Numbered from the stretch's first letter, positions 1 through 64,000 are shown. The stretch: DNA of 64,000 nt from an uncultured Bacteroidota bacterium (GCA_963714955.1 CAVQQJ010000008.1:2498049-2562048); one strand, 5' to 3'. The notes: a model not told the origin generated them from the letters alone. A program made the numbers and translations.

Positions 1-10
1 AAATGGGGAA

Positions 11-34
11 CGGCGGTCTTTCGACTGCCGTTTT
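11..34 (+). terminator. Intrinsic-terminator-like hairpin at the window edge, probably ending an off-window upstream gene
   Basis: cggcggtc-tttc-gactgccg forms an 8-bp stem (one G-T pair) with a 4-nt loop. It is followed directly by TTTT (31-34). Confidence 0.45.
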
Positions 35-200
35 CAATTAATAGGGATTTCATTCATGTGAACCGGTGATTCGTTTCGCCGAATCAGTCGGTTTGTTTTA
101 AGTCAGCTCCTTTCTTAATTTGAATTTGGTGAAGGTTCTTGAGAGATAGATAATTCATATTGGCAGTAATTGGCTCTTCTTTTTATCTAATCGGAGTTAC

Positions 201-1712
201 TTGGTGATAGACGAAGTCAGTTTAAGAATAGAAAAGCCGAAAACTTTCTGCGGGATTTTCGGAATCTACGGGACAGGGAACGCTTCCAGTTTTATCTATT
301 ACGGCTTGAACGCCCTTCAGCATCGCGGACAGGAAGCGGCGGGGATAGTGACCCGGGAACGGTCCGACGGGAAAACCTTTTTCAATGTTCACAAGAATAC
401 GGGACTGGTCGCCGACGTTTTCAGAGACGAAAAAATCCTAAGTGAGGTCCTGAAGGGTGACGCCGGGATTGGACACAATAGATACTCGACAACAGGTTCC
501 GCGCAAAGCAAGAAGAATGTGCAGCCGATCGTTGTAAATTACCGTGAGGGTAATCTCGCGATCGCTCATAACGGCAATCTCACAAATTCGCACCGCCTCA
601 GAGACGAATTGACGGAGTCCGGAACGCTTTTCCAAACGACGACGGACACGGAAATCATTCTGCATCTGATCGCCCGAAGCCAGAAGGAAACCGTCATAGA
701 GCAGGTGTACGAAGCCCTGGAATCGATTCGCGGAGCATTCTCGCTCGTGATTTTGACCGATGACCAACTGATCGTGGCACGAGATTCATACGGCTTTCGC
801 CCGCTTGCCCTCGGGAAGCTTGGAGATGCATACATCGCGGCTTCAGAGACTTGCGCATTTGATGTGGTTGGGGCCGAGTATATTCGCGACGTCGAACCGG
901 GCGAAATAGTCGTAATCGACGATGAGACTATCCAATCAGGAAATTTGCGCTCAATTTTCCTGACGGATGTCCAGAAGCAATCGAAGCATTGTATCTTCGA
1001 ATACATTTACTTTTCTCGACCAGACAGTAAGATATATGGCGAGAGTGTAGACAAGGTGCGAAGGAAAATCGGGAAGGCGCTCGCGGAAGAATCCCCCGTT
1101 GAGAATGACGAAGAAGGGAAGCTGGTTGTAATAAGCGTGCCGGATTCATCCAACACTGCGACTCTGGGCTATGTTTCTCAGAGCATAAAGTCGGGAATAA
1201 AAGCAAAATTTGAGATCGGCCTCATACGGAGCCATTATATAGGCAGGACGTTTATCCAGCCAAGCCAGGACATGCGTGACCTTAAAGTAAAGATGAAATT
1301 TAACACGGTAAAGGGGGTTTTAAAGGGACGAAAAGTGGTGATCGTCGACGACTCAATAGTTCGCGGAACGACGAGCAAGCAGCTTGTGAAGTTGATCAGG
1401 GAGGCGGAGCCTTCAGAGGTCCACTTCAGAGTAAGCTCACCGCCCATCATGCATCCTTGTTTTTACGGAATGGATTTTCCCTCGGAGCGAGAATTATTTG
1501 CAAATCAAAATGACGGAGATCTCGATCGAATGACGAGAGAGCTGAACGTAGATTCGCTGGCATATCTTTCACTTGAAAAGCTCCTGGAATCTGTGCCGAC
1601 CGATGGTAAAAGGGATTATTGTACCGCTTGCTTCAGCGGAAATTATCCGACGGGTGTCGAAATGAACAGTAAGGAAGAATTCGAAGCGAATATACACGAG
1701 GCGAAGGTCTAA
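201..1712 (+). CDS. purF: Amidophosphoribosyltransferase (glutamine-PRPP amidotransferase)
   Basis: 503-aa ORF with the Ntn nucleophile motif CGIFGIYG near the N-terminus and a class-II amidotransferase domain. It has the PRPP-binding loop VVIVDDSIVRGTT and C-terminal Cys ligands (CFYGMD, YCTACFSGNYP). The TTG start at 201 is not verified. Confidence 0.93.
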   Translation: MVIDEVSLRIEKPKTFCGIFGIYGTGNASSFIYYGLNALQHRGQEAAGIVTRERSDGKTFFNVHKNTGLVADVFRDEKILSEVLKGDAGIGHNRYSTTGSAQSKKNVQPIVVNYREGNLAIAHNGNLTNSHRLRDELTESGTLFQTTTDTEIILHLIARSQKETVIEQVYEALESIRGAFSLVILTDDQLIVARDSYGFRPLALGKLGDAYIAASETCAFDVVGAEYIRDVEPGEIVVIDDETIQSGNLRSIFLTDVQKQSKHCIFEYIYFSRPDSKIYGESVDKVRRKIGKALAEESPVENDEEGKLVVISVPDSSNTATLGYVSQSIKSGIKAKFEIGLIRSHYIGRTFIQPSQDMRDLKVKMKFNTVKGVLKGRKVVIVDDSIVRGTTSKQLVKLIREAEPSEVHFRVSSPPIMHPCFYGMDFPSERELFANQNDGDLDRMTRELNVDSLAYLSLEKLLESVPTDGKRDYCTACFSGNYPTGVEMNSKEEFEANIHEAKV

Positions 1713-1790
1713 CGTTTCATCCATCCCGTCGTTCCAGCTCCGGAGCATTGACCCGCCCGATTCAAAATTATTTACAAATTCAGAACTCGA

Positions 1791-2369
1791 TTGGATAATT
1801 CGTTAAGAGTTGAAAAACGCTGGACGATTTCGAACCTTCTCAGTTTGAGCAGGATCGTCCTGCTTATCCCGATCGTCGTGCTGATTCTCAGGGAGGGAAC
1901 CGAGTATCGTCTGGCCGTCCTTATCCTCATGTTAACGGCAGCGATGACGGATTTTTTGGACGGGTTTCTTGCACGCGCCCTCGATGAGGTCACCGACTTC
2001 GGCAGATTGCTCGACCCGGCAGCGGACAAGATTTGTCTAATCACCATCGCAGCTGCTTTGGTTCTTGCAGGCGACATCCCGTTATGGTATGCTGCACTAG
2101 TAGCTTTGAGAGATATACTTATAGTTATCGGGAGCACGTTGATAATCACAAAGAAGAAAGTTGTTGTTCAATCGGTATGGGCGGGCAAGTTCACGGTGAA
2201 TCTCATTGCCGCTTATCTAATACTCGCGACGATGAAAGTCGAGTCGATGTCTCTGGCGAAAGGTTTCTTCCTTTATTCTAGCACCGTTGCGTTGTTCGTT
2301 TCGTTGGCCGTCTACACAAAAATTTTTCAGCAACACATGGTTGACGATGGGACTATCGGACAGTTTTAA
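1791..2369 (+). CDS. CDP-alcohol phosphatidyltransferase family protein (PgsA-like)
   Basis: 192-aa hydrophobic ORF. The motif DFLDGFLARALDEVTDFGRLLDPAADK matches D-G-x2-A-R-x8-G-x3-D-x3-D. Confidence 0.8.
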   Translation: MDNSLRVEKRWTISNLLSLSRIVLLIPIVVLILREGTEYRLAVLILMLTAAMTDFLDGFLARALDEVTDFGRLLDPAADKICLITIAAALVLAGDIPLWYAALVALRDILIVIGSTLIITKKKVVVQSVWAGKFTVNLIAAYLILATMKVESMSLAKGFFLYSSTVALFVSLAVYTKIFQQHMVDDGTIGQF

Positions 2370-3267
2370 GAGAATAAGAGATGGTTTGTCAAGAACCCGT
2401 TCCGGTTTAATTGGGAGGATTGCGAAAGTAATTTCCACCAAGACGAAAATCGATGATGATCTTATTGGCGAGATTGAACAGGCGCTGCTGGCGAGCGACA
2501 TCGGGTACGACGCGACGGAAAAAATTGTTAAAGACCTTCGCCTGAAAGTCAAAAACGAAGGCTATGACAGTCCGGGGATGCTGGGGAGCTTGCTAAAAGA
2601 GGAGATAGCCAGTTCTTTGATTGGCTCGAACGGTCACGAGCAAATGGTATCGAAACCGACGGTGATTATGGTTGTCGGCGTAAATGGCGTGGGTAAGACG
2701 ACCACAGTCGGAAAGCTGGCATACAATTTCAAGAACGAAGGCAAGAAAGTGTTGATCGCTGCCGCTGACACTTTTCGAGCTGCAGCAAATGAGCAGCTTA
2801 AGATTTGGGCCGACCGTGCGGGAGTGGAACTAATCCAGCAGAGGCCCGGTACCGATCCGGGTGCCGTCGCTTACGATGCCGTGGGTTCCGCGAAGGCTAG
2901 AAAGATGGATGTGGTGCTCATCGATACTGCAGGTCGACTTCATACTAAGTCCAACCTGATGGAAGAATTAAGGAAGATCCGCCGCGTGGTTCAAAAGGTG
3001 ATCCCGGAAGCACCTCACGAAGTTTACCTGGTGCTGGATGCCGTTACCGGCCAAAACGGCCTGGTGCAAGCCAGACAATTTCTTGATGCAGCAGGAGTCA
3101 CGGGTATCGTGTTGACGAAACTGGACGGGACGGCCAAGGGGGGCATAGTCGTTGCAATAAGTCAAGAGCTCAAACTTCCTGTAATGTTCGTTGGCGTCGG
3201 CGAGGGGATTGACGACTTGCAACGGTTCGACAGAAAAACATTCGTTGATGCACTTTTTTCAGATTAA
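2347..3267 (+). CDS. ftsY: Signal recognition particle receptor FtsY
   Basis: Lies within ORF 2287-3267; I place the start at ATG 2347 ([14 protein letters not shown]). SRP-GTPase NG-domain motifs are present: [26 protein letters not shown]. Confidence 0.9.
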
Positions 3268-3308
3268 GTCTCGTTGACGAGTCAAACGCTAAGCGCAAAG
3301 GCTGAGAA

Positions 3309-5114
3309 ATGGCAAAAATCAAAGTTTTATCCGAAGAAGTCGCGAGCAAAATTGCGGCGGGGGAAGTGGTTCAGCGGCCGGAGTCCGTGGTCAAGGAGTT
3401 AATAGAAAACGCAATCGACGCCGGGGCAAAATCGATTGAAGTGGAAGTTAAGGATGCAGGGAAAAGTTTCATAAGGGTTACTGACTCTGGCAGCGGTATG
3501 TCCGAGGAAGATGCTTTGCTCGCCTTCCAGCAACACGCCACAAGCAAGATTGCTTCGTACCAGGATCTCGAAAATGTCTCTACTCTCGGGTTTCGCGGTG
3601 AGGCGCTATATTCAATCGCCGCTGTAGCACACCTGGAGATAAAGACACGTACGGAAGAGAATGATGCTGCAACTTACCTGCGAATTGATGGCGGAAAGAT
3701 CGAAGAGATCTCGAAGGCACCCCATGTCGTGGGAACGACCACGATAGTCCGGAATTTGTTCTTCAATACTCCGGCAAGAAGAAACTTCTTGAAAGGCAAC
3801 CCGACCGAGTTCAGGCATATTTACCACACCGTATCGCGATACGCGATTGCCTTTCCGGATATCAGGTTCATGCTGCAGTCAGGTGACGAAATTATTTTCC
3901 GCGCCAAATCGGACTCGGTCCGCGGACGATTGGACGAGATCTTCGGCGACAAATTTTCGGATTCATTGGTTGCCTTCGACGAAGACTACGGCCATCTGAG
4001 GATCAGCGGCTTTCTCGGGAAACCGGAGTACACAAAGAGGACCCGCGGGGAACAGTTCTTGTTCCTGAATCGGAGGTATGTCATTAATAAAGCGGTAAAT
4101 CACGCGGCCTTCTCTGCATATGAGAACCTGATCGACAGGGGCGATTTTCCGTTCTTTGCAATCTTCATTGAGATGCCGCCGAACGAAGTCGACGTCAATG
4201 TTCATCCATCGAAACTGGAAGTGAAGTTCAGGGACGAGCGGAGTATTTATGGGGCTATACGTTCAGCTACAAGGGGTTCTCTTGTGAAGAGCGATCTGGT
4301 GCCGGAGTTAGGCATCGCGGGCGATTCCGGGAGATTTGTCAGTCGCGTCACAAACGACTCTTCGCGGGGAGGATTTGTACCGGTCATGTCGAGTTTTCCC
4401 CGGGCGGGATTTCAAACGAATTCCGGACAGCGTCTGATTGAAGACGAGCGAATGGCCGATGCCGTCGACCCGCTCTTTTCACTAAGATTTCCGCAGAATA
4501 TAAATGCCGGTGTGGAGCAATCGAGGGGGAGCGAATTGGTTGAGAGCTCAGCTGCTGTAATTTACCAGCTGCACGCAAAGTATATAATTTCGCAAATATC
4601 CACCGGCCTCCTCGTCGTCGATCAACACGCTGCACATGAAAGAATAATCTACGAACGTACCCTGAAGAGATTTGATGAACAGGGACAAAATACGCAGCAA
4701 CTCCTTTTCCCCATAAGTGTGAATCTTGGTCCGGCGGATTTCACGTTAGTCGAGGAAATCTTGCCCGATTTGAACAGGATGGGGTTCAGCGTGAAGCTGT
4801 TCAGCGGCTCTACAGTCGTTCTTGACGGCGTGCCGGTCGACTTGAAGCCGGGCAGAGAAAACACGATTCTCACGGAGATTCTCGAGGACTATAAACGTGA
4901 CAATGACTTGCGGCTTACTCCACGCGAAAAGCTTTGCAAGACTTTTGCCTGCAAGGCCGCGGTGAAGGCGGGTGATTATCTGACGACCGAGGAAATGGAG
5001 TCGCTGCTGGACAGACTCTTCAAAGCAGAAGTTCCATTCGTATGTCCGCACGGGAGACCTGTGCTCGTGAAGATACCGCTGCTGGAACTCGACAAAAAGT
5101 TCGGGCGAATTTAA
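3309..5114 (+). CDS. mutL: DNA mismatch repair protein MutL
   Basis: 601 aa. The GHKL ATPase N-terminus shows AAGEVVQRPESVVKELIENAIDAGA and GFRGEAL. The C-terminal domain shows DQHAAHERIIYE and CPHGRP. Confidence 0.95.
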   Translation: MAKIKVLSEEVASKIAAGEVVQRPESVVKELIENAIDAGAKSIEVEVKDAGKSFIRVTDSGSGMSEEDALLAFQQHATSKIASYQDLENVSTLGFRGEALYSIAAVAHLEIKTRTEENDAATYLRIDGGKIEEISKAPHVVGTTTIVRNLFFNTPARRNFLKGNPTEFRHIYHTVSRYAIAFPDIRFMLQSGDEIIFRAKSDSVRGRLDEIFGDKFSDSLVAFDEDYGHLRISGFLGKPEYTKRTRGEQFLFLNRRYVINKAVNHAAFSAYENLIDRGDFPFFAIFIEMPPNEVDVNVHPSKLEVKFRDERSIYGAIRSATRGSLVKSDLVPELGIAGDSGRFVSRVTNDSSRGGFVPVMSSFPRAGFQTNSGQRLIEDERMADAVDPLFSLRFPQNINAGVEQSRGSELVESSAAVIYQLHAKYIISQISTGLLVVDQHAAHERIIYERTLKRFDEQGQNTQQLLFPISVNLGPADFTLVEEILPDLNRMGFSVKLFSGSTVVLDGVPVDLKPGRENTILTEILEDYKRDNDLRLTPREKLCKTFACKAAVKAGDYLTTEEMESLLDRLFKAEVPFVCPHGRPVLVKIPLLELDKKFGRI

Positions 5115-5203
5115 GAGTCGCAATTAAGTTTTTCCGTTCGCGCCAAAAACCGCGTAGGCAGGGTCACGGTTCGCGGCCTTAATCCCGATCGGGCGGTCGG
5201 TTT

Positions 5204-5233
5204 TTGACTTTATCTCTGAACCCTACTTATATT
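5204..5233 (+). promoter_or_regulatory. Candidate sigma70-type promoter upstream of aspS
   Basis: TTGACT (5204-5209), 18 nt, then TATATT (5228-5233), 37 nt upstream of ATG 5270. This is a consensus match only. Confidence 0.35.
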
Positions 5234-5269
5234 GAATTTCACACTTTCAAACAATGAATTAAAGATTAA

Positions 5270-7098
5270 ATGCCTAAGGCTATAGTTTCATTACGCGGAA
5301 AGAAAAGAACACGGACCTGCGGTGAGCTCCGGGCAGGGGATATCAATCAGACGGTAACGCTAAATGGCTGGGTTGATCGAAGAAGAGATTCGGCGGAGTA
5401 ATATTCATCGACTTAAGGGACCGGTATGGAAAAACGCAGATTGTCTTTGCCCCGCAGCATAACGAGTCGATTTACCAAATTGCAAAACAGCTGAGAAGTG
5501 AAGATGTTATCGCGGTGGTCGGAAAAGTCGAACACCGGCCCGAAGGTACTACAAATTCCAGCTTGCCGACGGGCGAAATCGAAGTCGTCGGAGATGATCT
5601 GTCCATTCTTAACGAGTCGGAAACGCCTCCATTTCCAATCGATAGTGAAAGCGAAGCAAGCGAGGATTTACGGCTTAAGTACCGTTTTCTTGATCTTCGC
5701 CGCGAGCAAATGCAGGCGAACCTGCAATTGCGTCACAAAACTGCGCAGGTCACGCGTCGTTATCTAGACAGACACGGATTTCTTGAGATCGAGACTCCTT
5801 TTCTGATGCGCAGTACTCCTGAAGGCGCGAGAGATTATCTCGTGCCAAGCCGGATTCATCGAGGTAAGTTCTATGCTCTTCCTCAATCCCCGCAGACTTA
5901 TAAACAAATACTGATGGTATCGGGTTTCGACAGATATTTTCAGATTGTAAAATGCTTTCGTGATGAAGATCTGCGAGCGGACCGCCAACCCGAGTTCACC
6001 CAGATAGACATCGAAATGTCGTTTATTTTGGAGGAAGACATATACGAACTGTCGGAGGGGTTGACGAGAGAGCTGTTCAAAGAAATTAAGGGGATCGATA
6101 TCGAGACACCGCTTCCTCGGTTAAGCTACGATGACGCGATTTCTAAGTATGGAAGCGATAAACCGGACTTGAGATTCGGGCTTGAGATCCAGAATGTCAC
6201 CGAACTATTGCGGGGCTCTGCGTTCAAGGTCTTCGAATCGAGCATCCAAAGTGGAAATTTCATTTGCGGGGTGAATCTCAAAGGGCAAGCGGAGCTGAGC
6301 CGCAAGCAGCTGGATGATTTGACCGAACTGGCTAAGAGTTGCGGTGCCGGTGGTCTCGTTTACTTCAAGGTCGGACTCTCGTCACTCGACTCACCTACGG
6401 CGAAACACTTTTCCACTGATCAACTGGACAAAGTGAGGCAAAAGTTTTTGGCCAAAATGGGCGATTTGATTCTTCTGATTACCCAGCCTCCAAGCAGGGT
6501 ATTCACGACTCTGGGACAGTTGCGTTTGGAACTTGCAAAACGCTTCAAGCTGATTGAAGAGAAGGCAAACTCATTATTGTGGGTCACGGAATTTCCACTC
6601 CTCGAATGGTCGGAGGATGATAAGAGATTTGCGGCTATGCATCATCCGTTCACTTCTCCGAAGGAACAGGACATTCAAGTCCTCGACGAGGGATTGAAGG
6701 AATATAACGAGAAGAAAAGGTGGCATTCCGAAAACCCGGTGAGCAAAGTCCGCGCACGAGCCTATGATTTGGTCTGGAACGGGAACGAAATTGCAGGCGG
6801 AAGCATAAGGATATTCCAACCCGAACTTCAAGAAAAGATGTTTGCATGTCTCGGCATTTCGAAGGAAGAAGCGAAAAAGAAATTCGGCCACCTTCTCGAA
6901 GCCTTCAAGTATGGTGCGCCGCCGCATGGCGGGATCGCCTTCGGATTCGATAGACTGGTAATGCTTTTCACGGGCGGGAAATCCATACGAGACGTGATTG
7001 CTTTTCCAAAAACAGCGAGTGCGGTTTCGTTGATGGATGAAGCTCCTAGCGAAGTCAGCCGGGATCAATTAATCGAGCTGCATCTAAAGATCATTTAG
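5270..7098 (+). CDS. aspS: Aspartate-tRNA ligase, reading frame interrupted by an apparent 1-nt deletion near 5387-5391
   Basis: ATG 5270 opens [40 protein letters not shown] and runs into TAA at 5399-5401. The expected continuation [22 protein letters not shown] is in the -1 frame (ttc at 5389), which is the frame of ORF 5515-7098. Class-II aaRS motifs are present: [31 protein letters not shown]. Confidence 0.9.
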
Positions 7099-7115
7099 GA
7101 CGTGGAAGCTGCGTC

Positions 7116-9587
7116 GTGAACCAAATCCAACCTCAAGCGGGGAATCTCAACATGTTTTACGGATTACTCATATTTCTTGGAATTCAATCCATGGTCAATC
7201 CAAATGCCGCTGCCGCAGAAAAGCCTGTTAAGACAGTGTCGACAATCGGACAACTCAAGAGCTTGGAGAAAACCTCGAAAGCGGTCTTCGCGAAGTATGA
7301 TTCGGGAGAAGCGACTATCGAGATTTCTGAATCTGGCGTCTACCATCTTTCGGTTGCGGGAAAAAATGGCGCCAGGAAATCATTTGCAACCGTAGAACAA
7401 CCGGGGAATCTGGATGGGCACCTGGTCAGTGCAACCAGGGATGAGGTTTCGTCTGATTTCGATAACGCGACAATTGATTTTATTCCTGGGCAGTTGACCC
7501 TTGCATTTAAGCCGAAGGACGGCTCGCATCCGTTCGAGTTAACCGAGATTCAGTTCTCAGATTCTGGACTTACGGCGAAGTTTGATATTCATGGTGCCAG
7601 AAAATTTTACGGGCTCGGAGAGAAAACATTTCCTTTCAACAAATTCGGCATCCGTTCGGTGATGTGGAATTCGGATTTTCCCGCTTATTCGACCAGGTTT
7701 GATCCACTGTATGAAAGCATTCCATTTATCCTCAAAGCCGATACAAGTGGAGCATACGGCCTCTTTTTCGATAACACCTACCGGACTTCGTTCGACATCG
7801 GCGCCTCCGACAGCGACCAAATCAGCTACAGAGCTTCCGGAGGCGCGCTTGAACTTTACGTTATTACAGGGAAAAATGCGGTAGAAGTAGTAAAAAAATT
7901 CTCTGATCTAACGGGTAGAATGCCGATGCCGCCAATCTGGGCACTCGGCTACCAGCAATCCAGATGGAGTTACTACCCCGAAAAAAAGGTTCTCGATCTT
8001 GCTCACGGTTTCCGCGATAGGAACATCCCTTGCGATGTAATTTATCTGGACATCAATTACATGGATGGGTACAAGTGTTTTACTTGGAGTCCAAAGGATT
8101 TTCCCGGCCCCCGGGAAATGTTAGATACACTTCATCAGATGGGATTTAAAGTCGTTACGATAATTGACCCCGGCATTAAGGATCAGAAGGGTTATCCGGT
8201 CTATGACAGCGGCATAAGAAACGATGTGTTTGTCAAAAAGCCTGATGGAAACTACTTCGTCGGTCAGGTATGGCCCGGCGACTGTGTATTCCCCGATTTC
8301 TTGAACGAAAAGACAAGACAATGGTGGGGTGACCAATACAAGCCGCTCGTTGAATTCGGAGTGGATGGGTTTTGGAACGACATGAACGAGCCGAGTGTAT
8401 TCAATTCACCCAACAAGACTTTCCCGTTGGATGCAATCCACCACATAGATGATGAAAGAGTAGAACACGCGGAAGCCCACAATGTATACGGGATGCAAAT
8501 GGCTCGCGGAACGCGAGAAGGTCTGGAGAGGATAGAGCCGGGCAAACGTCCACTTGTCCTTACGAGAGCAAACTATGCCGGCGGACAACGCTACGCTGCG
8601 ATGTGGACGGGGGACAATTTTGCGAGCTATGCCCATCTGAGATTAGCGCTCGAAATGTTTCTGAATATAGGTGTCTGTGGACAACCGTTTGTCGGCAGCG
8701 ATGTCGGCGGTTTCGTAGGAAACCCGGACGCCGAACTTTTTTCAAGATGGCTTGAACTGGGCGCGTTCAGTCCGTTCTTTCGGACTCACAGCGTGATCGA
8801 TTCAAAACCGAGGGAGCCTTGGGCGTACGATTCGACTCACACGGAAAAGAATAGGGATATAATTAATCGTCGATATGAGTTGATGCCTGAAATCTACACT
8901 GCATTCAGGAATGCAAATCTGAACGGCCTCCCAATTGTAAGGCCGTTGTACTTGGATTATTCAGATGACGGAGAAGTGTATGATTTGTCGGATGAGTTCT
9001 TGTTTGGCGATAAGCTTTTGATTGCACCGGTCCTCGATTCGGGCGTAACGAAAAGGCAAGTCTACCTTCCGCAAAATAACAACACCGTTCTCACATGGGC
9101 GAGTTTCTATGACGGAAAGCGGTTGAGAAGCGGTTGGCATGAAGTTGATGCACCACTGGGAAAGACACCCGTGTTCGTCAGAGAAGGAACGATCCTGTTT
9201 TCTCAAAGTGACATTCAATCGACGACCGAACGAGCGGATACTCTCTTCATCAGCGTTTACGGTGAGACGAACGCGAGTGGAAATGTTTATTTTGATGACG
9301 GCGAATCGATGTCGTACAAGAATGGAGATTTCCTCGACCTTTCCGTCGCCCTAAAAGCAGATGGGAATGCGAGCCGCCTGACCTTCACGCGGAGGGGGAA
9401 CTTTATGCCAAACTACAAATTTCTTGTCGTCCAAATGAAGAATCCGGATTCGATGCCTTTCATGACTGCGGAGCTGAGTTCTGCGGTAGGCCGCGTGTCG
9501 CAGGGTGGACGTGAGCGCGTACGAGAAAATTTGATCCGGTTTGTTTTTCCATTTGACGTCGCGGTCAGGACCATAACGATGCGTTAA
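7116..9587 (+). CDS. Glycoside hydrolase family 31 alpha-glucosidase, secreted
   Basis: 823 aa with GH31 signatures YLDINYMDGYKCFTW, GFWNDMNEPS and WTGDN. The N-terminus is signal-peptide-like. The start could be GTG 7116 or ATG 7152. Confidence 0.88.
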   Translation: MNQIQPQAGNLNMFYGLLIFLGIQSMVNPNAAAAEKPVKTVSTIGQLKSLEKTSKAVFAKYDSGEATIEISESGVYHLSVAGKNGARKSFATVEQPGNLDGHLVSATRDEVSSDFDNATIDFIPGQLTLAFKPKDGSHPFELTEIQFSDSGLTAKFDIHGARKFYGLGEKTFPFNKFGIRSVMWNSDFPAYSTRFDPLYESIPFILKADTSGAYGLFFDNTYRTSFDIGASDSDQISYRASGGALELYVITGKNAVEVVKKFSDLTGRMPMPPIWALGYQQSRWSYYPEKKVLDLAHGFRDRNIPCDVIYLDINYMDGYKCFTWSPKDFPGPREMLDTLHQMGFKVVTIIDPGIKDQKGYPVYDSGIRNDVFVKKPDGNYFVGQVWPGDCVFPDFLNEKTRQWWGDQYKPLVEFGVDGFWNDMNEPSVFNSPNKTFPLDAIHHIDDERVEHAEAHNVYGMQMARGTREGLERIEPGKRPLVLTRANYAGGQRYAAMWTGDNFASYAHLRLALEMFLNIGVCGQPFVGSDVGGFVGNPDAELFSRWLELGAFSPFFRTHSVIDSKPREPWAYDSTHTEKNRDIINRRYELMPEIYTAFRNANLNGLPIVRPLYLDYSDDGEVYDLSDEFLFGDKLLIAPVLDSGVTKRQVYLPQNNNTVLTWASFYDGKRLRSGWHEVDAPLGKTPVFVREGTILFSQSDIQSTTERADTLFISVYGETNASGNVYFDDGESMSYKNGDFLDLSVALKADGNASRLTFTRRGNFMPNYKFLVVQMKNPDSMPFMTAELSSAVGRVSQGGRERVRENLIRFVFPFDVAVRTITMR

Positions 9588-9890
9588 GGCGGGTTCTGCA
9601 TTAAAGGCACCTCTTATTACAGAATCGGAACAATTTCTTTGGTAGGTCATTGAGGTTCTCACTGGCAAATAAGCCGTGTTACTTTCTTCGGTTTTCGATT
9701 ACCATCCTGTAATTCCAATTTTCCTTACTCCAAAATAGCACCTCGAAAACACAATTTTGGATGTTTCTAACGGCACGAGGTTTGTCGCTAATAATGCGAT
9801 CATGAAAAACATGAAATTGAATCTTGGTTTGGACGGGAAAGAGTTTTGCAATAAAATGTCGAAAATTTTAAAAATCTTAGGAGGTTACAA

Positions 9891-10382
9891 ATGAAAAGGT
9901 TAATGCTAGTCGCGATGGTTCTAAGCTTGGCGGGCATGTCATATGCACAGTCTAGCGCAAATGGTACAGCCACAATCAATGCCTACATCGAAAAAGGTCT
10001 CACAATGAGTGTTTCCAATTCTACTCTTAATCTTGGCAATCTAGTCGCGGGAACGACGCCGGCGGCTGTAAACCCGGCAAGCGGGACCGTCCCTACTTTC
10101 ACAGTTACAGGTGACGGCGGACACGCGGTAAATGTCACTTATGATGCATCTGTTATGTTGACTACGGCTGGCGATTCGTTATCATTTGCAACGGACTTCA
10201 GAGGTGATGGGACCAATGATCAAGCTGGAGCGACGACAGTGCCCGCATCGGTAAATCTCAGCAATAGCTCACCGGCCAGCGGCAACTTTTATATGTGGCT
10301 TGGCGGGAACGTCGGCACAATTCCTTCAGCTCAGACACCGGGAACCTATACCGGTACGTTCCATGTCTTGGTAAGTTATTGA
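9891..10382 (+). CDS. Secreted pilin-like subunit (DUF4402 / spore-coat-U-like by pattern)
   Basis: AGGAGG lies 7 nt upstream of the ATG. Signal peptide MKRLMLVAMVLSLAGMSYA/Q. The mature ~140 aa is S/T/G/N-rich and beta-rich. It has an alternating-hydrophobic N-terminus (TATINAYIEKGLTMSV) and the C-terminus GTYTGTFHVLVSY. It sits in a subunit-chaperone-usher context. Confidence 0.6.
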   Translation: MKRLMLVAMVLSLAGMSYAQSSANGTATINAYIEKGLTMSVSNSTLNLGNLVAGTTPAAVNPASGTVPTFTVTGDGGHAVNVTYDASVMLTTAGDSLSFATDFRGDGTNDQAGATTVPASVNLSNSSPASGNFYMWLGGNVGTIPSAQTPGTYTGTFHVLVSY

Positions 10383-10439
10383 TATATTAAACCGAAGGCG
10401 CTTCGAGTGAGGCGGTGCTTCGGATGGATTTTTGAGAAC

Positions 10440-10479
10440 CAGAAGGCTTAGCATTCCGTCTAAGCCTTCTGGTTTTTTC
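10440..10479 (+). terminator. Strong intrinsic terminator between the subunit gene and the chaperone gene
   Basis: ccagaaggcttag (10440-10452) and ctaagccttctgg (10461-10473) form a perfect 13-bp stem with an 8-nt loop, followed by TTTTTT (10474-10479). A weaker hairpin (ccgaag..cttcgg) lies at about 10393-10424. Confidence 0.8.
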
Positions 10480-10672
10480 TTCAGCAGGTGGTGGTGCGTG
10501 GCGATCCAGACTAAGGGCGCGGTAGTATTTGTTGGGTTCATGCGAAGCGCTTCAATTAGTTTTTCGGCGTCTCCACACAGGTCTGTGGAAGGGTGCGTGG
10601 TGCCGCCGCAGGCTTCATACCTTGGCCTATTGAATAATTGAGAAACAACCATTTATTGACTAAATTAGACCC

Positions 10673-11495
10673 ATGAAAAAGATTATAGCTTTCTCTATAG
10701 TTTTGTTGGTTTCCTCATTGACTCAGGCCCAGGTTATTGTGGCGCCAACGGTGTTATTCATGAGTGACCAGTCCAGATTCGGGACGTTCGTAGTCATGAA
10801 CCGTTCTAACACGCCGCAGGAAATATCAATCTCGTTCAGGTTTGGTTTTCCGGAATCAGATTCAGCTGGAATTACCCGGATGGAATATTCCGACACGGCC
10901 ATGGAGAGATTGCATTCTTGCCAGGAATGGCTTAAAGGCTTTCCGCAGAAATTCATTGTTAATCCGGGTCAACAGCAGGTTGTCCGTCTTCTGGTCGCAC
11001 CGCCGACAGGCATTGCCGATGGCGAGTACCTGGACCAGATTGGTGACGAGTTCCACCCCTCAAGCCAAGACGATCGATACGGTCAGGACCGGCATCACGG
11101 CGAATATCACATTCGTGCTCGAGCAAATTACGACGATCATTTACAAGCAGGGGAATGCGTCGACGACGGTGGATTTGCCAAGCATCGAAATTAGACAAGA
11201 TTCGTCGTCCGTCAACGTAGTAGCTCATGTCACGCATGGTGGAAACTCGCCGTTCTTCGGAAAGGTCACGGCAGCTGTCAAGGATAAGGCGGGGAACAAC
11301 TTGTACAGCGAAGAGCAAACGATCGCAGTTTACAGGGATAATATGTTGTTTAAGTTCTCCATACCGGCATCACGATTTCCAGAGGGTTCTTATACCGCGG
11401 ATGTCAAGTTGACTTCTGAAAGAAGCGATATTCCGGAAGACGATTTACTGAAGCTTCAGGCGGTGGAGAAAACTGTAAATTTCTCCGTCCAGTGA
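10673..11495 (+). CDS. PapD-like periplasmic pilus chaperone candidate, frame interrupted by one extra base at 11030
   Basis: Signal peptide MKKIIAFSIVLLVSSLTQA/Q. ORF 10673-11194 reads ...PPTGIADGEY, then ORF 10842-11495 continues WTRLVTSSTPQAKTIDT... from tgg at 11031 (tac-c-tgg). The joined product is ~274 aa, with two beta-sandwich-like halves. Confidence 0.6.
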
Positions 11496-11694
11496 TCCTT
11501 CCCTCGCCATCTTCGCCGGAAATTATTTAGAAAGTTTTTGTAAGACCAAGGACGGAGCGGGATATCTGTACTCGAAGGTTTTCTGGATCGGGATAATCTT
11601 CATCGTCGCCTGCATTCCTAAGGTCTCGGCACAAACAACTTTTGAGGAAGCCGAGTCCCAGGAAATCTACCTTTCCTTTAATTACAACGGTCTC

Positions 11695-14523
11695 TTGACT
11701 ACCGTTGTAACCTGCATATACCAGAATGATTCGGTTTATATTCCCATCGGAACTCTTCTCAAAGAACTCAAGATTAACGAGACTGTTGATTTGAAAGACT
11801 CCACCCTAAGTGGTTTTTTCGTTCTCTCAAGTGTTCCGTATGAAGTCAACTTTCGGAAAGGCAAAGGCAAGGTGGGGGAAAGGCTTATCGAGTTTGACAG
11901 TGCCCGGGTAATCATCGGGCAGCTCGATTTCTACGTATTGCCTTCATTAATAAAGGAGCTGTTCGATCTCGATTTTATCGTTGATTTGAGCTCGTTGACA
12001 CTCTCGCTCAATACGACCATGGAACTCCCGATTGCAACGGAATATCAGAGAGAGGCTCGACGAAGTTATGTGATAACGGCACCGGGCGCTTCCTTAATAC
12101 AGGCGCCGCTTGCTTATCCTCGAGATCGTTCGATGCTGAACGGAGGAGTCCTCGATTATTCACTCAGCGCGTTCTTGGACAAAGGAAAATCCAGTTACAA
12201 CTACGACTTTTCAGGTGGCGGCGAAGTACTTGGCGGAGAAACAGATGGATCGGTTTTCGGAAATATTTCAAGCGGAAAGTCGAGTCTTCAATCGAGTGAT
12301 CTGGGTTGGAAGTATGTTTTCGATTCTACTAACTATATAACTTATGCGGGGGCGGGCAACCTCTATTCAAATGGATTGACCCAGTATGGATTCCGGGGAG
12401 CTCAGATTTCAAATGAACCAGTTACACTAAGAACGGTTTTTAGTAATTACGCGATTGATGCCAAAACCAATCCCAACTGGGATGTGGAACTGTATCTCAA
12501 TGGGCAACTTGTCGGCTACACCAAAGCGGACGCAGGAGGAAATGCTCACTTTACCATTCCACTGGTGTACGGCACCTCGGTCATTCAACTTAAATATTAC
12601 GGCCCGAGCGGCGAAGTTGTAGAGACCGAGCGAAGACTGCAAATACCATTCACATTCGTCCCGGCCGGACAAATTACCTATACGGTCGGCGGCGGAAAAC
12701 TTAATAATAGCAATGACAATTTTCTATCCGGCGACGCCGCGATGGGAGTGGCCGATTGGCTTACGGATAAAATCGGCTCCGATTATGTTGAGGACCCGCT
12801 ATTCTCCGAGCCCCTTTTTTTTAACTCTGTTTCTGCGAGGTTTAGCTCCGAGTACATGATGAGCATCGACGCGGCACCTTCCGCGTTTTACCGTTCGGCA
12901 TTCAACGGCACGTATGCTTCCCAGACTTCGTTCGACGTAATGTACTCAAGATACGAAACCAATTTACTTTATAACCCGAGTGACAAGTTGCAGGATGCTC
13001 AGGTAGACTGTTTTGTCCCGATCGCCGTTCCAGGAGGTTCACTTAACTTGAGAGCTGTCGGCATCGGCCAGGAATACGCTGGCGGCCAACGATCATTCAG
13101 CTACTCCGGATTTGTAAACTCAAGCCTTGGCCAGTTCAACGCATCTATTGGCTATCTTCAATCAGTTTTCGAAAACGGTGGCGGCCCCTCAGTTAAAAGC
13201 TACGGTATTTCCGCCTCGGTCTTGTATTCGTTGCTGTTTGAGGAGGGAGGTTTGGCATTCCTGAACGGGGGACTCGTAGGCATGTCGACGAGGTATGGAG
13301 TGTTAAAGAATTCGCCTGACGATATACAGATGGAATTCTCGAAAAGTATCCATAGTTATTTCAGATTTCAGATTGCAGCCGAAAGGGATTTCTTGAACAA
13401 GTTTACGGTTTTCAGCCTGCAAATCATAGCCGATCTTCCATTCACACGGTCCACCACAAGTGCTCAAATTCAGAATAAGGAATCCTGGGTAACGGAGAAT
13501 ATAACCGGTTCAGTCGGATTCGACAGCAATCATAAATATTTCTCATTCAACGACCTTGGTTGGTCGGGTCATTCTGGGGCATCGGTAAGGATGTTTGTGG
13601 ACAATAACAACGACGGGGTGTACGACGATGGCGACGATCTGATCGGAGGAGGGTCGGTGATACTTCGTCAGTCCGTATTATCGGAATTATCGTCCGATGG
13701 AATTACACGGGAGTGGAACCTGTTACCTTACACCCAATACAGCGCTGACATCGACCTCAGTTCAATCAAGAATCCATTGCTGATTCCGAAGGAAAAATCG
13801 TTTTCATTTGTTACTGACCCGAATTCCTACAAGGAAATTGATGTACCATTCTTCGCCGGGGGAATAGTTGATGGTACCGTTTTGAAGACCGACGGAACGA
13901 CAACAACGGCGATCCCTGGATTGACCATTAAGATCAGATCGCTGAGCTCCGCTTTTCAAACCTCGCTATCGGTTTTCAACGATGGTACTTTTTATTATAT
14001 GGGCTTGCTGCCCGGGAGATACGAGGCTTCGGTAGATTCAAGTCAACTTGCAATGCTGGGTGTGGAAGCCGATCCGCCTGTGTTAAATTTTGAAGTCAAG
14101 AATTCAAAAAGCGGCGATTTCGTTGAAGGTCTGAAGATTATTTTGCGAGGCAAGGAGCTGAATCCAATTCCAGCTATAACCGCAACCACAACGGTTAAAA
14201 CCGATCAGCTTCCGGAAAAGCCGCCCGAGGTCAAAATTCCCCCGACGGCCGTCGTGTCAATTCCCAACAAAGAAAAATTTGTAATTCAGATCAGCGCTTT
14301 CAAAGGCCGACAAGACGCTGAGAGATTTGCAGCGAGGGCGACGAAAAAGACAAAGGAGAGACTTAATATTTCTCTGGATGAGAATTCGAAGCTCTACGTG
14401 GTCGAATCTGATACAATCGAGACGATAGAAGATGCTATGCAGAAGCTCTCTCTATTTCGCTACAAGTCTCAGTATAAGAATGCTTTTATCATGGACAGCA
14501 CAGGAAAACGTATTTTCCCTTAG
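11695..14523 (+). CDS. Usher-like outer-membrane protein with C-terminal CarboxypepD_reg-like and SPOR domains
   Basis: 942-aa ORF. An usher-type motif NWDVELYLNGQLVGYTKADAGGNAHFTIPLVYGTSVIQLKYYGPSGEVVETERRLQIPF lies at nt ~12478-12657. A long G/S/Y/F-rich barrel-like region follows. A DNNNDGVYDDGDD acidic loop is present. GIVDGTVLKTDGTT..GLLPGRYEASV looks CarboxypepD_reg-like. A Pro-rich linker precedes the SPOR-like FVIQISAFKGRQDAERFAARATKK..LYVVESD. An in-frame signal peptide (YSKVFWIGIIFIVACIPKVSA/Q) lies upstream, so the real start is probably near CTG 11566. Confidence 0.6.
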   Translation: MTTVVTCIYQNDSVYIPIGTLLKELKINETVDLKDSTLSGFFVLSSVPYEVNFRKGKGKVGERLIEFDSARVIIGQLDFYVLPSLIKELFDLDFIVDLSSLTLSLNTTMELPIATEYQREARRSYVITAPGASLIQAPLAYPRDRSMLNGGVLDYSLSAFLDKGKSSYNYDFSGGGEVLGGETDGSVFGNISSGKSSLQSSDLGWKYVFDSTNYITYAGAGNLYSNGLTQYGFRGAQISNEPVTLRTVFSNYAIDAKTNPNWDVELYLNGQLVGYTKADAGGNAHFTIPLVYGTSVIQLKYYGPSGEVVETERRLQIPFTFVPAGQITYTVGGGKLNNSNDNFLSGDAAMGVADWLTDKIGSDYVEDPLFSEPLFFNSVSARFSSEYMMSIDAAPSAFYRSAFNGTYASQTSFDVMYSRYETNLLYNPSDKLQDAQVDCFVPIAVPGGSLNLRAVGIGQEYAGGQRSFSYSGFVNSSLGQFNASIGYLQSVFENGGGPSVKSYGISASVLYSLLFEEGGLAFLNGGLVGMSTRYGVLKNSPDDIQMEFSKSIHSYFRFQIAAERDFLNKFTVFSLQIIADLPFTRSTTSAQIQNKESWVTENITGSVGFDSNHKYFSFNDLGWSGHSGASVRMFVDNNNDGVYDDGDDLIGGGSVILRQSVLSELSSDGITREWNLLPYTQYSADIDLSSIKNPLLIPKEKSFSFVTDPNSYKEIDVPFFAGGIVDGTVLKTDGTTTTAIPGLTIKIRSLSSAFQTSLSVFNDGTFYYMGLLPGRYEASVDSSQLAMLGVEADPPVLNFEVKNSKSGDFVEGLKIILRGKELNPIPAITATTTVKTDQLPEKPPEVKIPPTAVVSIPNKEKFVIQISAFKGRQDAERFAARATKKTKERLNISLDENSKLYVVESDTIETIEDAMQKLSLFRYKSQYKNAFIMDSTGKRIFP

Positions 14524-15077
14524 GGTAGAAATCGCTCGGATTAAGTAGTTAGGGGCGTTGCTTCAGACGGAACCATCTTCCCATCCAGGTCGCTGTGTCT
14601 CTTCAAGGAGTGTCTATCATATATTTTACTCATGAAGTCCCGCAACTCTTTTAAGCCGATTAGGTAATGATTACAATCTATTGTGAAGTCGCGTGAAGAG
14701 AGAGATGATTTGTTCTTCATTGACGCCGACAAGAGGTCTCAATTGGTTGGATTGAGTTTCCTATCGTTGGAAGAAAATCGAGCCCAAACGTACAGAGTAA
14801 CTTAAAAACTGCTTCTTGGATGCGCCACGGAGGGCGCGTTCGTTCCGGTAAATAGTTCTTTCCCGTTCTAATCTCCTTACGTATCATTCCTGACTATTCG
14901 TGCCTTCAATTTCGAGGCATTTAATCGCTTTTCTAGTTCGACAAGGGGCCGCGACATGGGCGGAGAACTATTTTTGATTGCCGCGGGTTAGAGTATTTAA
15001 TGAGATGAAAGCCACTGGAAATGTGGTTTGCAAAAGCACTAATGACTTGATCTTCAACTAGTTCAAGTCGGAGGGAT

Positions 15078-15431
15078 TTGAGGATAGGAGTGAAGAGCGC
15101 AATCCTATTAGGATTTCTTGGATTCCTGATGTGGGCATTCGAATTGCATGCGCAAGTGAGCACCACTGCAACCGTGACCCTAACCGTGTTACCGGCATCC
15201 GGAGTCGAACTCTTTAGTACGATTCTTGAACGCTTGTACCATTTAGAAGAGGAAGTAGGCACTGTAGAATCAGCGCGGGAATCATCTGCTGATGCTCAAT
15301 TTGTCTTCGATTCATGCAACGGAGAAGTCTCTTTGAAACCGTTGAAGGGGGATAGTATCGTTGCAGGATTACACAATCCTAAAGGCCCAAGAAGAGTGCA
15401 GATCCTAGAGATCGATTACCTAGGGAACTAA
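15078..15431 (+). CDS. Small secreted hypothetical protein
   Basis: 117-aa ORF with the signal-peptide-like N-terminus KSAILLGFLGFLMWAFELHA/Q. The mature N-terminus VSTTATVTLTVLPASG is beta-strand-like. I recognise no family. The start (TTG 15078 or GTG 15090) is uncertain. Confidence 0.4.
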   Translation: MRIGVKSAILLGFLGFLMWAFELHAQVSTTATVTLTVLPASGVELFSTILERLYHLEEEVGTVESARESSADAQFVFDSCNGEVSLKPLKGDSIVAGLHNPKGPRRVQILEIDYLGN

Positions 15432-15587
15432 GGCTCCGTTCCAACTTTTCAGCACAAATTTCCGGGAAAAATCCGTAACTCGAACGTACGATTACGTAAT
15501 GCGTCGGTGCAAATTGAAAACCCATGCACCCATTTCCTCATCCTTTTCACCAATTCAACCGGCATAATTAATGTACCATGACACTCA

Positions 15588-16061
15588 GTGGCAAACTTTA
15601 CAATAACATCCGATTTCCATAGGCTCTTTGAGACGGTTAGAATACCGTTCGTTGTCACCGACAGCGAGCTCAGTCTCATCTATGCTAATCCATATGCACA
15701 TCAGACACTTCCTCTCGACCTTGAAACCGGGAAAAGGTTGAACATTGAGGATTTTATGCAGCTGGAAGATTCCACTCCGTTCGATGCCGTGGTCAGCGAG
15801 TGCAAAGAACAGGGCGAGGGGATCGGAACGCTGAAGCAGAGAGGCACCGACAGATATTTCAGGGTCAAGGCGTATTACCTTAAGGGAACAAATTGTGAAA
15901 TAATTTTCCACTTTGATGATGTCTCTCAAGTCAGGGTTCTTGAGAATCAATTCTACGATCAGCTCGTAGATCTTTACAATCAACTAGAGACAAAAGAACG
16001 CGAAATTGCCAGCTTGAAGAGCAGTGTGCTTCAGTCGAAAGAATTGAGTCAAAGAAGCTAA
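15588..16061 (+). CDS. Stand-alone PAS-like domain protein with a C-terminal coiled coil
   Basis: 157 aa with a GTG start. The PAS-like pattern is FHRLFETVRIPFVVTDSELSLIYANPYAHQTL...YFRVKAYYL...IIFHFDDVS, followed by the heptad-like tail LENQFYDQLVDLYNQLETKEREIASLKSSV. No output domain is present. Confidence 0.5.
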   Translation: MANFTITSDFHRLFETVRIPFVVTDSELSLIYANPYAHQTLPLDLETGKRLNIEDFMQLEDSTPFDAVVSECKEQGEGIGTLKQRGTDRYFRVKAYYLKGTNCEIIFHFDDVSQVRVLENQFYDQLVDLYNQLETKEREIASLKSSVLQSKELSQRS

Positions 16062-16266
16062 GCGCCGCCCGCGCTTTTCACCCCTACTCCTGCCAGCTCT
16101 TTCCACCAACTCCATAAACCGCAGTTCCTCCAGCTAAGGGGTTGCAATCAAACATAGGGGGCTTCGAGAGTGCCACTCCTTAGTTAGTGAACGCAGTATA
16201 ATGTCAGTAGCTATGAGGTGCCCTTGGCAAGTATATACTCGACTGAATATTTCGAGTCCCCTGTTC

Positions 16267-17865
16267 TCAGTTAGGCCTCAATCTCCAATCGAGATTCGCC
16301 ACTTTCCAACCCGTCAAAAAAATTAGCTTTGCCCGCTTTTCGAGGATGGGAAAAGTGATTTTGTCGCTCGTGTCGGTTGGTTTGTGATAGTCGGGGTGGT
16401 TGCCGTCGAAGAAGAATATTACGGGTACATTTTTCTTCGCGAAATTGTAATGATCGCTGCGATAATAAAACTGGTTAGGATCGTTGTCGGAATCGAATGA
16501 ATAGTCGAGCTTTAGTCCGACCGATTGGCTGTCCGCGGCGACGAGCAAAGAATCGAGATTCTTGCTGAGTCTTGAGCTTCCGATAACGAACACATAGTTA
16601 CTATCTCGATTCACGTATGACGTATCAATCCTTCCATCCATGTCCGTATTGAGGTCGGTGACGATATTCGTCATCGGGACAGTCGGGTGACTTGTGAAGT
16701 AGTCCGAGCCGAGAAGCCCTTTTTCCTCGCCGGTCACCGTAAGAAAAATTATGCTCCTCCTAGGTCTCGTCTGCATTTTCGAATACAACTCCGCTATTCC
16801 GAGGACCGTGCTTGTTCCGGAAGCATTGTCGTCAGCACCATGGTACACTACACCGGTGGCAGTTTTTCCGAGATGGTCGTAGTGGGCAGAATAGACAACG
16901 TACTGGTCTTTCAGCGAGGGATCGGTTCCTTCAAGCATCCCTATGACATTTTCAGTTTGTCGCGTTTCGCTGACAATCTTCACGCATACCGTCACTTCGC
17001 CGAGCTGCATCGACGCCGGTGATTTCAATGAGTCTATTCTCGCGGCCACCGTCTCAACATCCGTGTTCGCAGCTTTCATCATCTGATCTGCGACTTTGTT
17101 TCTTATATAGAGAACCTGCGTCGTGGCCGGAATCCTGGCTTCCTTCGCGGGACTTGCCAGTTTCATCGTCTTGTTGCCGAAGAGTGAGCCGAATTGTTGA
17201 ACGATCCTGGCAACCTCCTTGTCGCCTCCGCGCATGACGATGAGAACGGCTGCTGCTCCGTGCCTTACGGCGTTGCTCCGTTTGTACAACGCCGTTCTAA
17301 TCATGATGTCATTCGTATCGGCAAATGCCGGATTCCCTGACATAATGACGACGATTCGTCCCTTTACATTCAATCCTTGATAGTCCGAATAAGTGCCGTC
17401 TTCGAAACCATAGCCTGCGAAGACCGCCTGCGCGGTGAGGGTCGTGTCAGCGGCGCCGAACGGCGGTACCACAACGTCACTTCCATTTTGGAAATATTTG
17501 CCGCCGGCTTCGACGAAAGAAGAATCGCTGATATAGTGCAGGTCGACATTGAAATGCTGGAGGTAACTCCCGTCGTCACCTATTGGCTTCAGACCAAATT
17601 CCTTGAACTGGCGGGCGATGAAGTCTGCAGCTTTTATCTGCCCGGGCTCGCATGTCTCGCGTCCCTCAAGAGAATCGGAAGCCAGATAATTTAGATCATG
17701 GCGAACGTGAGCGATCGGAAATTGTCTCAATGCTTCTCTGCCGGCGGCATCGTAGTTTGCCTTCGATCCGGATTGTTGATCTACAAGATTTACACCCCTC
17801 ATTGGGGCGATGGATGCGGATAAGCCAAGCAATCCGATTGTCGCATAATATCGAAGGTGAGTCAT
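16267..17865 (-). CDS. M28 family metallopeptidase (aminopeptidase) with a PA domain, secreted
   Basis: 532 aa. Zn-ligand motifs are YSAHYDHLG, GADDNASGTSTVLGIAE and TGEEKGLLGSDYF. The N-terminus is signal-peptide-like. Confidence 0.85.
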   Translation of the reverse strand: MTHLRYYATIGLLGLSASIAPMRGVNLVDQQSGSKANYDAAGREALRQFPIAHVRHDLNYLASDSLEGRETCEPGQIKAADFIARQFKEFGLKPIGDDGSYLQHFNVDLHYISDSSFVEAGGKYFQNGSDVVVPPFGAADTTLTAQAVFAGYGFEDGTYSDYQGLNVKGRIVVIMSGNPAFADTNDIMIRTALYKRSNAVRHGAAAVLIVMRGGDKEVARIVQQFGSLFGNKTMKLASPAKEARIPATTQVLYIRNKVADQMMKAANTDVETVAARIDSLKSPASMQLGEVTVCVKIVSETRQTENVIGMLEGTDPSLKDQYVVYSAHYDHLGKTATGVVYHGADDNASGTSTVLGIAELYSKMQTRPRRSIIFLTVTGEEKGLLGSDYFTSHPTVPMTNIVTDLNTDMDGRIDTSYVNRDSNYVFVIGSSRLSKNLDSLLVAADSQSVGLKLDYSFDSDNDPNQFYYRSDHYNFAKKNVPVIFFFDGNHPDYHKPTDTSDKITFPILEKRAKLIFLTGWKVANLDWRLRPN

Positions 17866-20136
17866 TTAATTGGCCATTTCTTTTTGTTTTTCGAGAGCTT
17901 CGACGGCGCATACAGCTGCAATATCCACGATTGCTTCCACGTCGCAGTTCTGTTGGAGGACATGTACCGGCTTTTTCATTCCCATCAGGATGGGGCCTAA
18001 CAGGGCCGCGCTGCCGATCTTTCCCATTAACTTGTAAGCTATGTTTCCCGCGTCCAGATTCGGGAATATGAGAGTGTTGACGCCTGTTTTGAGGTTCGAG
18101 AATGGATAAACCTCTTGAATCAACTCCGGCGAAAAGGCGATGTCGGCCTGTATTTCTCCGTCGATTATTAGATCCGAATCCAGCTTGTGTACGATTTCGA
18201 CCGCCTGCTGGACCTTGATCGATTGAGGAAGTCTGGTGCTGCCAAAAGAACTGAACGAAAGCATGGCAATCTTCGGAACAATATTGAAACGCTTCACCAC
18301 TTCGGCCGTCATAAGCGCAATTTCAGCCAATTCCTCCGCAGTCGGATCGACGTTCACAGTCGTGTCGGCAAAGAAATAAGTATCCCTCTTTGTCATTACG
18401 ATGTACACTCCGGCGACACGATTTCTGCCTTCAGCAATACCGATCACCTGGAGGGCCGGCCTGATCGTGCTCGGGTATGATTGTGTCAACCCCGATACCA
18501 AGCCGTCTGCATCGCCTGTGTGTACCATCATAGCACCCAGGAAATTCGGTCTTTCGATGTATTTGAGTGCCCGTGCACGAGTGAATCCCTTTCTTTGTCG
18601 CATCCTGAAAAGTTCATCGGCGTACTGTTCGGCTTTTTCACAGTGCTCGGGGTCGATGATTTCGATTCCTTCCAAGTCGATCTTCAATTCATGCGCCTTT
18701 ATTTCAATCTGACTTTTTCTGCCCAGGAGAACCGGTTTTGCAATTTCTTCATCGACAATCATCTGGGCAGCGTGGAGAATCTTTGGTTCTTCCCCCTCCG
18801 GGAAAACGATCCGCATACCGCCGTGTTGAGATTTTACGATTGCCGTCCGGACAACCGACCTGGTGATCCCCAGTCTCTCTTCGAGCTGGAAAACATACTT
18901 ATCCCAATCGTCGATTTGAAGCCTTGCGACTCCCGTTTCAATTGCGGCTCTCGCCACATTAGGTGCTACCCATGTAATCACTCTTGAGTCAAAAGGCTTG
19001 GGAATGATGTAGTCCCTTCCAAATTCGAGTTCGATCCCGCCGTAGGCTCTTTTCACAGAATCGGTGACCGGTTCTTTGGCGAGACCAGCGAGCGCCTTCA
19101 CAGCTGCAATCTTCATTTCTTCGTTGATGGTACGTGCCCGAACGTCCAGTGCACCCCTGAAGATAAAAGGGAAACCGAGGACATTGTTTACCTGGTTCGG
19201 ATAATCGCTGCGTCCTGTGGCCATAATTACGTCGGATCGGCACGAAGTCGCATCCTCGTAAGTTATTTCAGGGTCCGGGTTCGCCATAGCGAACACTATA
19301 GGATCCTTCGACATTGAGCGGACCATTTCTTTAGTGACTACGTTTGCAACGGAGAGCCCTACAAATACATCGGCACCGACGATCACCTGGGCAAGAGTCC
19401 GCAGGTCTGTTTCCTGCGCAAATTGTTCTTTGTAGGGATTCATGTCGATCGGCCTGCCTTTGTAAATGAGGCCTTTGGAATCGCACATGAAAATATTTTC
19501 CAGCTTCGCGCCGAGTTTCAAATATAGTTTTGAGCAAGCAATCGCCGCGGCACCGGCGCCGTTAACGACGATCTTTACTTTTGAAATGTCCTTCCCGACA
19601 ATTTCCAGTGCATTTATTAAAGCCGCCGAGCTGATGATGGCCGTGCCGTGCTGGTCGTCATGAAATACCGGTATATTCATCGATTCCTTGAGCTTCTCTT
19701 CCACATAGAAGCAATCCGGTGCTTTGATATCCTCAAGATTTATTCCGCCGAAAGTGGGTTCGAGCGCCTGCGCGACCATAACAATCTCTTCGGGTGTCTT
19801 GGAGTTTATTTCGATATCGAAAACATCGATATCCGCAAATCTCTTGAACAAAACTCCCTTGCCCTCCATGACTGGTTTGCCGGCCAACGGTCCGATGTTT
19901 CCTAACCCGAGAACGGCTGTACCGTTGGAGAGTACGGCGACCAGATTTCCTTTTGAAGTGTATTCATAAACCGCGTCCGCATTCTTGTCAATTGCCCTGC
20001 AGACTTCTCCAACTCCCGGTGTGTACGCTAAAGAAAGATCGCGCTGCGTGGCGCACGGCTTTGTGGGCACGACCTCGACCTTACCTCTTCTGCCCATCGA
20101 ATGGTATTGAAGAGCATCTTCGACTCGAATCTTCAT
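17866..20136 (-). CDS. maeB: NADP-dependent malic enzyme (malic enzyme plus PTA-like C-terminal domain)
   Basis: 756 aa. The N-terminal malic-enzyme domain shows [19 protein letters not shown] and GAGAAAIA. A ~330-aa phosphate-acetyltransferase-like C-terminal domain follows. The stop directly abuts the M28 peptidase start. Confidence 0.92.
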
Positions 20137-20347
20137 GACAACCTCCTTTTTGGTGTTGCGGCACGACCGCTCGATGTTTTGCGAACAGCCGTCGGAACAA
20201 TGAGCGTGTATATGAAAAGTTAGTCAGCGGAGGTTGAAAGTTCAAAGTAACAAGAAGTATTTAAGCGACAAGAATCCCACCCTGCTGTCAGGTCTACTCT
20301 CGTTGCGGGGTGTAGTTGCCTCACCGAATTGATAAGTTCTCCCAATC

Positions 20348-20376
20348 TTGCTTAACCCTGCAGACTCTGCTATATT
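20348..20376 (+). promoter_or_regulatory. Candidate sigma70-type promoter upstream of lon
   Basis: TTGCTT (20348-20353), 17 nt, then TATATT (20371-20376), about 40 nt upstream of the lon start. This is a consensus match only. Confidence 0.3.
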
Positions 20377-20415
20377 TTCTGGGTAAAGTGCGAGATTTTA
20401 ATTCAGGAGATTTTT

Positions 20416-22803
20416 TTGGACGGCTATAAAGACATTGATCAACCAAAGGATATTATGAAGGTCGAAGACATCCCGACGCGGCTGCCCGTTCTTCCTTTGC
20501 GAGATTCACTTGTGCTCCCCTATATGCTCTTCCCGATTCTTGTTGGAAGAGAGCAATCCGTCGAATCGGTCGAACAAGCTTCGAAAGGTCCGAAATTCAT
20601 TTTACTGGTGGCACAAAAAGACAGTTCGATCGAAGACCCTGCCATAGACGATCTTTTCCGTGTCGGCACTGTAGCCAGAATCGTGCAGGTCCTGAAGCTT
20701 CCCAACGGTCTCCTCAAAGTCCTCGTTGACGGAGTGGCTCAGGCATTCGTTAAGAAGTTTTCTGAAGAGAATAGGATACTTTATGCTGAATACTCGCTGA
20801 ACGCTCAACCCGCGCGGAAGGACGTTGAGCTCGACGCATACGTAAAACATGCTTCTCAACTTTTCAGAGATTATGTCAGAAACAGCCGGGACCTTCCTCC
20901 AGAGACGATGATGTCTTTCGAGAACATGGACCATCCCGAGCGGAAATTCTATTATATTCTTGCCAATCTGGACCTATCGATTCAGGACAAGATGGAATTG
21001 TTCAGTTTGAAGAGTCTACGTGAACAATTCGAGGACATGATCAGAATCATGACGGAAGAGATAAACATTCTGAAGATTGAGCAGGAGATTGACGACAAGG
21101 TCCAGGATAGTATTCAGAAGAATCAGCGGAAGTACTATCTCCAGGAGCAGGTCAGGATAATGCAGGATGAACTCGGGGAAGAAAACCCGACGGGAGAAAT
21201 TGCCCTTCTGAAGGAAAAAATTGAAAAAGCCAAAATGCCGGATTCGGCTAGACCTAAGGCGCTTGAGGAACTCGACAAGCTGAAGAGAACTCAGCCTTTC
21301 TCCCCGGAGGCTACGGTCATCAGGAACTACCTTGACTGGCTGGTAGACGTGCCTTGGCATGAGAAGACGCGCGATAATCTGGACATCGAACATGTGAGGA
21401 AGATACTTGACGAAGATCATTACGGCCTTGAGAAACCGAAGGAACGTATCGTCGAACAGATAGCAGTTCTGAATCTGGTTAAGGAAATGCGGCCGCAAAT
21501 TCTATGCTTTGTCGGCCCGCCGGGAGTGGGAAAGACGTCACTGGCGAAATCGATTGCGCGAGCGTTAGGGAGAAAGTTCGTTCGACTGTCCCTCGGCGGC
21601 ATCCGGGACGAAGCGGAAATCAGGGGCCACCGCAGAACTTACGTCGGCTCATTGCCGGGCAGGATTTTGCAAGCGATGAAGAAATCTGGAGTTGTCAACC
21701 CGGTTATGCTTCTGGATGAAGTGGACAAAATGGCAAACGATTTTCATGGTGATCCGTCGGCAGCACTTCTCGAAGTTCTCGATCCAGAACAAAATCATTC
21801 TTTCCAGGATCACTATCTCGAGGTGGACTACGACCTTTCAAAAGTCTTCTTCATTACTACCGCGAACGTTCGCGAAAATATACCCGAACCTCTGGAAGAT
21901 AGAATGGAGATTATCGACCTGCCGGGTTACCTGGATTACGACAAGGTGGAAATAGCAAAGCACCACATCATCCCGAAGCAATTGAAGGCGCACGGCATCG
22001 GGGAGAAATTTACCAGATTTGAAGATTCAGCGTTGCTGAAGGTTATAAGAGAGTACACGTGGGAAGCAGGCGTTAGGAACCTGGAGCGATCTATAGCTGC
22101 GATTTGCCGGAAAATTGCCAGGGAAATTGTCTCCCGGAAAAAGCAGCGGGCGAAGAAAATCGTCCCTATTTCTGTCGACGAGAAAAAAGTGGAGGAATTC
22201 CTTGGCGTGCCAAAATTCCATTCCAGGCAGATCTCAAAAAAGAGCCGGGTGGGGGTTGCTGTTGGTCTTGCGTGGACAAGTGGTGGAGGCGATATTCTCA
22301 ACATCGAAGCAATACTGATGGACGGACCCGACAGAGTGCAGCTGACCGGTCGACTCGGCAACGTGATGCAGGAGTCCGCGCGCGCCGCATTGACTTATGT
22401 CAGAGCAAATGCGAGGAGACTGGGAATACATAAGAACTTTCAAAAGGGGAAGGAGCTTCATATCCACGTCCCGGAAGGCGCAACTCCGAAGGATGGACCG
22501 TCAGCTGGACTAACAATGGCAATTGCACTTATTTCGGCTGCCGGACAAAAACCTGCCCGCGCGGACGTTGCCATGACTGGAGAAATCAATCTTAACGGGG
22601 AAGTCCTCCAGATTGGCGGACTTATGGAGAAAATGCTTGCTGCTAAAAGATACGGCATCAAGAAGGTCCTAATCCCGAAGGAGAATGTAAGGGATTTGGT
22701 TGAAATACCCGAGAAGCTGAAAGAGGGAATAACGATCGTTCCCGTCGAGAAGATTGAAGACGCGCTCAGGCATGTTTTCACCAATGGCAAGGTTAAGAGA
22801 TGA
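20416..22803 (+). CDS. lon: ATP-dependent Lon protease
   Basis: 795 aa with a LON N-domain. The AAA+ Walker A is GPPGVGKTS. The protease domain shows PKDGPSAG (catalytic Ser) and K..LIPKEN. The start could be TTG 20416 or ATG 20455. Confidence 0.95.
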   Translation: MDGYKDIDQPKDIMKVEDIPTRLPVLPLRDSLVLPYMLFPILVGREQSVESVEQASKGPKFILLVAQKDSSIEDPAIDDLFRVGTVARIVQVLKLPNGLLKVLVDGVAQAFVKKFSEENRILYAEYSLNAQPARKDVELDAYVKHASQLFRDYVRNSRDLPPETMMSFENMDHPERKFYYILANLDLSIQDKMELFSLKSLREQFEDMIRIMTEEINILKIEQEIDDKVQDSIQKNQRKYYLQEQVRIMQDELGEENPTGEIALLKEKIEKAKMPDSARPKALEELDKLKRTQPFSPEATVIRNYLDWLVDVPWHEKTRDNLDIEHVRKILDEDHYGLEKPKERIVEQIAVLNLVKEMRPQILCFVGPPGVGKTSLAKSIARALGRKFVRLSLGGIRDEAEIRGHRRTYVGSLPGRILQAMKKSGVVNPVMLLDEVDKMANDFHGDPSAALLEVLDPEQNHSFQDHYLEVDYDLSKVFFITTANVRENIPEPLEDRMEIIDLPGYLDYDKVEIAKHHIIPKQLKAHGIGEKFTRFEDSALLKVIREYTWEAGVRNLERSIAAICRKIAREIVSRKKQRAKKIVPISVDEKKVEEFLGVPKFHSRQISKKSRVGVAVGLAWTSGGGDILNIEAILMDGPDRVQLTGRLGNVMQESARAALTYVRANARRLGIHKNFQKGKELHIHVPEGATPKDGPSAGLTMAIALISAAGQKPARADVAMTGEINLNGEVLQIGGLMEKMLAAKRYGIKKVLIPKENVRDLVEIPEKLKEGITIVPVEKIEDALRHVFTNGKVKR

Positions 22804-24533
22804 GCTACCTTGTAACTGCTCGCAAATGGCGCCCGATGCGCTTTGATGAAGTGACGGCACAAGATCACGTTACGGTCACGATAAAGAATGCGATTGTCCG
22901 CAACCGGATCGCACACGCGTATTTGTTCAGCGGTCCGAGCGGTGTGGGGAAAACTACGACTGCGCGGATATTCGCCAAGGCGATAAACTGTCCGAATGTG
23001 AAGGATGGTGAGCCATGCAACGAGTGCGACGTGTGTAAGGAAATCACCGAAGGAAGAAGTCTGGACGTCATCGAGATCGATGGGGCTTCAAATCGTGGCA
23101 TCGACGAGATCAGGGACCTGCGCGAATCGGTGCGTTATTCACCTTCGCGTTTGAAATATAAGATTTACATAATCGATGAAGTTCATATGCTCACCAAGGA
23201 AGCATTCAACGCATTGTTGAAAACTTTAGAGGAGCCCCCCCCGTACGCGATCTTTGTTCTTGCCACCACAGAACCGCATAAAGTCATTCCTACAATTCTC
23301 ACGCGGTGTCAACGGTTTGACTTCAAGCGAATTGAAATTGAGAGAATAATAGACCGCCTGAGGTTCATAGCGAAAGAAGAAAAAATATCCGTTGATGAGG
23401 AGTCTTTCGTAACGATCGCAAAGAAGGGTGACGGATCGATGCGGGATGCGTTGAGCATATTTGATCAGGTCGCCGCGTTTTGCGGAAACGAGATCAAGCA
23501 TGAAGTCGTGGTGGATGCGCTTAGTTTGGTAGATGCCGAACTCTTCTTCAATCTGACCGACCTGGTCGAGAAGAAGGATTCGAAAGGTGCGGTCGAACTT
23601 TCAGCCCAGATAATCTCCCGCGGTTACGATCCAGTCGACTTTCTAGAGGGATTGTCCGAGCACCTCCGCAATCTGATCGTCGCCGGGACGACAAAGAAGT
23701 CGGATCTCATCGAAGCATCGGAAGACTTTCGCAGACGCTATTTGGAGACGGCTATCAGATTTGATAACTCGGATCTGCTCAGACTGCTCAAGATAACGAG
23801 CGAGGCTGTGCAGCAGATAAAATATGTCTCGCAACCGAGAATTAAGCTGGAAATGACACTCCTGCAGCTTGTCAGTCTCGAAAGATCTATAAGGCTTGGT
23901 GATCTTCTACAGCAAATCGAAGAATTAAAAAAAAACTTAGGCTCACTGAAACCGGATAGAAATAATCCGGCGCCTTCCGCCCATCAAGCCGTTCCAAGTA
24001 CTTCACCGTCAAAAACGTTTAGAGAAACAGAGGCGGCAATCGCTGCGGGCCGGTCCCGACCGCTTCAGCGACTTGACAATACGCTAAAGCGAGATTACTA
24101 CGGACCGAATTCGAAACCTGCAAATGGACCGGTCAATCCTTACAGCAATGGCAATGGCTCAGAAGCTCCGCGGACGGAGGCGCCCGCGCCGAATCAGAGT
24201 AACGAATCATCATTTCAAGAAATCACCGTGAGGTGGGAAGAACTCCTTCAGGCAGTCAGGATGGAGAGAATTGGAGTATGGTCGCAGCTGATAAACTTGA
24301 AACCGCTTGGAATCAAAAATGGTTGGCTCATGCTTGGTGCCCCAAACGAGGTGATAGTAGGGATGACCAGGCCTCACAAAAACTATATCCAGGAGAAAAT
24401 CCAGAAAACTCTCGGAGTTCGAGTTGCCGTCGATTTCACGATTGTGCCAACCGAACGGACAGTTGATTCAGAGGCAGACGATCCACTAATCAAATACTTG
24501 AAGGATGAATTCGGTGCCGAACCAATCGATTAA
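22800..24533 (+). CDS. dnaX: DNA polymerase III subunit tau/gamma
   Basis: 577 aa with the motifs FSGPSGVGKTT, a CxxCxxC zinc module (CNECDVCKE), IYIIDEVHML and TRCQRFDF. The ATGA start overlaps the lon stop. Confidence 0.93.
   Translation: MSYLVTARKWRPMRFDEVTAQDHVTVTIKNAIVRNRIAHAYLFSGPSGVGKTTTARIFAKAINCPNVKDGEPCNECDVCKEITEGRSLDVIEIDGASNRGIDEIRDLRESVRYSPSRLKYKIYIIDEVHMLTKEAFNALLKTLEEPPPYAIFVLATTEPHKVIPTILTRCQRFDFKRIEIERIIDRLRFIAKEEKISVDEESFVTIAKKGDGSMRDALSIFDQVAAFCGNEIKHEVVVDALSLVDAELFFNLTDLVEKKDSKGAVELSAQIISRGYDPVDFLEGLSEHLRNLIVAGTTKKSDLIEASEDFRRRYLETAIRFDNSDLLRLLKITSEAVQQIKYVSQPRIKLEMTLLQLVSLERSIRLGDLLQQIEELKKNLGSLKPDRNNPAPSAHQAVPSTSPSKTFRETEAAIAAGRSRPLQRLDNTLKRDYYGPNSKPANGPVNPYSNGNGSEAPRTEAPAPNQSNESSFQEITVRWEELLQAVRMERIGVWSQLINLKPLGIKNGWLMLGAPNEVIVGMTRPHKNYIQEKIQKTLGVRVAVDFTIVPTERTVDSEADDPLIKYLKDEFGAEPID
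23927..23935 (+). other. A9 homopolymer in dnaX (TTA AAA AAA AAC): candidate ribosomal frameshift or transcriptional slippage site
   Basis: The run covers codons 376-379. The -1 frame then reads K L R L T E T G and stops (tag 23957-23959). The +1 frame reads T and stops (tag 23938-23940). A CCGGAT..ATCCGG hairpin lies at 23952-23970. Confidence 0.4.
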
Positions 24534-25575
24534 AAAAATCTTAAGTTCTTGTGTTGCACTTCTTCTTTTTCTTGGAGTTTTTGCTTTACGCGCAAACGCT
24601 CAGGGAGAAGGCATCACACTCGCCAAGTATGCCAACGATTTCCTGTCGATCGGTGTGGGCGGGAGAGCGCTGGGAATGGGAAGCGCCTACACAGCTGCTG
24701 CAAATGACGTGACTTCGGGTTACTGGAATCCCGCCGGTTTGTCGAAATTGGAATTTCCGGAAATAATACTGATGCACGATCAGCGGTACGGCGACATTGT
24801 CAGCTACAATTATGCGGCTGGCGCAGTCAAGGTTTCGAAAGATGAGACGGTAGGCCTTAGCGCCGTCATTCTAAGCGTCAGCGGTGTGCCAAATACTCTT
24901 TCCGCAGGACTTGAGACCGATCCGAACGGTAATCTTATTCCAATAAGCAATCCATCGGTAGACAGCTTAGTCAGAGTAGACCCGAGCAAGGTGACATTCT
25001 TCGGAGAGACCGACTTTGCACTCATCGGAAGCTATGCGAAGCAATCCACAGATTACTTCGCATACGGCGGGAGCGTGAAGCTGCTCCGCAGGAGCATCGG
25101 AACAACCTCAGGAACGGGAATCGGTTTTGACGTAGGAGTGCTGTACACTCCTTTCAGGAATTTTAGTCTCGGAGCTAACCTGCAAAATGCAACGACTACA
25201 GTGCTCGCGTGGACAACGGGGACGACAGAGGTGATGCCGCCGACGCTCGCGACAGGTGCCGCATACGATCTCCTCCTCGGCTCATTTGGGTTTACGCCGG
25301 CGCTGGATTTACTGTTTAATGTCGACAATATGCGGTCATCCTCAGAAGTTCATCTTGGTCCGATCAGTGCGGATTTGCGTGCCGGAGCGGAAGTAAGCTA
25401 CAAGAATGTCGTCGCGATCAGGGCGGGCTATAATGAAGTTAGACAGTTTACTGTCGGCGCGGGAATTCGCCTCCCGAAGCTGGATATCGACTACGCATTT
25501 GCGAAGTTTTCGGACGGCGATGCTCTTCCTCCAACGAATCGCATTTCGTTGAAGCTTGTACTCGACAATAACTAG
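24505..25575 (+). CDS. Outer-membrane beta-barrel protein, PorV/PorQ-like
   Basis: 356 aa with the signal peptide ...FALRANA/Q. The N-terminal motif FLSIGVGGRALGMGSAYTAAANDVTSGYWNPAGL matches the PorV/PorQ family pattern. The rest shows alternating beta-strand sequence. Confidence 0.55.
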   Translation: MNSVPNQSIKKILSSCVALLLFLGVFALRANAQGEGITLAKYANDFLSIGVGGRALGMGSAYTAAANDVTSGYWNPAGLSKLEFPEIILMHDQRYGDIVSYNYAAGAVKVSKDETVGLSAVILSVSGVPNTLSAGLETDPNGNLIPISNPSVDSLVRVDPSKVTFFGETDFALIGSYAKQSTDYFAYGGSVKLLRRSIGTTSGTGIGFDVGVLYTPFRNFSLGANLQNATTTVLAWTTGTTEVMPPTLATGAAYDLLLGSFGFTPALDLLFNVDNMRSSSEVHLGPISADLRAGAEVSYKNVVAIRAGYNEVRQFTVGAGIRLPKLDIDYAFAKFSDGDALPPTNRISLKLVLDNN

Positions 25576-25644
25576 AGAATAGAAAAGGGTGACGCGGAAA
25601 GATCATATTTCCAGAGATAGTTCTTCTTTTCTTCCGGTTCAAGA

Positions 25645-26274
25645 ATGATCTATTTCCCCCGCGTCACAACCTTTATGTTTGCTTCTCTGCTAGTTATCTC
25701 ATGCTCTCGCAATTATGACAGAATAAAGTTTTCTCCGGACGCCGCGAGATATTACAGACATGCCCTGGGAGCGAACAGAGCCGAGAAGGATCTGTTTTTC
25801 AAAACAAGTCCATCTTCGCCATTGACGGCCGAACAGAGAATTGCGTTCACGCATCTATCTTATTTCCCACCCAATCTGGATTTGGTCTTCGCAGTCAAAA
25901 TTATCAAGAGTCGAGAGCTTAGACGAATCAACATTGCCGCGACAGGCGGAGAATTAAGACCCGCTCTGGAATATGGTCAAGTCAACTTTGACGTCGAGGG
26001 GAACCCGGTCACGCTTCACGTTTACAGAATGATCGGCTTAGATTCGACCGAACTTTTTCTCCCTTTTGTCGATGCAACTTGTGGCAGGGCGGCCTACTCC
26101 GGCGGTAGATACATCGATCTGACGGAAAACGATTCAGGCATCTACAGGCTCGATTTAAACTACGCGTACAATCCCTACTGCGCATATAACCACGGATTCA
26201 GTTGTCCGGTGGTTCCCGAAGAAAATCATCTTGAAGTTCCGATTTTGGCGGGTGAAATGAAGTTTCAAGAATGA
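25645..26274 (+). CDS. DUF1684 domain-containing lipoprotein
   Basis: 209 aa with a lipobox-like LLVISC. The pattern is PSSPL..F..LSYFP...LFLPFVDATCGRAAYSGGRYIDL...LDLNYAYNPYCAYNHGFSCPVVPEENHLEVPILAGE. Confidence 0.75.
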   Translation: MIYFPRVTTFMFASLLVISCSRNYDRIKFSPDAARYYRHALGANRAEKDLFFKTSPSSPLTAEQRIAFTHLSYFPPNLDLVFAVKIIKSRELRRINIAATGGELRPALEYGQVNFDVEGNPVTLHVYRMIGLDSTELFLPFVDATCGRAAYSGGRYIDLTENDSGIYRLDLNYAYNPYCAYNHGFSCPVVPEENHLEVPILAGEMKFQE

Positions 26275-26299
26275 GCCTGCCTGACTTTGTAACAAAACG

Positions 26300-28409
26300 T
26301 TGCAGAATGCGAAGAGTAGAATTAGATTTAACAATATGCGAATAAATTTCAGGAACAGCCTTTATCTCGTATTTGCCGGTGCAATCGCAGTGATCTTGGT
26401 TATCTACGACTGGATTCGGATCACTATCAATCTGGATGATCCTGTTCTCAACACCATCCGCGATCTGTTTTCGATTGTAGCCTTTGTGTTCCTTTATGCG
26501 GCTCTGAATTCGTGGCGCGAGAGGAAGCAGCTTAAACCGCTCGAGTCTCTCCGCAGACTCGTCGCTTATGGCTTCTTTTCTGCCGCGATAATTTCCACCT
26601 GGGGCATCATGCTGGAAAACAAGGGGAATGCGTCGGGCAAATTTATTCCGCAGAATATATTCCAGTTATTGGCAACTACCGCATTTGCCCTCGGCATCTT
26701 TGTTTTTGTTCTTATCCTGCTCAGGTATATGGCTGGCATCATTTATATAAAACCCGACAAGAAAGTTAGAAGAAGATTCGAACTCTTTGTGGGGTTCGCA
26801 ATCGCATCAGCCGTCTTGAAGGCGTTCCAGAATTCATCATTCCTGGGCACGCTGGCCGAAATTGCCTTTGTTGTCGCAATTCTTATATCCGTCTTTCACA
26901 TAGTTAGTATGAACTGGATAGTTTTTCTCTCCAGAAAAGAGAAGTACAAATCGCTTGTTCATTCCTTTTTCTTGATTCTCCTTTTCGGGTATTCGTTTGC
27001 ATCCATAGGCCCCGCGGATCTTGCAGGAGGAGTTCTCCAGTTCTACAGTGTCCCCGTCGAAGAATTTTCCAAGACGGTATTTCTCTTTCTGACCATCTAT
27101 TTCTCCCTGGCATTCGTTGTGACGACATTTCATATTCCGACTTCAGGAGTGTTCGAGAAGAAGAAGAGAGAGGTCGATTCGTACCAGAACCTGAGCAAGG
27201 TCATTACTAACGTAATGGACACTTCGGAAGTTCTGAACAACACCGTTGCGGTCGTAGGTACGGTTACGCAGGCGAACAAAGTTTGGATTGAGCTCGAGTC
27301 CGACAAAACTTCGTCAACCTCGGTCGGGGCTGAGGATCGAAAGTTCGAGGTCGGTGCGACCTTCAGAACGAGCCAGTATGAGCTTTCGGCTTTCGACTTC
27401 ACGAAGGTCCGCGAAGTGGTTCGCTCGGCCCGGCGGATCATAATTCAGGATCCTGAAGAATTTTCGAAGTTCGGCCTCAAGGAATTTCCTGCGAAGTCCC
27501 TGTTAGCGGTTCCCCTCACCGCACACGATGAATCGATCGGCATTCTATATGCCGCTCATAGTATGCCATACGCGTTCGACGACGAGGAGATATCCACGGT
27601 GAGTGCGTTCACAGATACTGCAGCTGTGGCGATTCAGAATTCTCTCCTTTTCACAAAATCGATAGAGAACGAGCGTCTTCAGCATGAAATGCGTGTCGCA
27701 CACGAAATGCAGCTGAAGTTGTTGCCGACGTCTTTCCCGAATACGCCGGAGTTCGAATCTGATTTCCTCGCTTTCCCGGCTTTTGAGGTCGGCGGCGATT
27801 ACATCGACTTCCTGAAGATAGATCGCGACAGGTATGCGTTCGGCGTCGGCGATGTTTCGGGGAAGGGAACCTCTGCGGCATTTTACATGGCATACATGAA
27901 GGGCATATTCCAATCCAGATACCGCTTCTGCAAGATCTCCGAGCGAATTCATGATGGAAGCGAACGAAGCGGTGGGCAACACACTTCAAAAGAATTTTTT
28001 TATTACGTTGATCTTCGCCATCCTCGACTCGCGGACCGGAGAAATTTCACTGGCCCGTGCCGGCCATACTCCCGCGATTCATGTGAGAGGAAGAAACTTG
28101 AGCCTTATGAAACCATCAGGAGCGGCTCTCGGAATCGAGCGGTCGGAAGAGTTTGGGAAGCATCTCAAAGAGGAGAAGGTCTGTCTGAGACCAGGAGACT
28201 CTTTGGTATTCTACACTGACGGCGTCACGGACCAAAGAGATCCAGACGGGAATGAATTCGGCGAACAACGGTTTTATGACTTATTGAAAGAAATTGGCGG
28301 CGGCAGTGCGACCGAAATCAAGGGCGGCATTATCCGGGCCCTTGCGGAGTTCTCGCAGGGCACTGCTGCAGTCGACGACACGACCGTTTTGATTTTAAAA
28401 TGGAAATGA
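26300..28409 (+). CDS. Membrane-bound GAF-PP2C (SpoIIE/RsbU-type) serine phosphatase, frame interrupted near 27914-27925
   Basis: The N-terminal ~290 aa holds multiple TM helices. A GAF-like region follows (LAVPLTAHDESIGILYAAHS). PP2C motifs are AHEMQLKLLP, GGDYIDF and VGDVSGKGTSAAFYMAYMKGIFQS. The continuation ..SPSEFMMEANEAVGNTLQKNFFITLIFAILD..ARAGH..FYTDGVTD..DDTTVLILKW is in the frame of ORF 27951-28409. The start could be TTG 26300 or ATG 26336. Confidence 0.8.
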
Positions 28410-28451
28410 GTATTTAAGTGGAGAAACATCTCTGCAAATTGGGAGGAAGTA

Positions 28452-28799
28452 ATGAACGAGTTTAAGGTGCTGACTAAAGACTCCGGGAATGCGGTTATAA
28501 TGGAACTCCAGGGTTTTCTTGACGCCCACACCGCACCTGAATTAGAGAAGAGCTTTACTGAGCTGATAGGGAAGGGGAAATTTAATATCGTCGTGAACTT
28601 CAATGCCCTGAATTACATTTCAAGTGCAGGTCTGGGAGTGTTTATGGCATATATCGATGAAATACGTAACAATCATGGAGATATCAAACTGAGCAACATG
28701 CAGCAAAAAGTGTTCAACGTATTTGACCTGCTCGGATTTCCGTTTCTCTACGAGATTTACAAAGACCAGGATGAAGCTCTGAGAAAGTTCGGCGCATAA
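28452..28799 (+). CDS. STAS-domain anti-sigma-factor antagonist (RsbV/SpoIIAA-like)
   Basis: 115 aa with the pattern ELQGFLDAHTAPELEKSF....IVVNFNALNYISSAGLGVFM....KLSNMQQKVFNVFDLLGF, including a phosphorylatable Ser in the DYISS-like motif. Confidence 0.85.
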   Translation: MNEFKVLTKDSGNAVIMELQGFLDAHTAPELEKSFTELIGKGKFNIVVNFNALNYISSAGLGVFMAYIDEIRNNHGDIKLSNMQQKVFNVFDLLGFPFLYEIYKDQDEALRKFGA

Positions 28800-28825
28800 A
28801 GGATCGCCGCAGAAAATGATGCGAG

Positions 28826-29266
28826 ATGGTTTTGAAAAGAATGGATAAAATAGGAGAATCGAGAACCTTCAAAAGCACGACAACCGCGCTGTCGGATGTC
28901 CGGGACTTTGTCAACGAACGCGCAGTCGGCTTCGGGTTCGGTGAAAAGGAAGTGTCCGAGATAACGCTTGCGGTCGACGAAGCTTGCACAAATGTGATCA
29001 AGCATGCGTACAAAGGAGATCCGGAGGCGAAATTTGAGGTCAGGATTGTCGCTGGCGGAACTGAGTTTGAGATAGTCGTCCGTGATTGGGGAGCGGGCTT
29101 CAATCCGGAAGAGGTGCCTGTCCCTAATATTCGGGAAAGAGTGAAGAAACATAGGGCAGGAGGCTTAGGAATTTTCCTTATGCGGAAGCTGATGGATAGT
29201 GTCGAATACCATGAGGAAAACTCGGTGAACGAAGTCAGACTCGTTCGTTATCTGAGGAAGGAATAG
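28826..29266 (+). CDS. Anti-sigma regulatory factor, serine protein kinase (RsbW/SpoIIAB-like, HATPase_c)
   Basis: 146 aa. The N-box is AVDEACTNVIKHAY, G1 is VRDWGAGF and G2 is GGLGIFLM. Confidence 0.85.
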   Translation: MVLKRMDKIGESRTFKSTTTALSDVRDFVNERAVGFGFGEKEVSEITLAVDEACTNVIKHAYKGDPEAKFEVRIVAGGTEFEIVVRDWGAGFNPEEVPVPNIRERVKKHRAGGLGIFLMRKLMDSVEYHEENSVNEVRLVRYLRKE

Positions 29267-29340
29267 TCAAGTCATCGAAATCGCGGATCGATATTCTACA
29301 TGTATTCAGTTTTAGCTCTCATCCATCCGACTTACATATT

Positions 29341-31110
29341 TTGAAAGAGAAGAGTTTGGACGGCGACCAAATCATCGAGTTGACTTCACTTATTGAGACG
29401 GCACAGATTCTCAATTCGTCTCTGGATTACAAATTCATATTGAACCATATCATGCTCGCCACCATGGGCAAGGTGGGAATCTCTAAAAGCGCTTTAGCAG
29501 TAGATCCATCCCTTTTCTCAGGCGGTGGTGCATACATCAAACTGGAAAAGGGAATCTTGCTGGAAGATTCGCTCCTTTCCGAATTATTTAAACTGGATCT
29601 TGAGGGGTCGGCCGATGTGACTTACCTCCACAATCCCATAAGGGATAAAATAATTGCTGCAAGTGCAAGCAGAGTGTTTGCAATCCGGACATCCCAACAC
29701 CTTCTCGGTTACCTGGTGATCGGGGAAAAAAGGATTTGGGCAAGCGAGCCGGACAATTCGGCACGAGAGGTCTCATCTGACCGCAAACTTGCACCGACCG
29801 AGATCGAATTCGTTTCGACGCTTTGCAATATTGCTGCCGCGGCGATTGAAAACGCGAGCGTCTTCCAGAGATATAAGGACTCGAATTCTGAATTGCAACA
29901 ACGCGTGCAGGAACTCCAAACACTCTTTGAGCTTAGTAAGGAATTTAATCTCCTGCTTGATGAAGCTCGTGCCGTGAGAACATTGGAATTTGCGGTAATG
30001 GGACAGACTGGTGCGAGGAAATTCGCAATTTGCTTGATGCGCAATTCGAAACCGCAAATTGTAGTCAACAGAATTCCTGGGATAGAGAGGATTGACTTTG
30101 CGGCTGAGCCGTTTGTGGAATCGCTCTGTGCTGCCGGTCAACCTGCAAGGCTTGCCGATGTTGTTGAAGAACTTCCGTCGGTTAAGGCTTTAATTGAAAC
30201 CGGTGCGGAGGTTATGGTGCCGTTCCAACTGCAGGGGGAGGCGCATGGATTGTTGATTCTCGGCGAAAGGATGTCGCATGCGTATTATTCCGATTCTGAA
30301 ATCAATTTCCTTTCGTCGTTGTGCAATTTAGCCGCAATGGCGATCGACAACGCAAGACTTTTCGAAGAATCACTCGCGATGCAGAGGTTAGAGGAAGAAT
30401 TGAACCTTGCCCATACTATACAGGAAAAGTTGCTACCGCGCGAAATGCCGGTTTTCCCCGGCTGCGAACTAAAAGCTTATCATGTGCCGACCAAACAGGT
30501 GGGCGGAGATTACTTTGATTTGATCAAGATCGACCCGGATACACTTTGTCTCGCGATAGCAGACGTCTCGGGCAAAGGTTTCCCGGCGGCACTCCTGATG
30601 GCGAACTTGCAGTCCGCCTTTCACGCATTGATCGGGACCGGAATGCGGCTCGTCGAAGTGTGTGAAAGACTCAACGAAATCGTCTATGAGAATACGGATT
30701 TTGATAAATTCATTACCTTCTTTACAGCAATCTACAATTCAACAGACAAAACGTTGAAGTATGTTAACGCCGGGCATAATTACCCGTTCCTTGTCGGGAA
30801 TGACGGGAAGATCGTCAGGCTTGATAAAGGGGGACTTATGCTCGGCGTTATGGAGAACGTCAGATTCGAAGTCGGTTCGGAAAGAATAAAGAGCGGTGAC
30901 TTACTGTATATGTTCACCGATGGGGTCAACGAGGCGATGAACACGAAAGACGAACAATTCACAGAAGAAAGACTCGAGAAACTTTTGAGCCAAAATGCCA
31001 ATCTTACCGCCGAAGGACTCCTGGACTTGATACGGTCTCAGGTGTCGGCTTTCGTCGGCGACGCAGCCCAGAGCGACGATATAACTCAACTCTGCGCAAA
31101 GTTTCTCTGA
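29341..31110 (+). CDS. Cytoplasmic GAF-GAF-PP2C (SpoIIE/RsbU/RsbP-type) serine phosphatase
   Basis: 589 aa with two GAF-like blocks (..HLLGYLVIGEKR.., ..AHGLLILGERM..). The PP2C block reads LAHTIQEKLLP, GGDYFDL, IADVSGKGFPAALLMA, NAGHNYPF, MFTDGVNEA, SDDITQL. Confidence 0.85.
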   Translation: MKEKSLDGDQIIELTSLIETAQILNSSLDYKFILNHIMLATMGKVGISKSALAVDPSLFSGGGAYIKLEKGILLEDSLLSELFKLDLEGSADVTYLHNPIRDKIIAASASRVFAIRTSQHLLGYLVIGEKRIWASEPDNSAREVSSDRKLAPTEIEFVSTLCNIAAAAIENASVFQRYKDSNSELQQRVQELQTLFELSKEFNLLLDEARAVRTLEFAVMGQTGARKFAICLMRNSKPQIVVNRIPGIERIDFAAEPFVESLCAAGQPARLADVVEELPSVKALIETGAEVMVPFQLQGEAHGLLILGERMSHAYYSDSEINFLSSLCNLAAMAIDNARLFEESLAMQRLEEELNLAHTIQEKLLPREMPVFPGCELKAYHVPTKQVGGDYFDLIKIDPDTLCLAIADVSGKGFPAALLMANLQSAFHALIGTGMRLVEVCERLNEIVYENTDFDKFITFFTAIYNSTDKTLKYVNAGHNYPFLVGNDGKIVRLDKGGLMLGVMENVRFEVGSERIKSGDLLYMFTDGVNEAMNTKDEQFTEERLEKLLSQNANLTAEGLLDLIRSQVSAFVGDAAQSDDITQLCAKFL

Positions 31111-31699
31111 TATGGTTCTTGATTGACAGTGCGCCGTGCCCGACCGTGGTCGGCTTGTCAGGGTTAGAACGCCTTGCCGCTACCGGATAATATGATTTGA
31201 TCCTTAATATTAGTCCGATGATCGATGACAAGATCTTCAGCGAAAGAAATGTTCTCAACTATGCATTAATAGCCACACGATTGGTGCAAAATGAACGGAC
31301 CCACCGCGAATGTATGCTTATGATTCGAAGACTTCGGGTTCTTCCCGGCAAATCAGGAGGCTCCATCAAGAGCTTTTGCTGCAACAAATTCATGCAGAAA
31401 TATTAACTGCATAAACAAGAGGCCAAGACATGCAAGCAGGTACGCTGTTTCGACATTCTTGATCTCGACGAAATAGAATCAGAACGCGCCGCTCATCTTG
31501 AGCCGGTCAGGAAGTCGGAAGAACGGAATAGAATGCTGGTTACCGTAAATTAATCTGGTATTGTCCCTCAGAGACACAATCCAATCTTTCAGCGTTGTGC
31601 ATCGAAGCGCCAGCATGAGATGACACCTTAATCTCCCGGGGTATTTTGTGTTTGTTTTCCATACATTGGATATGATATCTTTAGTTCCGAATAGGTTCG

Positions 31700-32348
31700 A
31701 TGAATACATTCCTTTTTCTCTTTATGACGTACATACTTGGTTTCTTGACGGCGATGCCGATTGGAGCGACGCAAATCGAGATCGCCAAGCGAGCACTCAA
31801 TAATCACTTGCGGGCATCTTACATGGTCGCCGCCGGTTCAGTCAGTTCGGACCTGATGTATGGAGCGATTGCGCTCTTTGGGGTCGCACCATTCATGGAG
31901 AACAAGATCGTCGTGGCCATATTCAGCCTGGCGGCCACAGCGGTTCTTTGGGTATTAGCTTACTTCACTCTCAAGGACGGGAAAGGCTCAAACATGCTCG
32001 AGCTGACCCATCCTATCTTAAAGAACGAACGGAATCTCTTACGTTACCGGGTTTTCACTGGCGGCAACTAATCCGATGATGATAGTGTGGTGGCTGATCG
32101 GCGTAAAGATTATCGAGGATGTTGGACTCGTTTCCAGGTTCGACTTCAACGCTTCCTTGATGTTCTTGATCGCAGGAGGGGCTGGATTGGCAACGTACCT
32201 TTTTTCACTAGCGAATGTTCTCCACAGAGTAAAGAATGTAATCTCCAACGCTACGATGAAGAGAGTGAACTACGCCTTGGGATTTGTTCTCGTTCTGCTC
32301 TCTTTTTACTTCCTCTTGAGTTCGCTTCATACACTCCTCAATCGTTGA
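31700..32348 (+). CDS. LysE/RhtB-type amino-acid exporter family protein, frame interrupted at about 32022-32043
   Basis: ORF 31700-32071 (TM-rich, MPIGATQIEIAKRAL) ends out of frame. The expected continuation ..ISYVTGFSLAATNPMMIVWWLIGVKI is in the frame of ORF 32076-32348, which is open from 32022. Confidence 0.5.
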
Positions 32349-32570
32349 TACCCTACTCTGGCTCCGGGGAAGATTATGTCGAACGTGTGCCGCTTTTCGG
32401 AGTTCCCGAATCAGAATCCGTGTAGACAAATCACGGCGCCCTTCGTATTCCCAATTGACGTGACCTAGACTCTCAAACCCTAAACTCAGGACGAATTTGG
32501 CTGGTTCGAGGATATTTGAAAGAATCCGGCAATTCCCCCCAACTTTTTTCTAATCAGCTGAGTCGAAACT

Positions 32571-33188
32571 ATGAATGGAAGAAAAGCTCTCAGGGAAGTG
32601 AAGGCAACCGAAATAGACCGTGATGTAACGGACGATACGACGCTTGTTCTTAGGGCTCAGAGCGGAGATACTCTTGCGTTTGAAAAACTTGTGGACAAGT
32701 ATGACAGACGAGTTCTGTCGCTTGCATTCTCCTACACGCGGAATTCAGACGACGCGAAAGACATCTATCAGGAAACGCTTATTCGAGCATTCTATTCCAT
32801 CAAGAGGTTCAAAATGAAAAGTGAGTTTTCAACCTGGCTCTATAGAATAGCGAGCAACGTTTGCATCTCATTCAATTATCGGCAGAAAAGAAAGGCTCAA
32901 GTTATTGTTAAGAATTTTCCTGAGGACGGAAATCTTGCCGATCCGGGTACTACGGCCTTCAGTTCTGTTGAAAGCGATCTTCTAAGCTCTGAGGTTGCAA
33001 AGCTCATTGAGCAAGCATTGACTAAACTATCTCCGATGCAAAGATTGGTTTTCACAATGAAGCACTACGAAGGTTATCTGCTTAGAGAAATTGCTCTCTT
33101 TACTAAATCCAGCGAAGGTACCGTGAAGAAGCACCTGTACGTAGCGGTGCGTCGATTGCAGGATGAACTGAGAGATGTAGTTAAGTAG
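32571..33188 (+). CDS. ECF (sigma-70 family, group IV) RNA polymerase sigma factor
   Basis: 205 aa. Region 2 shows AFEKLVDKYDRRVLSLAFSYTRNSDDAKDIYQETLIRAF and FSTWLYRIASN. Region 4 shows LSPMQRLVFTMKHYEGYLLREIALFTKSSEGTVKKHLYVAVRRLQ. Confidence 0.9.
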   Translation: MNGRKALREVKATEIDRDVTDDTTLVLRAQSGDTLAFEKLVDKYDRRVLSLAFSYTRNSDDAKDIYQETLIRAFYSIKRFKMKSEFSTWLYRIASNVCISFNYRQKRKAQVIVKNFPEDGNLADPGTTAFSSVESDLLSSEVAKLIEQALTKLSPMQRLVFTMKHYEGYLLREIALFTKSSEGTVKKHLYVAVRRLQDELRDVVK

Positions 33189-33200
33189 GAGAACAAATAT

Positions 33201-34166
33201 ATGAGACACAAAAGGATTGAGAAACTCATCGTGGTGGATTTCTACGGCGAATTGCCGGCGGATAGCAAAAGAAAACTTGAGAGGCACTTAGTCCGATGTC
33301 TGCCGTGTGGAAATTTCAAGAAAGACCTTGAAAGGATGATTCAACAACCCGATCACGCCGAGGACTCGGTAATCGATGTGGACCTCTTCCAGGTCAGGAG
33401 CGAACTTCGGCGGAGCCTGTCCGGATCAAGTGGGGAGACACCGGGATCTCAAATGTACCAAAGGCTCCTAAAGTCGCGTCAAGCTGCGGCTGTCCCTGTT
33501 TACACAGTCGCCGTGATCGCATTTATAATGCTGGCAGTCGGATTCGGAGCGAGCTATCTCTTCTTTTACCGGACGGGAAATGAAACTGCTTCTGTCATCG
33601 CAGAACTAAATTCACAAAATGAAGCCGTAGCCATCGATAACATCAAATTTGTTTCCACAAATCAAACGACCGGTCAAGTTCAGTTCTCTTTCGATTTCAT
33701 CAAACGCTATGAGATAAAAGGGTCCTTGGACGATCAAGGTGTTCAAAAGATCCTGACTCATGCATTGATCAATTCCGATAACCCGGGGCTGAGGTTAAAG
33801 AGTGTCGGGATGCTGGATGCGGCGGTGAAACCTGACTGGGAGATTGAGACTGCTCTTCTGAAGGCCGCGAAATCAGACGACAATGCCGGCGTGCGCAGAG
33901 AGGCTTTGCTTTCATTGGACAAACTGCCGTTTGACGATGGGATAAGAGGTGCGCTCCTTTTCGTTCTTCAAAATGACAAGAACCCGGGGATGCGTGTAAT
34001 GGCAATTAACTATCTCTCAGAAAAGGGGATTGCGGCGTCTTCATCAAAGACAAAAACAATGGATCCAAATGTAATGGCCGTGTTGAAAGAAAGATCATTA
34101 ACGGACCGGAACAGATACGTTAGGTTAAAGGCGACAGCTATGTTAAAAAGAATTGAGGAGCTTTGA
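33201..34166 (+). CDS. Anti-sigma factor (zf-HC2) with one TM helix and a HEAT-repeat extracytoplasmic domain
   Basis: 321 aa. The N-terminus has HLVRCLPCGNF (an H-x3-C-x2-C zinc motif). The TM helix is VYTVAVIAFIMLAVGFGASYLFF. Four HEAT-like repeats follow (NPGLRLKSVGML, DDNAGVRREALLSL, DKNPGMRVMAINYL, DRNRYVRLKATAML). It is immediately downstream of the ECF sigma gene. Confidence 0.8.
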   Translation: MRHKRIEKLIVVDFYGELPADSKRKLERHLVRCLPCGNFKKDLERMIQQPDHAEDSVIDVDLFQVRSELRRSLSGSSGETPGSQMYQRLLKSRQAAAVPVYTVAVIAFIMLAVGFGASYLFFYRTGNETASVIAELNSQNEAVAIDNIKFVSTNQTTGQVQFSFDFIKRYEIKGSLDDQGVQKILTHALINSDNPGLRLKSVGMLDAAVKPDWEIETALLKAAKSDDNAGVRREALLSLDKLPFDDGIRGALLFVLQNDKNPGMRVMAINYLSEKGIAASSSKTKTMDPNVMAVLKERSLTDRNRYVRLKATAMLKRIEEL

Positions 34167-34167
34167 T

Positions 34168-35308
34168 ATGAAAAATATCGTTTTGACATCCGCTTCAGGT
34201 ACTAATTCTCTTCGCGGGCGTTGTTGCTTGCAAAGCGAGCGGGTCGACTGATTTTCAAAAGAATTTCTTCGTTTCAAAAGGCGGTAAGCTGATCGTTTCG
34301 ATCAGTGGCGGCGACATCGGGATTAAAGTGTGGGATAAGCTCCAGGTTCAGATGATCGCAAAGGACATCGGCGACGATGCGAATCGTGTCGAGATAAGTC
34401 AGACAGGCGATACGGTCAGCGTTAAATACAAATCGCACAAAGAATGGTGGGGGAGTAACCGTGACCTGAGATTTGACTTTTGTGTCCCGGCGAACTTCAA
34501 CCTTGAACTTTCGACATCGGGCGGCGATATCTCGACCAACGGAAAGCTGACCGGCGATGTCAGGCTTTCTACGTCGGGTGGCGATCTGAAGATTGAAGAT
34601 GTCGATGGGACAGTAGACGGAAGGACATCCGGTGGAGACATAGTGGTGCAGGGTTTGCGTAAAGATGCAACACTGTCCACTTCCGGAGGAGATATAAGTG
34701 TCGATCATGCTGGGAGTAATCTGGTGGTTTCAACTTCGGGTGGAGATATTACGGTCGGGAACGTAGAAAAAAACCTATATGCTTCAACTAGTGGTGGAGA
34801 TGTAAGTGTCAAGAAAGTCGGCGGGACAATTCATGCGACTACCTCAAGCGGGGATATGACGATCGGTACGATTGGCGGAAGTGTCAGCCTTTCGACCTCC
34901 GGCGGGGATATATCTCTGAGCTCCGGTAACGGCCGTATTATTGCGAGCACATCTGGCGGAGATGTCAATGTAGAAATCGCAAGAGGATCGGTTGATGTAA
35001 CTTCTGCGGGCGGAACCATTAAGGTAGGTCTTATTCCGAACGGTAACGAGGAGAGCAAAGTCGAATCGAGCGGAGGAGATTTGTATCTGTACGTCCCGGC
35101 AGATGCGAAGGCAAATATTAAAGCGGAAATCATCGGCGGAGACGATGATGAGATAATTAACGGATTAACAGGTGTGACTTCAAAACTGTCGAACGGATCC
35201 GGCAATAAAGAGGCGGATTTCACGCTGAATGGCGGAGGGCAGCAAATATACCTTCATACGTCCGGTGGGAATATCCATGTCGATCGGTTGAATTCAACCT
35301 CCAAGTAA
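34168..35308 (+). CDS. DUF4097 (putative adhesin / LiaG-YvlB-like) repeat protein, frame interrupted at about 34187-34200
   Basis: ATG 34168 opens MKNIVLTSAS. The lipoprotein-like continuation VLILFAGVVACKASGSTDFQKNFFVSKGGKLIVS is in the frame of ORF 34328-35308. The motif (S/T)TSGGD(I/V) is repeated more than 10 times. Confidence 0.75.
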
Positions 35309-35518
35309 ATTCCGACTCTACACATTCGTGGGCGAGCTTTCAATTTGTGTTCGGGGCGACGGTTTCGCTCACGAATAATTTAAACGAACGAGTTGCAGTC
35401 CGGTAGCATCGGAGAATGGATCGGTCGATAACAAGGGACGACGCGTGAACAGTCACAGCGATGGAATTGGCTTAGCGGTAAGCGGACCGAGTAAAAGATC
35501 GATGAGGAGAACGGAAGA

Positions 35519-35917
35519 CTAATTTTTAGAACTGAAGTATTGCTTCATCGGTTTGAAATAGAATTTCTTCCAGCCGTCTTTGTAGGATTCTCCTTGTCTG
35601 TTCGGAATATTGCTATGAGCAAGTGAGAGTCTTGTGCCGCCTTTCACTTCTTTGAGTGTCAGCTCCAAAATTGAATCCTCGCTTCCTTCAGGAAACTCAG
35701 TAGTACGCCACGCCTGCACGATTTTCTCATTGGGCACCAGCTCAATGTTCTTGCCTTTGATGTAGTCCCCGAATGCTGTGAAATGACCCTCGACCTTGGG
35801 TTCTACATTTGCGGATTCGCCTGTGAAAGCGGTGTGCTCCTTCCCGCTTAACCACGCTTTGTAAAGCTGCTTAGGCGTCGCGGGCAAGGTTATCGATATT
35901 TTGAAAGATTCTGCCAT
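35519..35917 (-). CDS. SRPBCC superfamily protein (AHSA1 / activator of Hsp90 ATPase homologue-like)
   Basis: 132 aa with SITLPATPKQLYKAWLSGKEHTAFTG...QAWRTTEFPEGSEDSILELTL...GWKKFYFKPMKQYF. Confidence 0.7.
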   Translation of the reverse strand: MAESFKISITLPATPKQLYKAWLSGKEHTAFTGESANVEPKVEGHFTAFGDYIKGKNIELVPNEKIVQAWRTTEFPEGSEDSILELTLKEVKGGTRLSLAHSNIPNRQGESYKDGWKKFYFKPMKQYFSSKN

Positions 35918-36107
35918 TTACGTTCCTTTTTTGAGGGCCATCGTTGCTTTTCGAATTTAGATCGACGAGTAACAAGATGCAATCAGAGTCCGTGGTACTG
36001 GCTGAAATTTTCAAGCCCGAGTTTTTAGAGGATCGTAAATCCATGCTGAAACCGGTTCGGAATGACATTACGCGACGAGTCGGGGGATTGCGCGATTCGT
36101 TTCTCCT

Positions 36108-36136
36108 TTGATTTTCTCTTTTCGAGAAGCTATATT
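36108..36136 (+). promoter_or_regulatory. Candidate sigma70-type promoter upstream of tRNA-Gln
   Basis: TTGATT (36108-36113), 17 nt, then TATATT (36131-36136), about 65 nt upstream of the tRNA. This is a consensus match only. Confidence 0.3.
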
Positions 36137-36200
36137 TTATGCCTCGACGCTTTTGAAGTTTACCTTGGCTTTCGCTTAGCGTCGGTTATTCATGAAAGTT

Positions 36201-36272
<72 letters not shown>

Positions 36273-36508
36273 CTAGAATTGGTTGATTCTAAAGTCGAAT
36301 TCCTGAAATCTGACCGCACACGAACGTTCGGGAAGGAACCATAAGCCGTCGGTCGCGGACGGAACCTTTCGATCAAGTTCGTGGAAGGTCTTAGCGTTTA
36401 GTTTACAAGTCTGTCAGAAGATTATCTGAGTGGCAAGGTCTTTGGGTAATTCGGTAGACGCGAGAATTTTCGAGTCGGTCCGTTTATCCAGAATCCGAAT
36501 TCTCCTCT

Positions 36509-36575
36509 CGAAGGGATCCCTTTCGGGAGCTGGTTGAGAATCCTTGCATAATGCCCTGAAAGGATCCCTTTCGGG
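36509..36575 (+). repeat. Two copies of a 17-nt near-palindromic element in the prs leader
   Basis: aagggatccctttcggg (36511-36527) and aaaggatccctttcggg (36559-36575) differ at one position. Each is centred on the palindrome GGGATCCC/GGATCC. Their centres are about 48 bp apart, and they lie 20-90 nt upstream of the prs ATG. Confidence 0.6.
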
Positions 36576-36596
36576 CGAAGAAAATCGAAATCCAAA

Positions 36597-37529
36597 ATGG
36601 ACGGAATAAAAATATTTTCGGGCCGCAGCAATATTCCGCTTGCGGATAAGATTTCCCGCGAGATCGGCGAGCCTCTCGGAGAACGAGAGATTATGAATTT
36701 CAGCGACGGGGAGATCTGGGTGAAGTACTCCGACAACATTCGGGGCGCAGATGTCTTTATCATCCAGAGCACTTTTCCTCCGGCTGAAAACCTGATGGAA
36801 CTTCTGATCATGATAGATGCTGCCAAGCGAGCGTCTGCATCTAGAGTTACCGCCGTCATACCTTATTTCGGTTACGCTCGACAGGACAGGAAAGATCAAC
36901 CCCGAGTTGCGATCTCAGCGAAGTTAATTGCCAACCTGTTAACCCAGGCGGGCGCGGAACGAGTGCTCACGATGGATTTGCACGCGGCGCAGATACAGGG
37001 TTTCTTTGATATACCGGTGGATCATCTTTACTCGTCCGCAGTCTTTGTGAAGTATATCAAGGACCTGAAGATACCGAATCTGGTCGTAGTTTCTCCCGAC
37101 GTCGGTGGAATAAAATTCTCCAGAGCATATGCAACACGCCTCGAGGCAGATCTCGTCTTGATCGACAAGAGAAGACCGAAGGCGAACGTGGCTGAAGTCA
37201 TGAATATAATTGGCGACGTGAAGGGTAAGAACGTCCTGATAGTGGATGATCTTATCGATACAGGCGGGACATTTGTGGCTGGCGTGAACGCCTTGAAGGA
37301 TGCGGGAGCAGTTGAGGTTTACGGTGCATGTACACATCCGGTGTTTAGCGGCAATGCTTTTGAGAGAATCAGCGGGAGCCCTATGAAGAAGCTTATCGTG
37401 AGCGACACGGTTCCGTTGAAGAGAGAATCGGATAAAATTGAGGTGAGATCCGTCGCGCGGCTTTTTGCAGAAGCGATTCGGAGAACGTATCAAAATGAGT
37501 CTATCAGTTCATTATTTGAAATCAAGTAG
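36597..37529 (+). CDS. prs: Ribose-phosphate pyrophosphokinase
   Basis: 310 aa with IKIFSGRSNIPLA, YARQDRK and the PRPP loop VLIVDDLIDTGGT. It lies in the conserved prs-rplY(ctc)-pth order. Confidence 0.95.
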   Translation: MDGIKIFSGRSNIPLADKISREIGEPLGEREIMNFSDGEIWVKYSDNIRGADVFIIQSTFPPAENLMELLIMIDAAKRASASRVTAVIPYFGYARQDRKDQPRVAISAKLIANLLTQAGAERVLTMDLHAAQIQGFFDIPVDHLYSSAVFVKYIKDLKIPNLVVVSPDVGGIKFSRAYATRLEADLVLIDKRRPKANVAEVMNIIGDVKGKNVLIVDDLIDTGGTFVAGVNALKDAGAVEVYGACTHPVFSGNAFERISGSPMKKLIVSDTVPLKRESDKIEVRSVARLFAEAIRRTYQNESISSLFEIK

Positions 37530-37537
37530 AGGATGCA

Positions 37538-38254
37538 ATGGAAGAAGTCGTTTTAAATGTCGAGAAAAGGACTTTGATGGGGAAGAAATCGAAGAGACTT
37601 TTTGCAGAAAAAAAAGTCCCGGGAGTTTTCTATCTTGGAAACGAAAATGTTGTTGTTCAAGCGGATGAAGCGCCGGTTAGAGGTCTTGCGACTTCGCGGA
37701 CGACACATCTTGTAAGGGTAAAATTCCAGGATGGCACCGAACGTCGGGCCATACTGAATGACGTGCAGTTCGATCCCGTAGCAGGGCATATATTGCATTT
37801 TGATCTCCATGGTATAAAGGAGGGGCAGAAGATTACCGTACAGGTTGCCGTCAAGTTGGTCGGGTCACCAGTTGGTGTAAAAGATGGGGGTATTCTTCAA
37901 CACTCTCTTCACAGGATTAGAATACAATGTGATCCGGAACAGGTGCCTGAGTTTATTGAGGTGAATATTGGAGAGCTTGGGATCGCCGACTCGGTTCACG
38001 TGAAAGATATAATACTGGAAGGAATAAAGATACTTGATAACCCTGAGTCAGCAATAGTTACCATCGTTCCTCCTCCCGCAATTAAGGAAGAGACTCCTGA
38101 GGCTGCAGCGGCCACCGCAGCGGAGGAGCCTACTGAGCCTGAAGTGATCGGCAAGACGAAGAAGGCTGAGGAAGGTGAAGAGGCAGCAGAGGCTCCAAAG
38201 GAAAAGGACAAGGAGAAGGAGAAGGAGAAGGAGAAGGAGAAGAAGAAATCCTAG
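37538..38254 (+). CDS. rplY: 50S ribosomal protein L25 / general stress protein Ctc, with a Lys/Glu-rich C-terminal tail
   Basis: 238 aa. The L25 N-domain shows LNVEKRTLMGKKSKRLFAEKKVPGVFY. The Ctc-type C-domain shows IPEFIEVNIGELGIADSVHVKDI. The tail is EEGEEAAEAPKEKDKEKEKEKEKEKKKS. Confidence 0.88.
   Translation: MEEVVLNVEKRTLMGKKSKRLFAEKKVPGVFYLGNENVVVQADEAPVRGLATSRTTHLVRVKFQDGTERRAILNDVQFDPVAGHILHFDLHGIKEGQKITVQVAVKLVGSPVGVKDGGILQHSLHRIRIQCDPEQVPEFIEVNIGELGIADSVHVKDIILEGIKILDNPESAIVTIVPPPAIKEETPEAAAATAAEEPTEPEVIGKTKKAEEGEEAAEAPKEKDKEKEKEKEKEKKKS
38210..38239 (+). repeat. Perfect (AAGGAG)x5 hexanucleotide tandem repeat inside the rplY 3-prime end
   Basis: Read directly from the sequence. 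It encodes the (KE)n tail, and each unit is identical to a Shine-Dalgarno core. Confidence 0.9.
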
Positions 38255-38299
38255 TGATCGATTGCTGTCAGATGTGGTTCGCACGAAGGATCGTGTAGT

Positions 38300-38866
38300 T
38301 TGGGAAAGATGGTTGTGGGCTTAGGAAATGTCGGTCGTGGGTACCAGGATACGCGGCACAACGTCGGATTCATGGTTGTCGACGAAGTGTCCGGAAGGTT
38401 TCGGAAGAAATTTTCTGCTGGGAAAGGGGATTATTTCTTTTCTAAGTTTACTCATGCCGGGGAAGACGTCGTTCTAATGAAGCCAACGACGTTTATGAAC
38501 AACAGCGGTATTGCAGTGAAAGATGCCGTGGAGAAGTTCGGCATCCGATCCGATGATCTGCTCGTTGTCTATGATGATTTTAATATCCCTCTTGCCAAAT
38601 TGCGCCTGAGGAAAGGGGGAAGCGACGGCGGCCACAACGGAGTCTATTCCATCATCTACCACTTAAATGACGATCGCTTTCCGCGGCTCCGATGCGGCAT
38701 AGGCACCGAAGAGGTTAACTCCCGTGCCGACATGTCCGATTTTGTTCTTTCTAAATTTGAAACAGGCGAGATTCCCGAGGTCAATAAAATGATTGACAAT
38801 GCTGCAGACGCGGTATTTGTTTTTGTGAACGAAGGGATCGACGCTGCGATGAATAGATATAATTGA
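38300..38866 (+). CDS. pth: Peptidyl-tRNA hydrolase
   Basis: 188 aa with VVGLGNVGRGYQDTRHNVGF, MKPTTFMNNSG and GGHNG. The start could be TTG 38300 or ATG 38309. Confidence 0.93.
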   Translation: MGKMVVGLGNVGRGYQDTRHNVGFMVVDEVSGRFRKKFSAGKGDYFFSKFTHAGEDVVLMKPTTFMNNSGIAVKDAVEKFGIRSDDLLVVYDDFNIPLAKLRLRKGGSDGGHNGVYSIIYHLNDDRFPRLRCGIGTEEVNSRADMSDFVLSKFETGEIPEVNKMIDNAADAVFVFVNEGIDAAMNRYN

Positions 38867-38954
38867 GATATGAAGATCATTTTTTGCAATGTGACGAAAC
38901 TGCTCTCCACTTTCACTGGTGGAAAGCATAATCGACCTAAGGAGGTGAAGTAAA

Positions 38955-39365
38955 CTGAATACGATCCAGCGAGAATATGAGACGACATTTATCGTGAACT
39001 CCAATCTCGAAGACGGCCAGGTAGAAACAGTCATTACGCGCTATCAAGAATTCATTGTCAAGAATGGCGGCGAAGTGACAAATTCCGACCGGTGGGGAAG
39101 GAGACGTCTCGCATATACGATTAAGAAGAAAAACGCAGGCTTCTACGTGCAACTGTTGCATAAGTCTCCAACCGACATTGTCCCAAAGTTGGAACAGGTT
39201 TTCAAACTCGATGATGATGTCATCCGCCATTTGAATGTAGTGGTTGACAAGAACATGCTGAAGGCTCGTGCCGGCGTGAAGAAACGCCGTCGGCATCGGG
39301 CTTTGAAGACCGAGCAAGTCGACTTAGCGACTGCTATGGTTGAAAAAGAAAACGATGAAAAATAA
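38955..39365 (+). CDS. rpsF: 30S ribosomal protein S6 (start assigned to CTG 38955; the ORF track starts at GTG 38994)
   Basis: The conserved S6 N-terminus ..REYETTFIVNSNLEDGQ.. extends in frame upstream of GTG 38994, back to a tga at 38946-38948. AAGGAGG (38939-38945) lies 9 nt before CTG 38955. There is no ATG, GTG or TTG in between. The body shows RWGRRRLAYTIKKKNAGFYV. Confidence 0.85.
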   Translation: MNTIQREYETTFIVNSNLEDGQVETVITRYQEFIVKNGGEVTNSDRWGRRRLAYTIKKKNAGFYVQLLHKSPTDIVPKLEQVFKLDDDVIRHLNVVVDKNMLKARAGVKKRRRHRALKTEQVDLATAMVEKENDEK

Positions 39366-39442
39366 ACCACTGACAAATGTGTGCTTTCGGTGTTCCCGAG
39401 CTGACCCGGGACACCGGACGAAAGACTTTTGATGGAGGATTT

Positions 39443-39952
39443 ATGGCCGATCTAAAGATGCCGGAAATGAACAGCGTGATTATTGCCGGGAATCTTACGA
39501 AGGACCCAGTTTTTCGCCAAACGACAAACGGAACTCCCGTCGTAAATTTCACAGTTGCCTCAAACCGAAAATTTCGCGACAGCGGGAATCAATGGCAGGA
39601 AGATGTGTGTTATGTAGGTATAGTTGCCTGGAATAAACTCGCGGACAGCTGTCGCGACAGGCTGAAAAAGGGGAACGCAGTTTTGATCGACGGTGAACTC
39701 CAGAGCCGGAACTGGAAAACGGACGATGGTCATAACCGTTCGATAGTCGAAATTAAGGCAAGGCGAATCCAGTTCCTGAACAGGCACGGACACATTTCAG
39801 AGGTCACGACTGGTCAGACTGCTGAGGACGAACCGTCGTCGTTTACGGACGATTCGTTCGATCGCTTCTTGTCCGGTGAGGAATCGGAGTTGCTTAGAAA
39901 TAACGGAGTAAAGACGCAGGAGCTTGCGTCTCAACAAAAAATCAGAGAGTAA
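39443..39952 (+). CDS. ssb: Single-stranded DNA-binding protein (OB fold), atypical C-terminus
   Basis: GGAGG lies 5 nt before ATG 39443. The OB fold reads [36 protein letters not shown]...[12 protein letters not shown]...[12 protein letters not shown]. It sits in the rpsF-ssb-rpsR context. The tail ends ..QQKIRE, not in an acidic DDxPF tip. Confidence 0.85.
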
Positions 39953-39957
39953 ATAAA

Positions 39958-40194
39958 TTGGTACCAGTAAAAGAAATAAAGAAGAGAAAAGTCTGCAGGT
40001 TTTGCGAGAATGGAGACGTCTACGTCGACTATAAAGACGACAAGCGGCTTATCAAGTTTACGTCCGAGCAGGGAAAGATTATCCCCCGGCGCGTCACGGG
40101 CACCTGCGCTAAGCATCAACGTCAGCTCGCCCTAGCTATCAAACGTGCACGTCATCTGGCGCTGCTGCCGTTTGTTTCTGACATCATAAGATAG
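39958..40194 (+). CDS. rpsR: 30S ribosomal protein S18
   Basis: 78 aa with [61 protein letters not shown]. The start is TTG. Confidence 0.93.
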
Positions 40195-40291
40195 TAATCA
40201 ACTATCAGTAAACAGTTCTCGGTGACGGACGCCGGCTGTGGCGATTCGACGACCGATTACCGAAAACCGTAACTATTTTCAAGGAGTTTTT

Positions 40292-40741
40292 ATGAAAGTC
40301 ATACTAAGAAAGAATTATGAAGGCCTCGGAGAAATCGGCAAGGTCGTCGACGTGCGCGATGGATTCGCAAGGAATTTCTTGATCCCTCAAAAGGTCGCGT
40401 ACCCGTATGCACCCGGATACATGAAGATGATTGAGAATGAGAAAAAGGCTTATGAAGCGAAGCTCAAACATGAGATGAATGATGCGAGGTCTCTGGCAGA
40501 CAAGCTGAGAGATGTGGAAGTGACACTTGAGGTGCAGGCGGGTGAAGAGGATAAGCTCTTCGGATCGGTTACTTCGCAGATGATTGCGGAGAAACTTGCG
40601 GAGAAAGGTTTTGAGGTGGACCGAAGGCGGATCGAGCTCTCTGAGCCGATCAAGACCCTCGGAAACTTTAAAGTTCCCCTCAAACTTCACCAGGAAGTCA
40701 CAGCCGAGATAAATGTCTCGGTGGTGAAACAGTCGGAATGA
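40292..40741 (+). CDS. rplI: 50S ribosomal protein L9
   Basis: AAGGAG lies 6 nt before ATG 40292. The sequence reads MKVILRKNYEGLGEIGKVVDVRDGFARNFLIPQKVA, about 149 aa. Confidence 0.93.
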   Translation: MKVILRKNYEGLGEIGKVVDVRDGFARNFLIPQKVAYPYAPGYMKMIENEKKAYEAKLKHEMNDARSLADKLRDVEVTLEVQAGEEDKLFGSVTSQMIAEKLAEKGFEVDRRRIELSEPIKTLGNFKVPLKLHQEVTAEINVSVVKQSE

Positions 40742-40845
40742 AGGAATAAGTGCGGACCGAAACGTTCGATTGATATAGACATCTCATTTAGCAGGAGATG
40801 ATCGAACGACGGGTAGCACGAGAATAACCTGACGAAAAGCAACAA

Positions 40846-41574
40846 GTGGAAAACGTAAGCATTTTAACGGCATTTGTTTTTGGGATAATTTCTTTTATTT
40901 CGCCTTGTGTTTTGCCCATTGTTCCGGGGTATCTTTCGTTCATCAGCGGGAGCACCCTTGATGAAATGGTCAACAGTGCGCGAACCGTCCTTGTCAGGAA
41001 AGTAACGACGAACTCTTTGCTGTTTGTTCTTGGGTTCTCCGTTATCTTCATCGCGCTCGGTGCATCCGCGACCGTTGTGGGCCAATTCCTTCTTGGGAAA
41101 TTGGATCTCTTCTCTAAAATCGCAGGCATTATTATTGTCGTCTTCGGCCTGCACATGGTCGGACTGTTCAGGATAAGGTTCCTGAATTACGAGAAGAAAT
41201 TTCACACGCAAAGAAAGATCGGGCCGCTTGGTTCGTTCGTCGCTGGACTTGCGTTTGCTTTCGGATGGACTCCCTGCATCGGCCCGGTTCTGGCGGGCAT
41301 TCTTGCTATCGCTGCCCAGCAGGACTCGATTGGTAAGGGGATCCTGCTTCTCACGGTTTACTCGCTCGGTTTAGGAATTCCGTTCCTTCTGACCAGCTTA
41401 AGCATCAACGCGTTTCTGGCTTTTTTCCGCAAGTTCAACAGATATATCAGATGGGTGGAGATAACGGGCGGAGTGTTATTGATCGTGGTCGGGATTCTGA
41501 TAATGACCAACAACTTAACTGTTTTGTCGGGTTATTTCTCCAAGTGGTTTCCATTTCTCAACGGTTTGTCTTGA
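40846..41574 (+). CDS. ccdA: Cytochrome c biogenesis protein CcdA (DsbD-family thiol-disulfide transporter)
   Basis: 242 aa with 6 TM helices. The conserved motifs are SPCVLPIVPGYLSF and GWTPCIGPVLAGIL. Confidence 0.88.
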   Translation: MENVSILTAFVFGIISFISPCVLPIVPGYLSFISGSTLDEMVNSARTVLVRKVTTNSLLFVLGFSVIFIALGASATVVGQFLLGKLDLFSKIAGIIIVVFGLHMVGLFRIRFLNYEKKFHTQRKIGPLGSFVAGLAFAFGWTPCIGPVLAGILAIAAQQDSIGKGILLLTVYSLGLGIPFLLTSLSINAFLAFFRKFNRYIRWVEITGGVLLIVVGILIMTNNLTVLSGYFSKWFPFLNGLS

Positions 41575-41599
41575 TAATTATTAATTGAAGGATACTTGA

Positions 41600-43435
41600 A
41601 TGAGTAAGAAGACAGAGATATTAGATGATGTCGTGATCCGATTTGCAGGTGATTCCGGTGACGGAATGCAATTGACGGGGATGCAGTTTACGAATACTAC
41701 CGCACTTGTGGGTAATGATTTGAGCACTTTGCCGGACTATCCGGCGGAGATCAGAGCTCCGGCAGGAACATTATTCGGCGTGTCGAGTTTTCAACTGCAT
41801 TTTTCAAGCGCGGATATCCTGACTCCGGGTGATCATCCGGATGTCTTGGTTGCGATGAATCCTGCAGCGCTGAAGGTCCATCTCAAGGATCTTAAAAACG
41901 GCGGATTGATACTTGTAAACACAGATTCATTCGATGACAAGAATCTGGAGCTTGCTGGCTATAAAGTCAACCCTCTCAACGACGGATCTTTGACAAATTA
42001 CCGCGTGATCGATGTCCCGATCACCAAGCTGACTCTGAACGCACTGCAGGGAATCGGACTTACGCAAAAGGAGATGGTCCGTTGCAAGAACTTTTTTGCC
42101 CTCGGTTTGATGTACTGGATGTACTCCCGCCCGACCGAGACAACTGAAGGATGGATCGAAGAGAAATTTGGTGGCGAGCCGAAAATTGCGGAGGCTAATC
42201 TCAAGGCGTTGAAGGCCGGATATTATTATGGCGATACGACCGAAGCATTTGCATCCAGATTTGAGGTAAAGCCTGCACAGCTGAAGCCGGGCTTATACAG
42301 AAACATTACTGGAAATGAAGCAACCGCGCTCGGTCTGGTTGCTGCGTCACAAAAGGCGGGCATACCGCTTTACTACGCCAGCTACCCGATAACTCCGGCA
42401 AGCGACATTCTTCACAACCTGTCGGTCTACAAGAATTTTGGCGTCAAGACTTTCCAGGCGGAAGACGAGATCGCCGCAGCTGGCGTGGCACTCGGAGCCT
42501 CTTACGCCGGCAATCTTGCTGTTACCGGAACCAGCGGGCCAGGAGCAGCTTTGAAATCCGAGACAATCAGCCTTGGAATAATGTTGGAGCTCCCTCTGAT
42601 AATTGTGGATGTGCAACGTGGAGGTCCGTCAACCGGGCTGCCTACAAAAACCGAGCAATCCGATTTACTCTTTGTGACTTATGGCCGGCATGGTGAGGCA
42701 CCGGCTCCCGTTCTTGCGGCGGCAACTCCCGCGGATTGCTTCAATATGGCATATGAAGCTGCACGAATCGCCGTAAAATACATGACACCGGTTTACATTC
42801 TGACCGACGGCTACCTTGCGAATGGCAGTGAGCCGTGGCTGTTGCCGGATGCCGGTGACCTTGCGGAGATCCCGGTTCACTTTAGAACCGATCCCGAAAA
42901 CTTCAATCCTTATTCACGTGACGAGAATAACGTGAGACCGTGGGCAATTCCCGGCGTACCAGGGTTGGAGCACAGGATCGGCGGTCTTGAGAAGCAGAAT
43001 ATTACCGGCAACGTGAGCTACGATCCTGACAATCATGACGTCATGGTCCATCTCAGAGCGGCCAAAGTTCAAGGCATTCAAAAGGACATCCCTTTACAAG
43101 ACGTTTACGGCGAACAAACCGGGGATCTCCTGGTTGTAAGCTGGGGAGGCACGTTCGGCGCCGTCCGATCCACCGTTGAAAGACTGCGCGGAGCGCACCA
43201 CAAGGTTTCACACGCTCACCTGCGATACTTGAATCCCTTCCCGCGGAACCTCGGGGATATTCTGAAGAGCTTTAAACAAATCCTTGTCCCGGAGATAAAT
43301 TTAGGTCAACTGGCAAGACTATTAAGAGCGGAATTCCTTATTCCCGCTATCCAATTTAACAAAGTGAGAGGTTTACCGCTCCGATCGAATGAATTAGAAA
43401 AAGCAATTAAAGATGTCTTAGGAGGTAACAAATAA
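41600..43435 (+). CDS. korA: 2-oxoacid:ferredoxin (acceptor) oxidoreductase subunit alpha (KorA-like)
   Basis: 611 aa with FAGDSGDGMQLTG, YPITPASD and GPSTGLPTKTEQSDL, and the length typical of a fused gamma/alpha-type subunit. Confidence 0.88.
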   Translation: MSKKTEILDDVVIRFAGDSGDGMQLTGMQFTNTTALVGNDLSTLPDYPAEIRAPAGTLFGVSSFQLHFSSADILTPGDHPDVLVAMNPAALKVHLKDLKNGGLILVNTDSFDDKNLELAGYKVNPLNDGSLTNYRVIDVPITKLTLNALQGIGLTQKEMVRCKNFFALGLMYWMYSRPTETTEGWIEEKFGGEPKIAEANLKALKAGYYYGDTTEAFASRFEVKPAQLKPGLYRNITGNEATALGLVAASQKAGIPLYYASYPITPASDILHNLSVYKNFGVKTFQAEDEIAAAGVALGASYAGNLAVTGTSGPGAALKSETISLGIMLELPLIIVDVQRGGPSTGLPTKTEQSDLLFVTYGRHGEAPAPVLAAATPADCFNMAYEAARIAVKYMTPVYILTDGYLANGSEPWLLPDAGDLAEIPVHFRTDPENFNPYSRDENNVRPWAIPGVPGLEHRIGGLEKQNITGNVSYDPDNHDVMVHLRAAKVQGIQKDIPLQDVYGEQTGDLLVVSWGGTFGAVRSTVERLRGAHHKVSHAHLRYLNPFPRNLGDILKSFKQILVPEINLGQLARLLRAEFLIPAIQFNKVRGLPLRSNELEKAIKDVLGGNK

Positions 43436-44478
43436 TGGCAACGACTGGTGGTAATGACGGAGTCCAAATAAAAAAGTACACTGCGAAGGATTTTTCATCC
43501 GATCAAGATGTAAGGTGGTGTCCGGGTTGTGGTGACTACTCGATTCTTGCTCAGGTTCAGAGGATTCTTCCGGAGCTCGACGTGCCCAGAGAGAAGCATG
43601 TTTTCGTTTCGGGTATCGGCTGCTCCAGTCGTTTTCCGTATTATATGGAGGCTTACGGCCTCCACGGAATTCATGGTCGTGCTCCTGCAATAGCTTCCGG
43701 AGTGAAGACTGCTAACCCGGACCTCACAGTCTGGGTGGCGACCGGCGACGGCGACGCCCTTTCGATAGGCGGAAACCATTTCATTCATGCCCTGCGCCGT
43801 AACATCGGATTAAAGATATTGCTTTTCAATAATAGGATCTATGGATTGACTAAGGGTCAATACTCGCCGACGTCAGAGCTGGGCAAGAAAACAAAATCTA
43901 CACCGTACGGAACAATTGATTACCCGTTCAATCCGGTTCAGCTTGCGCTCGGCGCCGAGGGAACTTTCGTAGCACGTTCGATGGACAGGGACCCTAAGCA
44001 TCTCCAACAAATCCTGTTGCGCGCGGCGAGACATCATGGAACAGCTTTCGTCGAAATATACCAAAACTGCAATGTGTTTAATGACGGAGCGTTCGAACTG
44101 CTCACTGAGAAAGAGTCGAAACCCGATAATGTGGTTTATCTTGAGAACGGCAAACCGCTCATTTTCGGGAAGGAGAACGACAAAGGTATTCGTCTGAATG
44201 TTTTTACTCCCGAAGTGGTTTCGTTGAAAGACGGGAAGTGGAACATTAACGATATTGTAGTTTACGACGAGTCCTCCTTCGATCTCGCTGTGCTGCTGGC
44301 GACTTTCAGCGAAAGGCCCGGTTTCCCCACGCCGGTAGGGGTCTTCTACAAGGTCGATCGCAAGAGCTACGAAGATATGATGACGGAGCAGATAGAAAGC
44401 GTGACGAAGAAACGAGGCGCGGGAAACCTGGAAAAGCTGCTAAAATCCGGCAACACCTGGCTCGTTTCGAGGAACTGA
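43435..44478 (+). CDS. korB: 2-oxoacid:ferredoxin (acceptor) oxidoreductase subunit beta (KorB-like, TPP-binding)
   Basis: 347 aa with WCPGCGDYSIL, GIGCSSRF and GDGDALSIGGNH. The start overlaps the korA stop by 1 nt. Confidence 0.88.
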   Translation: MATTGGNDGVQIKKYTAKDFSSDQDVRWCPGCGDYSILAQVQRILPELDVPREKHVFVSGIGCSSRFPYYMEAYGLHGIHGRAPAIASGVKTANPDLTVWVATGDGDALSIGGNHFIHALRRNIGLKILLFNNRIYGLTKGQYSPTSELGKKTKSTPYGTIDYPFNPVQLALGAEGTFVARSMDRDPKHLQQILLRAARHHGTAFVEIYQNCNVFNDGAFELLTEKESKPDNVVYLENGKPLIFGKENDKGIRLNVFTPEVVSLKDGKWNINDIVVYDESSFDLAVLLATFSERPGFPTPVGVFYKVDRKSYEDMMTEQIESVTKKRGAGNLEKLLKSGNTWLVSRN

Positions 44479-44794
44479 ATATTAGCCGGTCGAGGCGCGC
44501 AGAAACGCGCGCGGCCATCCGTGTGATGGAGACCTGTACCCGGTAATCCGTTCCTGTCTTTTGGAGATTGTACCCTCTTAAAGGGTGGACTTTTCAGCCG
44601 GCTGAGGAACGGAGAGCGAAGATGACGGTTTATCCATTAGTCTGATTCTTCGCCGAAATTTGATCGTTAATTTGCAGATGATTTTGTGCCCGCGTCCTTA
44701 TGTCGAACCCGCCGACCAGCGATCGAAACCAATCTGCGAATTGCAGCGGGCATTAATCATGAGGGCGTTTTCTACAACCGCAAAAGGAGGACTA

Positions 44795-45810
44795 ATGAAC
44801 CATTCGCCGGTACTATCGATGAAAGAAATAGTAAATATTTTCCGGATACTGGTGGACGATAACAGGAAATTCGTTTTGACGACGCACGTCAACCCCGACG
44901 CGGATGGTCTCGGGTCCGAACTCGCATTGCATAGATTTCTAAAGAAACTGCGGAAAGAATCTGTCATACTAAACCATAGTGAAACACCCGCAAACCACGC
45001 CTTCATGGACGAAAAGCATGAGATCAAAAGATTCGATCCGTCGACGGATGCCGGACTTGTGCTGGATGCAGAACGTATTGTTCGCAGTGGACATGAACAG
45101 TCCTTCGCGCTTGCGCAGCATGGAGAAACACTTCGTGGAGAGCAAGGCCAAAAAAGTTATTATCGATCACCATCTGGAAGCTCAGGACTTCGTCGATTAT
45201 CAGCTTGTAGATTCTTGATTCGCCGGCCACCGCGGAGATTATCTACAAATGCCTGATTGCGTATGATCCAGCAATGCTGGACAAAGGAATTGCGGAGGCA
45301 ATTTACGCCGGAATAATGACGGATACCGGTTCATTTCGTTTCCCGAGAACGGACGGGGATATCCACCGCGTCACGGCCCACCTGCTTGATATCGGCGTCG
45401 ATCCTACCCACGTTTACAATAATCTCTACGAGCAGAATTCAATAGGCAGGACAAAACTGCTCGGCGAAGTGTTGTCGAGCATTCAACTGGCTTGCGGCGG
45501 GAAACTCGCATACTTCGCAATAACTCAGGAGCAATTGAAGAAGTACAATGTCGTCGCGGACGAAACGGAACAATTCGTTAACTACGCAGGCGCAATTTCC
45601 GGAGTAGTGGTTGGGATTTTCTTCATGGAGCAGCCGGGATGGATCAAAATCAGTTTCAGATCCAAGGGAGATGTACCGGTTAACGAACTTGCAAAACTCT
45701 ACGGAGGAGGAGGCCACAAGAACGCTGCGGGGGCGAGACTTCCCGATACATCAATGGACGAGACAATACGAAAAGTTTTGAAAGACGCGCAATCGATTTT
45801 GAGAATATAG
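44795..45810 (+). CDS. DHH/DHHA1 phosphoesterase (NrnA-like oligoribonuclease / pAp phosphatase), frame interrupted twice
   Basis: AAAGGAGG precedes ATG 44795. It carries the DHH motifs HVNPDADGLGS, then (second frame, ORF 44979-45218) FAVDMNSPSRL..VIIDHH, then (third frame, ORF 45274-45810) GIMTDTGSFRF and the DHHA1 motif GGGHKNAAGA. The frame junctions are at about 45060-45085 and 45211-45217. Confidence 0.75.
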
Positions 45811-45838
45811 TCCCACATAATAATAATTCGGAGAGAAG

Positions 45839-47338
45839 ATGAAGGTTGAGTTTCTTGATAGGAATCCTGCGGACGTCAAATCGGAAGCGATGATTCTGTT
45901 GCTTACCAAAGACGACATGGCCCCGGGAAAAGCACATGAAACAATAGCTCCCTTTTTTCACGAACACAAAAGACAAATTGAAATCTCACTGAAGGCAGGG
46001 AATTTCGATGGAGATAAGGAACAGAAGCTGACGTTCTACTCTGTTGGTGCTTATCGCGTGGTGATCTTTGTCGGCATGGGCGGGAAGTCACAATTGACGA
46101 ATGAGAGACTAAGGCGTGCGGCAGCCGGCGGGATAAAAACGGCGCGTTCCGCCAAGGCAAAATCCGTAGTTATGTCTGCCCTGAATCCCGTTGTCGAACA
46201 ATTGAGCGACTATGAAACCGTACATTCGATAGTGGAGGGTGCCCTTTTAGGTCACTACAAGTTCGACAAATATTTTACTCAAGAGAAGGAAAAGTTCGAT
46301 GTAGAAAAGCTGGTTGTAGCGTTTGGAGGTGTGGATTCTTCAATCGGAAGGAAAGCCGCAAGGGACGCCGAGCTTCTTTGCGAGGCAGTTTATTTGACCC
46401 GCGACTTGGCCAATGCCCCTTCAAATGAAATCTATCCCGAGGCGCTGGCTGGAGTTGCGACCAACGTCGCGCGGAAATATCACCTTCACGCCTCGATACT
46501 CAATGAAAAGCAAATACGGAGATTGAAAATGGGTGGCCTTCTTGCCGTCAATTCGGGCAGTGTGAAGCCGCCGCGATTCATAACCCTTGAGTACAAAGGG
46601 AACACAAAATCCACGGATTGGTACGCAATCGTCGGGAAGGGGATAACATTCGACAGCGGCGGAATCTCTATCAAACCTTCTGCTGGAATGGGGGAGATGA
46701 AAATGGACATGGCAGGTGCCGCAGCCGTAATCGGCACGATGCAATCCGTCGCAGCGCTGAAGATACCGGTCAACGTCGTGGGGATCGCTCCCTGCACCGA
46801 GAATTTACCGAGCGGTTCTGCGTACAAACCCGGTGACATAGTAACGACAATGTCTGGAATAACTATCGAAGTTGACAATACTGATGCCGAAGGAAGAGTT
46901 ATTCTTTCCGACGGACTTTGTTTTGCTCAGAGATACCGGCCTAAAGCAATAATCGATCTCGCAACGTTGACGGGTGCTTGTGTGGTCGCGCTTGGAATGC
47001 ACGCGACCGGAATGTTCGGAACAAGCGAAGAAGTGATGGCGCAGCTTAAAGAAGCCGGCGAAAAGACATATGAACGCGTTTGGCAGATGCCCATCTACGA
47101 AGAGTACGAAAAACAGATTAAGAGCGATATAGCCGATGTCAAAAACGTCGGAGGCCGGTGGGCCGGGGCAATCACCGCTGCACTCTTTTTGAAAAGATTT
47201 GTCGGCGACTACCCCTGGGTTCATCTCGATATTGCCGGAACGGCGATGTTGGAGGAAGCGACTGATTATGCTCCCAAAGGTGGTTCCGGCGTCGGTGTCA
47301 GGTTATTGACGCAGTTCTTCAAGCAAGTATCGTCTTGA
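45839..47338 (+). CDS. pepA: Leucyl aminopeptidase (M17)
   Basis: 499 aa with VGKGITFDSGGISIKP, MKMDMAGAA and NTDAEGRVILSD. Confidence 0.93.
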   Translation: MKVEFLDRNPADVKSEAMILLLTKDDMAPGKAHETIAPFFHEHKRQIEISLKAGNFDGDKEQKLTFYSVGAYRVVIFVGMGGKSQLTNERLRRAAAGGIKTARSAKAKSVVMSALNPVVEQLSDYETVHSIVEGALLGHYKFDKYFTQEKEKFDVEKLVVAFGGVDSSIGRKAARDAELLCEAVYLTRDLANAPSNEIYPEALAGVATNVARKYHLHASILNEKQIRRLKMGGLLAVNSGSVKPPRFITLEYKGNTKSTDWYAIVGKGITFDSGGISIKPSAGMGEMKMDMAGAAAVIGTMQSVAALKIPVNVVGIAPCTENLPSGSAYKPGDIVTTMSGITIEVDNTDAEGRVILSDGLCFAQRYRPKAIIDLATLTGACVVALGMHATGMFGTSEEVMAQLKEAGEKTYERVWQMPIYEEYEKQIKSDIADVKNVGGRWAGAITAALFLKRFVGDYPWVHLDIAGTAMLEEATDYAPKGGSGVGVRLLTQFFKQVSS

Positions 47339-47490
47339 ATTTGAATATACTTAACTGCGAATTGTCGCGCTGTCATTAGCCTGAAACGGTGAACGAATAG
47401 GGGTTTTGAAATCGATATTCTGCGGATATTGTTTTGACCCTGAATCCGATTTCGGATTCTGGCATCGAATACATTAGAAAGGAAAAGGAA

Positions 47491-47823
47491 ATGTCAAATA
47501 TAGCTGAAGCATCGACAGCCACCTTCAAGACGGAGGTCTTGGATTCGGCCTCGCCGGTGCTGGTAGATTTTTGGGCTCCTTGGTGTGGACCCTGCAGAAT
47601 GGTCGCTCCTTTGGTAGAAGAAATTGCCAAAGAGTATGAAGGCAAGATCAAGGTGTTCAAGATCAACACCGATGAAAATATGGAAATTGCCATAAAGTAC
47701 AATATCCTCAGTATTCCGACCCTCGGGTTTTTCAGGGCCGGTGAGATGGTCGAAAGAATAATCGGTGCGGTTCCCAAAAAGGTCATCGTCGAAAAGGTCA
47801 ATAAAACTCTAGAGTCGAACTGA
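47491..47823 (+). CDS. trxA: Thioredoxin
   Basis: ATG 47491 follows AGGAAAAGGAA. The sequence shows [15 protein letters not shown] and SIPTL, about 110 aa. Confidence 0.93.
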
Positions 47824-47829
47824 AGTCTC

Positions 47830-48471
47830 TTGACGGCAAACCGCACGAATCCCAGACCAGAAAACCAACACGGCCACAGATTTGAAGCCAGGTTTCACAA
47901 GAGGCTCGATTCGGCGTACCGAAGGCGTATCCTGCCCCCATTGTCCACTCTGAAAAAATTTGGACTGAAGAGAGGAATGAGCGTTGCTGACATAGGCGCG
48001 GGCACCGGTTATTTCTTAATTCCTGCAGCCCGGGTCGTCGGCATGGAGTCGGATGTCTATGCAGTCGACACGTCGAAGGAATTGCTTCGACGGCTGGAGT
48101 CCAGGAAGCTTTATTCAAATATTCGTGTTGTGCACAGTTCAGATGGATACGCGTTCAAAATAAAAACCGGAGCGATCGATTACGTCATTGCAAGTCTGAT
48201 AATACATGAAAACAACCCTGTTCGGTTTCTCAAGGAAATCAGGAGAATAATGAAACGTGGTGGTACTCTGTTGGTCATAGACTGGCGCAAGGACGCATTG
48301 CGAAGCGGACCACCGCTTGAAGAACGACTGGAGCCGCAAGAAGTAAAACATTTTTGTAAAGCAGCCGGGCTGAATCCGAAGAGATTCTCTGAATCTCAAC
48401 TCAAGATACTACGCCGTCGTGGCGACGAGAGCTTAAATGGAAAACAGAAGTCGGACTGTGTTGGCGAATGA
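47830..48471 (+). CDS. Class I SAM-dependent methyltransferase
   Basis: 213 aa. Motif I is VADIGAGTGYF, and the post-I/II pattern is VYAVDTS...IIHE..P..FLKEIRRIMKRGGTLLVIDW. The start is TTG. Confidence 0.75.
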   Translation: MTANRTNPRPENQHGHRFEARFHKRLDSAYRRRILPPLSTLKKFGLKRGMSVADIGAGTGYFLIPAARVVGMESDVYAVDTSKELLRRLESRKLYSNIRVVHSSDGYAFKIKTGAIDYVIASLIIHENNPVRFLKEIRRIMKRGGTLLVIDWRKDALRSGPPLEERLEPQEVKHFCKAAGLNPKRFSESQLKILRRRGDESLNGKQKSDCVGE

Positions 48472-48671
48472 AGATGAACGTAGGGCACACCAATCGTTGA
48501 AGCCGGAAAGTTATGAGAGAGAGAAACTTGCGGAGTGGATTCAAGATGTACTTCAAAGAGCAATCATAGTTATGACGATCCCGGCTCGGCTCAAAGTTGG
48601 ATTGAGCGGGTCTAAAGAAATAACAGATGAGGTTTTGTGACATGGTGCGAAAAATAAACAGGAAGGGGTTC

Positions 48672-49217
48672 ATGAAGAAGAATATGCATTGGTTGGTCTT
48701 AGGCTTCGTCGTAATCGTCGTGGGCGGCGCTTATTTGGCAAATTCGAATTTTGGTGGGGTTGACACAGCAGTAGCTTCAGTTCTTCCCGCCGATTCGGCG
48801 GCCATCGCACCGGAATTCACGCTTGGTTCCACAGATGGAAAGACAATACGGCTTTCCGATTCCCGTGGTAAGGTCGTCATCCTGGATTTTTGGGCGACAT
48901 GGTGTCCACCCTGTAGAGCTGAGATTCCTGAATTCGTTAGCCTGTACTCCAAGTATAAAGATTTGGGGTTTCAGATGCTGGGAATTTCACTCGACGAAGG
49001 TGGACTGAAAGATGTCGTGCCCTTTATGAAAGATCATGGGATGAATTATCCTGTTGTTCTCGGTTCCGAAGAAGTGGTCTCTGCATATGGAGGGATTAGG
49101 GGGATTCCGACGACTTTTGTAATAGATAAGAGTGGACATGTCCGAGGAAGTTTTGTGGGATATCGTCCAGCGTCAATTTTCGAAAACTTGCTCAAACAGC
49201 TGATAGCTGAAAAATGA
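48672..49217 (+). CDS. TlpA/ResA-like thiol:disulfide oxidoreductase (membrane-anchored, thioredoxin fold)
   Basis: ATG 48672 opens MKKNMHWLVLGFVVIVVGGAYL (a TM anchor). The active site reads VVILDFWATWCPPCRAEIPEF, and GIPTTFVIDKSG is also present. Confidence 0.85.
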   Translation: MKKNMHWLVLGFVVIVVGGAYLANSNFGGVDTAVASVLPADSAAIAPEFTLGSTDGKTIRLSDSRGKVVILDFWATWCPPCRAEIPEFVSLYSKYKDLGFQMLGISLDEGGLKDVVPFMKDHGMNYPVVLGSEEVVSAYGGIRGIPTTFVIDKSGHVRGSFVGYRPASIFENLLKQLIAEK

Positions 49218-49624
49218 AGATACAACTCAAGCAGGCGGATGGGAACACATACATAGGAAAAGGCGAATCGAACCACTGGGTGACCGTCGATACGTCAGCC
49301 GCCGATCACGGGCATGGCGCTGGCACCGGGCCGATGGAACTTCTCTTGATTGCTCTTGCCGGCTGCACGGCGATGGATGTCGAGTTGATATTAAGTAAGA
49401 AACGGGCCGGCATGACTAGACTCGAGATAGAGGTTTCCGGCGATCGTGCTAAGGATCATCCGAAGGTGTTTACCGGTATTCAAATCACTTATGTTATTCA
49501 CGGGGATGTTGCGATGAGCGATGCTGAACACGCTGTCTCATTATCACAGGAGAAATATTGCTCCGTCGCGGGGACTCTGAGACCGAATGTAAACATAACT
49601 TACGAAATAAAGATTGTTCATTAG
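49214..49624 (+). CDS. OsmC family protein (peroxiredoxin-like)
   Basis: 136 aa with PMELLLIALAGCTAMDV and EKYCSVAGTL (the two conserved Cys). The ATGA start overlaps the preceding gene. Confidence 0.85.
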   Translation: MKIQLKQADGNTYIGKGESNHWVTVDTSAADHGHGAGTGPMELLLIALAGCTAMDVELILSKKRAGMTRLEIEVSGDRAKDHPKVFTGIQITYVIHGDVAMSDAEHAVSLSQEKYCSVAGTLRPNVNITYEIKIVH

Positions 49625-49680
49625 CGCAGGCCAAGGCTCCCGTATCCACGGATAATTTCCGAGTCACGGATATGTTGTAA

Positions 49681-50461
49681 CTAGATTTTGAGCTTGCCCT
49701 CCCAATCCTTTTGCATACTTTCAAGGAATATGTGGTGCGTCAAATCAAAATGTATCGGGGTCACTGAAACAAAACCCGATTTCAGAGCGACCTGATCGAT
49801 GTCCTCATCTTTGTCGAGGATTTGCATGTCGCCCGCCAACCAATAGTAATCTCTGTTCTTGGGATCTTTTCGCTGATAAAATTTGTCATCCCACCTAGAC
49901 CGCCCCTGACGTGTAAACTTGATTCCCCTGATTTTATCGGCGGGGATTGCAGGTACGTTTATATTCAGGATAGTGTCTTTTGGTATGCCATGCTTGCAAA
50001 CGAATTTCGCGATCGATGCGGCGATCTTTGCCGCAGGCTCGAAATCGGGATGCTGAGTATACTCGATCGAAGACTGCGATAGCCGGAATTCCGAGTATAG
50101 TTCCTTCTGTTGCGGCGCTGACCGTTCCGGAATAGATGACGTTGACCGCCGTGTTGAGTCCGTCGTTTATGCCTGAGACCACGAGATCAGGTTTAGACTT
50201 GAGGAGAGTCCGAATGGCAAGTTTGACCGAATCGGCCGGCGTTCCATCGACGGCATACCCGAACAGTTTCCCGTCGCGTCTGAACTCATGTGCCCTTAGA
50301 GGGGTTCTGACAGTGATCGCATGTCCAACTGCGCTCTGCTGGATGCTCGGAGCTACGATAGAGACTTCCGCGAATCGCTTTAACCATTTTGATAGCATGT
50401 AAAGGCCAGGTGCGTCGATGCCGTCGTCGTTTGAGATAAGAATGTGTGGTTTCTTCTTCAT
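49681..50461 (-). CDS. surE: 5-prime/3-prime-nucleotidase SurE, frame interrupted at 50070-50071
   Basis: The N-terminus reads MKKKPHILISNDDGIDAPG...YSGTVSAATEGTILGIPAIAV. The expected continuation S-IEYTQHPDFEPAAKIAASIAKFVCKHGIPKDTILNINVPAIP...VSVTPIHFDLT...GKLKI-stop (tag at 49681-49683) is in the other frame, because of one extra T in gtc-t-tcg on the minus strand. Confidence 0.88.
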
Positions 50462-50834
50462 AATGAAATTTAGTCTGAAAACTCATTAGATACACCGGAT
50501 TGTGCAGGCTCAATTTCAATTTAAGCGGTCACCCCGTCCAACCCAGGCGGATCGCGGTCTAAGAACGTCAAAGGTAGATGCTGAGACAAGTTCAGCATGA
50601 CAAAGACTCGCAAGCTGAGGCTTTGCGCACCGGATTCAGTCGATTTCCTGTTTTGATTTTTGTCGATTCCTGTCTGCTGAGCGGGCCAGGGTCAACCGTC
50701 GTCTTGGTCTTCGATGCAAGAAGAATAATTGCTTCAACTTGCTTGGATTTAGACTGGAAAATGATTAATCTTATTCGATAATGTCCCGGCATTTGCGTCA
50801 ACGGGGATATCCTATCATTAATTGAGGAGTAGTA

Positions 50835-51167
50835 ATGAACATCTATGTTGGAAACATTTCGAGGGACCTGAGCGAGGACGAACTGCGTGAAGCATTTGCC
50901 TCATTCGGACAGGTTTCTTCGGTAAACATTATCAAAGACAAGTTTACCGGGGAATACCGAGGTTTTGCATTCGTGGAGATGCCGGTGAAGGAAGAGGCCG
51001 AAGCAGCCATCAGCAGCCTTAATGGGAAAGAACTAAAAGGGAGAGCCTTAAACGTGAACGAAGCTCGCCCGCGGACCGATGACCGCAGAGGCGGTGGCGG
51101 TGGCGGTAGGGGTGGACCGAGACGTAGTGGCAATGGCGGCGGCGGCGGAGGCCGTCGGAGGTTTTAA
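50835..51167 (+). CDS. RRM-domain RNA-binding protein with a Gly/Arg-rich tail
   Basis: 110 aa. RNP2 is MNIYVGNIS and RNP1 is RGFAFVEM. The tail is RRGGGGGGRGGPRRSGNGGGGGGRRRF. Confidence 0.92.
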   Translation: MNIYVGNISRDLSEDELREAFASFGQVSSVNIIKDKFTGEYRGFAFVEMPVKEEAEAAISSLNGKELKGRALNVNEARPRTDDRRGGGGGGRGGPRRSGNGGGGGGRRRF

Positions 51168-51174
51168 TCTGAAC

Positions 51175-51207
51175 CGGTAAGCGGCGCAGAAGACGCGCCG
51201 CTTACCG
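51175..51207 (+). terminator. Terminator-like perfect hairpin after the RRM gene
   Basis: cggtaagcggcgc (51175-51187) and gcgccgcttaccg (51195-51207) form a 13-bp perfect stem with a 7-nt loop. No clean T-run follows (aatgaaatctttctttc). A second hairpin, ccgtgc-ttgaact-gcacgg (51275-51293), is followed by TTTT at 51297-51300. Confidence 0.55.
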
Positions 51208-51610
51208 AATGAAATCTTTCTTTCGGGGTCGGGGTTATAAACACTTGTGTTCCGTAGCCGTGATCGCCTGTGCGCCGTGCTTGAACTGCACGGAGGTTTT
51301 CGCGAAGCCGAAACGTGATCCGAAAAAAGGGACCCTTGAGGGTGTACGGGAGAAAATTCGGCGGCCTCGTTTACGGGCTGAGCGGTGATTTTCTGGGCAG
51401 TCGGGTCGGGTCTGCGTGTTTGCAGTTAATTGATTTTCACTCCAGCGGTTGATATATTAATTCCGGTTTTGCCGAATAATTCATAGTTGTTGTGTGGTTC
51501 ATAATATGCGATGAACGGCATCCCGGACATCAAGCTCGGGGTAGCGAGGTTCGGCATCCGAAATAATTTATTCTTATTTTTTTCCAACTTGAATTCCTGG
51601 AGGAATATTT

Positions 51611-53523
51611 TTGCGCAAGAATCGGTTTAAAATAGTCTTAATTGTTGCCGCAATCGCACTGGCCCTCTATTATCTTTACCCGACATATCAAAGCGCAACT
51701 TATCAAAAGAGACTGGCGCAACTCTCGGGGCAGGTGAAATACGTGGAGTATATTGAATCAAGCCCTCTTCCGCAGATGCCCGACTCAGTTAAACAAACTT
51801 TTCTTGATAGCTTGAGATCGTCTTTTTCTGCGGATAGCATCCAGTATTATGATGCCAATGCAAACAGCATCGTTGATGCGAAGTTGAAGAGAATCAAACT
51901 CGGCCTCGACCTGCAGGGGGAATGCATATCGTCCTTGAAGTGAATGTTCTGAAAATGCTGGACGATATGGCAAAGAACAAGGACCAGATTTTCGAACAGA
52001 TAATGCAGCAAGTCGCTGCTCAGGCGAAGCAAAGCGACGTGTCACCCTTGGATTTGCTAAAGCAGCAATTCGACCAGCGTGGCATTCGCCTTAGCAGATA
52101 CTATGGCGACATCCGCGACGACAACAGTAAAGTTATGTCGTATCTAAGTGACCAAACCAAGACCGCAGTCGACCGTGCCATGGAGATTGTCAGGAACCGC
52201 GTCGACCAGTATGGCGTTTCGGAGCCGTCGATACAAAAACAGGGGAACACAAGATTCATTGTGGAATTGCCCGGCGTTAGTAACGAGTCGGATGTGAGGC
52301 AGTTGCTTCAAGGGACGGCTCTTCTCGAGTTCAAGCTTCTGAAACCGACCGATGTAGTATTCAAAGTTTACCAGGCAATCGACAATATTCTAGCGGGCAA
52401 AAGCGATACACTTGCCACTCCTTCTGATTCCGCATCTTCGGATTCCAACTTGACCGCAGAGCAATTTGCGGTCAAACATCCTTTCTTTGCGCTTGTTCGG
52501 ATTAATTCGCAAACGGGAGATGCATATGTCGGTGAGAACGACAGGGACAGGCTCATGAGGACACTGAGTCGAGAAGATGTGGCCCGGGTTATTCCTACCG
52601 ATTTTCAGTTTCTGTTCAGTGCCAAACCGCAGATAACAGCTCAAAGCGAAAAATTTTACGAGTTGTTTGTGGTGAAGAAGGACCCGGAGTTGACAGGAGG
52701 TGTCGTGACCGATGCTCAACCGCGAATCGACCCGACTACAAGCCAACCGACCGTCGAGATGAAGATGAGCTCTGATGGCTCTCGGGAGTGGTCGCGAATA
52801 ACCGGTGCCAACATCGGGAAGCGTGTCGCAATAGTCCTCGACAATGCCGTTTATTCGGCTCCGGTAGTCCGCGGGAAAATACCAAACGGGAATTCACAGA
52901 TTGAAGGCATGGCGAATATTGAAGAAGCAAACCTGCTTGCAATAGTGTTGCGCGCCGGTGCGCTGCCTGCGCCTGTGGATATCGTCGAACAAAGAAATGT
53001 CGGACCGTCTCTCGGCGAGGACTCGATCAAGAACGGTGTGACATCGGGGATAATCGGACTGGGTATCATCGTCTTTTTTATGATTCTTTATTACCGAACA
53101 GGCGGATCCGCGGCCGATTTTGCACTGCTCCTGAACATACTTTTCATTCTCGGGGTGCTTGCCGGCTTCCATGCCACTCTGACTCTACCCGGTATTGCCG
53201 GAATGATTCTAACGATAGCAGTAGCCGTTGACGCCAACGTTTTGATATACGAGAGGATAAGGGAAGAGTTAAAGACAGGGAAAACACTTAGAGCAGCGAT
53301 AGATCAAGGTTATTCAAAGGCTTATTCGGCTATATTCGATGCCAATATTATTTCCTTGTTTACTGGGGCCATCCTTTACCAATTTGGAACCGGACCCGTT
53401 CAGGGATTTGCCTTGACGTTGATGATCGGAATAGTGGCGAGCTTGTTCAGTGCCATTATTATTACTCGCGTCATTTTCGACCTTATGATGGAACGCGGCG
53501 CCACTCATATAAATTTCGGTTGA
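51611..53523 (+). CDS. secD: Protein translocase subunit SecD, frame interrupted in a G5 run at 51916-51920
   Basis: ORF 51611-51943 reads MRKNRFKIVLIVAAIALALYYLYP...IKLGLDLQG and then goes out of frame. The conserved continuation G-MHIVLEVNV... is ORF 51922-53523 and would be restored by one more G. The C-terminal 6-TM domain shows GPSLGEDSI and AVAVDANVLIYERIREE. Confidence 0.9.
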
Positions 53524-53583
53524 GAAAGAAATTGAAACCGCTGTCGTTGAAAATTTTATTGGAATTAAAAGTTAGGATTTAGG

Positions 53584-54567
53584 ATGCGTTTTTTCCCAAG
53601 AACAAGCGTTGATTTCATTGGAAAGAGGTACATCTGGTACGCTGTTTCCGCTTCTTTGATACTCCTTGGATTGATTACGATTGCTATTCGAGGACTGAAT
53701 TACGGAATAGATTTCAAGGGCGGGTCGGAGCTTACGCTCGATTTCAATCCGGCTCCGAACATAAGCGCGGTGCGTTCATCGCTCGATAAGATCGGCTACG
53801 GTGACGCGGAGATTAAAACCTTTGGAGCAGAGAGCGAACTGCTTATTCGTGTGAAAGCATCTGAAAAAGGGGATCCGACAGATGCGATACTCGGACAGCT
53901 GAAGAGTTCGTTGCCCGGAACGCAGATCAGATTTCTTCAGGGGAACAACATCGGCCCGAAGATCGGACAGGAACTGAGGCGGGATGCCGTCATGGCGATT
54001 TTCTACGTTCTGATTGCAATCCTTATTTACGTCTCCTTCCGGTTCCAATTCATATACGCCCTCGGTGCCGTTATCGCTCTGTTCCACGATGTGCTTATTA
54101 CACTCGGCTTCGTTGGAATCTTCGGCTGGCTCGTCCCATGGCTCAATCTTGAGATAAACCAAACAATGGTGGCGGCATTTCTCACCCTCGTGGGTTATTC
54201 CATGAATGACACCGTCGTTATCTTCGACAGGATTAGAGAAAATCTGAAGCTGTTCAAGGGCGAGAATCTGATTCGTGTAATGAATCGCAGTATCAACGAT
54301 ACCTTAAGTCGCACCATAATTACTTCTGGCACGGCCTTCGTCGTGCTTCTCGTTCTCCTGATTTTCGGCGGAGAAGTGACGAGAGGGTTTGCGTTCTCCA
54401 TGTTGATCGGAGTTGTGACAGGCACGTATTCGTCAATCTACGTGGCGTCGGCGATAGTGGTCGATTATAACGTCTACGTTAAGAAGGTCGATTTGCGCCT
54501 TCATGACGCGCAGTCTCCAGTCTTAGAAATTGAGAACCGATATGAAGTTGCGGCAAAAAGAGCTTAA
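53584..54567 (+). CDS. secF: Protein translocase subunit SecF
   Basis: 327 aa with DFIGKRYIWYAVSA, NYGIDFKGG, GPKIGQEL and YSMNDTVVIFDRIREN. Confidence 0.92.
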   Translation: MRFFPRTSVDFIGKRYIWYAVSASLILLGLITIAIRGLNYGIDFKGGSELTLDFNPAPNISAVRSSLDKIGYGDAEIKTFGAESELLIRVKASEKGDPTDAILGQLKSSLPGTQIRFLQGNNIGPKIGQELRRDAVMAIFYVLIAILIYVSFRFQFIYALGAVIALFHDVLITLGFVGIFGWLVPWLNLEINQTMVAAFLTLVGYSMNDTVVIFDRIRENLKLFKGENLIRVMNRSINDTLSRTIITSGTAFVVLLVLLIFGGEVTRGFAFSMLIGVVTGTYSSIYVASAIVVDYNVYVKKVDLRLHDAQSPVLEIENRYEVAAKRA

Positions 54568-54913
54568 AAGCGGCGTTGTCCTCTTTGAAGTGGAAGGCAG
54601 CATCGTCGGCGGACCCGACGCGATGGCCCTGAACGACGAAGTCCACAAGCTTGTCGGAGCGGGGATAAAGAGGTTTGTCGTCGATATGAAATCCGTCGAG
54701 CATATCAATAGCAGCGGGCTCGGAATTCTGATAGCTAGTCTGAATGCGGTTCGTCAGGCAGGTGGAGATCTGAAAATTGCCAATGCAAGTTCGCGTGTCC
54801 TGGAGCTTCTTAAGATTACAAAGCTCAACCAGATTTTCGAATCTTTCAATTCGGTTGACGAGGCCGTGAAGCATCTCGGCCTCAAATCAGAAGAAGCAAG
54901 TCCAAAGTCCTAG
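54542..54913 (+). CDS. Orphan STAS-domain protein (anti-sigma-factor antagonist-like)
   Basis: About 123 aa from ATG 54542, reading VVLFEVEGSIVGGPDAMALNDEVHKLVGAGIKRFVVDMKSVEHINSSGLGILIASLNAVRQAGGDLKIANASSRVLELLKITKLNQIF. It overlaps the secF 3-prime end by 26 nt. Confidence 0.8.
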   Translation: MKLRQKELKSGVVLFEVEGSIVGGPDAMALNDEVHKLVGAGIKRFVVDMKSVEHINSSGLGILIASLNAVRQAGGDLKIANASSRVLELLKITKLNQIFESFNSVDEAVKHLGLKSEEASPKS

Positions 54914-55015
54914 CTCCTAAGTTAATCCGGTTTGACTTCCGGACCCGGAAAGCGGCGGTTGCCTTCATCATGTCCTCCGGTCCGTCGTTCAGTCAATTAA
55001 GAATTTGTAATCTAA

Positions 55016-56305
<1,290 letters not shown>

Positions 56306-56366
56306 TACGGGGTTTGCTTAGCTCACGGCATTTGCGGGTGTGCTCGGCGCTTGAGCGGTTCACGAT

Positions 56367-57092
56367 TCACAATTCCCAAAAGAGTCCTATCGTAAAATCA
56401 TCTCCGTCAAGATTCACTTTTCCGTATTGTGTCCCGGGGAGCGCGACCTGCAAGCCGGTATATGTTGTCATGGGCGAGGCGAATGAAGAAGTCGTGTTGA
56501 ATTCCGGTGACCTGAACTCCATCTCTGATCGAATGCCAAAGTGATCGGCAAACCTAAATGAGACTCCGGCGCTCACCTGAATCCCGCCAGTTGTTTGCAG
56601 TGGAGTTACAGCTTCGGCATTACCGATTTGCAAATTACGGCTCCCGACATAAATTGCCGGCCCGCCTCCCAAATAAATATCCCATCTCTCGCCCAAAATT
56701 GGAATATTGAAGTAACCGTTCAGCTCCACGACCCAAAGCGTGAAGCCGTCTTTTACCGGCACGTCCACATAACGGCCTGCCTGATCGTATCCGAAGAGGC
56801 TGTAAATCGTCTGTTTATCCGAAAGCTCTTGTGCGCTGAGGCCCACAATGTTGGAGCGACTGAGGATAACACGGAAGTTGACTCCGGGTGAGAGGAATCC
56901 GCCGAAGGAATTGTAAGAGCTGCTTATCGATGGATCGGCATCGCGCGCGGCAGGATAAATCCGAGCGGAAGTTGTGTAATCGAGTAAACCCTCGATTTGT
57001 ATTTTCACGCCGGAAAAGTCTGTTACGGATTGTGCCCATGTTTCCGTGGCTGGAAAGGCAAGAACCGTGATTATCAGCAGAAACCTGCTCAC
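56367..57092 (-). CDS. Hypothetical outer-membrane beta-barrel protein
   Basis: 241 aa with the signal peptide MSRFLLIITVLAFPATETWA/Q. It has alternating-hydrophobic strands and an aromatic-rich C-terminus, FTIGLFWEL. I recognise no family. Confidence 0.55.
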   Translation of the reverse strand: MSRFLLIITVLAFPATETWAQSVTDFSGVKIQIEGLLDYTTSARIYPAARDADPSISSSYNSFGGFLSPGVNFRVILSRSNIVGLSAQELSDKQTIYSLFGYDQAGRYVDVPVKDGFTLWVVELNGYFNIPILGERWDIYLGGGPAIYVGSRNLQIGNAEAVTPLQTTGGIQVSAGVSFRFADHFGIRSEMEFRSPEFNTTSSFASPMTTYTGLQVALPGTQYGKVNLDGDDFTIGLFWEL

Positions 57093-57100
57093 AACTCAGT

Positions 57101-59215
57101 CTACCTGAATATTTTTGCTCGATTATCCTCTATCGACGCATTGTCCCTGAGCTGCTGAATCCAGTCACTGACAATTCTCTGCTTTGCCTGCTGCATCATG
57201 TTTTGCATGATCGATATTCTCTGGATCTTGTACGTGGTCGAGTCGAAGCCGCTCGAGCTTAGAAGCTGAGCTATGTAGACGCCGTTGCTTCCCTCGAAAG
57301 GGTCTGAAACCTGGCCGAGCTTGAGGGTAGTTGCCACCGCCAGAAAATTGAAATCCCGGCCAACGCCCGGTACATAACCCGTCGGCGAAAAAGAACCGGT
57401 CGTCCCGTAACGTAAGCGGCTATCCAAATGTTGAAGACGGCTCAAACTGTCAGTTGCGGTCAGCTTATGGCGAATTTCTTTGGCATAGTTTTCCGCCATC
57501 TCGAATTGTTTCTGTTTCCTCACGTTCGACCTGATCTGTGCCGAAACCTGCTCCAGAGGGGTAACTCCAGCATCTTTGACTTCGCTTATCATAAAAACTG
57601 AGTACCCCTGGGTGAGCGTTATTACGTCGCTGATGTTGCCGAGGGAGCCGTCGAAGGTCCACTTCATGAGGTCTTCATTGCTGCCCACAGTCGGTATGAT
57701 CTGCCCTTTCGGAAATGACGGAGTCTGTCTGACGCTGAGGCTCATGGTTGTGGCTGCCTTGTCGAAGCCATCCTGCTTTGCGATGTAAATAAAATCTTCG
57801 GCGTGCTGTTTCAAGTCGTCTTTCGTCTGCTGAGAAACCTTTATGCTCATCTTGACGTCGGCAATCTTCAGCTCGCGTGAATCTTTGCCCAACACTTTTA
57901 TGATATGTAATCCGAACTGTGTCCTTACCGGTCCGACAATCTGCCCGACACTGCCTTTCAAGCATGCGTCCTCGAACGGCTTGACCATCATTCCTTTGCC
58001 AAACCAGCCCAGATCGCCTCCGCGAGAGGCGGAGCCTGGGTCCTGAGAATATTGGCTGGCTAGCGAAGAGAAATCCACGCCCGACTTCAGCTGTTTTATA
58101 ATTTCCCGAGCATGGTCATAATCTTTGACGGAATCCGGGCCTGGCGCGACCCGGAGAAGGATGTGAGCCGCGTGGACAAATTGGTCTTTCCCGTTTTGTT
58201 CGTCTATAACCTTTATTAAATGAAACCCATCTGAAGCCGAGATCGGACCAATCAGGTCGCCTTTCTTGGCGGCAAATGCGGCAGTCTCAAACTGCGGATC
58301 GATCTGTCCGTGGCTGACAAACTTGTCTTCATATGGATTTTCAGAATATTCCTTCACAAGCTCCAGGAAGTCCGCCTTTGTCTTTGCAAGTGAGGCGACG
58401 CGATCCATTTCCGACTTCACTTCTGTGCTGTCAGCGGCCGACGCGACGATCGGAAAGAGAACGGACTTTAATTTTCGGGTCGGCTGAGTCCTGTATTCAT
58501 CTTGGTGAGAAGAATAATAATCTTTGACTTCCGAATCGGTTATTTTGATGCTCGAGTCAGGATAAAGGACTGACGGTGGGAAAAGAATGTAGGCCGCATC
58601 AAACTTCTCACTTGTTTCCGCAAACTGCATCTGTAATGCACTTTCAGGGATTCTCAAAGCACTATATAACCGGCTTTGTATCTTTTCCTGCAGACGTTGT
58701 TCTTTCAGATACTCCTGAACACTCTTCCAGAACTGGACAACCTCAGGCCGATCCGACTGTCGAGCAGCCTCGAGGATTTGTCGGTTTACCTGACCGGTCG
58801 AATCTTCAAAATTCTTTTTTATCACATCCGGTAATGCTTCGGGATCGTTGAATACCCAATCCTGTATCTCCTGATCCGTAACCACTATACCAAGATTCCT
58901 TGCGGTTTGTTCAATTAGAATTTGATTCACCAGGCTCTGCCAAACCTGATCACGGAGCTGCTCCATAGTCTGGTCGTCCGGGTCTTGCTTTGAGTTGGAC
59001 TTGTACTGGTCCACCATATTCTGAAGAACTTTTTCGAATTGCTGGTAAGTGATTTCCTCCCCATTCACTTTGCCGACGGCGCTGCTTTGATACTGACCGC
59101 CGCTGCGGTTGGTTATTCCCATTCCCCACTCGAATACTATCATTGCGATGAACAGTACGGCAAGTCCAATTAGAATCGCGGGCATGTTATCCCGCATTTT
59201 TGTCATTATAGGCAT
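57101..59215 (-). CDS. Periplasmic chaperone / peptidyl-prolyl isomerase PpiD-like (SurA_N plus parvulin rotamase domains)
   Basis: 704 aa. The N-terminal TM anchor is MPAILIGLAVLFIAMIVF. The parvulin block reads HAAHILLRV...GGDLGWFGKGMMVKPFEDA...VRTQFGLHIIKV. Confidence 0.85.
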   Translation of the reverse strand: MPIMTKMRDNMPAILIGLAVLFIAMIVFEWGMGITNRSGGQYQSSAVGKVNGEEITYQQFEKVLQNMVDQYKSNSKQDPDDQTMEQLRDQVWQSLVNQILIEQTARNLGIVVTDQEIQDWVFNDPEALPDVIKKNFEDSTGQVNRQILEAARQSDRPEVVQFWKSVQEYLKEQRLQEKIQSRLYSALRIPESALQMQFAETSEKFDAAYILFPPSVLYPDSSIKITDSEVKDYYSSHQDEYRTQPTRKLKSVLFPIVASAADSTEVKSEMDRVASLAKTKADFLELVKEYSENPYEDKFVSHGQIDPQFETAAFAAKKGDLIGPISASDGFHLIKVIDEQNGKDQFVHAAHILLRVAPGPDSVKDYDHAREIIKQLKSGVDFSSLASQYSQDPGSASRGGDLGWFGKGMMVKPFEDACLKGSVGQIVGPVRTQFGLHIIKVLGKDSRELKIADVKMSIKVSQQTKDDLKQHAEDFIYIAKQDGFDKAATTMSLSVRQTPSFPKGQIIPTVGSNEDLMKWTFDGSLGNISDVITLTQGYSVFMISEVKDAGVTPLEQVSAQIRSNVRKQKQFEMAENYAKEIRHKLTATDSLSRLQHLDSRLRYGTTGSFSPTGYVPGVGRDFNFLAVATTLKLGQVSDPFEGSNGVYIAQLLSSSGFDSTTYKIQRISIMQNMMQQAKQRIVSDWIQQLRDNASIEDNRAKIFR

Positions 59216-59673
59216 CTTAGGATATTTTCCTCTCGATCAAATTTGAAAACCTTATGCAAAGATTACAGGGCGGCATAATCGGCTGGCTAATGTCCACAAG
59301 CCTCGGGGAAAAACCTAGTGAAAACTTGCCGCTTTAGGCCAAAAATATAACCGTACCCCGTCAGAAAATCAATTTCCATCTTGTGCCTCAAAGGTTCATT
59401 TCACAGCCAAGATTCCAAAAAAAGTATTGAATTCTTGATGGCTCGCGATTAGATTTTCACGACAAAACTGATTAAGGCCGAAGCGAGGAAGAGTTTAAGG
59501 AATCTACGCTCATAAAACTCAACGGCGCTGGATCACATCGTCAGGCGGCAGGAAAGCATGTGAATGCAAACGAATTGCTGTGAAGTTTCTAGTTTTCTAT
59601 CTTGATTGGAGAAATTCCTCCTGAGTTTTTTGATGGCCGAAGAAAACCCAGAATTGAAAGCGGGGATTTAAGG

Positions 59674-59913
59674 ATGCTTATCAAAGTTCTTGGAGCGGGA
59701 TGTTCCAATTGTAAAGCCCTTGAGCTGCGTGCACAACAGGCTGCAGAAGAATTGGAGATTCCGCTGGAAATTCGCGAAGTGCAAGATATCGAAGAGATTG
59801 GCCATTACGGCGTAGTTCAAACACCGGGTCTCGTCATTAACGGACGTGTTGTTCTTGCGGGATATGTGCCGCGGATTGATGAATTAAAAAGTCTACTTAC
59901 ACAGAACGCCTGA
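59674..59913 (+). CDS. Small thioredoxin-fold protein (redox-active disulfide protein 2 family pattern)
   Basis: About 79 aa from ATG 59674, reading MLIKVLGAGCSNCKALE (a CxxC motif) ... VQTPGLVINGRVVLAGYVP. Confidence 0.7.
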   Translation: MLIKVLGAGCSNCKALELRAQQAAEELEIPLEIREVQDIEEIGHYGVVQTPGLVINGRVVLAGYVPRIDELKSLLTQNA

Positions 59914-60109
59914 AACAGTTAGGGACATCGCGATTCTCCCGACTCTTCCGACGATAAAATCGGTGGTGTCTTTTCATCGCGTCCGAACTTCGCTTGCGGG
60001 TTTTGACTTTCCCGCCTTATCTTCTATCTTATACGCTGAAACATGTGAAGCTGGCCAATCGCGGCGTTGTCGTTTGGCATTCAGATATCTGACAGAGAGG
60101 AGTTTATAG

Positions 60110-60946
60110 ATGAAGCAGGATTCCAGGTTTAAGCCCACCGATTGGGCACTTATTCTCGGCGCGTCAAGCGGTTTCGGAGGCGCAACCGCCATCGAGCTTG
60201 CAAGACATGGCATGAATATTTTCGGCGTCCATCTGGATCGCGCCGGTACGATGCCCAACGTCCAGCAAATCATCAAAGAGATCAAACATGCGGGGGCGCA
60301 GGCGATCTTCTTTAACATCAATGCCGCAGACTCCATTAAACAGAGCGAAGTCCTCGATGAGATCGCAGAGCAATTTTCCAAAGAGCCCGGCTCGACCGTT
60401 AAAGTGCTGCTACATTCTCTGGCGTTCGGCACGCTGAAACAGTTTATCGGCAAGAAAGCGGAAGAAACTGTAAGCAAAGCTCAGATGGAGATGACGCTCG
60501 ACGTCATGGCACATTGCTTGGTCTACTGGACGCAGGGACTCATGGTTCGCAACCTGATGAGGCGCGGCGGAAAGATATTTGCAATGACGAGTTCAGGCGG
60601 ACATAGCGCGATTCCTTTCTACGGTGCCGTTTCCGCCGCAAAGGCTTGTCTCGAATCGCATATCCGCCAGCTGTCAGTCGAACTTGGACCGATCGGTATC
60701 ACAGCCAATGCCATTATGGCGGGCGTCACTGACACTCCGGCGCTTCGGAAAATCCCCGGCAACATCGAAATGCTCCACGTGGCTCGGTCCAAGAATCCAG
60801 GCGGCAGATTAACCACCCCCGAAGATGTGGCCAAAGCGATTGTCTTACTTTCCGATGACAACGCATATTGGATTTCGGGGAACGTGATCGGAGTCGACGG
60901 CGGGGAAGATATTGTGAGCTATGTAGGCCAGAAAGCAGGTTCCTGA
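60110..60946 (+). CDS. SDR-family oxidoreductase, enoyl-ACP-reductase-like (FabL-like Y-x6-K)
   Basis: 278 aa. The Rossmann motif is ILGASSGFGGATA. The active-site pattern is MTSSGG...FYGAVSAAKACLES. The C-terminus shows ISGNVIGVDGG. Confidence 0.6.
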   Translation: MKQDSRFKPTDWALILGASSGFGGATAIELARHGMNIFGVHLDRAGTMPNVQQIIKEIKHAGAQAIFFNINAADSIKQSEVLDEIAEQFSKEPGSTVKVLLHSLAFGTLKQFIGKKAEETVSKAQMEMTLDVMAHCLVYWTQGLMVRNLMRRGGKIFAMTSSGGHSAIPFYGAVSAAKACLESHIRQLSVELGPIGITANAIMAGVTDTPALRKIPGNIEMLHVARSKNPGGRLTTPEDVAKAIVLLSDDNAYWISGNVIGVDGGEDIVSYVGQKAGS

Positions 60947-61111
60947 ATAGACGGCGCCCGCTTCGTTGGTTTTCGGTTAAGTCCGGGCGGAAGGAATTTC
61001 TCTGACCTTTCATCCAACGGGCTCGCGTCAACGGTTAGGCAGAGCGGCAAACCGCACTGTTTATCGGCGTGGTTTTTCGAATCTTTCATTTCGAATGGAC
61101 ATTAAGTATAA

Positions 61112-62530
61112 TTGGACATGAAAGCATCCCTTTTCGTACAAGTTATGTTCGTCGGATTACTGACTGCAGGTCTTCAATCTCGATCAGCGAACGCGCAAGG
61201 GCTGAATGTAAATTTCGACTATGCAACGTTCCGCTACGATTCACTTCAAACTTTCGCCGAATTCTATTACAGCTTCAACAGCAGTTCCCTCCGATTTGCC
61301 AAAATAGCCAGGAAAGACTCCACGGGCTCCTTTATGTTCTCGGACACCCTTTTCTTCGCTATTTCCTTAAAGCAAGCGAACGGCGATTCGACTGCCATTA
61401 ACCAGGACTGGAAGGTGCCGGTGACAGTTCCGGACACCACCCCCGGCTACGTGCGGAAGAGTCTCGTGGGTAAACTGGATTTCGCTCTCCCACCCGGAAA
61501 TTACAAGTTGTACGCAAAGACTGAAGACGTCAACAATCCCTCTAACATCGACAGCCTGAGAGGTGATTTCCCGGTTCCGGCATACGGCGGTGATAAATTC
61601 GAATCGAGCGAGATTGAGCTCTGTTCAACGATAGACCAATCTCAAACTCCCGGAATCTTTTATAAGAACACTTACAATGTTGTCCCCAATCCGTCGGCGT
61701 TGTACGGACTCGGTATGCCGATAATTTACTACTACCTCGAAATCTACAACATACCTCTAGCATCTGGCGACACTTCGATAACTGCCGGGTATGAAATACG
61801 TGACAGCTACGGGCAGGTTAAGAAGAGTTATTATCTAACGAGAAAGAAATTCGGAACGTCCAGCGTTGAAGTCGGAACCGTCAACGGGTCTAACCTCAGG
61901 ACGGGTGCTTATACGATTACTTATCAGGTGGTGGACTCCGGTGCAAATGTTCAAACTTCTTCTTCCAAAAAGTTTTTTGTTTATAACCCCAACCTCGGTA
62001 CTCCCGCCGTTCCGGATAGCAACTTCTCAAGCGGTGCGATCCTATCGAGTGTGTACTCTTCAATGGGTGAAGCGCAGCTTGACAAAGAGTTCGCCGAAAC
62101 TCGATACATATCGACTCCCATGGAAAGAGACCAGTACGAACAATTGAATGGCACTGGACCGAAACGGCAGTTCATGTATGAATTTTGGAACAAGAGAAAT
62201 TCCGATGCGACGGAAAAAGTAAACGATACTAGAAGCCAGTACCTGGAGCGCGTTTCGTATGCCGACGATAATTTTAGGTCCGGCATGAAAGAAGGATGGC
62301 AGACGGACCGCGGGAGAGTTTATATAATGTACGGCAGTCCCGATGAGATCGACAGACATCCTAACGAGACCGATTCAAAACCGTATGAGATCTGGTATTA
62401 CAACGCTCTCGAAGGGGGAGTGTCGTTCGATTTCGTCGACAGAACGGGATTCGGCGAGTACACGCTTGTCAATTCGACGAAACGGAATGAGATACAGGAC
62501 CAAAACTGGCAGGAATATCTGACCAGGTAA
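61112..62530 (+). CDS. GWxTD domain-containing secreted protein
   Basis: 472 aa with the signal peptide ..LQSRSANA/Q. The C-terminal signature is EGWQTDRGRVYIMYGSPDEIDRHPNETDSKPYEIWYY. Confidence 0.8.
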   Translation: MDMKASLFVQVMFVGLLTAGLQSRSANAQGLNVNFDYATFRYDSLQTFAEFYYSFNSSSLRFAKIARKDSTGSFMFSDTLFFAISLKQANGDSTAINQDWKVPVTVPDTTPGYVRKSLVGKLDFALPPGNYKLYAKTEDVNNPSNIDSLRGDFPVPAYGGDKFESSEIELCSTIDQSQTPGIFYKNTYNVVPNPSALYGLGMPIIYYYLEIYNIPLASGDTSITAGYEIRDSYGQVKKSYYLTRKKFGTSSVEVGTVNGSNLRTGAYTITYQVVDSGANVQTSSSKKFFVYNPNLGTPAVPDSNFSSGAILSSVYSSMGEAQLDKEFAETRYISTPMERDQYEQLNGTGPKRQFMYEFWNKRNSDATEKVNDTRSQYLERVSYADDNFRSGMKEGWQTDRGRVYIMYGSPDEIDRHPNETDSKPYEIWYYNALEGGVSFDFVDRTGFGEYTLVNSTKRNEIQDQNWQEYLTR

Positions 62531-62543
62531 ATCTCCCGTCCCC

Positions 62544-63230
62544 TTAGTTTACACCCGCGTAATAGCGTATTTCCAGTTTTGGTTGCAGCTTGCTTGTCGT
62601 GGTAACCGAGACCATTCCTGCATCCGCCCCGATTTTTTTCCCCGTGAAGTACAATTCAATTCGAATGCTTTCACCCGGCTTCAAACCGACGTTTTTGAAA
62701 TTGGAAGTCAATTCTCCGGAACTCGATTCAACGGAAACAATTTCCATATCAAGATCGGAAATGTTTTTGAGAACCAAAGAGGCTGTATCGGGCTTCCCTG
62801 TTTTAGCGTTCTCAAACAATATGAAATTCGGATTTGCCTGTAAAGCGTAAGCGACATCCATCTGGAGAACAAGGGTCGTGATTGGCTTAACCGGGTCGTC
62901 GCTCGTCACGTAAACATATTTCGTCACGTCACCGCTGTATCCTGCCGGATTGAAATCTACTCTTATCTGTAAATTGTGACCGGTTTCAATCAGACTATCT
63001 GAAAGAAGTGCGATTGTGCAGCCGCAGGACGTCCTCACTCCCTTGATGTGGAGGATCCGGTCTCCGGTATTCGTGACTTGAAAACTTCTGACGATATGAT
63101 CACCGGTGTTGTAGATCTTACCGATTTTGAACGTGTCCTGACCGACGACGGAAATTTTTGGCTGGCAATATGCCGCGGCGAAAATAAAAGGTACCAGGAA
63201 AATTGAAAGATGCGTTCTTTTTACCATCAC
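62544..63230 (-). CDS. DUF1573 domain-containing protein (two copies)
   Basis: 228 aa with a signal peptide. The signature is FQVTNTGDRILHIKGVRTSCGCT, and a second degenerate copy reads LVLKNISDLDMEIVSVESS. Confidence 0.78.
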   Translation of the reverse strand: MMVKRTHLSIFLVPFIFAAAYCQPKISVVGQDTFKIGKIYNTGDHIVRSFQVTNTGDRILHIKGVRTSCGCTIALLSDSLIETGHNLQIRVDFNPAGYSGDVTKYVYVTSDDPVKPITTLVLQMDVAYALQANPNFILFENAKTGKPDTASLVLKNISDLDMEIVSVESSSGELTSNFKNVGLKPGESIRIELYFTGKKIGADAGMVSVTTTSKLQPKLEIRYYAGVN

Positions 63231-63392
63231 TCATCCTCACATTGGTGGATTGGAAAATACGTGGTCATTTTAAAGATTAACGGCGTATTCGCAATCAATT
63301 GTAATCTTTGGTTTAATTTAATCCAAAGGCGCTCAGTGTTCAAAGTGAAGGGAACTCTCCGGGAAGCGTGACCGGTTAGGTTCAGAGAGGAA

Positions 63393-64000
63393 ATGTTGAC
63401 GGATCAAAAGATAAGCGGCAGGTCGGCGGGCTTTAATCCCAAGAACAGATTTGAGGAGGTGACACTTGTTCCGACGGATGAAGACGGTGGATTTTTCCCG
63501 GACGAGGATGCAACGCAGAGGAAGATCGAAACGAAATTCTTCAAGGATACGTCGAAAAGTATTCTTGCGAGAAACGACAGCCCGGACATAAGCTTTACTT
63601 ACAGCATAAATCCGTATCGTGGCTGTGAACACGGATGTATCTACTGTTACGCAAGGCCTTCGCATGAGTTCCTGGGGTTCTCCTCCGGGCTTGATTTTGA
63701 AACGAAGATAATGGTGAAGGAAGACGCGCCGGATCTCCTTCGTGATGCGTTCATGAGGAAAAGTTGGGAACCGCAAGTCGTGGCGATGTCGGGGAACACC
63801 GATTGTTACCAGCCGATCGAAATGAAAATGAAACTTACCCGACGCTGCCTCGAAATCTTTCTGGAATTCAGAAATCCTGTCGGGATCGTCACGAAGAACT
63901 TCTTGATAACCCGCGACCTTGATATTCTCAAGGAGCTGGCGAGTCAGAAGCTCGTAAGCGTTGCTGTTTCCATGACCAGTCTCAATCAAGAGCTTACGAA
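63393..64000 (+). CDS. Radical SAM protein (PA0069-like family pattern), 5-prime partial, running off the window
   Basis: It is not in the ORF track because there is no stop before the window end. ATG 63393 follows GAGAGG. The translation reads MLTDQKISGRSAGFNPKNRFEE...SINPYRGCEHGCIYCYARPSHEFLGF...MSGNTDCYQP, with CxxxCxxC (CEHGCIYC). Confidence 0.8.
   Translation, partial: MLTDQKISGRSAGFNPKNRFEEVTLVPTDEDGGFFPDEDATQRKIETKFFKDTSKSILARNDSPDISFTYSINPYRGCEHGCIYCYARPSHEFLGFSSGLDFETKIMVKEDAPDLLRDAFMRKSWEPQVVAMSGNTDCYQPIEMKMKLTRRCLEIFLEFRNPVGIVTKNFLITRDLDILKELASQKLVSVAVSMTSLNQELT

Follow-up and report, generated by a model that had tools for sequence, protein, structure and literature searches.

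The locus at positions 9891-14523 of the window, the 64,000-nucleotide stretch of DNA from an uncultured Bacteroidota bacterium analysed here, is, as judged from predicted structures of its products, a very divergent chaperone-usher locus for surface-fibre assembly, of the Kryptonia type. It probably encodes a working machine of the chaperone-usher type, whose product would be a thin fibre on the cell surface, made of a single kind of subunit. Three co-directional genes on the + strand, for a subunit, a chaperone and an usher, lie where a preliminary description had placed them, and the peptides quoted there (TATINAYIEKGLTMSV, GTYTGTFHVLVSY and VELYLNGQLVGYTKADAGG...RRLQIPF) were all found; the reading frame of the chaperone gene and the start coordinate of the usher gene had to be revised. 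Once the gene models were corrected, all three proteins carried signal peptides. None of the three reached the Pfam thresholds for SCPU, PapD_N or Usher, which the archaic Csu locus passes.

The subunit gene and its terminator

The subunit gene (9891..10382, + strand) follows a Shine-Dalgarno sequence, AGGAGG (9879..9884, +), read in the sequence 6 nt 5' of the ATG, and encodes a protein of 163 aa whose signal peptide is cleaved after SYA (SYA/QS). Assignment of this protein to DUF4402, as initially suggested, was supported by Pfam (PF14352, 33.7 bits, gathering threshold 25.2, E 6.6e-8, residues 55-163), and 69 of 71 neighbouring subunits from related loci matched the same family. In contrast, SCPU (PF05229) gave no match to the window subunit at E <= 1 and matched only 6 of the 71 related subunits, at E 0.054 or worse, whereas all four subunits of the Csu control matched it. 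Hydrophobic residues alternate in the N-terminal extension, TATINAYIEK; the motif at the C-terminus is GTYTGTFHVLVSY.

Profile comparison by hhalign initially gave the subunit a probability of 96%, which came from the signal peptides; values without them ranged from 11 to 72%. The mature subunit aligned end to end with the CsuA/B family (72% probability, E 3.5e-5; 0.6% for the reversed control), its N-terminal extension pairing with the Csu donor strand and its C-terminus with the C-terminus. The subunit profile found no match in the PDB by sequence. These alignments are consistent with an incomplete Ig fold that would be completed by donor-strand complementation. Among relatives, single-domain subunits have a median of 25 residues before the L.FG motif and two-domain subunits, encoded immediately 5' of the chaperone, a median of 11. 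This difference of ~14 residues is, at the sequence level, the pattern expected of polymerising subunits as opposed to a tip subunit.

A strong terminator had been proposed 3' of the subunit gene, and RNA folding bore this out. The segment 10380-10500 (121 nt) folded at -47.4 kcal/mol (z = -4.15), and none of 200 shuffled sequences was as stable. The element itself, which separates the subunit gene from that of the chaperone (10434..10483, +), is an intrinsic terminator or an attenuator, made up of a hairpin of ~18 bp and then UUUUUU. Upstream of it, at 10392-10423, lies a smaller hairpin, the only one that a simple terminator scan detected.

The chaperone and its frameshift

The chaperone gene (10673..11495, +) had been described as encoding a protein of ~274 aa, but in the window its 823 nt do not form one open reading frame. 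Frames A (10673-11194) and B (10842-11495) fuse, at ...ADGEY/WTRLV..., only when one C of TACCTGG (~11029) is deleted. The repaired protein of 273 aa, with signal peptide cleavage at TQA/QV, is 100% identical to an intact protein (P0086), and the junction residues G117, Y119, W120 and R122 are invariant across the chaperone family. Because two independent assemblies (L001 and L002, at 99.9% identity) lack the extra C and have an intact 273-aa gene, and because aspS, an essential gene, also carries an indel in the window (one C missing near 5389), the frameshift is an assembly error and not the mark of a pseudogene.

A PapD-like protein of two domains had been expected here, and the AlphaFold2 model (pLDDT 89.8, pTM 0.81) agreed with this. 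Its Foldseek matches were overwhelmingly pilus chaperones (EcpB, YadV, FimC, CfaA, CupB2, CsuC, Caf1M and PapD; E 1e-9 to 4e-7), the highest query-normalised TM-scores, 0.50-0.51, being those of CsuC (5d6h, 6fqa). Sequence comparison gave far less: PapD_N (PF00345) scored 14 bits, below its cut-off of 23, sub-threshold PapD_N matches were present in 34 of 52 members of the chaperone family, the chaperone profile found no match in the PDB by sequence, and hhalign with CsuC reached only 9%. An equivalent of PapD Arg8, sought by reading the sequence of the N-terminal strand (VAPTVLF), was not evident. Membership among PapD-like chaperones is thus assigned by predicted fold, with the Pfam score for PapD_N below threshold.

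The usher

Gene callers start the usher at TTG 11695, giving a protein of 942 aa without a signal peptide. This start, adopted in the preliminary description, did not hold, as the in-frame sequence upstream (...LYSKVFWIGIIFIVACIPKVSA/QTTFEE...) aligns with the N-termini of homologues. No in-frame ATG, GTG or TTG was found 5' of the signal peptide. The start is probably CTG 11566, which has GGAG 8 nt upstream and restores the signal peptide, giving a gene at 11566..14523 (+) and a protein of 985 aa. Many species of the clade likewise have no canonical usher start, and show a Shine-Dalgarno sequence followed by ATC or CTG with the 1000-aa open reading frame intact. Since a canonical start codon is missing, the level of usher expression is uncertain.

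The predicted structure (pLDDT 86.2) supported the proposal that this protein is an usher with a plug. The top 18 Foldseek matches in the PDB were all FimD or PapC (E 3.3e-29 to 1e-10, ~12% identity, up to at least 900 aligned columns), the best of them, 9fw9_D, 9bog_D, 3rfz and 7lhg, aligning over the full length. An hhalign comparison of the usher family profile with CsuD gave 93.4% (E 2.4e-7, 525 columns). From DSSP of the model and the full-length FimD/PapC alignments, a periplasmic N-terminal domain is predicted at residues 32-149 (11659..12012, +). It is followed by a predicted beta-barrel at residues 191-653 (12136..13524, +), in which DSSP finds 6 strands, the plug and 18 further strands, 24 barrel strands in all; 2vqi, 3fip and 3ohn, translocation pores of PapC and FimD, were among the matches of the barrel.

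The plug, of six strands, occupies residues 291-360 (12436..12645, +) after barrel strand 6. The segment singled out earlier as an usher motif, VELYLNGQLVGY...RRLQIPF (VELYLNGQ), lies inside it and aligns with the CsuD stretch VDLIINGQK, and the Pfam TcfC E-set family matches weakly at the same position. In the window usher there was no PF00577 match at E <= 10 and no PapC_C match. Sub-threshold PF00577 matches occurred in four of eight scanned relatives, the best being P0064 (25.6 bits; cut-off 27.1); they cover profile positions ~139-204, at the region equivalent to the plug, and end near ~202-204.

Two C-terminal beta-sandwich domains follow by DSSP (residues 658-730 and 739-862; 13537..14151, +). 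The second resembles CarboxypepD_reg / SdrD_B; its Pfam CarboxypepD_reg match is weak, and the usher family profile matched the SdrD B domain in the PDB at E 3.3e-7. Beyond a disordered linker (865-901), the last 81 residues (905-985; 14278..14520, +) are probably a SPOR domain, which would be capable of binding peptidoglycan. Pfam SPOR (PF05036) is borderline in the window usher (20.2 bits; cut-off 21), and the earlier suspicion of such a domain is backed by the family profile, which matched the SPOR domain of CwlC (1x60) at E 5e-4 and that of FtsN (1uta) weakly (E 0.22), as well as by the model, with a strand-helix-strand-strand-helix-strand order at pLDDT >90. Many usher homologues carry precomputed PF05036 matches, and other relatives have TPR or OmpA modules in place of SPOR.

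Synteny, distribution and a further secreted protein

The cassette is syntenic in relatives, as had been anticipated. Subunit(s), chaperone and usher are co-directional and in this order in ~80 loci spanning Kryptoniota, Gemmatimonadota, Bacteroidota, Ignavibacteria and Zixibacteria; the same order is also found in L083, L084 and L086, as it is beside P0064, a relative of the TPR type, and on the Polaromonas plasmid pE5SP1. The PapD-fold chaperone is always encoded beside the usher. With members in Gemmatimonadota and on the Polaromonas plasmid, the system extends beyond FCB-type genomes, contrary to the original impression. A DUF4402 gene was also seen on a Deferribacter megaplasmid. The locus proteins are 55-85% identical to those of relatives, and at E<=1e-30 the usher family comprises 2,788 clusters. 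Metagenome-assembled genomes of uncultured organisms supply nearly all members; the system is known here from genes alone, and we did not find the family in the searchable literature.

The description of the locus as having a single subunit and no tip adhesin applies to this strain; most relatives, however, have 2-7 subunit genes, and a conserved small secreted gene lies 3' of the usher. This gene (15090..15431, +) encodes 113 aa and has orthologues in 16 other Kryptonia-clade loci, on the same strand and 150-530 bp downstream of the usher. The mature protein begins with QVSTTATVTLTVLPASG and ends with EIDYLGN; it resembles the subunit profile weakly and has no match in Pfam or NCBIfam. It may be a minor component.

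Relationship to known systems

Among the closest known systems are the archaic (sigma) Csu pilus of Acinetobacter baumannii (CsuA/B, CsuC, CsuD) and CupE of Pseudomonas aeruginosa, and the locus could be a plain divergent member of that clade (Csu / CupE / spore-coat-protein-U type) and no separate lineage, a reading we regard as possible, if on the whole unlikely. The order subunit(s), chaperone, usher is that of the Csu control locus, the usher is homologous to CsuD at the profile level, the chaperone shares its fold with CsuC, its top match by query-normalised TM-score, and the subunit lines up with CsuA/B from end to end, donor-strand position included, and has the L.FG motif and the C-terminal motif G.Y...V.V.[YF] (G.Y..t..vtV.[YF]) in common with it. 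The archaic clade is, moreover, already the most widespread of the chaperone-usher clades, reaching Cyanobacteria and Deinococcus-Thermus (PMC4654587).

There are nevertheless several differences, of which the Pfam results and the extra usher modules argue against simple membership. The Csu control matches SCPU, PapD_N, Usher and PapC_C strongly, whereas here the chaperone does not reach the threshold for PapD_N, nor the usher that for Usher, and the subunits belong to DUF4402 and not to SCPU. The usher is 165-400 aa longer, with a CarboxypepD_reg-like C-terminal domain and SPOR, TPR or OmpA modules; the extra peptidoglycan-binding and TPR modules are absent from the control CsuD, the sole archaic usher examined. 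Two-domain subunits are encoded 5' of the chaperone in relatives of the locus, while CsuE lies 3' of the usher. The hosts also differ, being the FCB group and Gemmatimonadota here as against Proteobacteria, Cyanobacteria and Deinococcus-Thermus for the archaic clade (PMC4654587). We lean towards a very divergent chaperone-usher family that may lie outside the archaic clade.

With type 1 (FimC/FimD) and P pili (PapD/PapC) this family shares the plug after barrel strand 6, and their ushers are its best structural matches. A terminator lies 3' of the major subunit gene in the pap and fim operons, as it does here. Unlike these pili, the locus has an usher of only ~12% identity, no subunits of the Fimbrial (PF00419) type and, in this strain, a single subunit without adaptor or tip subunits. 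The F1 antigen system of Yersinia pestis (Caf1/Caf1M/Caf1A) likewise combines a single subunit gene with genes for a chaperone and for an usher, and Caf1M is among the structural matches of the chaperone. The alternating, T/A-rich strand at the N-terminus of the subunit, like that of the small downstream protein (TATATVTLTV), may resemble the Caf1 donor strand. In contrast, there is no detectable sequence relationship to Caf1, the subunit family is different, and no caf1R-like regulator gene was seen adjoining the locus. Like the predicted product of the locus, the type V pili (FimA / Mfa1) of Bacteroidota are surface fibres from the FCB group, and strand exchange is the presumed mode of assembly of both. 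Type V assembly relies on lipoprotein sorting and proteolytic activation, with neither an usher nor a PapD-like chaperone; as both are encoded here, the locus represents a different pathway.

A model for fibre assembly

Since each of the three proteins has a signal peptide after correction, we propose that subunit, chaperone and usher are exported by Sec. In the periplasm, the DUF4402 subunit would be capped by the two-domain PapD-fold chaperone. The usher, a 24-strand outer-membrane barrel gated by its plug, would take up the chaperone-subunit complexes, with its N-terminal domain serving for docking and the two C-terminal domains alongside. The N-terminal extension of an incoming subunit would then displace the chaperone strand by donor-strand exchange, and the growing homopolymer would be threaded outward through the usher. 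The hairpin terminator 3' of the subunit gene may keep the subunit transcript in excess over that of chaperone and usher, and the non-canonical start codon may lower usher output further. Through its C-terminal SPOR domain, in whose place relatives have TPR or OmpA modules, the usher would be anchored to peptidoglycan on its periplasmic side.

Such a barrel might instead export or display DUF4402 proteins without a donor-strand-linked fibre, which could give a surface coat of monomers, a capsule-like layer of amorphous material or a surface protein that binds a substrate. The single subunit gene and the lack of a tip adhesin would fit this, and we know of no described precedent for a peptidoglycan-tethered usher among fibre-forming systems. 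We nonetheless judge it improbable. The usher keeps its docking domain at the N-terminus, its plug and both C-terminal domains, the full set that FimD and PapC use for chaperone-subunit handover; a dedicated PapD-fold chaperone always adjoins the usher; and relatives have several subunits, as well as two-domain ones in which the N-terminal extension is lacking, an arrangement like that of tipped pili. Donor-strand-linked polymers are, moreover, also made by chaperone-usher systems with a single subunit, Caf1 for example. That the genes are decaying, as the broken chaperone frame (~11029) and the lost ATG/GTG/TTG of the usher might imply, is scarcely credible given the intact chaperone in both near-identical assemblies, the aspS indel that points to assembly errors, the many clade species that have the same non-canonical usher start and keep the Shine-Dalgarno sequence and reading frame, and the conservation of the proteins across relatives.

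Taken together, these results favour a fibre-assembling machine. Chaperone-usher systems are already known as a kind, and the family to which this locus belongs is a divergent version of that kind. Databases do recognise parts of it, some chaperones being named 'P pilus assembly chaperone PapD' by IMG and one 'molecular chaperone' by PGAP, but standard annotation misses the family, which is large and extends across many environmental phyla.

Gene models of the locus

Three co-directional genes lie on the + strand of the window where a preliminary description, made from the sequence alone, had placed the subunit, chaperone and usher genes of a pilus system, and all the peptides that it quoted were found in the window sequence. 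The chaperone gene was correctly located (10673-11495), but its 823 nt do not form the single ORF proposed, being split over two frames (10673-11194 and 10842-11495). Deletion of one C from TACCTGG at ~11029 joined these frames as GIADGEY-WTRLVTSS, and the repaired protein of 273 aa showed 100% identity to the homologous protein P0086 along its entire length. Two independently assembled short-read contigs (L001 and L002), 99.9% identical to the window, carry an intact chaperone gene, and the extra C is the sole difference from the window there. Relative to the same contigs, a C is missing from the window near 5389, in the essential gene aspS (ORF 5515-7098), which is called as 527 aa in the window and 609 aa in L001. 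Residues G117, Y119, W120 and R122 at the repaired junction are invariant across the chaperone family. Taken together, the intact gene in L001 and L002, the second indel in aspS and the invariant junction residues establish that the frameshift at 11029 is an assembly indel. We could thus rule out a pseudogene, since the gene is intact in both contigs, as well as programmed frameshifting, since the extra C is simply missing from the sister assemblies. The indels near 5389 and at 11029 look like errors of the source assembly, and other ORFs of the window may therefore be similarly broken.

The usher gene also required correction. The 942-aa ORF proposed earlier belongs to a genuine gene, but its start at TTG 11695 leaves out the signal peptide. 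The in-frame sequence upstream of this codon, LYSKVFWIGIIFIVACIPKVSA followed by QTTFEEAESQEIYLSF, matches the N-termini of full-length homologues, and no in-frame ATG, GTG or TTG was found in the window ahead of the signal peptide. Translation probably begins at CTG 11566, which is preceded by GGAG at a distance of 8 nt, and the protein then has 985 aa (11566-14523). A canonical start codon is absent from usher genes of the Kryptonia clade (window 11545-11570; related loci L003-L018, just upstream of the signal peptide), and usher ORFs are consequently shortened by gene callers, which often cut off the signal peptide. In several of these loci GGGAG is followed after 6 nt by ATC (ICARRFIW...); in the window and L001-L005 it is a CTG, inside a shared ATCTG, that is in frame (LYSKVFW...), the choice between the two codons depending on a 1-nt difference. 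The non-canonical start may hold usher translation low.

RNA folding of a 121-nt region 3' of the subunit gene revealed a hairpin and U-tract (-47.4 kcal/mol, z = -4.15) at the position of the suspected strong terminator, a main hairpin that a simple terminator scan did not pick up. An Rfam search of 9400-16300 gave no match. A 108-aa antisense ORF (10326-10652, - strand) spans the subunit-chaperone spacer and overlaps the terminator hairpins; Logan lists it among the annotated genes of L001 and L002. It has no family match on record and is probably spurious.

Downstream of the usher gene, 15090-15431 (+ strand) encodes a small secreted protein of 113 aa (QVSTTATVTLTVLPASG...EIDYLGN), with no Pfam or NCBIfam match. 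Orthologues follow the usher at a distance of 150-530 bp in 16 other loci of the Kryptonia clade. Its N-terminus resembles the N-terminal extension of the subunits, and its role could be that of minor subunit, initiator or terminator. A further ORF of 157 aa is present at 15588-16061 (+ strand).

Predicted structure of the chaperone and the usher

The AF2 model of the repaired chaperone (pLDDT 89.8, pTM 0.81) comprises two beta-sandwich domains, and a Foldseek search of the PDB returned pilus chaperones almost exclusively, with E values of 1e-9 to 4e-7 (EcpB, YadV, FimC, CfaA, CupB2, CsuC, Caf1M, SafB, DraB and PapD), bearing out the PapD-like fold first suggested by size and pattern. The Pfam PapD_N match of the window protein was sub-threshold (E 0.05) and crossed the repaired junction; a weak match to this family was seen in 34 of 52 chaperone relatives, far more than for any other family. 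Alignment of the chaperone profile with CsuC, the chaperone of the archaic Csu locus that served as control, reached a probability of only 9% in hhalign. This weak alignment placed GEYWTRLV of the window protein against GKEQSYRLIV, and ITFVLEQITTIIYKQG against VSFQMRYSIPLFAYGKG of CsuC. From the strand positions in the model, we take these stretches to be the F1 and G1 strands, a correspondence that bears on donor-strand mechanics but is suggestive only.

The window usher had no match to Pfam Usher (PF00577). Sub-threshold matches were seen in four of the eight relatives scanned, ending near the same profile position (~202-204), and the best score among the eight was that of P0064 (25.6 bits against a cut-off of 27.1). 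The AF2 model (pLDDT 86.2) nevertheless showed the anatomy of an usher, with an N-terminal domain (residues 32-149), a barrel of 24 strands in which six strands precede the plug and eighteen follow it, a six-stranded plug (residues 291-360) that holds the VELYLNGQ motif singled out in the preliminary description, and two C-terminal beta-sandwich domains (residues 658-730 and 739-862). They are joined by a disordered linker to a last domain (residues 905-985) with the order strand-helix-strand-strand-helix-strand. The best 18 Foldseek matches in the PDB were all FimD or PapC, aligned over the full length (up to 900 columns or more) with E values of 3.3e-29 to 1.8e-10. At the profile level, the usher family aligned with CsuD, the Csu usher, with 93.4% probability; the alignment (E 2.4e-7, 525 columns) begins at the plug, crosses the barrel and reaches the C-terminal domains. 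The usher-like barrel and plug anticipated from the sequence are thus present in the model.

The last domain is probably a SPOR domain. It scored 20.2 bits against the Pfam SPOR cut-off of 21, and the usher family profile matched the SPOR domain of CwlC (E 5e-4) and, weakly, FtsN (E 0.22). The C-terminal module differs among usher relatives, being SPOR, TPR, OmpA or none. The source genome encodes, outside the window, a second usher paralogue (P0061, 1237 aa, 30% identical) with a C-terminal TPR array in place of SPOR. P0064, a relative of P0061, lies in the same subunits-chaperone-usher arrangement (loci L083 and L084), followed by a PAS/GAF histidine kinase.

The subunit and indirect evidence on proposed donor-strand exchange

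The assignment of the 163-aa subunit (9891-10382) to DUF4402 was upheld by Pfam (33.7 bits against a cut-off of 25.2). An initial hhalign probability of 96% between the subunit and CsuA/B families was discarded, as it was inflated by included signal peptides. With mature sequences only, the two families aligned colinearly end to end with 72% probability (E 3.5e-5, -M 50), falling to 11% with -M first, and a reversed control gave 0.6%. In this alignment the segment SANGTATINAYIEK lay against the Csu donor strand, and GTYTGTFHVLVSY against GDYKDTLLVTVNF.

Tandem two-domain DUF4402 proteins of ~300-320 aa are encoded immediately upstream of the chaperone in several relatives (L004, 7005-7958; L007, 7044-7958; L012, 7008-7958; L027, 7011-7958; also L005 and L019), and are candidate tip adhesins. 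The window strain has no such gene, in agreement with the earlier remark that a tip adhesin is missing. Among relatives, single-domain subunits begin ~25 residues before an L.FG motif and two-domain ones ~11, and the window subunit has 26 residues ahead of L.LG, its own variant of the motif. This difference points to an N-terminal extension of ~14 residues on the presumptive polymerising subunits that the presumptive tip subunits lack, the same pattern as in known chaperone-usher pili.

From homology and anatomy, we infer that the following pathway is most likely. After Sec export, the chaperone would cap the subunit in the periplasm, with its strand around ITFVLEQITTIIYK completing the subunit Ig fold in trans. 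The complex would dock on the usher N-terminal domain, the plug would be displaced, and donor-strand exchange would yield a homopolymeric thin fibre, threaded outward. The terminator would hold subunit transcripts in excess, and little usher would be made from its non-canonical start codon. Binding of the SPOR tail to peptidoglycan would take place in the periplasm, a topology that fits because the C-terminal domains of ushers lie there.

Distribution

When one genome per species was scanned with the chaperone motif, 116 loci were recovered and 80 of them retained. Nearly all of these have one to seven DUF4402-type subunit genes, a chaperone and an usher, in that order on one strand, and DUF4402 was matched by 69 of 71 sampled subunits. 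By the names of its closest homologues, the source organism belongs to Candidatus Kryptoniota or Kryptonia, part of the FCB group. Host MAGs were labelled Kryptoniota or 'Bacteroidetes', many Gemmatimonadota, Balneolales, Bacteroidales, Ignavibacteria, Zixibacteria, Neomarinimicrobiota, Eisenbacteria and GN15. The usher profile matched 11,264 clusters (50% identity) at E <= 1e-3, where the weaker matches may stem from accessory domains only, and 2,788 at E <= 1e-30.

Polaromonas sp. E5S, a cultured betaproteobacterium, has the same cassette on its plasmid pE5SP1 (L086, 51860-57125), flanked by transposases. PGAP names its chaperone 'molecular chaperone' and its usher 'carboxypeptidase-like regulatory domain-containing protein', the latter matching the usher profile with E 6e-73. 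The megaplasmid pDF308 of Deferribacter desulfuricans (L085) has a DUF4402 gene in whose vicinity the chaperone profile matched only weakly and the usher profile not at all. This gene adjoins an IS200/IS605 element; a T2SS/T4P/T4SS-family ATPase gene lies further downstream, and the plasmid types as MPF_I. The cassette among transposases and the DUF4402 gene beside an IS element suggest horizontal mobility. The chaperone-usher interpretation is supported with corrected gene models, and the spread is far wider than an FCB-type setting.

Relation to known systems and implications

From Bacteroidota, the known fibres are type V pili, assembled by a different pathway. While the components of the Csu control locus all matched SCPU, PapD_N, Usher and PapC_C strongly, all three components of the present locus fail these models. 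Sequence-based PDB searches with the subunit alone and with the subunit, chaperone and usher profiles found no pilin, chaperone or usher, matching only SdrD-B-like and SPOR pieces of the usher, and NCBIfam gave nothing meaningful for four locus proteins. Databases hint at the chaperone through IMG and PGAP names; the ushers are currently annotated as 'SPOR domain-containing', 'OmpA family', 'TolA-binding', 'carboxypeptidase-like regulatory domain' or hypothetical. Chaperone-usher pili are described from Proteobacteria, the archaic type also from Cyanobacteria and Deinococcus-Thermus (PMC4654587). In the literature searched, no paper mentions DUF4402, and nothing relevant was found on chaperone-usher systems in Bacteroidota or Gemmatimonadota.

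We infer that the locus operates in the manner of archaic or classical chaperone-usher systems, its membership of the archaic clade being no more than possible. Tentatively, and as a reading that falls just short of an even chance, the locus may represent a separate, deep-branching chaperone-usher clade outside the six named ones, defined by DUF4402 subunits, a sequence-divergent chaperone of PapD fold, and long ushers with periplasmic peptidoglycan-binding or TPR modules. It would then be the main usher-dependent fibre pathway of the FCB group and Gemmatimonadota, lineages without described chaperone-usher pili, with usher output kept low through conserved ATC or CTG starts.

Complete cassettes of the chaperone-usher type occur commonly among Kryptoniota, Gemmatimonadota, Bacteroidota, Ignavibacteria and Zixibacteria. 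DUF4402 gains a testable function, that of a fibre subunit, and Polaromonas sp. E5S with pE5SP1 provides a cultured host for experiments. The cassette is a candidate for an organelle of adhesion or biofilm formation in abundant phyla of soil and sediment, and raises the mechanistic question of how tethering to peptidoglycan would affect an usher.

Follow-up and report, generated by a model that had tools for sequence, protein, structure and literature searches.

An usher-like outer-membrane protein with a predicted peptidoglycan-binding SPOR tail in an uncultured Bacteroidota bacterium

Chaperone-usher pili are the model for ATP-free assembly of fibres across the outer membrane, and to our knowledge the usher stands free in that membrane in every case studied. 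Nor, as far as we know, are such pili regarded as a feature of the FCB-related phyla that host the proteins described here. Why, then, does a stretch of 64,000 nucleotides from an uncultured Bacteroidota bacterium (GCA_963714955.1, CAVQQJ010000008.1:2498049-2562048; the window) encode an usher-like protein that ends in a SPOR domain, a member of a family known to bind denuded glycans (PMC6895207)? We consider it fairly probable that this protein is the usher of a divergent chaperone-usher-like fibre system, and that it is tethered to peptidoglycan through a linker and the SPOR domain.

The usher-like protein

Where does the gene begin? The first-pass annotation had started the reading frame at a TTG at 11695 and counted 942 residues, missing a CTG start at 11566 and the signal peptide that follows it. 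The TTG is not the start of the frame, which extends upstream without a stop as far as 11545 and includes a signal peptide (KVFWIGIIFIVACIPKVSA|Q), and homologues align across the stretch upstream of the TTG. In front of the CTG stands the sequence AGGAnGGAGC, and both the CTG and the Shine-Dalgarno sequence are kept in three other species (L005-L007). Thus the open upstream frame, the signal peptide and the conserved CTG together give a protein of about 985 rather than 942 amino acids, encoded on the + strand at 11566..14523, stop codon included. Its signal peptide (11566..11631, +; residues 1-22, ...IPKVSA|Q) aligns with those of homologues such as P0016, and in the predicted model residues 2-15 form a hydrophobic helix.

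The likeness to ushers, already suggested in the first-pass annotation, is borne out at the level of the predicted fold. In Foldseek searches with the AlphaFold2 model (pLDDT 82.9), the best matches were FimD (3rfz_E, E 5.2e-29, 916 columns) and PapC (7lhg, E 1e-24), while the non-usher barrels that came next reached only E 1e-5 to 1e-6. Identity to FimD in the Foldseek alignment is 12%. The predicted architecture is collinear with that of FimD/PapC, the N-terminal domain being followed by a plugged barrel of about 24 strands and this by two C-terminal beta-sandwiches; as in those systems, the gene lies in an apparent operon with genes for small secreted putative subunits and for a periplasmic protein of about 270 amino acids. 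The putative N-terminal periplasmic domain (11659..12015, +; residues ~32-150, pLDDT 82-92) lies where ushers have their NTD and is covered by the full-length alignment to FimD; PapC_N has no Pfam match in the window protein, and 6 of 46 homologues match Cu_amine_oxidN1 instead. The beta-barrel translocation domain (12133..13551, +; residues ~190-662) has about 6 strands before the plug and about 18 after it, according to DSSP on the model, and resembles the FimD/PapC translocation pores 3ohn and 2vqi at E 1e-14 to 5e-16 (Foldseek). The plug (12427-12651, +; residues ~288-362) is inserted in the barrel as a six-strand beta domain, also by DSSP; a weak Pfam match to the TcfC E-set covers it, and hhalign against FimD aligns plug to plug at E 0.14. 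In the model, then, a barrel of about 24 strands carries its plug between strands 6 and 7.

The C-terminal region and its distribution in the family

What follows the barrel? Two beta-sandwiches come first, then the linker and the SPOR domain. The first sandwich (13567..13851, +; residues ~668-762) takes the CTD1 position and is SdrD_B/CnaB-like. SdrD_B (PF17210) scores 12 bits in the window, with a cut-off of 29.7, and matches 24 of 46 homologues (best E 2.2e-12) as well as 47 of 90 family representatives (best 7.1e-21). This domain contains the acidic loop DNNNDGVYDDGDD at nt 13600-13638, in which D679 never varies and G684 and G689 hardly do; the earlier annotation had pointed to an acidic, possibly calcium-binding loop at nt ~13596-13640, and it is found there, in the sandwich that precedes the one to which attention had been drawn. 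The latter, from 13858 on, had been described as a carboxypeptidase-regulatory-like sandwich. It takes the CTD2 position (13858..14151, +; residues 765-862), and its predicted structure (pLDDT 91-98) agrees with that description, being CnaB/transthyretin-like with Foldseek TM values of 0.55-0.72, of which 0.72 belongs to CnaB2 (8bdw). CarboxypepD_reg (PF13620) stays below its cut-off of 32.3 in the window, at 16.7-19.4 bits, but matches 24 of 46 homologues at E<=0.01 (best 1e-10) and 49 of 90 representatives (best 2.9e-16).

Since PapC_C does not match and CnaB/transthyretin-like structures rank first in the fold search, the two predicted sandwiches can be matched to usher CTD1 and CTD2 by position only. 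It is to be noted that they differ in kind from the post-barrel domains of FimD/PapC, one being SdrD_B/CnaB-like and the other transthyretin/CarboxypepD_reg-like. Still, the statement that the C-terminus has a different make-up from that of ushers went too far, because two beta-sandwiches do stand at the CTD1 and CTD2 positions and the only extras are the linker and SPOR. FimD ends at PapC_C, and like other characterised ushers it has no peptidoglycan-binding module.

The linker (14152..14271, +; residues 863-902, about 40 amino acids) is rich in Pro, Thr and Lys, its sequence KELNPIPAITATTTVKTDQLPEKPPEVKIPPTAVVSIPNK containing 8 Pro, 6 Thr and 5 Lys. The Pro-rich linker of the first reading is therefore present, and it is disordered in both predicted models, with pLDDT 34-60. 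Its identity to close relatives is 20-32%, against 60-77% for the folded core domains, and across the family its length has a median of 33 amino acids (IQR 26-53, n=98).

The predicted SPOR domain occupies 14272..14520 (+; residues 903-985), and its assignment, proposed earlier from the sequence pattern, is now supported by profile and fold alike. Searched with the tail alone, PF05036 scores 23.1-24.8 bits (E 9.6e-5 to 2.8e-5), above the Pfam gathering cut-off of 21 bits; with the whole window protein it scores 20.1-20.2 bits, slightly under it. In homologues the same profile gives E 8.6e-26 to 3.2e-47. The predicted fold is beta-alpha-beta-beta-alpha-beta with pLDDT about 90 or above, its elements in the model being E905-912, H915-929, E933-938, E943-948, H954-967 and E974-977. 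Foldseek superposes the tail on the SPOR domain of CwlC (1x60) with TM 0.74 and rmsd 2.1 A over 77 columns, and the family profile matches 1x60 by sequence at E 2.9e-5.

Can this domain bind glycan? In FtsN, the beta-sheet residues Q251, S254, W283, R285 and I313 serve septal and glycan binding (PMC6895207). The beta1 motif VIQISAF of the window SPOR retains the Gln equivalent to FtsN Q251, and the position of S254 is Ala, as it is in RlpA (A273) (PMC6895207). The beta3 strand, KLYVVESD, has an aromatic residue and no clear Arg, the alignment being ambiguous in this strand. An equivalent of R285 is apparently absent, with LYVV where YRV is usual, so that the glycan affinity of the window SPOR may be low or altered.

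How common is such a tail? At E<=1e-30 the family comprises more than 3,000 clusters (50% identity), from Kryptoniota, Ignavibacteriota, Balneolales, Bacteroidales, Cytophagales, Gemmatimonadota and related phyla, and databases label its proteins only as 'SPOR domain-containing protein' or 'hypothetical'. Homologues in other genomes keep the SPOR tail in each of three samples, namely in 35 of 46 close homologues, in 41 of 54 tails from species-representative genomes and in 47 of 90 cluster representatives. The architecture had been called unusual, and so it is among the ushers that have been studied; within its own large family, from soil and sediment bacteria, it is not, since about half of the representatives combine an usher-like protein with SPOR. 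Relatives carry one to three SPOR copies, and one protein carries four. The other tails are OmpA-like (L037, L050, P0042, P0048 and 6 of 90 representatives), LysM or TPR repeats, or there is none, and one protein (L058) has SPOR plus LysM. As judged from these sequences, the tail is a swappable module. About a quarter of the family members are tailless, and the tether would thus be dispensable for the machine. SPOR-tailed versions occur in the cultured strains Cecembia lonarensis LW9, Cognataquiflexum nitidum and C. rubidum, and the tail is missing in their near Cytophagales relatives Algoriphagus, Belliella and Aquiflexum, which makes the idea of a tether directly testable.

Anchoring and placement of the predicted pore

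How might the tail work? The proposed system would consist of a DUF4402 subunit, a 273-aa periplasmic chaperone-like protein and the usher (11566-14523). An even number of barrel strands, and N- and C-terminal domains that should be periplasmic by analogy with usher topology, would place the C-terminus in the periplasm. There the SPOR domain would bind glycan strands of peptidoglycan, most likely peptide-stripped ones as all characterised SPOR domains do, and the flexible linker would give it the reach to the sacculus. Glycan binding and linker reach, taken together, would tether the fibre-bearing pore to the cell wall. Such a tether may immobilise the usher, and forces that pull on the fibre would be passed to the sacculus and not to the fluid outer membrane. 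As a possible secondary effect, assembly sites may be biased towards amidase-processed wall at septa and new poles.

This last effect could also be the main one. It is possible, though we think it unlikely, that the SPOR tail serves mainly for spatial targeting, concentrating ushers and fibre assembly at septa and new poles instead of anchoring them mechanically, in line with the division-site localisation that the first-pass annotation had proposed. Characterised SPOR domains do reach the septum through denuded glycans (PMC6895207), and the beta1 Gln, which FtsN needs for septal localisation, is conserved. Furthermore, SPOR is by far the most frequent tail among the 90 representatives, and in many relatives SPOR occurs as a tandem of two or three domains, from which a higher avidity may result. 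Against this, the OmpA-like and LysM domains at the same position in sister proteins bind peptidoglycan in general, LysM in one protein side by side with SPOR, and what the tails have in common is attachment to the wall rather than to the septum. Dynamic recruitment to the septum would also sit poorly with an integral outer-membrane barrel that diffuses slowly, and the equivalent of FtsN R285 is not evident. The sister tails suggest that what they share is a general anchoring to peptidoglycan and not septal targeting. A tether to peptidoglycan is the most likely function of the tail, and division-site targeting is possible but less supported. A broader version, according to which denuded-glycan binding in the SPOR-tailed half of the family puts fibre assembly at septa and new poles in an unrecognised but widespread FCB class of chaperone-usher-like DUF4402 fibres whose usher is coupled to peptidoglycan, is likewise rather doubtful; if it were true, the cell cycle would pattern the biogenesis of surface fibres.

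Is coupling to the sacculus without precedent? In type IV pili, inverse autotransporters, flagella and T6SS, a load-bearing or position-fixed part is bolted to the sacculus. Type IV pili have the LysM domain of TsaP and the AMIN domain of PilQ, and OmpA-like domains are found in OmpA, Pal and MotB. The inverse autotransporters YeeJ and intimin have a periplasmic LysM domain (PMC5595812). Our predicted pore would resemble inverse autotransporters and type IV pili in that a periplasmic module joins the sacculus to a barrel or secretin displaying a fibre or adhesin, although their barrels form a separate, unrelated class. For ushers, neither a peptidoglycan-binding module nor sacculus coupling was found in the literature searched, and we know of no description of such coupling. 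The SPOR domain itself shares family and fold with those of FtsN, DamX, DedD, RlpA and CwlC and keeps the beta1 Gln; there it sits on a cell-division protein, a lytic transglycosylase or an amidase, whereas here it sits on a putative secretion and assembly pore. RlpA, too, is associated with the outer membrane. If the anchoring proposed here is true, the modular SPOR, OmpA-like or LysM tail would extend a known design principle of sacculus anchoring to ushers, and the SPOR-tailed protein has also exposed a large usher-like family.

Neighbouring genes and the state of the locus

The surroundings of the gene fit a fibre system. Upstream, at 9891..10382 (+), lies a gene for a secreted DUF4402 protein of 163 amino acids (Pfam PF14352, 33.7 bits, cut-off 25.2), a putative fibre subunit, and in Kryptonia, Algoriphagus and Balneolales loci the chaperone-like and usher-like genes come after 1-4 DUF4402 genes. 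Between the two in the window is a periplasmic chaperone-like gene of about 273 codons (10673..11495, +), and in 55 of 78 loci an intact chaperone-like gene stands directly upstream of the usher-like gene. The link of its product to PapD is weak at the sequence level: PapD_N is matched weakly by 6 of 29 family members (best E 0.006), and hhalign against FimC gives E 0.061. Compared with FimD/PapC, the subunits are DUF4402 and not Fimbrial (PF00419), and the lineage is Kryptoniota/FCB and not Proteobacteria. Archaic (sigma) systems, such as Csu of Acinetobacter and CupE of Pseudomonas, are phylogenetically the most widespread and the most divergent of the usher systems (PMC9452303, PMC4654587, PMC10104325). 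They share small beta-rich subunits with the window system, and the literature searched describes no peptidoglycan-binding tail on CsuD/CupE ushers. The C-terminal subunit motif GTYTGTFHVLVSY presumably resembles SCPU-type pilins; SCPU itself gave no match in the DUF4402 protein at E<=1. DUF4402 subunits of the usher-like family are not described in the literature searched. Altogether, the cluster looks like an undescribed chaperone-usher-like system of Bacteroidota-related (FCB) phyla.

Is the system still alive in this genome? Near 11030 a single inserted nucleotide breaks the chaperone-like gene in two, an extra C giving 'tac c tgg' where L001 has 'tac tgg'. The intact L001 orthologue (273 aa), used as a tblastn query, aligns to two frames, which meet at ...DGEY|WTRLV. 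Unless the frameshift is a sequencing error, the system may be inactive here. One can go further and regard the tail, perhaps with the whole cluster, as a decaying remnant without function, which we hold to be quite improbable. Besides the frameshift, the usher-like gene has no canonical start codon, the window has one DUF4402 gene where L001 and L002 have three or four, and it has one SPOR domain where P0011, P0016 and L006 have three, no trace of SPOR-2 or SPOR-3 being found downstream of the usher-like gene. However, the usher frame is intact across 985 codons, and the CTG start, conserved with its Shine-Dalgarno sequence in three other species, is ancestral and not a lesion. The single-SPOR form, together with the C-terminal ending MDS[TV]GKRI[FL]P, is shared with L005, to which the SPOR domain is 64% identical, about as much as the barrel (67%), with the linker at 32%. 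A single 1-nt insertion could be a sequencing error, and the closest relatives come from MAG assemblies with multi-megabase contigs.

Could the protein be no usher at all, but another large barrel (for example a porin, an LptD-like protein or a polysaccharide exporter) that has SPOR and Ig-like periplasmic domains by chance, with neighbours unrelated to fibres? There are grounds for asking. Besides the low identity to FimD, the window protein has no Pfam match to Usher (PF00577, none at E<=1), PapC_N or PapC_C and no sequence-level match to solved usher structures, 46 close homologues have no PF00577 match at E<=0.01, and sequence searches give no significant match among solved structures for either the chaperone-like or the DUF4402 protein. 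Yet the Foldseek E-values of ushers are better than those of any other barrel by over 20 orders of magnitude, with full-length alignments, and the plug is at the usher position. Among more distant full-length family representatives, PF00577 matches 6 of 90 (best E 2.1e-14), which provides a transitive sequence link of the family to ushers. The three-gene context, with a two-domain secreted protein of about 273 amino acids and small secreted beta-rich proteins, is also tightly conserved. We give this alternative very little credence, and consider the protein probably an usher of divergent type.

Finally, that a separate SPOR gene was joined to the usher-like gene by an assembly or frameshift error, which the first-pass annotation had named as grounds for refutation and for which no evidence turned up, is ruled out by the same continuous SPOR-tailed frame in dozens of independent assemblies from several phyla, and in the window CTD2, linker and SPOR lie in a single frame with no stop codon between them. 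The frequency of the tail among homologues and the domain identities to L005 indicate that the SPOR fusion is real and under selection.

Downstream of the usher-like gene, at 15078..15431 (+), a small secreted reading frame of 117 amino acids with a signal peptide is possibly part of the cluster, which is uncertain. Its motif AQVSTTATVTLTVLPASG resembles AQVRSTATVKLTVLPAPG of a 146-aa gene at the same position in L001; the tblastn match is not significant (E 5.5).

An usher by predicted structure

How can a protein be called an usher if its sequence does not say so? By sequence, the usher-like protein is not recognisable as one: it has no Pfam Usher, PapC_N or PapC_C match and no sequence match to solved ushers, phmmer with FimD as query against the family returned nothing, and the family profile searched against the PDB found only the SPOR domain of CwlC. 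As a control, FimD in the identical scan gave PapC_N, Usher and PapC_C, and nothing beyond. By predicted structure, the protein is clearly an usher. Foldseek aligns 916 columns of its full-length AlphaFold2 model (pLDDT 82.9) with FimD (E 5.2e-29); PapC matches with E 1e-24, pore-only usher entries follow at E 1e-14 to 5e-16, and unrelated barrels appear only from about E 1e-6. About six strands lead in the model to a six-strand plug-like domain, then to about 18 strands and finally to two beta-sandwich domains, and this predicted order of strands and domains is the usher plan. The alignment of the core profile with FimD by hhalign is weak (E 0.14) and places plug on plug. Pfam Usher matches 6 of the 90 sampled full-length family members (best E 2.1e-14), and thus a transitive sequence bridge leads from the family to ushers.

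The gene is listed as an ORF of 942 aa with a TTG start (11695..14523, + strand), of which the tail noticed in the first-pass annotation is the final 666 nt. The reading frame stays open upstream as far as 11545, and the stretch 5′ of 11695 encodes a typical signal peptide, KVFWIGIIFIVACIPKVSA|QTT, which aligns to the N-termini of homologues together with the motif QEIYLSFNYNGL in the same stretch. No ATG, GTG or TTG precedes the signal peptide (window 11545-11700), and the frame contains a CTG at 11566, eight bases 3′ of GGAG; L005-L007, the three nearest relatives at species level, all keep both this CTG and its AGGAnGGAGC box. Because CTG and box are conserved, the signal peptide lies upstream and the usual start codons are missing there, we set the start at 11566, giving 985 aa, and judging from this conservation the CTG start appears genuine. 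Residue numbers are counted from it; those in the first-pass annotation are 43 lower. A truncated or damaged 5′ end is ruled out, as the CTG and the Shine-Dalgarno sequence are common to four species. Gene callers shorten the protein to 942 aa and drop its signal peptide. The rest of the window has no paralogue of the usher-like gene.

The linker and the SPOR domain

The first-pass annotation set the make-up of the tail against that of classical ushers, which end in a pair of small Ig-like domains. The contrast needs correction: beta-sandwiches stand at the CTD1 (residues 668-762) and CTD2 (765-862) positions, and the true additions to the usher plan are the linker and the SPOR domain alone. 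The equivalence is one of position and not of proven homology to PapC_C, since CnaB and transthyretin-like domains head the fold search. FimD ends at PapC_C, whereas here a CarboxypepD_reg-like domain is the second sandwich and is followed by linker and SPOR. What had been seen in the tail is confirmed, and its interpretation holds in part, since usher fold, linker and SPOR are borne out but the supposedly different make-up is not.

The first sandwich behind the barrel is SdrD_B-like in 47/90 family representatives, and it contains the acidic loop noted earlier, DNNNDGVYDDGDD (nt 13600-13638, + strand), in which one Asp is invariant and the Gly residues are nearly so; a putative Ca2+ site is plausible here. 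The second sandwich (nt 13858-14151, + strand) had been read as CarboxypepD_reg-like. A beta-sandwich is indeed predicted there and Pfam CarboxypepD_reg matches 24/46 homologues (best E 1e-10), but the window protein scores 19.4 bits, under the cut-off of 32.3. Next comes the expected Pro-rich linker (residues 863-902, + strand), which holds 8 Pro, 6 Thr and 5 Lys and is disordered in both AlphaFold2 models.

The SPOR domain (residues 903-985, + strand) was assigned correctly. With the tail alone, PF05036 scores 23.1-24.8 bits (cut-off 21), the predicted fold is beta-alpha-beta-beta-alpha-beta with pLDDT above 90, Foldseek superposes it on the CwlC SPOR domain 1x60 (TM 0.74, rmsd 2.1 A), and the family profile matches 1x60 in sequence at E 2.9e-5 in the search against the PDB. 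The window SPOR alone, used as a phmmer query against the PDB, hit designed repeat proteins for the most part, a noise caused by low complexity, and CwlC only at E 0.18. Its beta1 motif VIQISAF retains the Gln equivalent to FtsN Q251 and has Ala where RlpA too has Ala, and an Arg matching FtsN R285 is not evident (roles of the FtsN and RlpA residues: PMC6895207).

Could the fusion of SPOR to an usher be an assembly error? This is ruled out, because the identical continuous ORF recurs in dozens of independent assemblies, and by sequence comparison the fusion is real and conserved. SPOR is present in 35/46 close homologues, in 41/54 tails from species-representative genomes (the window included) and in 47/90 sampled cluster representatives; the last of these counts uses Pfam scans of sampled representatives, as a local HMM built from Kryptoniota SPOR-1 is narrow and finds 24/146 representatives. 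In many relatives the tail has two or three SPOR domains, while the single-SPOR form with an identical ending is common to the window and L005, a close relative; no remnants of SPOR-2 or SPOR-3, as in 1,100-aa homologues, were found in any frame 3′ of 14523. Between these two proteins identity is 64% in SPOR, 67% in the barrel and 32% in the linker, and a functional domain that is freely tethered would be expected to leave such a pattern in sequence, with the domains alike and the linker diverged. Linkers across the family are consistently of modest length (median 33 aa, IQR 26-53, n=98).

Swapping of tails and probable attachment to the wall

The predicted structure shows an usher-fold pore that carries a disordered linker and a SPOR domain at its C-terminus, and usher topology would place this end in the periplasm. 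Domains of the SPOR family bind glycan strands with a preference for denuded ones (PMC6895207), and the tail would be supposed to do the same. If so, the usher with its fibre would be tethered to the sacculus and kept from moving, and tensile load would be transmitted through the tail to the wall. It is likely that the SPOR tail anchors the usher to the cell wall in this way. SPOR-tailed versions might possibly be biased to the septum or new pole as well, but this is less supported, as OmpA-like and LysM tails are interchangeable with SPOR.

Indeed, wall anchoring is what the variation of the tails points to. Tails of fn3 plus an OmpA-like domain occur in 6/90 representatives and in L037, L050, P0042 and P0048 (Balneolales-type proteins at L037:7832-8560 and L050:9533-10222), and one Ignavibacteriales protein ends in SPOR plus LysM (L058:5663-6532). 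That one and the same periplasmic end repeatedly carries peptidoglycan-binding modules of three unrelated kinds argues, from sequence, for wall attachment as the property under selection. Within Balneolales alone, some versions are tail-less and others end in SPOR or in an OmpA-like domain, which means that the module is readily swapped. The protein ends within 30 aa after CTD2 in 19/75 loci of the genome scan and in 39/146 cluster representatives. TPR-repeat tails, which have no obvious peptidoglycan link, are found in L066, L073, L074 and L079 (in L074:9485-10114, an Ignavibacteriota protein, with a YfiO/BamD-like match).

Type IV pilus machines with peptidoglycan-binding parts are one of the closest functional analogies. 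Another is given by inverse autotransporters, which have a LysM domain of their own (PMC5595812). Full-text literature searches found no usher described with SPOR or another peptidoglycan-binding domain, and nothing on DUF4402, PF14352 or IPR025514; NCBI and JGI label the family 'SPOR domain-containing protein', 'DedD' or 'hypothetical'. The protein belongs to a large unstudied family and would be an usher whose peptidoglycan tether is modular.

Gene neighbours and distribution

Upstream of the usher-like gene lie genes for a DUF4402 protein (9891..10382; 33.7 bits, over cut-off) and for a secreted chaperone-like protein of about 273 aa (10673..11495), a recurring neighbour that stands directly 5′ of the usher-like gene in 55/78 loci. 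The order DUF4402 gene(s), 273-aa gene, usher-like gene is seen in Kryptonia (L001, L002), Algoriphagus (L003) and Balneolales (L004), with one DUF4402 gene in the window and three or four in L001 and L002. PapD_N matches 6/29 members of the 273-aa family weakly (best E 0.006), hhalign of its profile with FimC is also weak (E 0.061), and phmmer with the chaperone-like and DUF4402 proteins against the PDB found nothing significant; kinship with PapD-like chaperones is no more than hinted at. The trio (window 9891-14523; L001-L082) looks like an undescribed chaperone-usher-like system. In the window, one extra C near 11030 ('tac c tgg' against 'tac tgg' in L001) breaks up the chaperone-like gene and leaves two ORFs that overlap (10673..11194 and 10842..11495). 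The extra base could come from a sequencing error or could mark a true pseudogene, in which case this genome may have no working fibre system.

Downstream, a small secreted ORF of 117 aa (15078-15431) may encode a further fibre subunit; its N-terminal motif AQVSTTATVTLTVLPASG is similar, without significance (E 5.5), to that of a 146-aa gene which occupies this position in L001. Two genes downstream of the usher-like gene, a conserved neighbour of 157 aa (15588-16061) has a counterpart at the equivalent place in L001, a protein of 187 aa without Pfam annotation (57% identity). Synteny with this Kryptonia genome extends around the cluster (window 7116-9587 and 16267-17865), where both genomes have a GH31 alpha-glucosidase-like gene on the upstream side and an M28 peptidase gene on the downstream side. 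A promoter and terminator scan of 9500-15700 gave terminator-like sites at chance rate (6 found, 6.6 expected) and is therefore silent on operon ends.

Among 1.84 billion cluster representatives (clusters at 50% identity), the core profile found 12,368 at E<=1e-3 and more than 3,000 (3,043) at E<=1e-30, and a scan of species-representative genomes gave 192 relatives. The labels on the best 78 of the 192 are Kryptoniota or 'uncultured Bacteroidetes' MAGs (52-64% identity), Ignavibacteriota, Balneolales, Bacteroidales, Cytophagales, Chitinophagales, Gemmatimonadota, Neomarinimicrobiota and Cloacimonadota, and the trio is widespread in FCB-group phyla. The window itself most likely derives from a Kryptoniota-like genome. 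Three family members (L042, L044, L067) are on short contigs from MAGs named 'Methanofastidiosia archaeon', 'Thioalkalivibrio sp.' and 'Reyranella massiliensis'; the contigs are probably mis-binned, and the family is then not truly present in those lineages. Among the cultured strains with a SPOR-tailed usher-like protein are Cecembia lonarensis LW9 and two Cognataquiflexum species, C. nitidum LQ15W and C. rubidum AIY15W.
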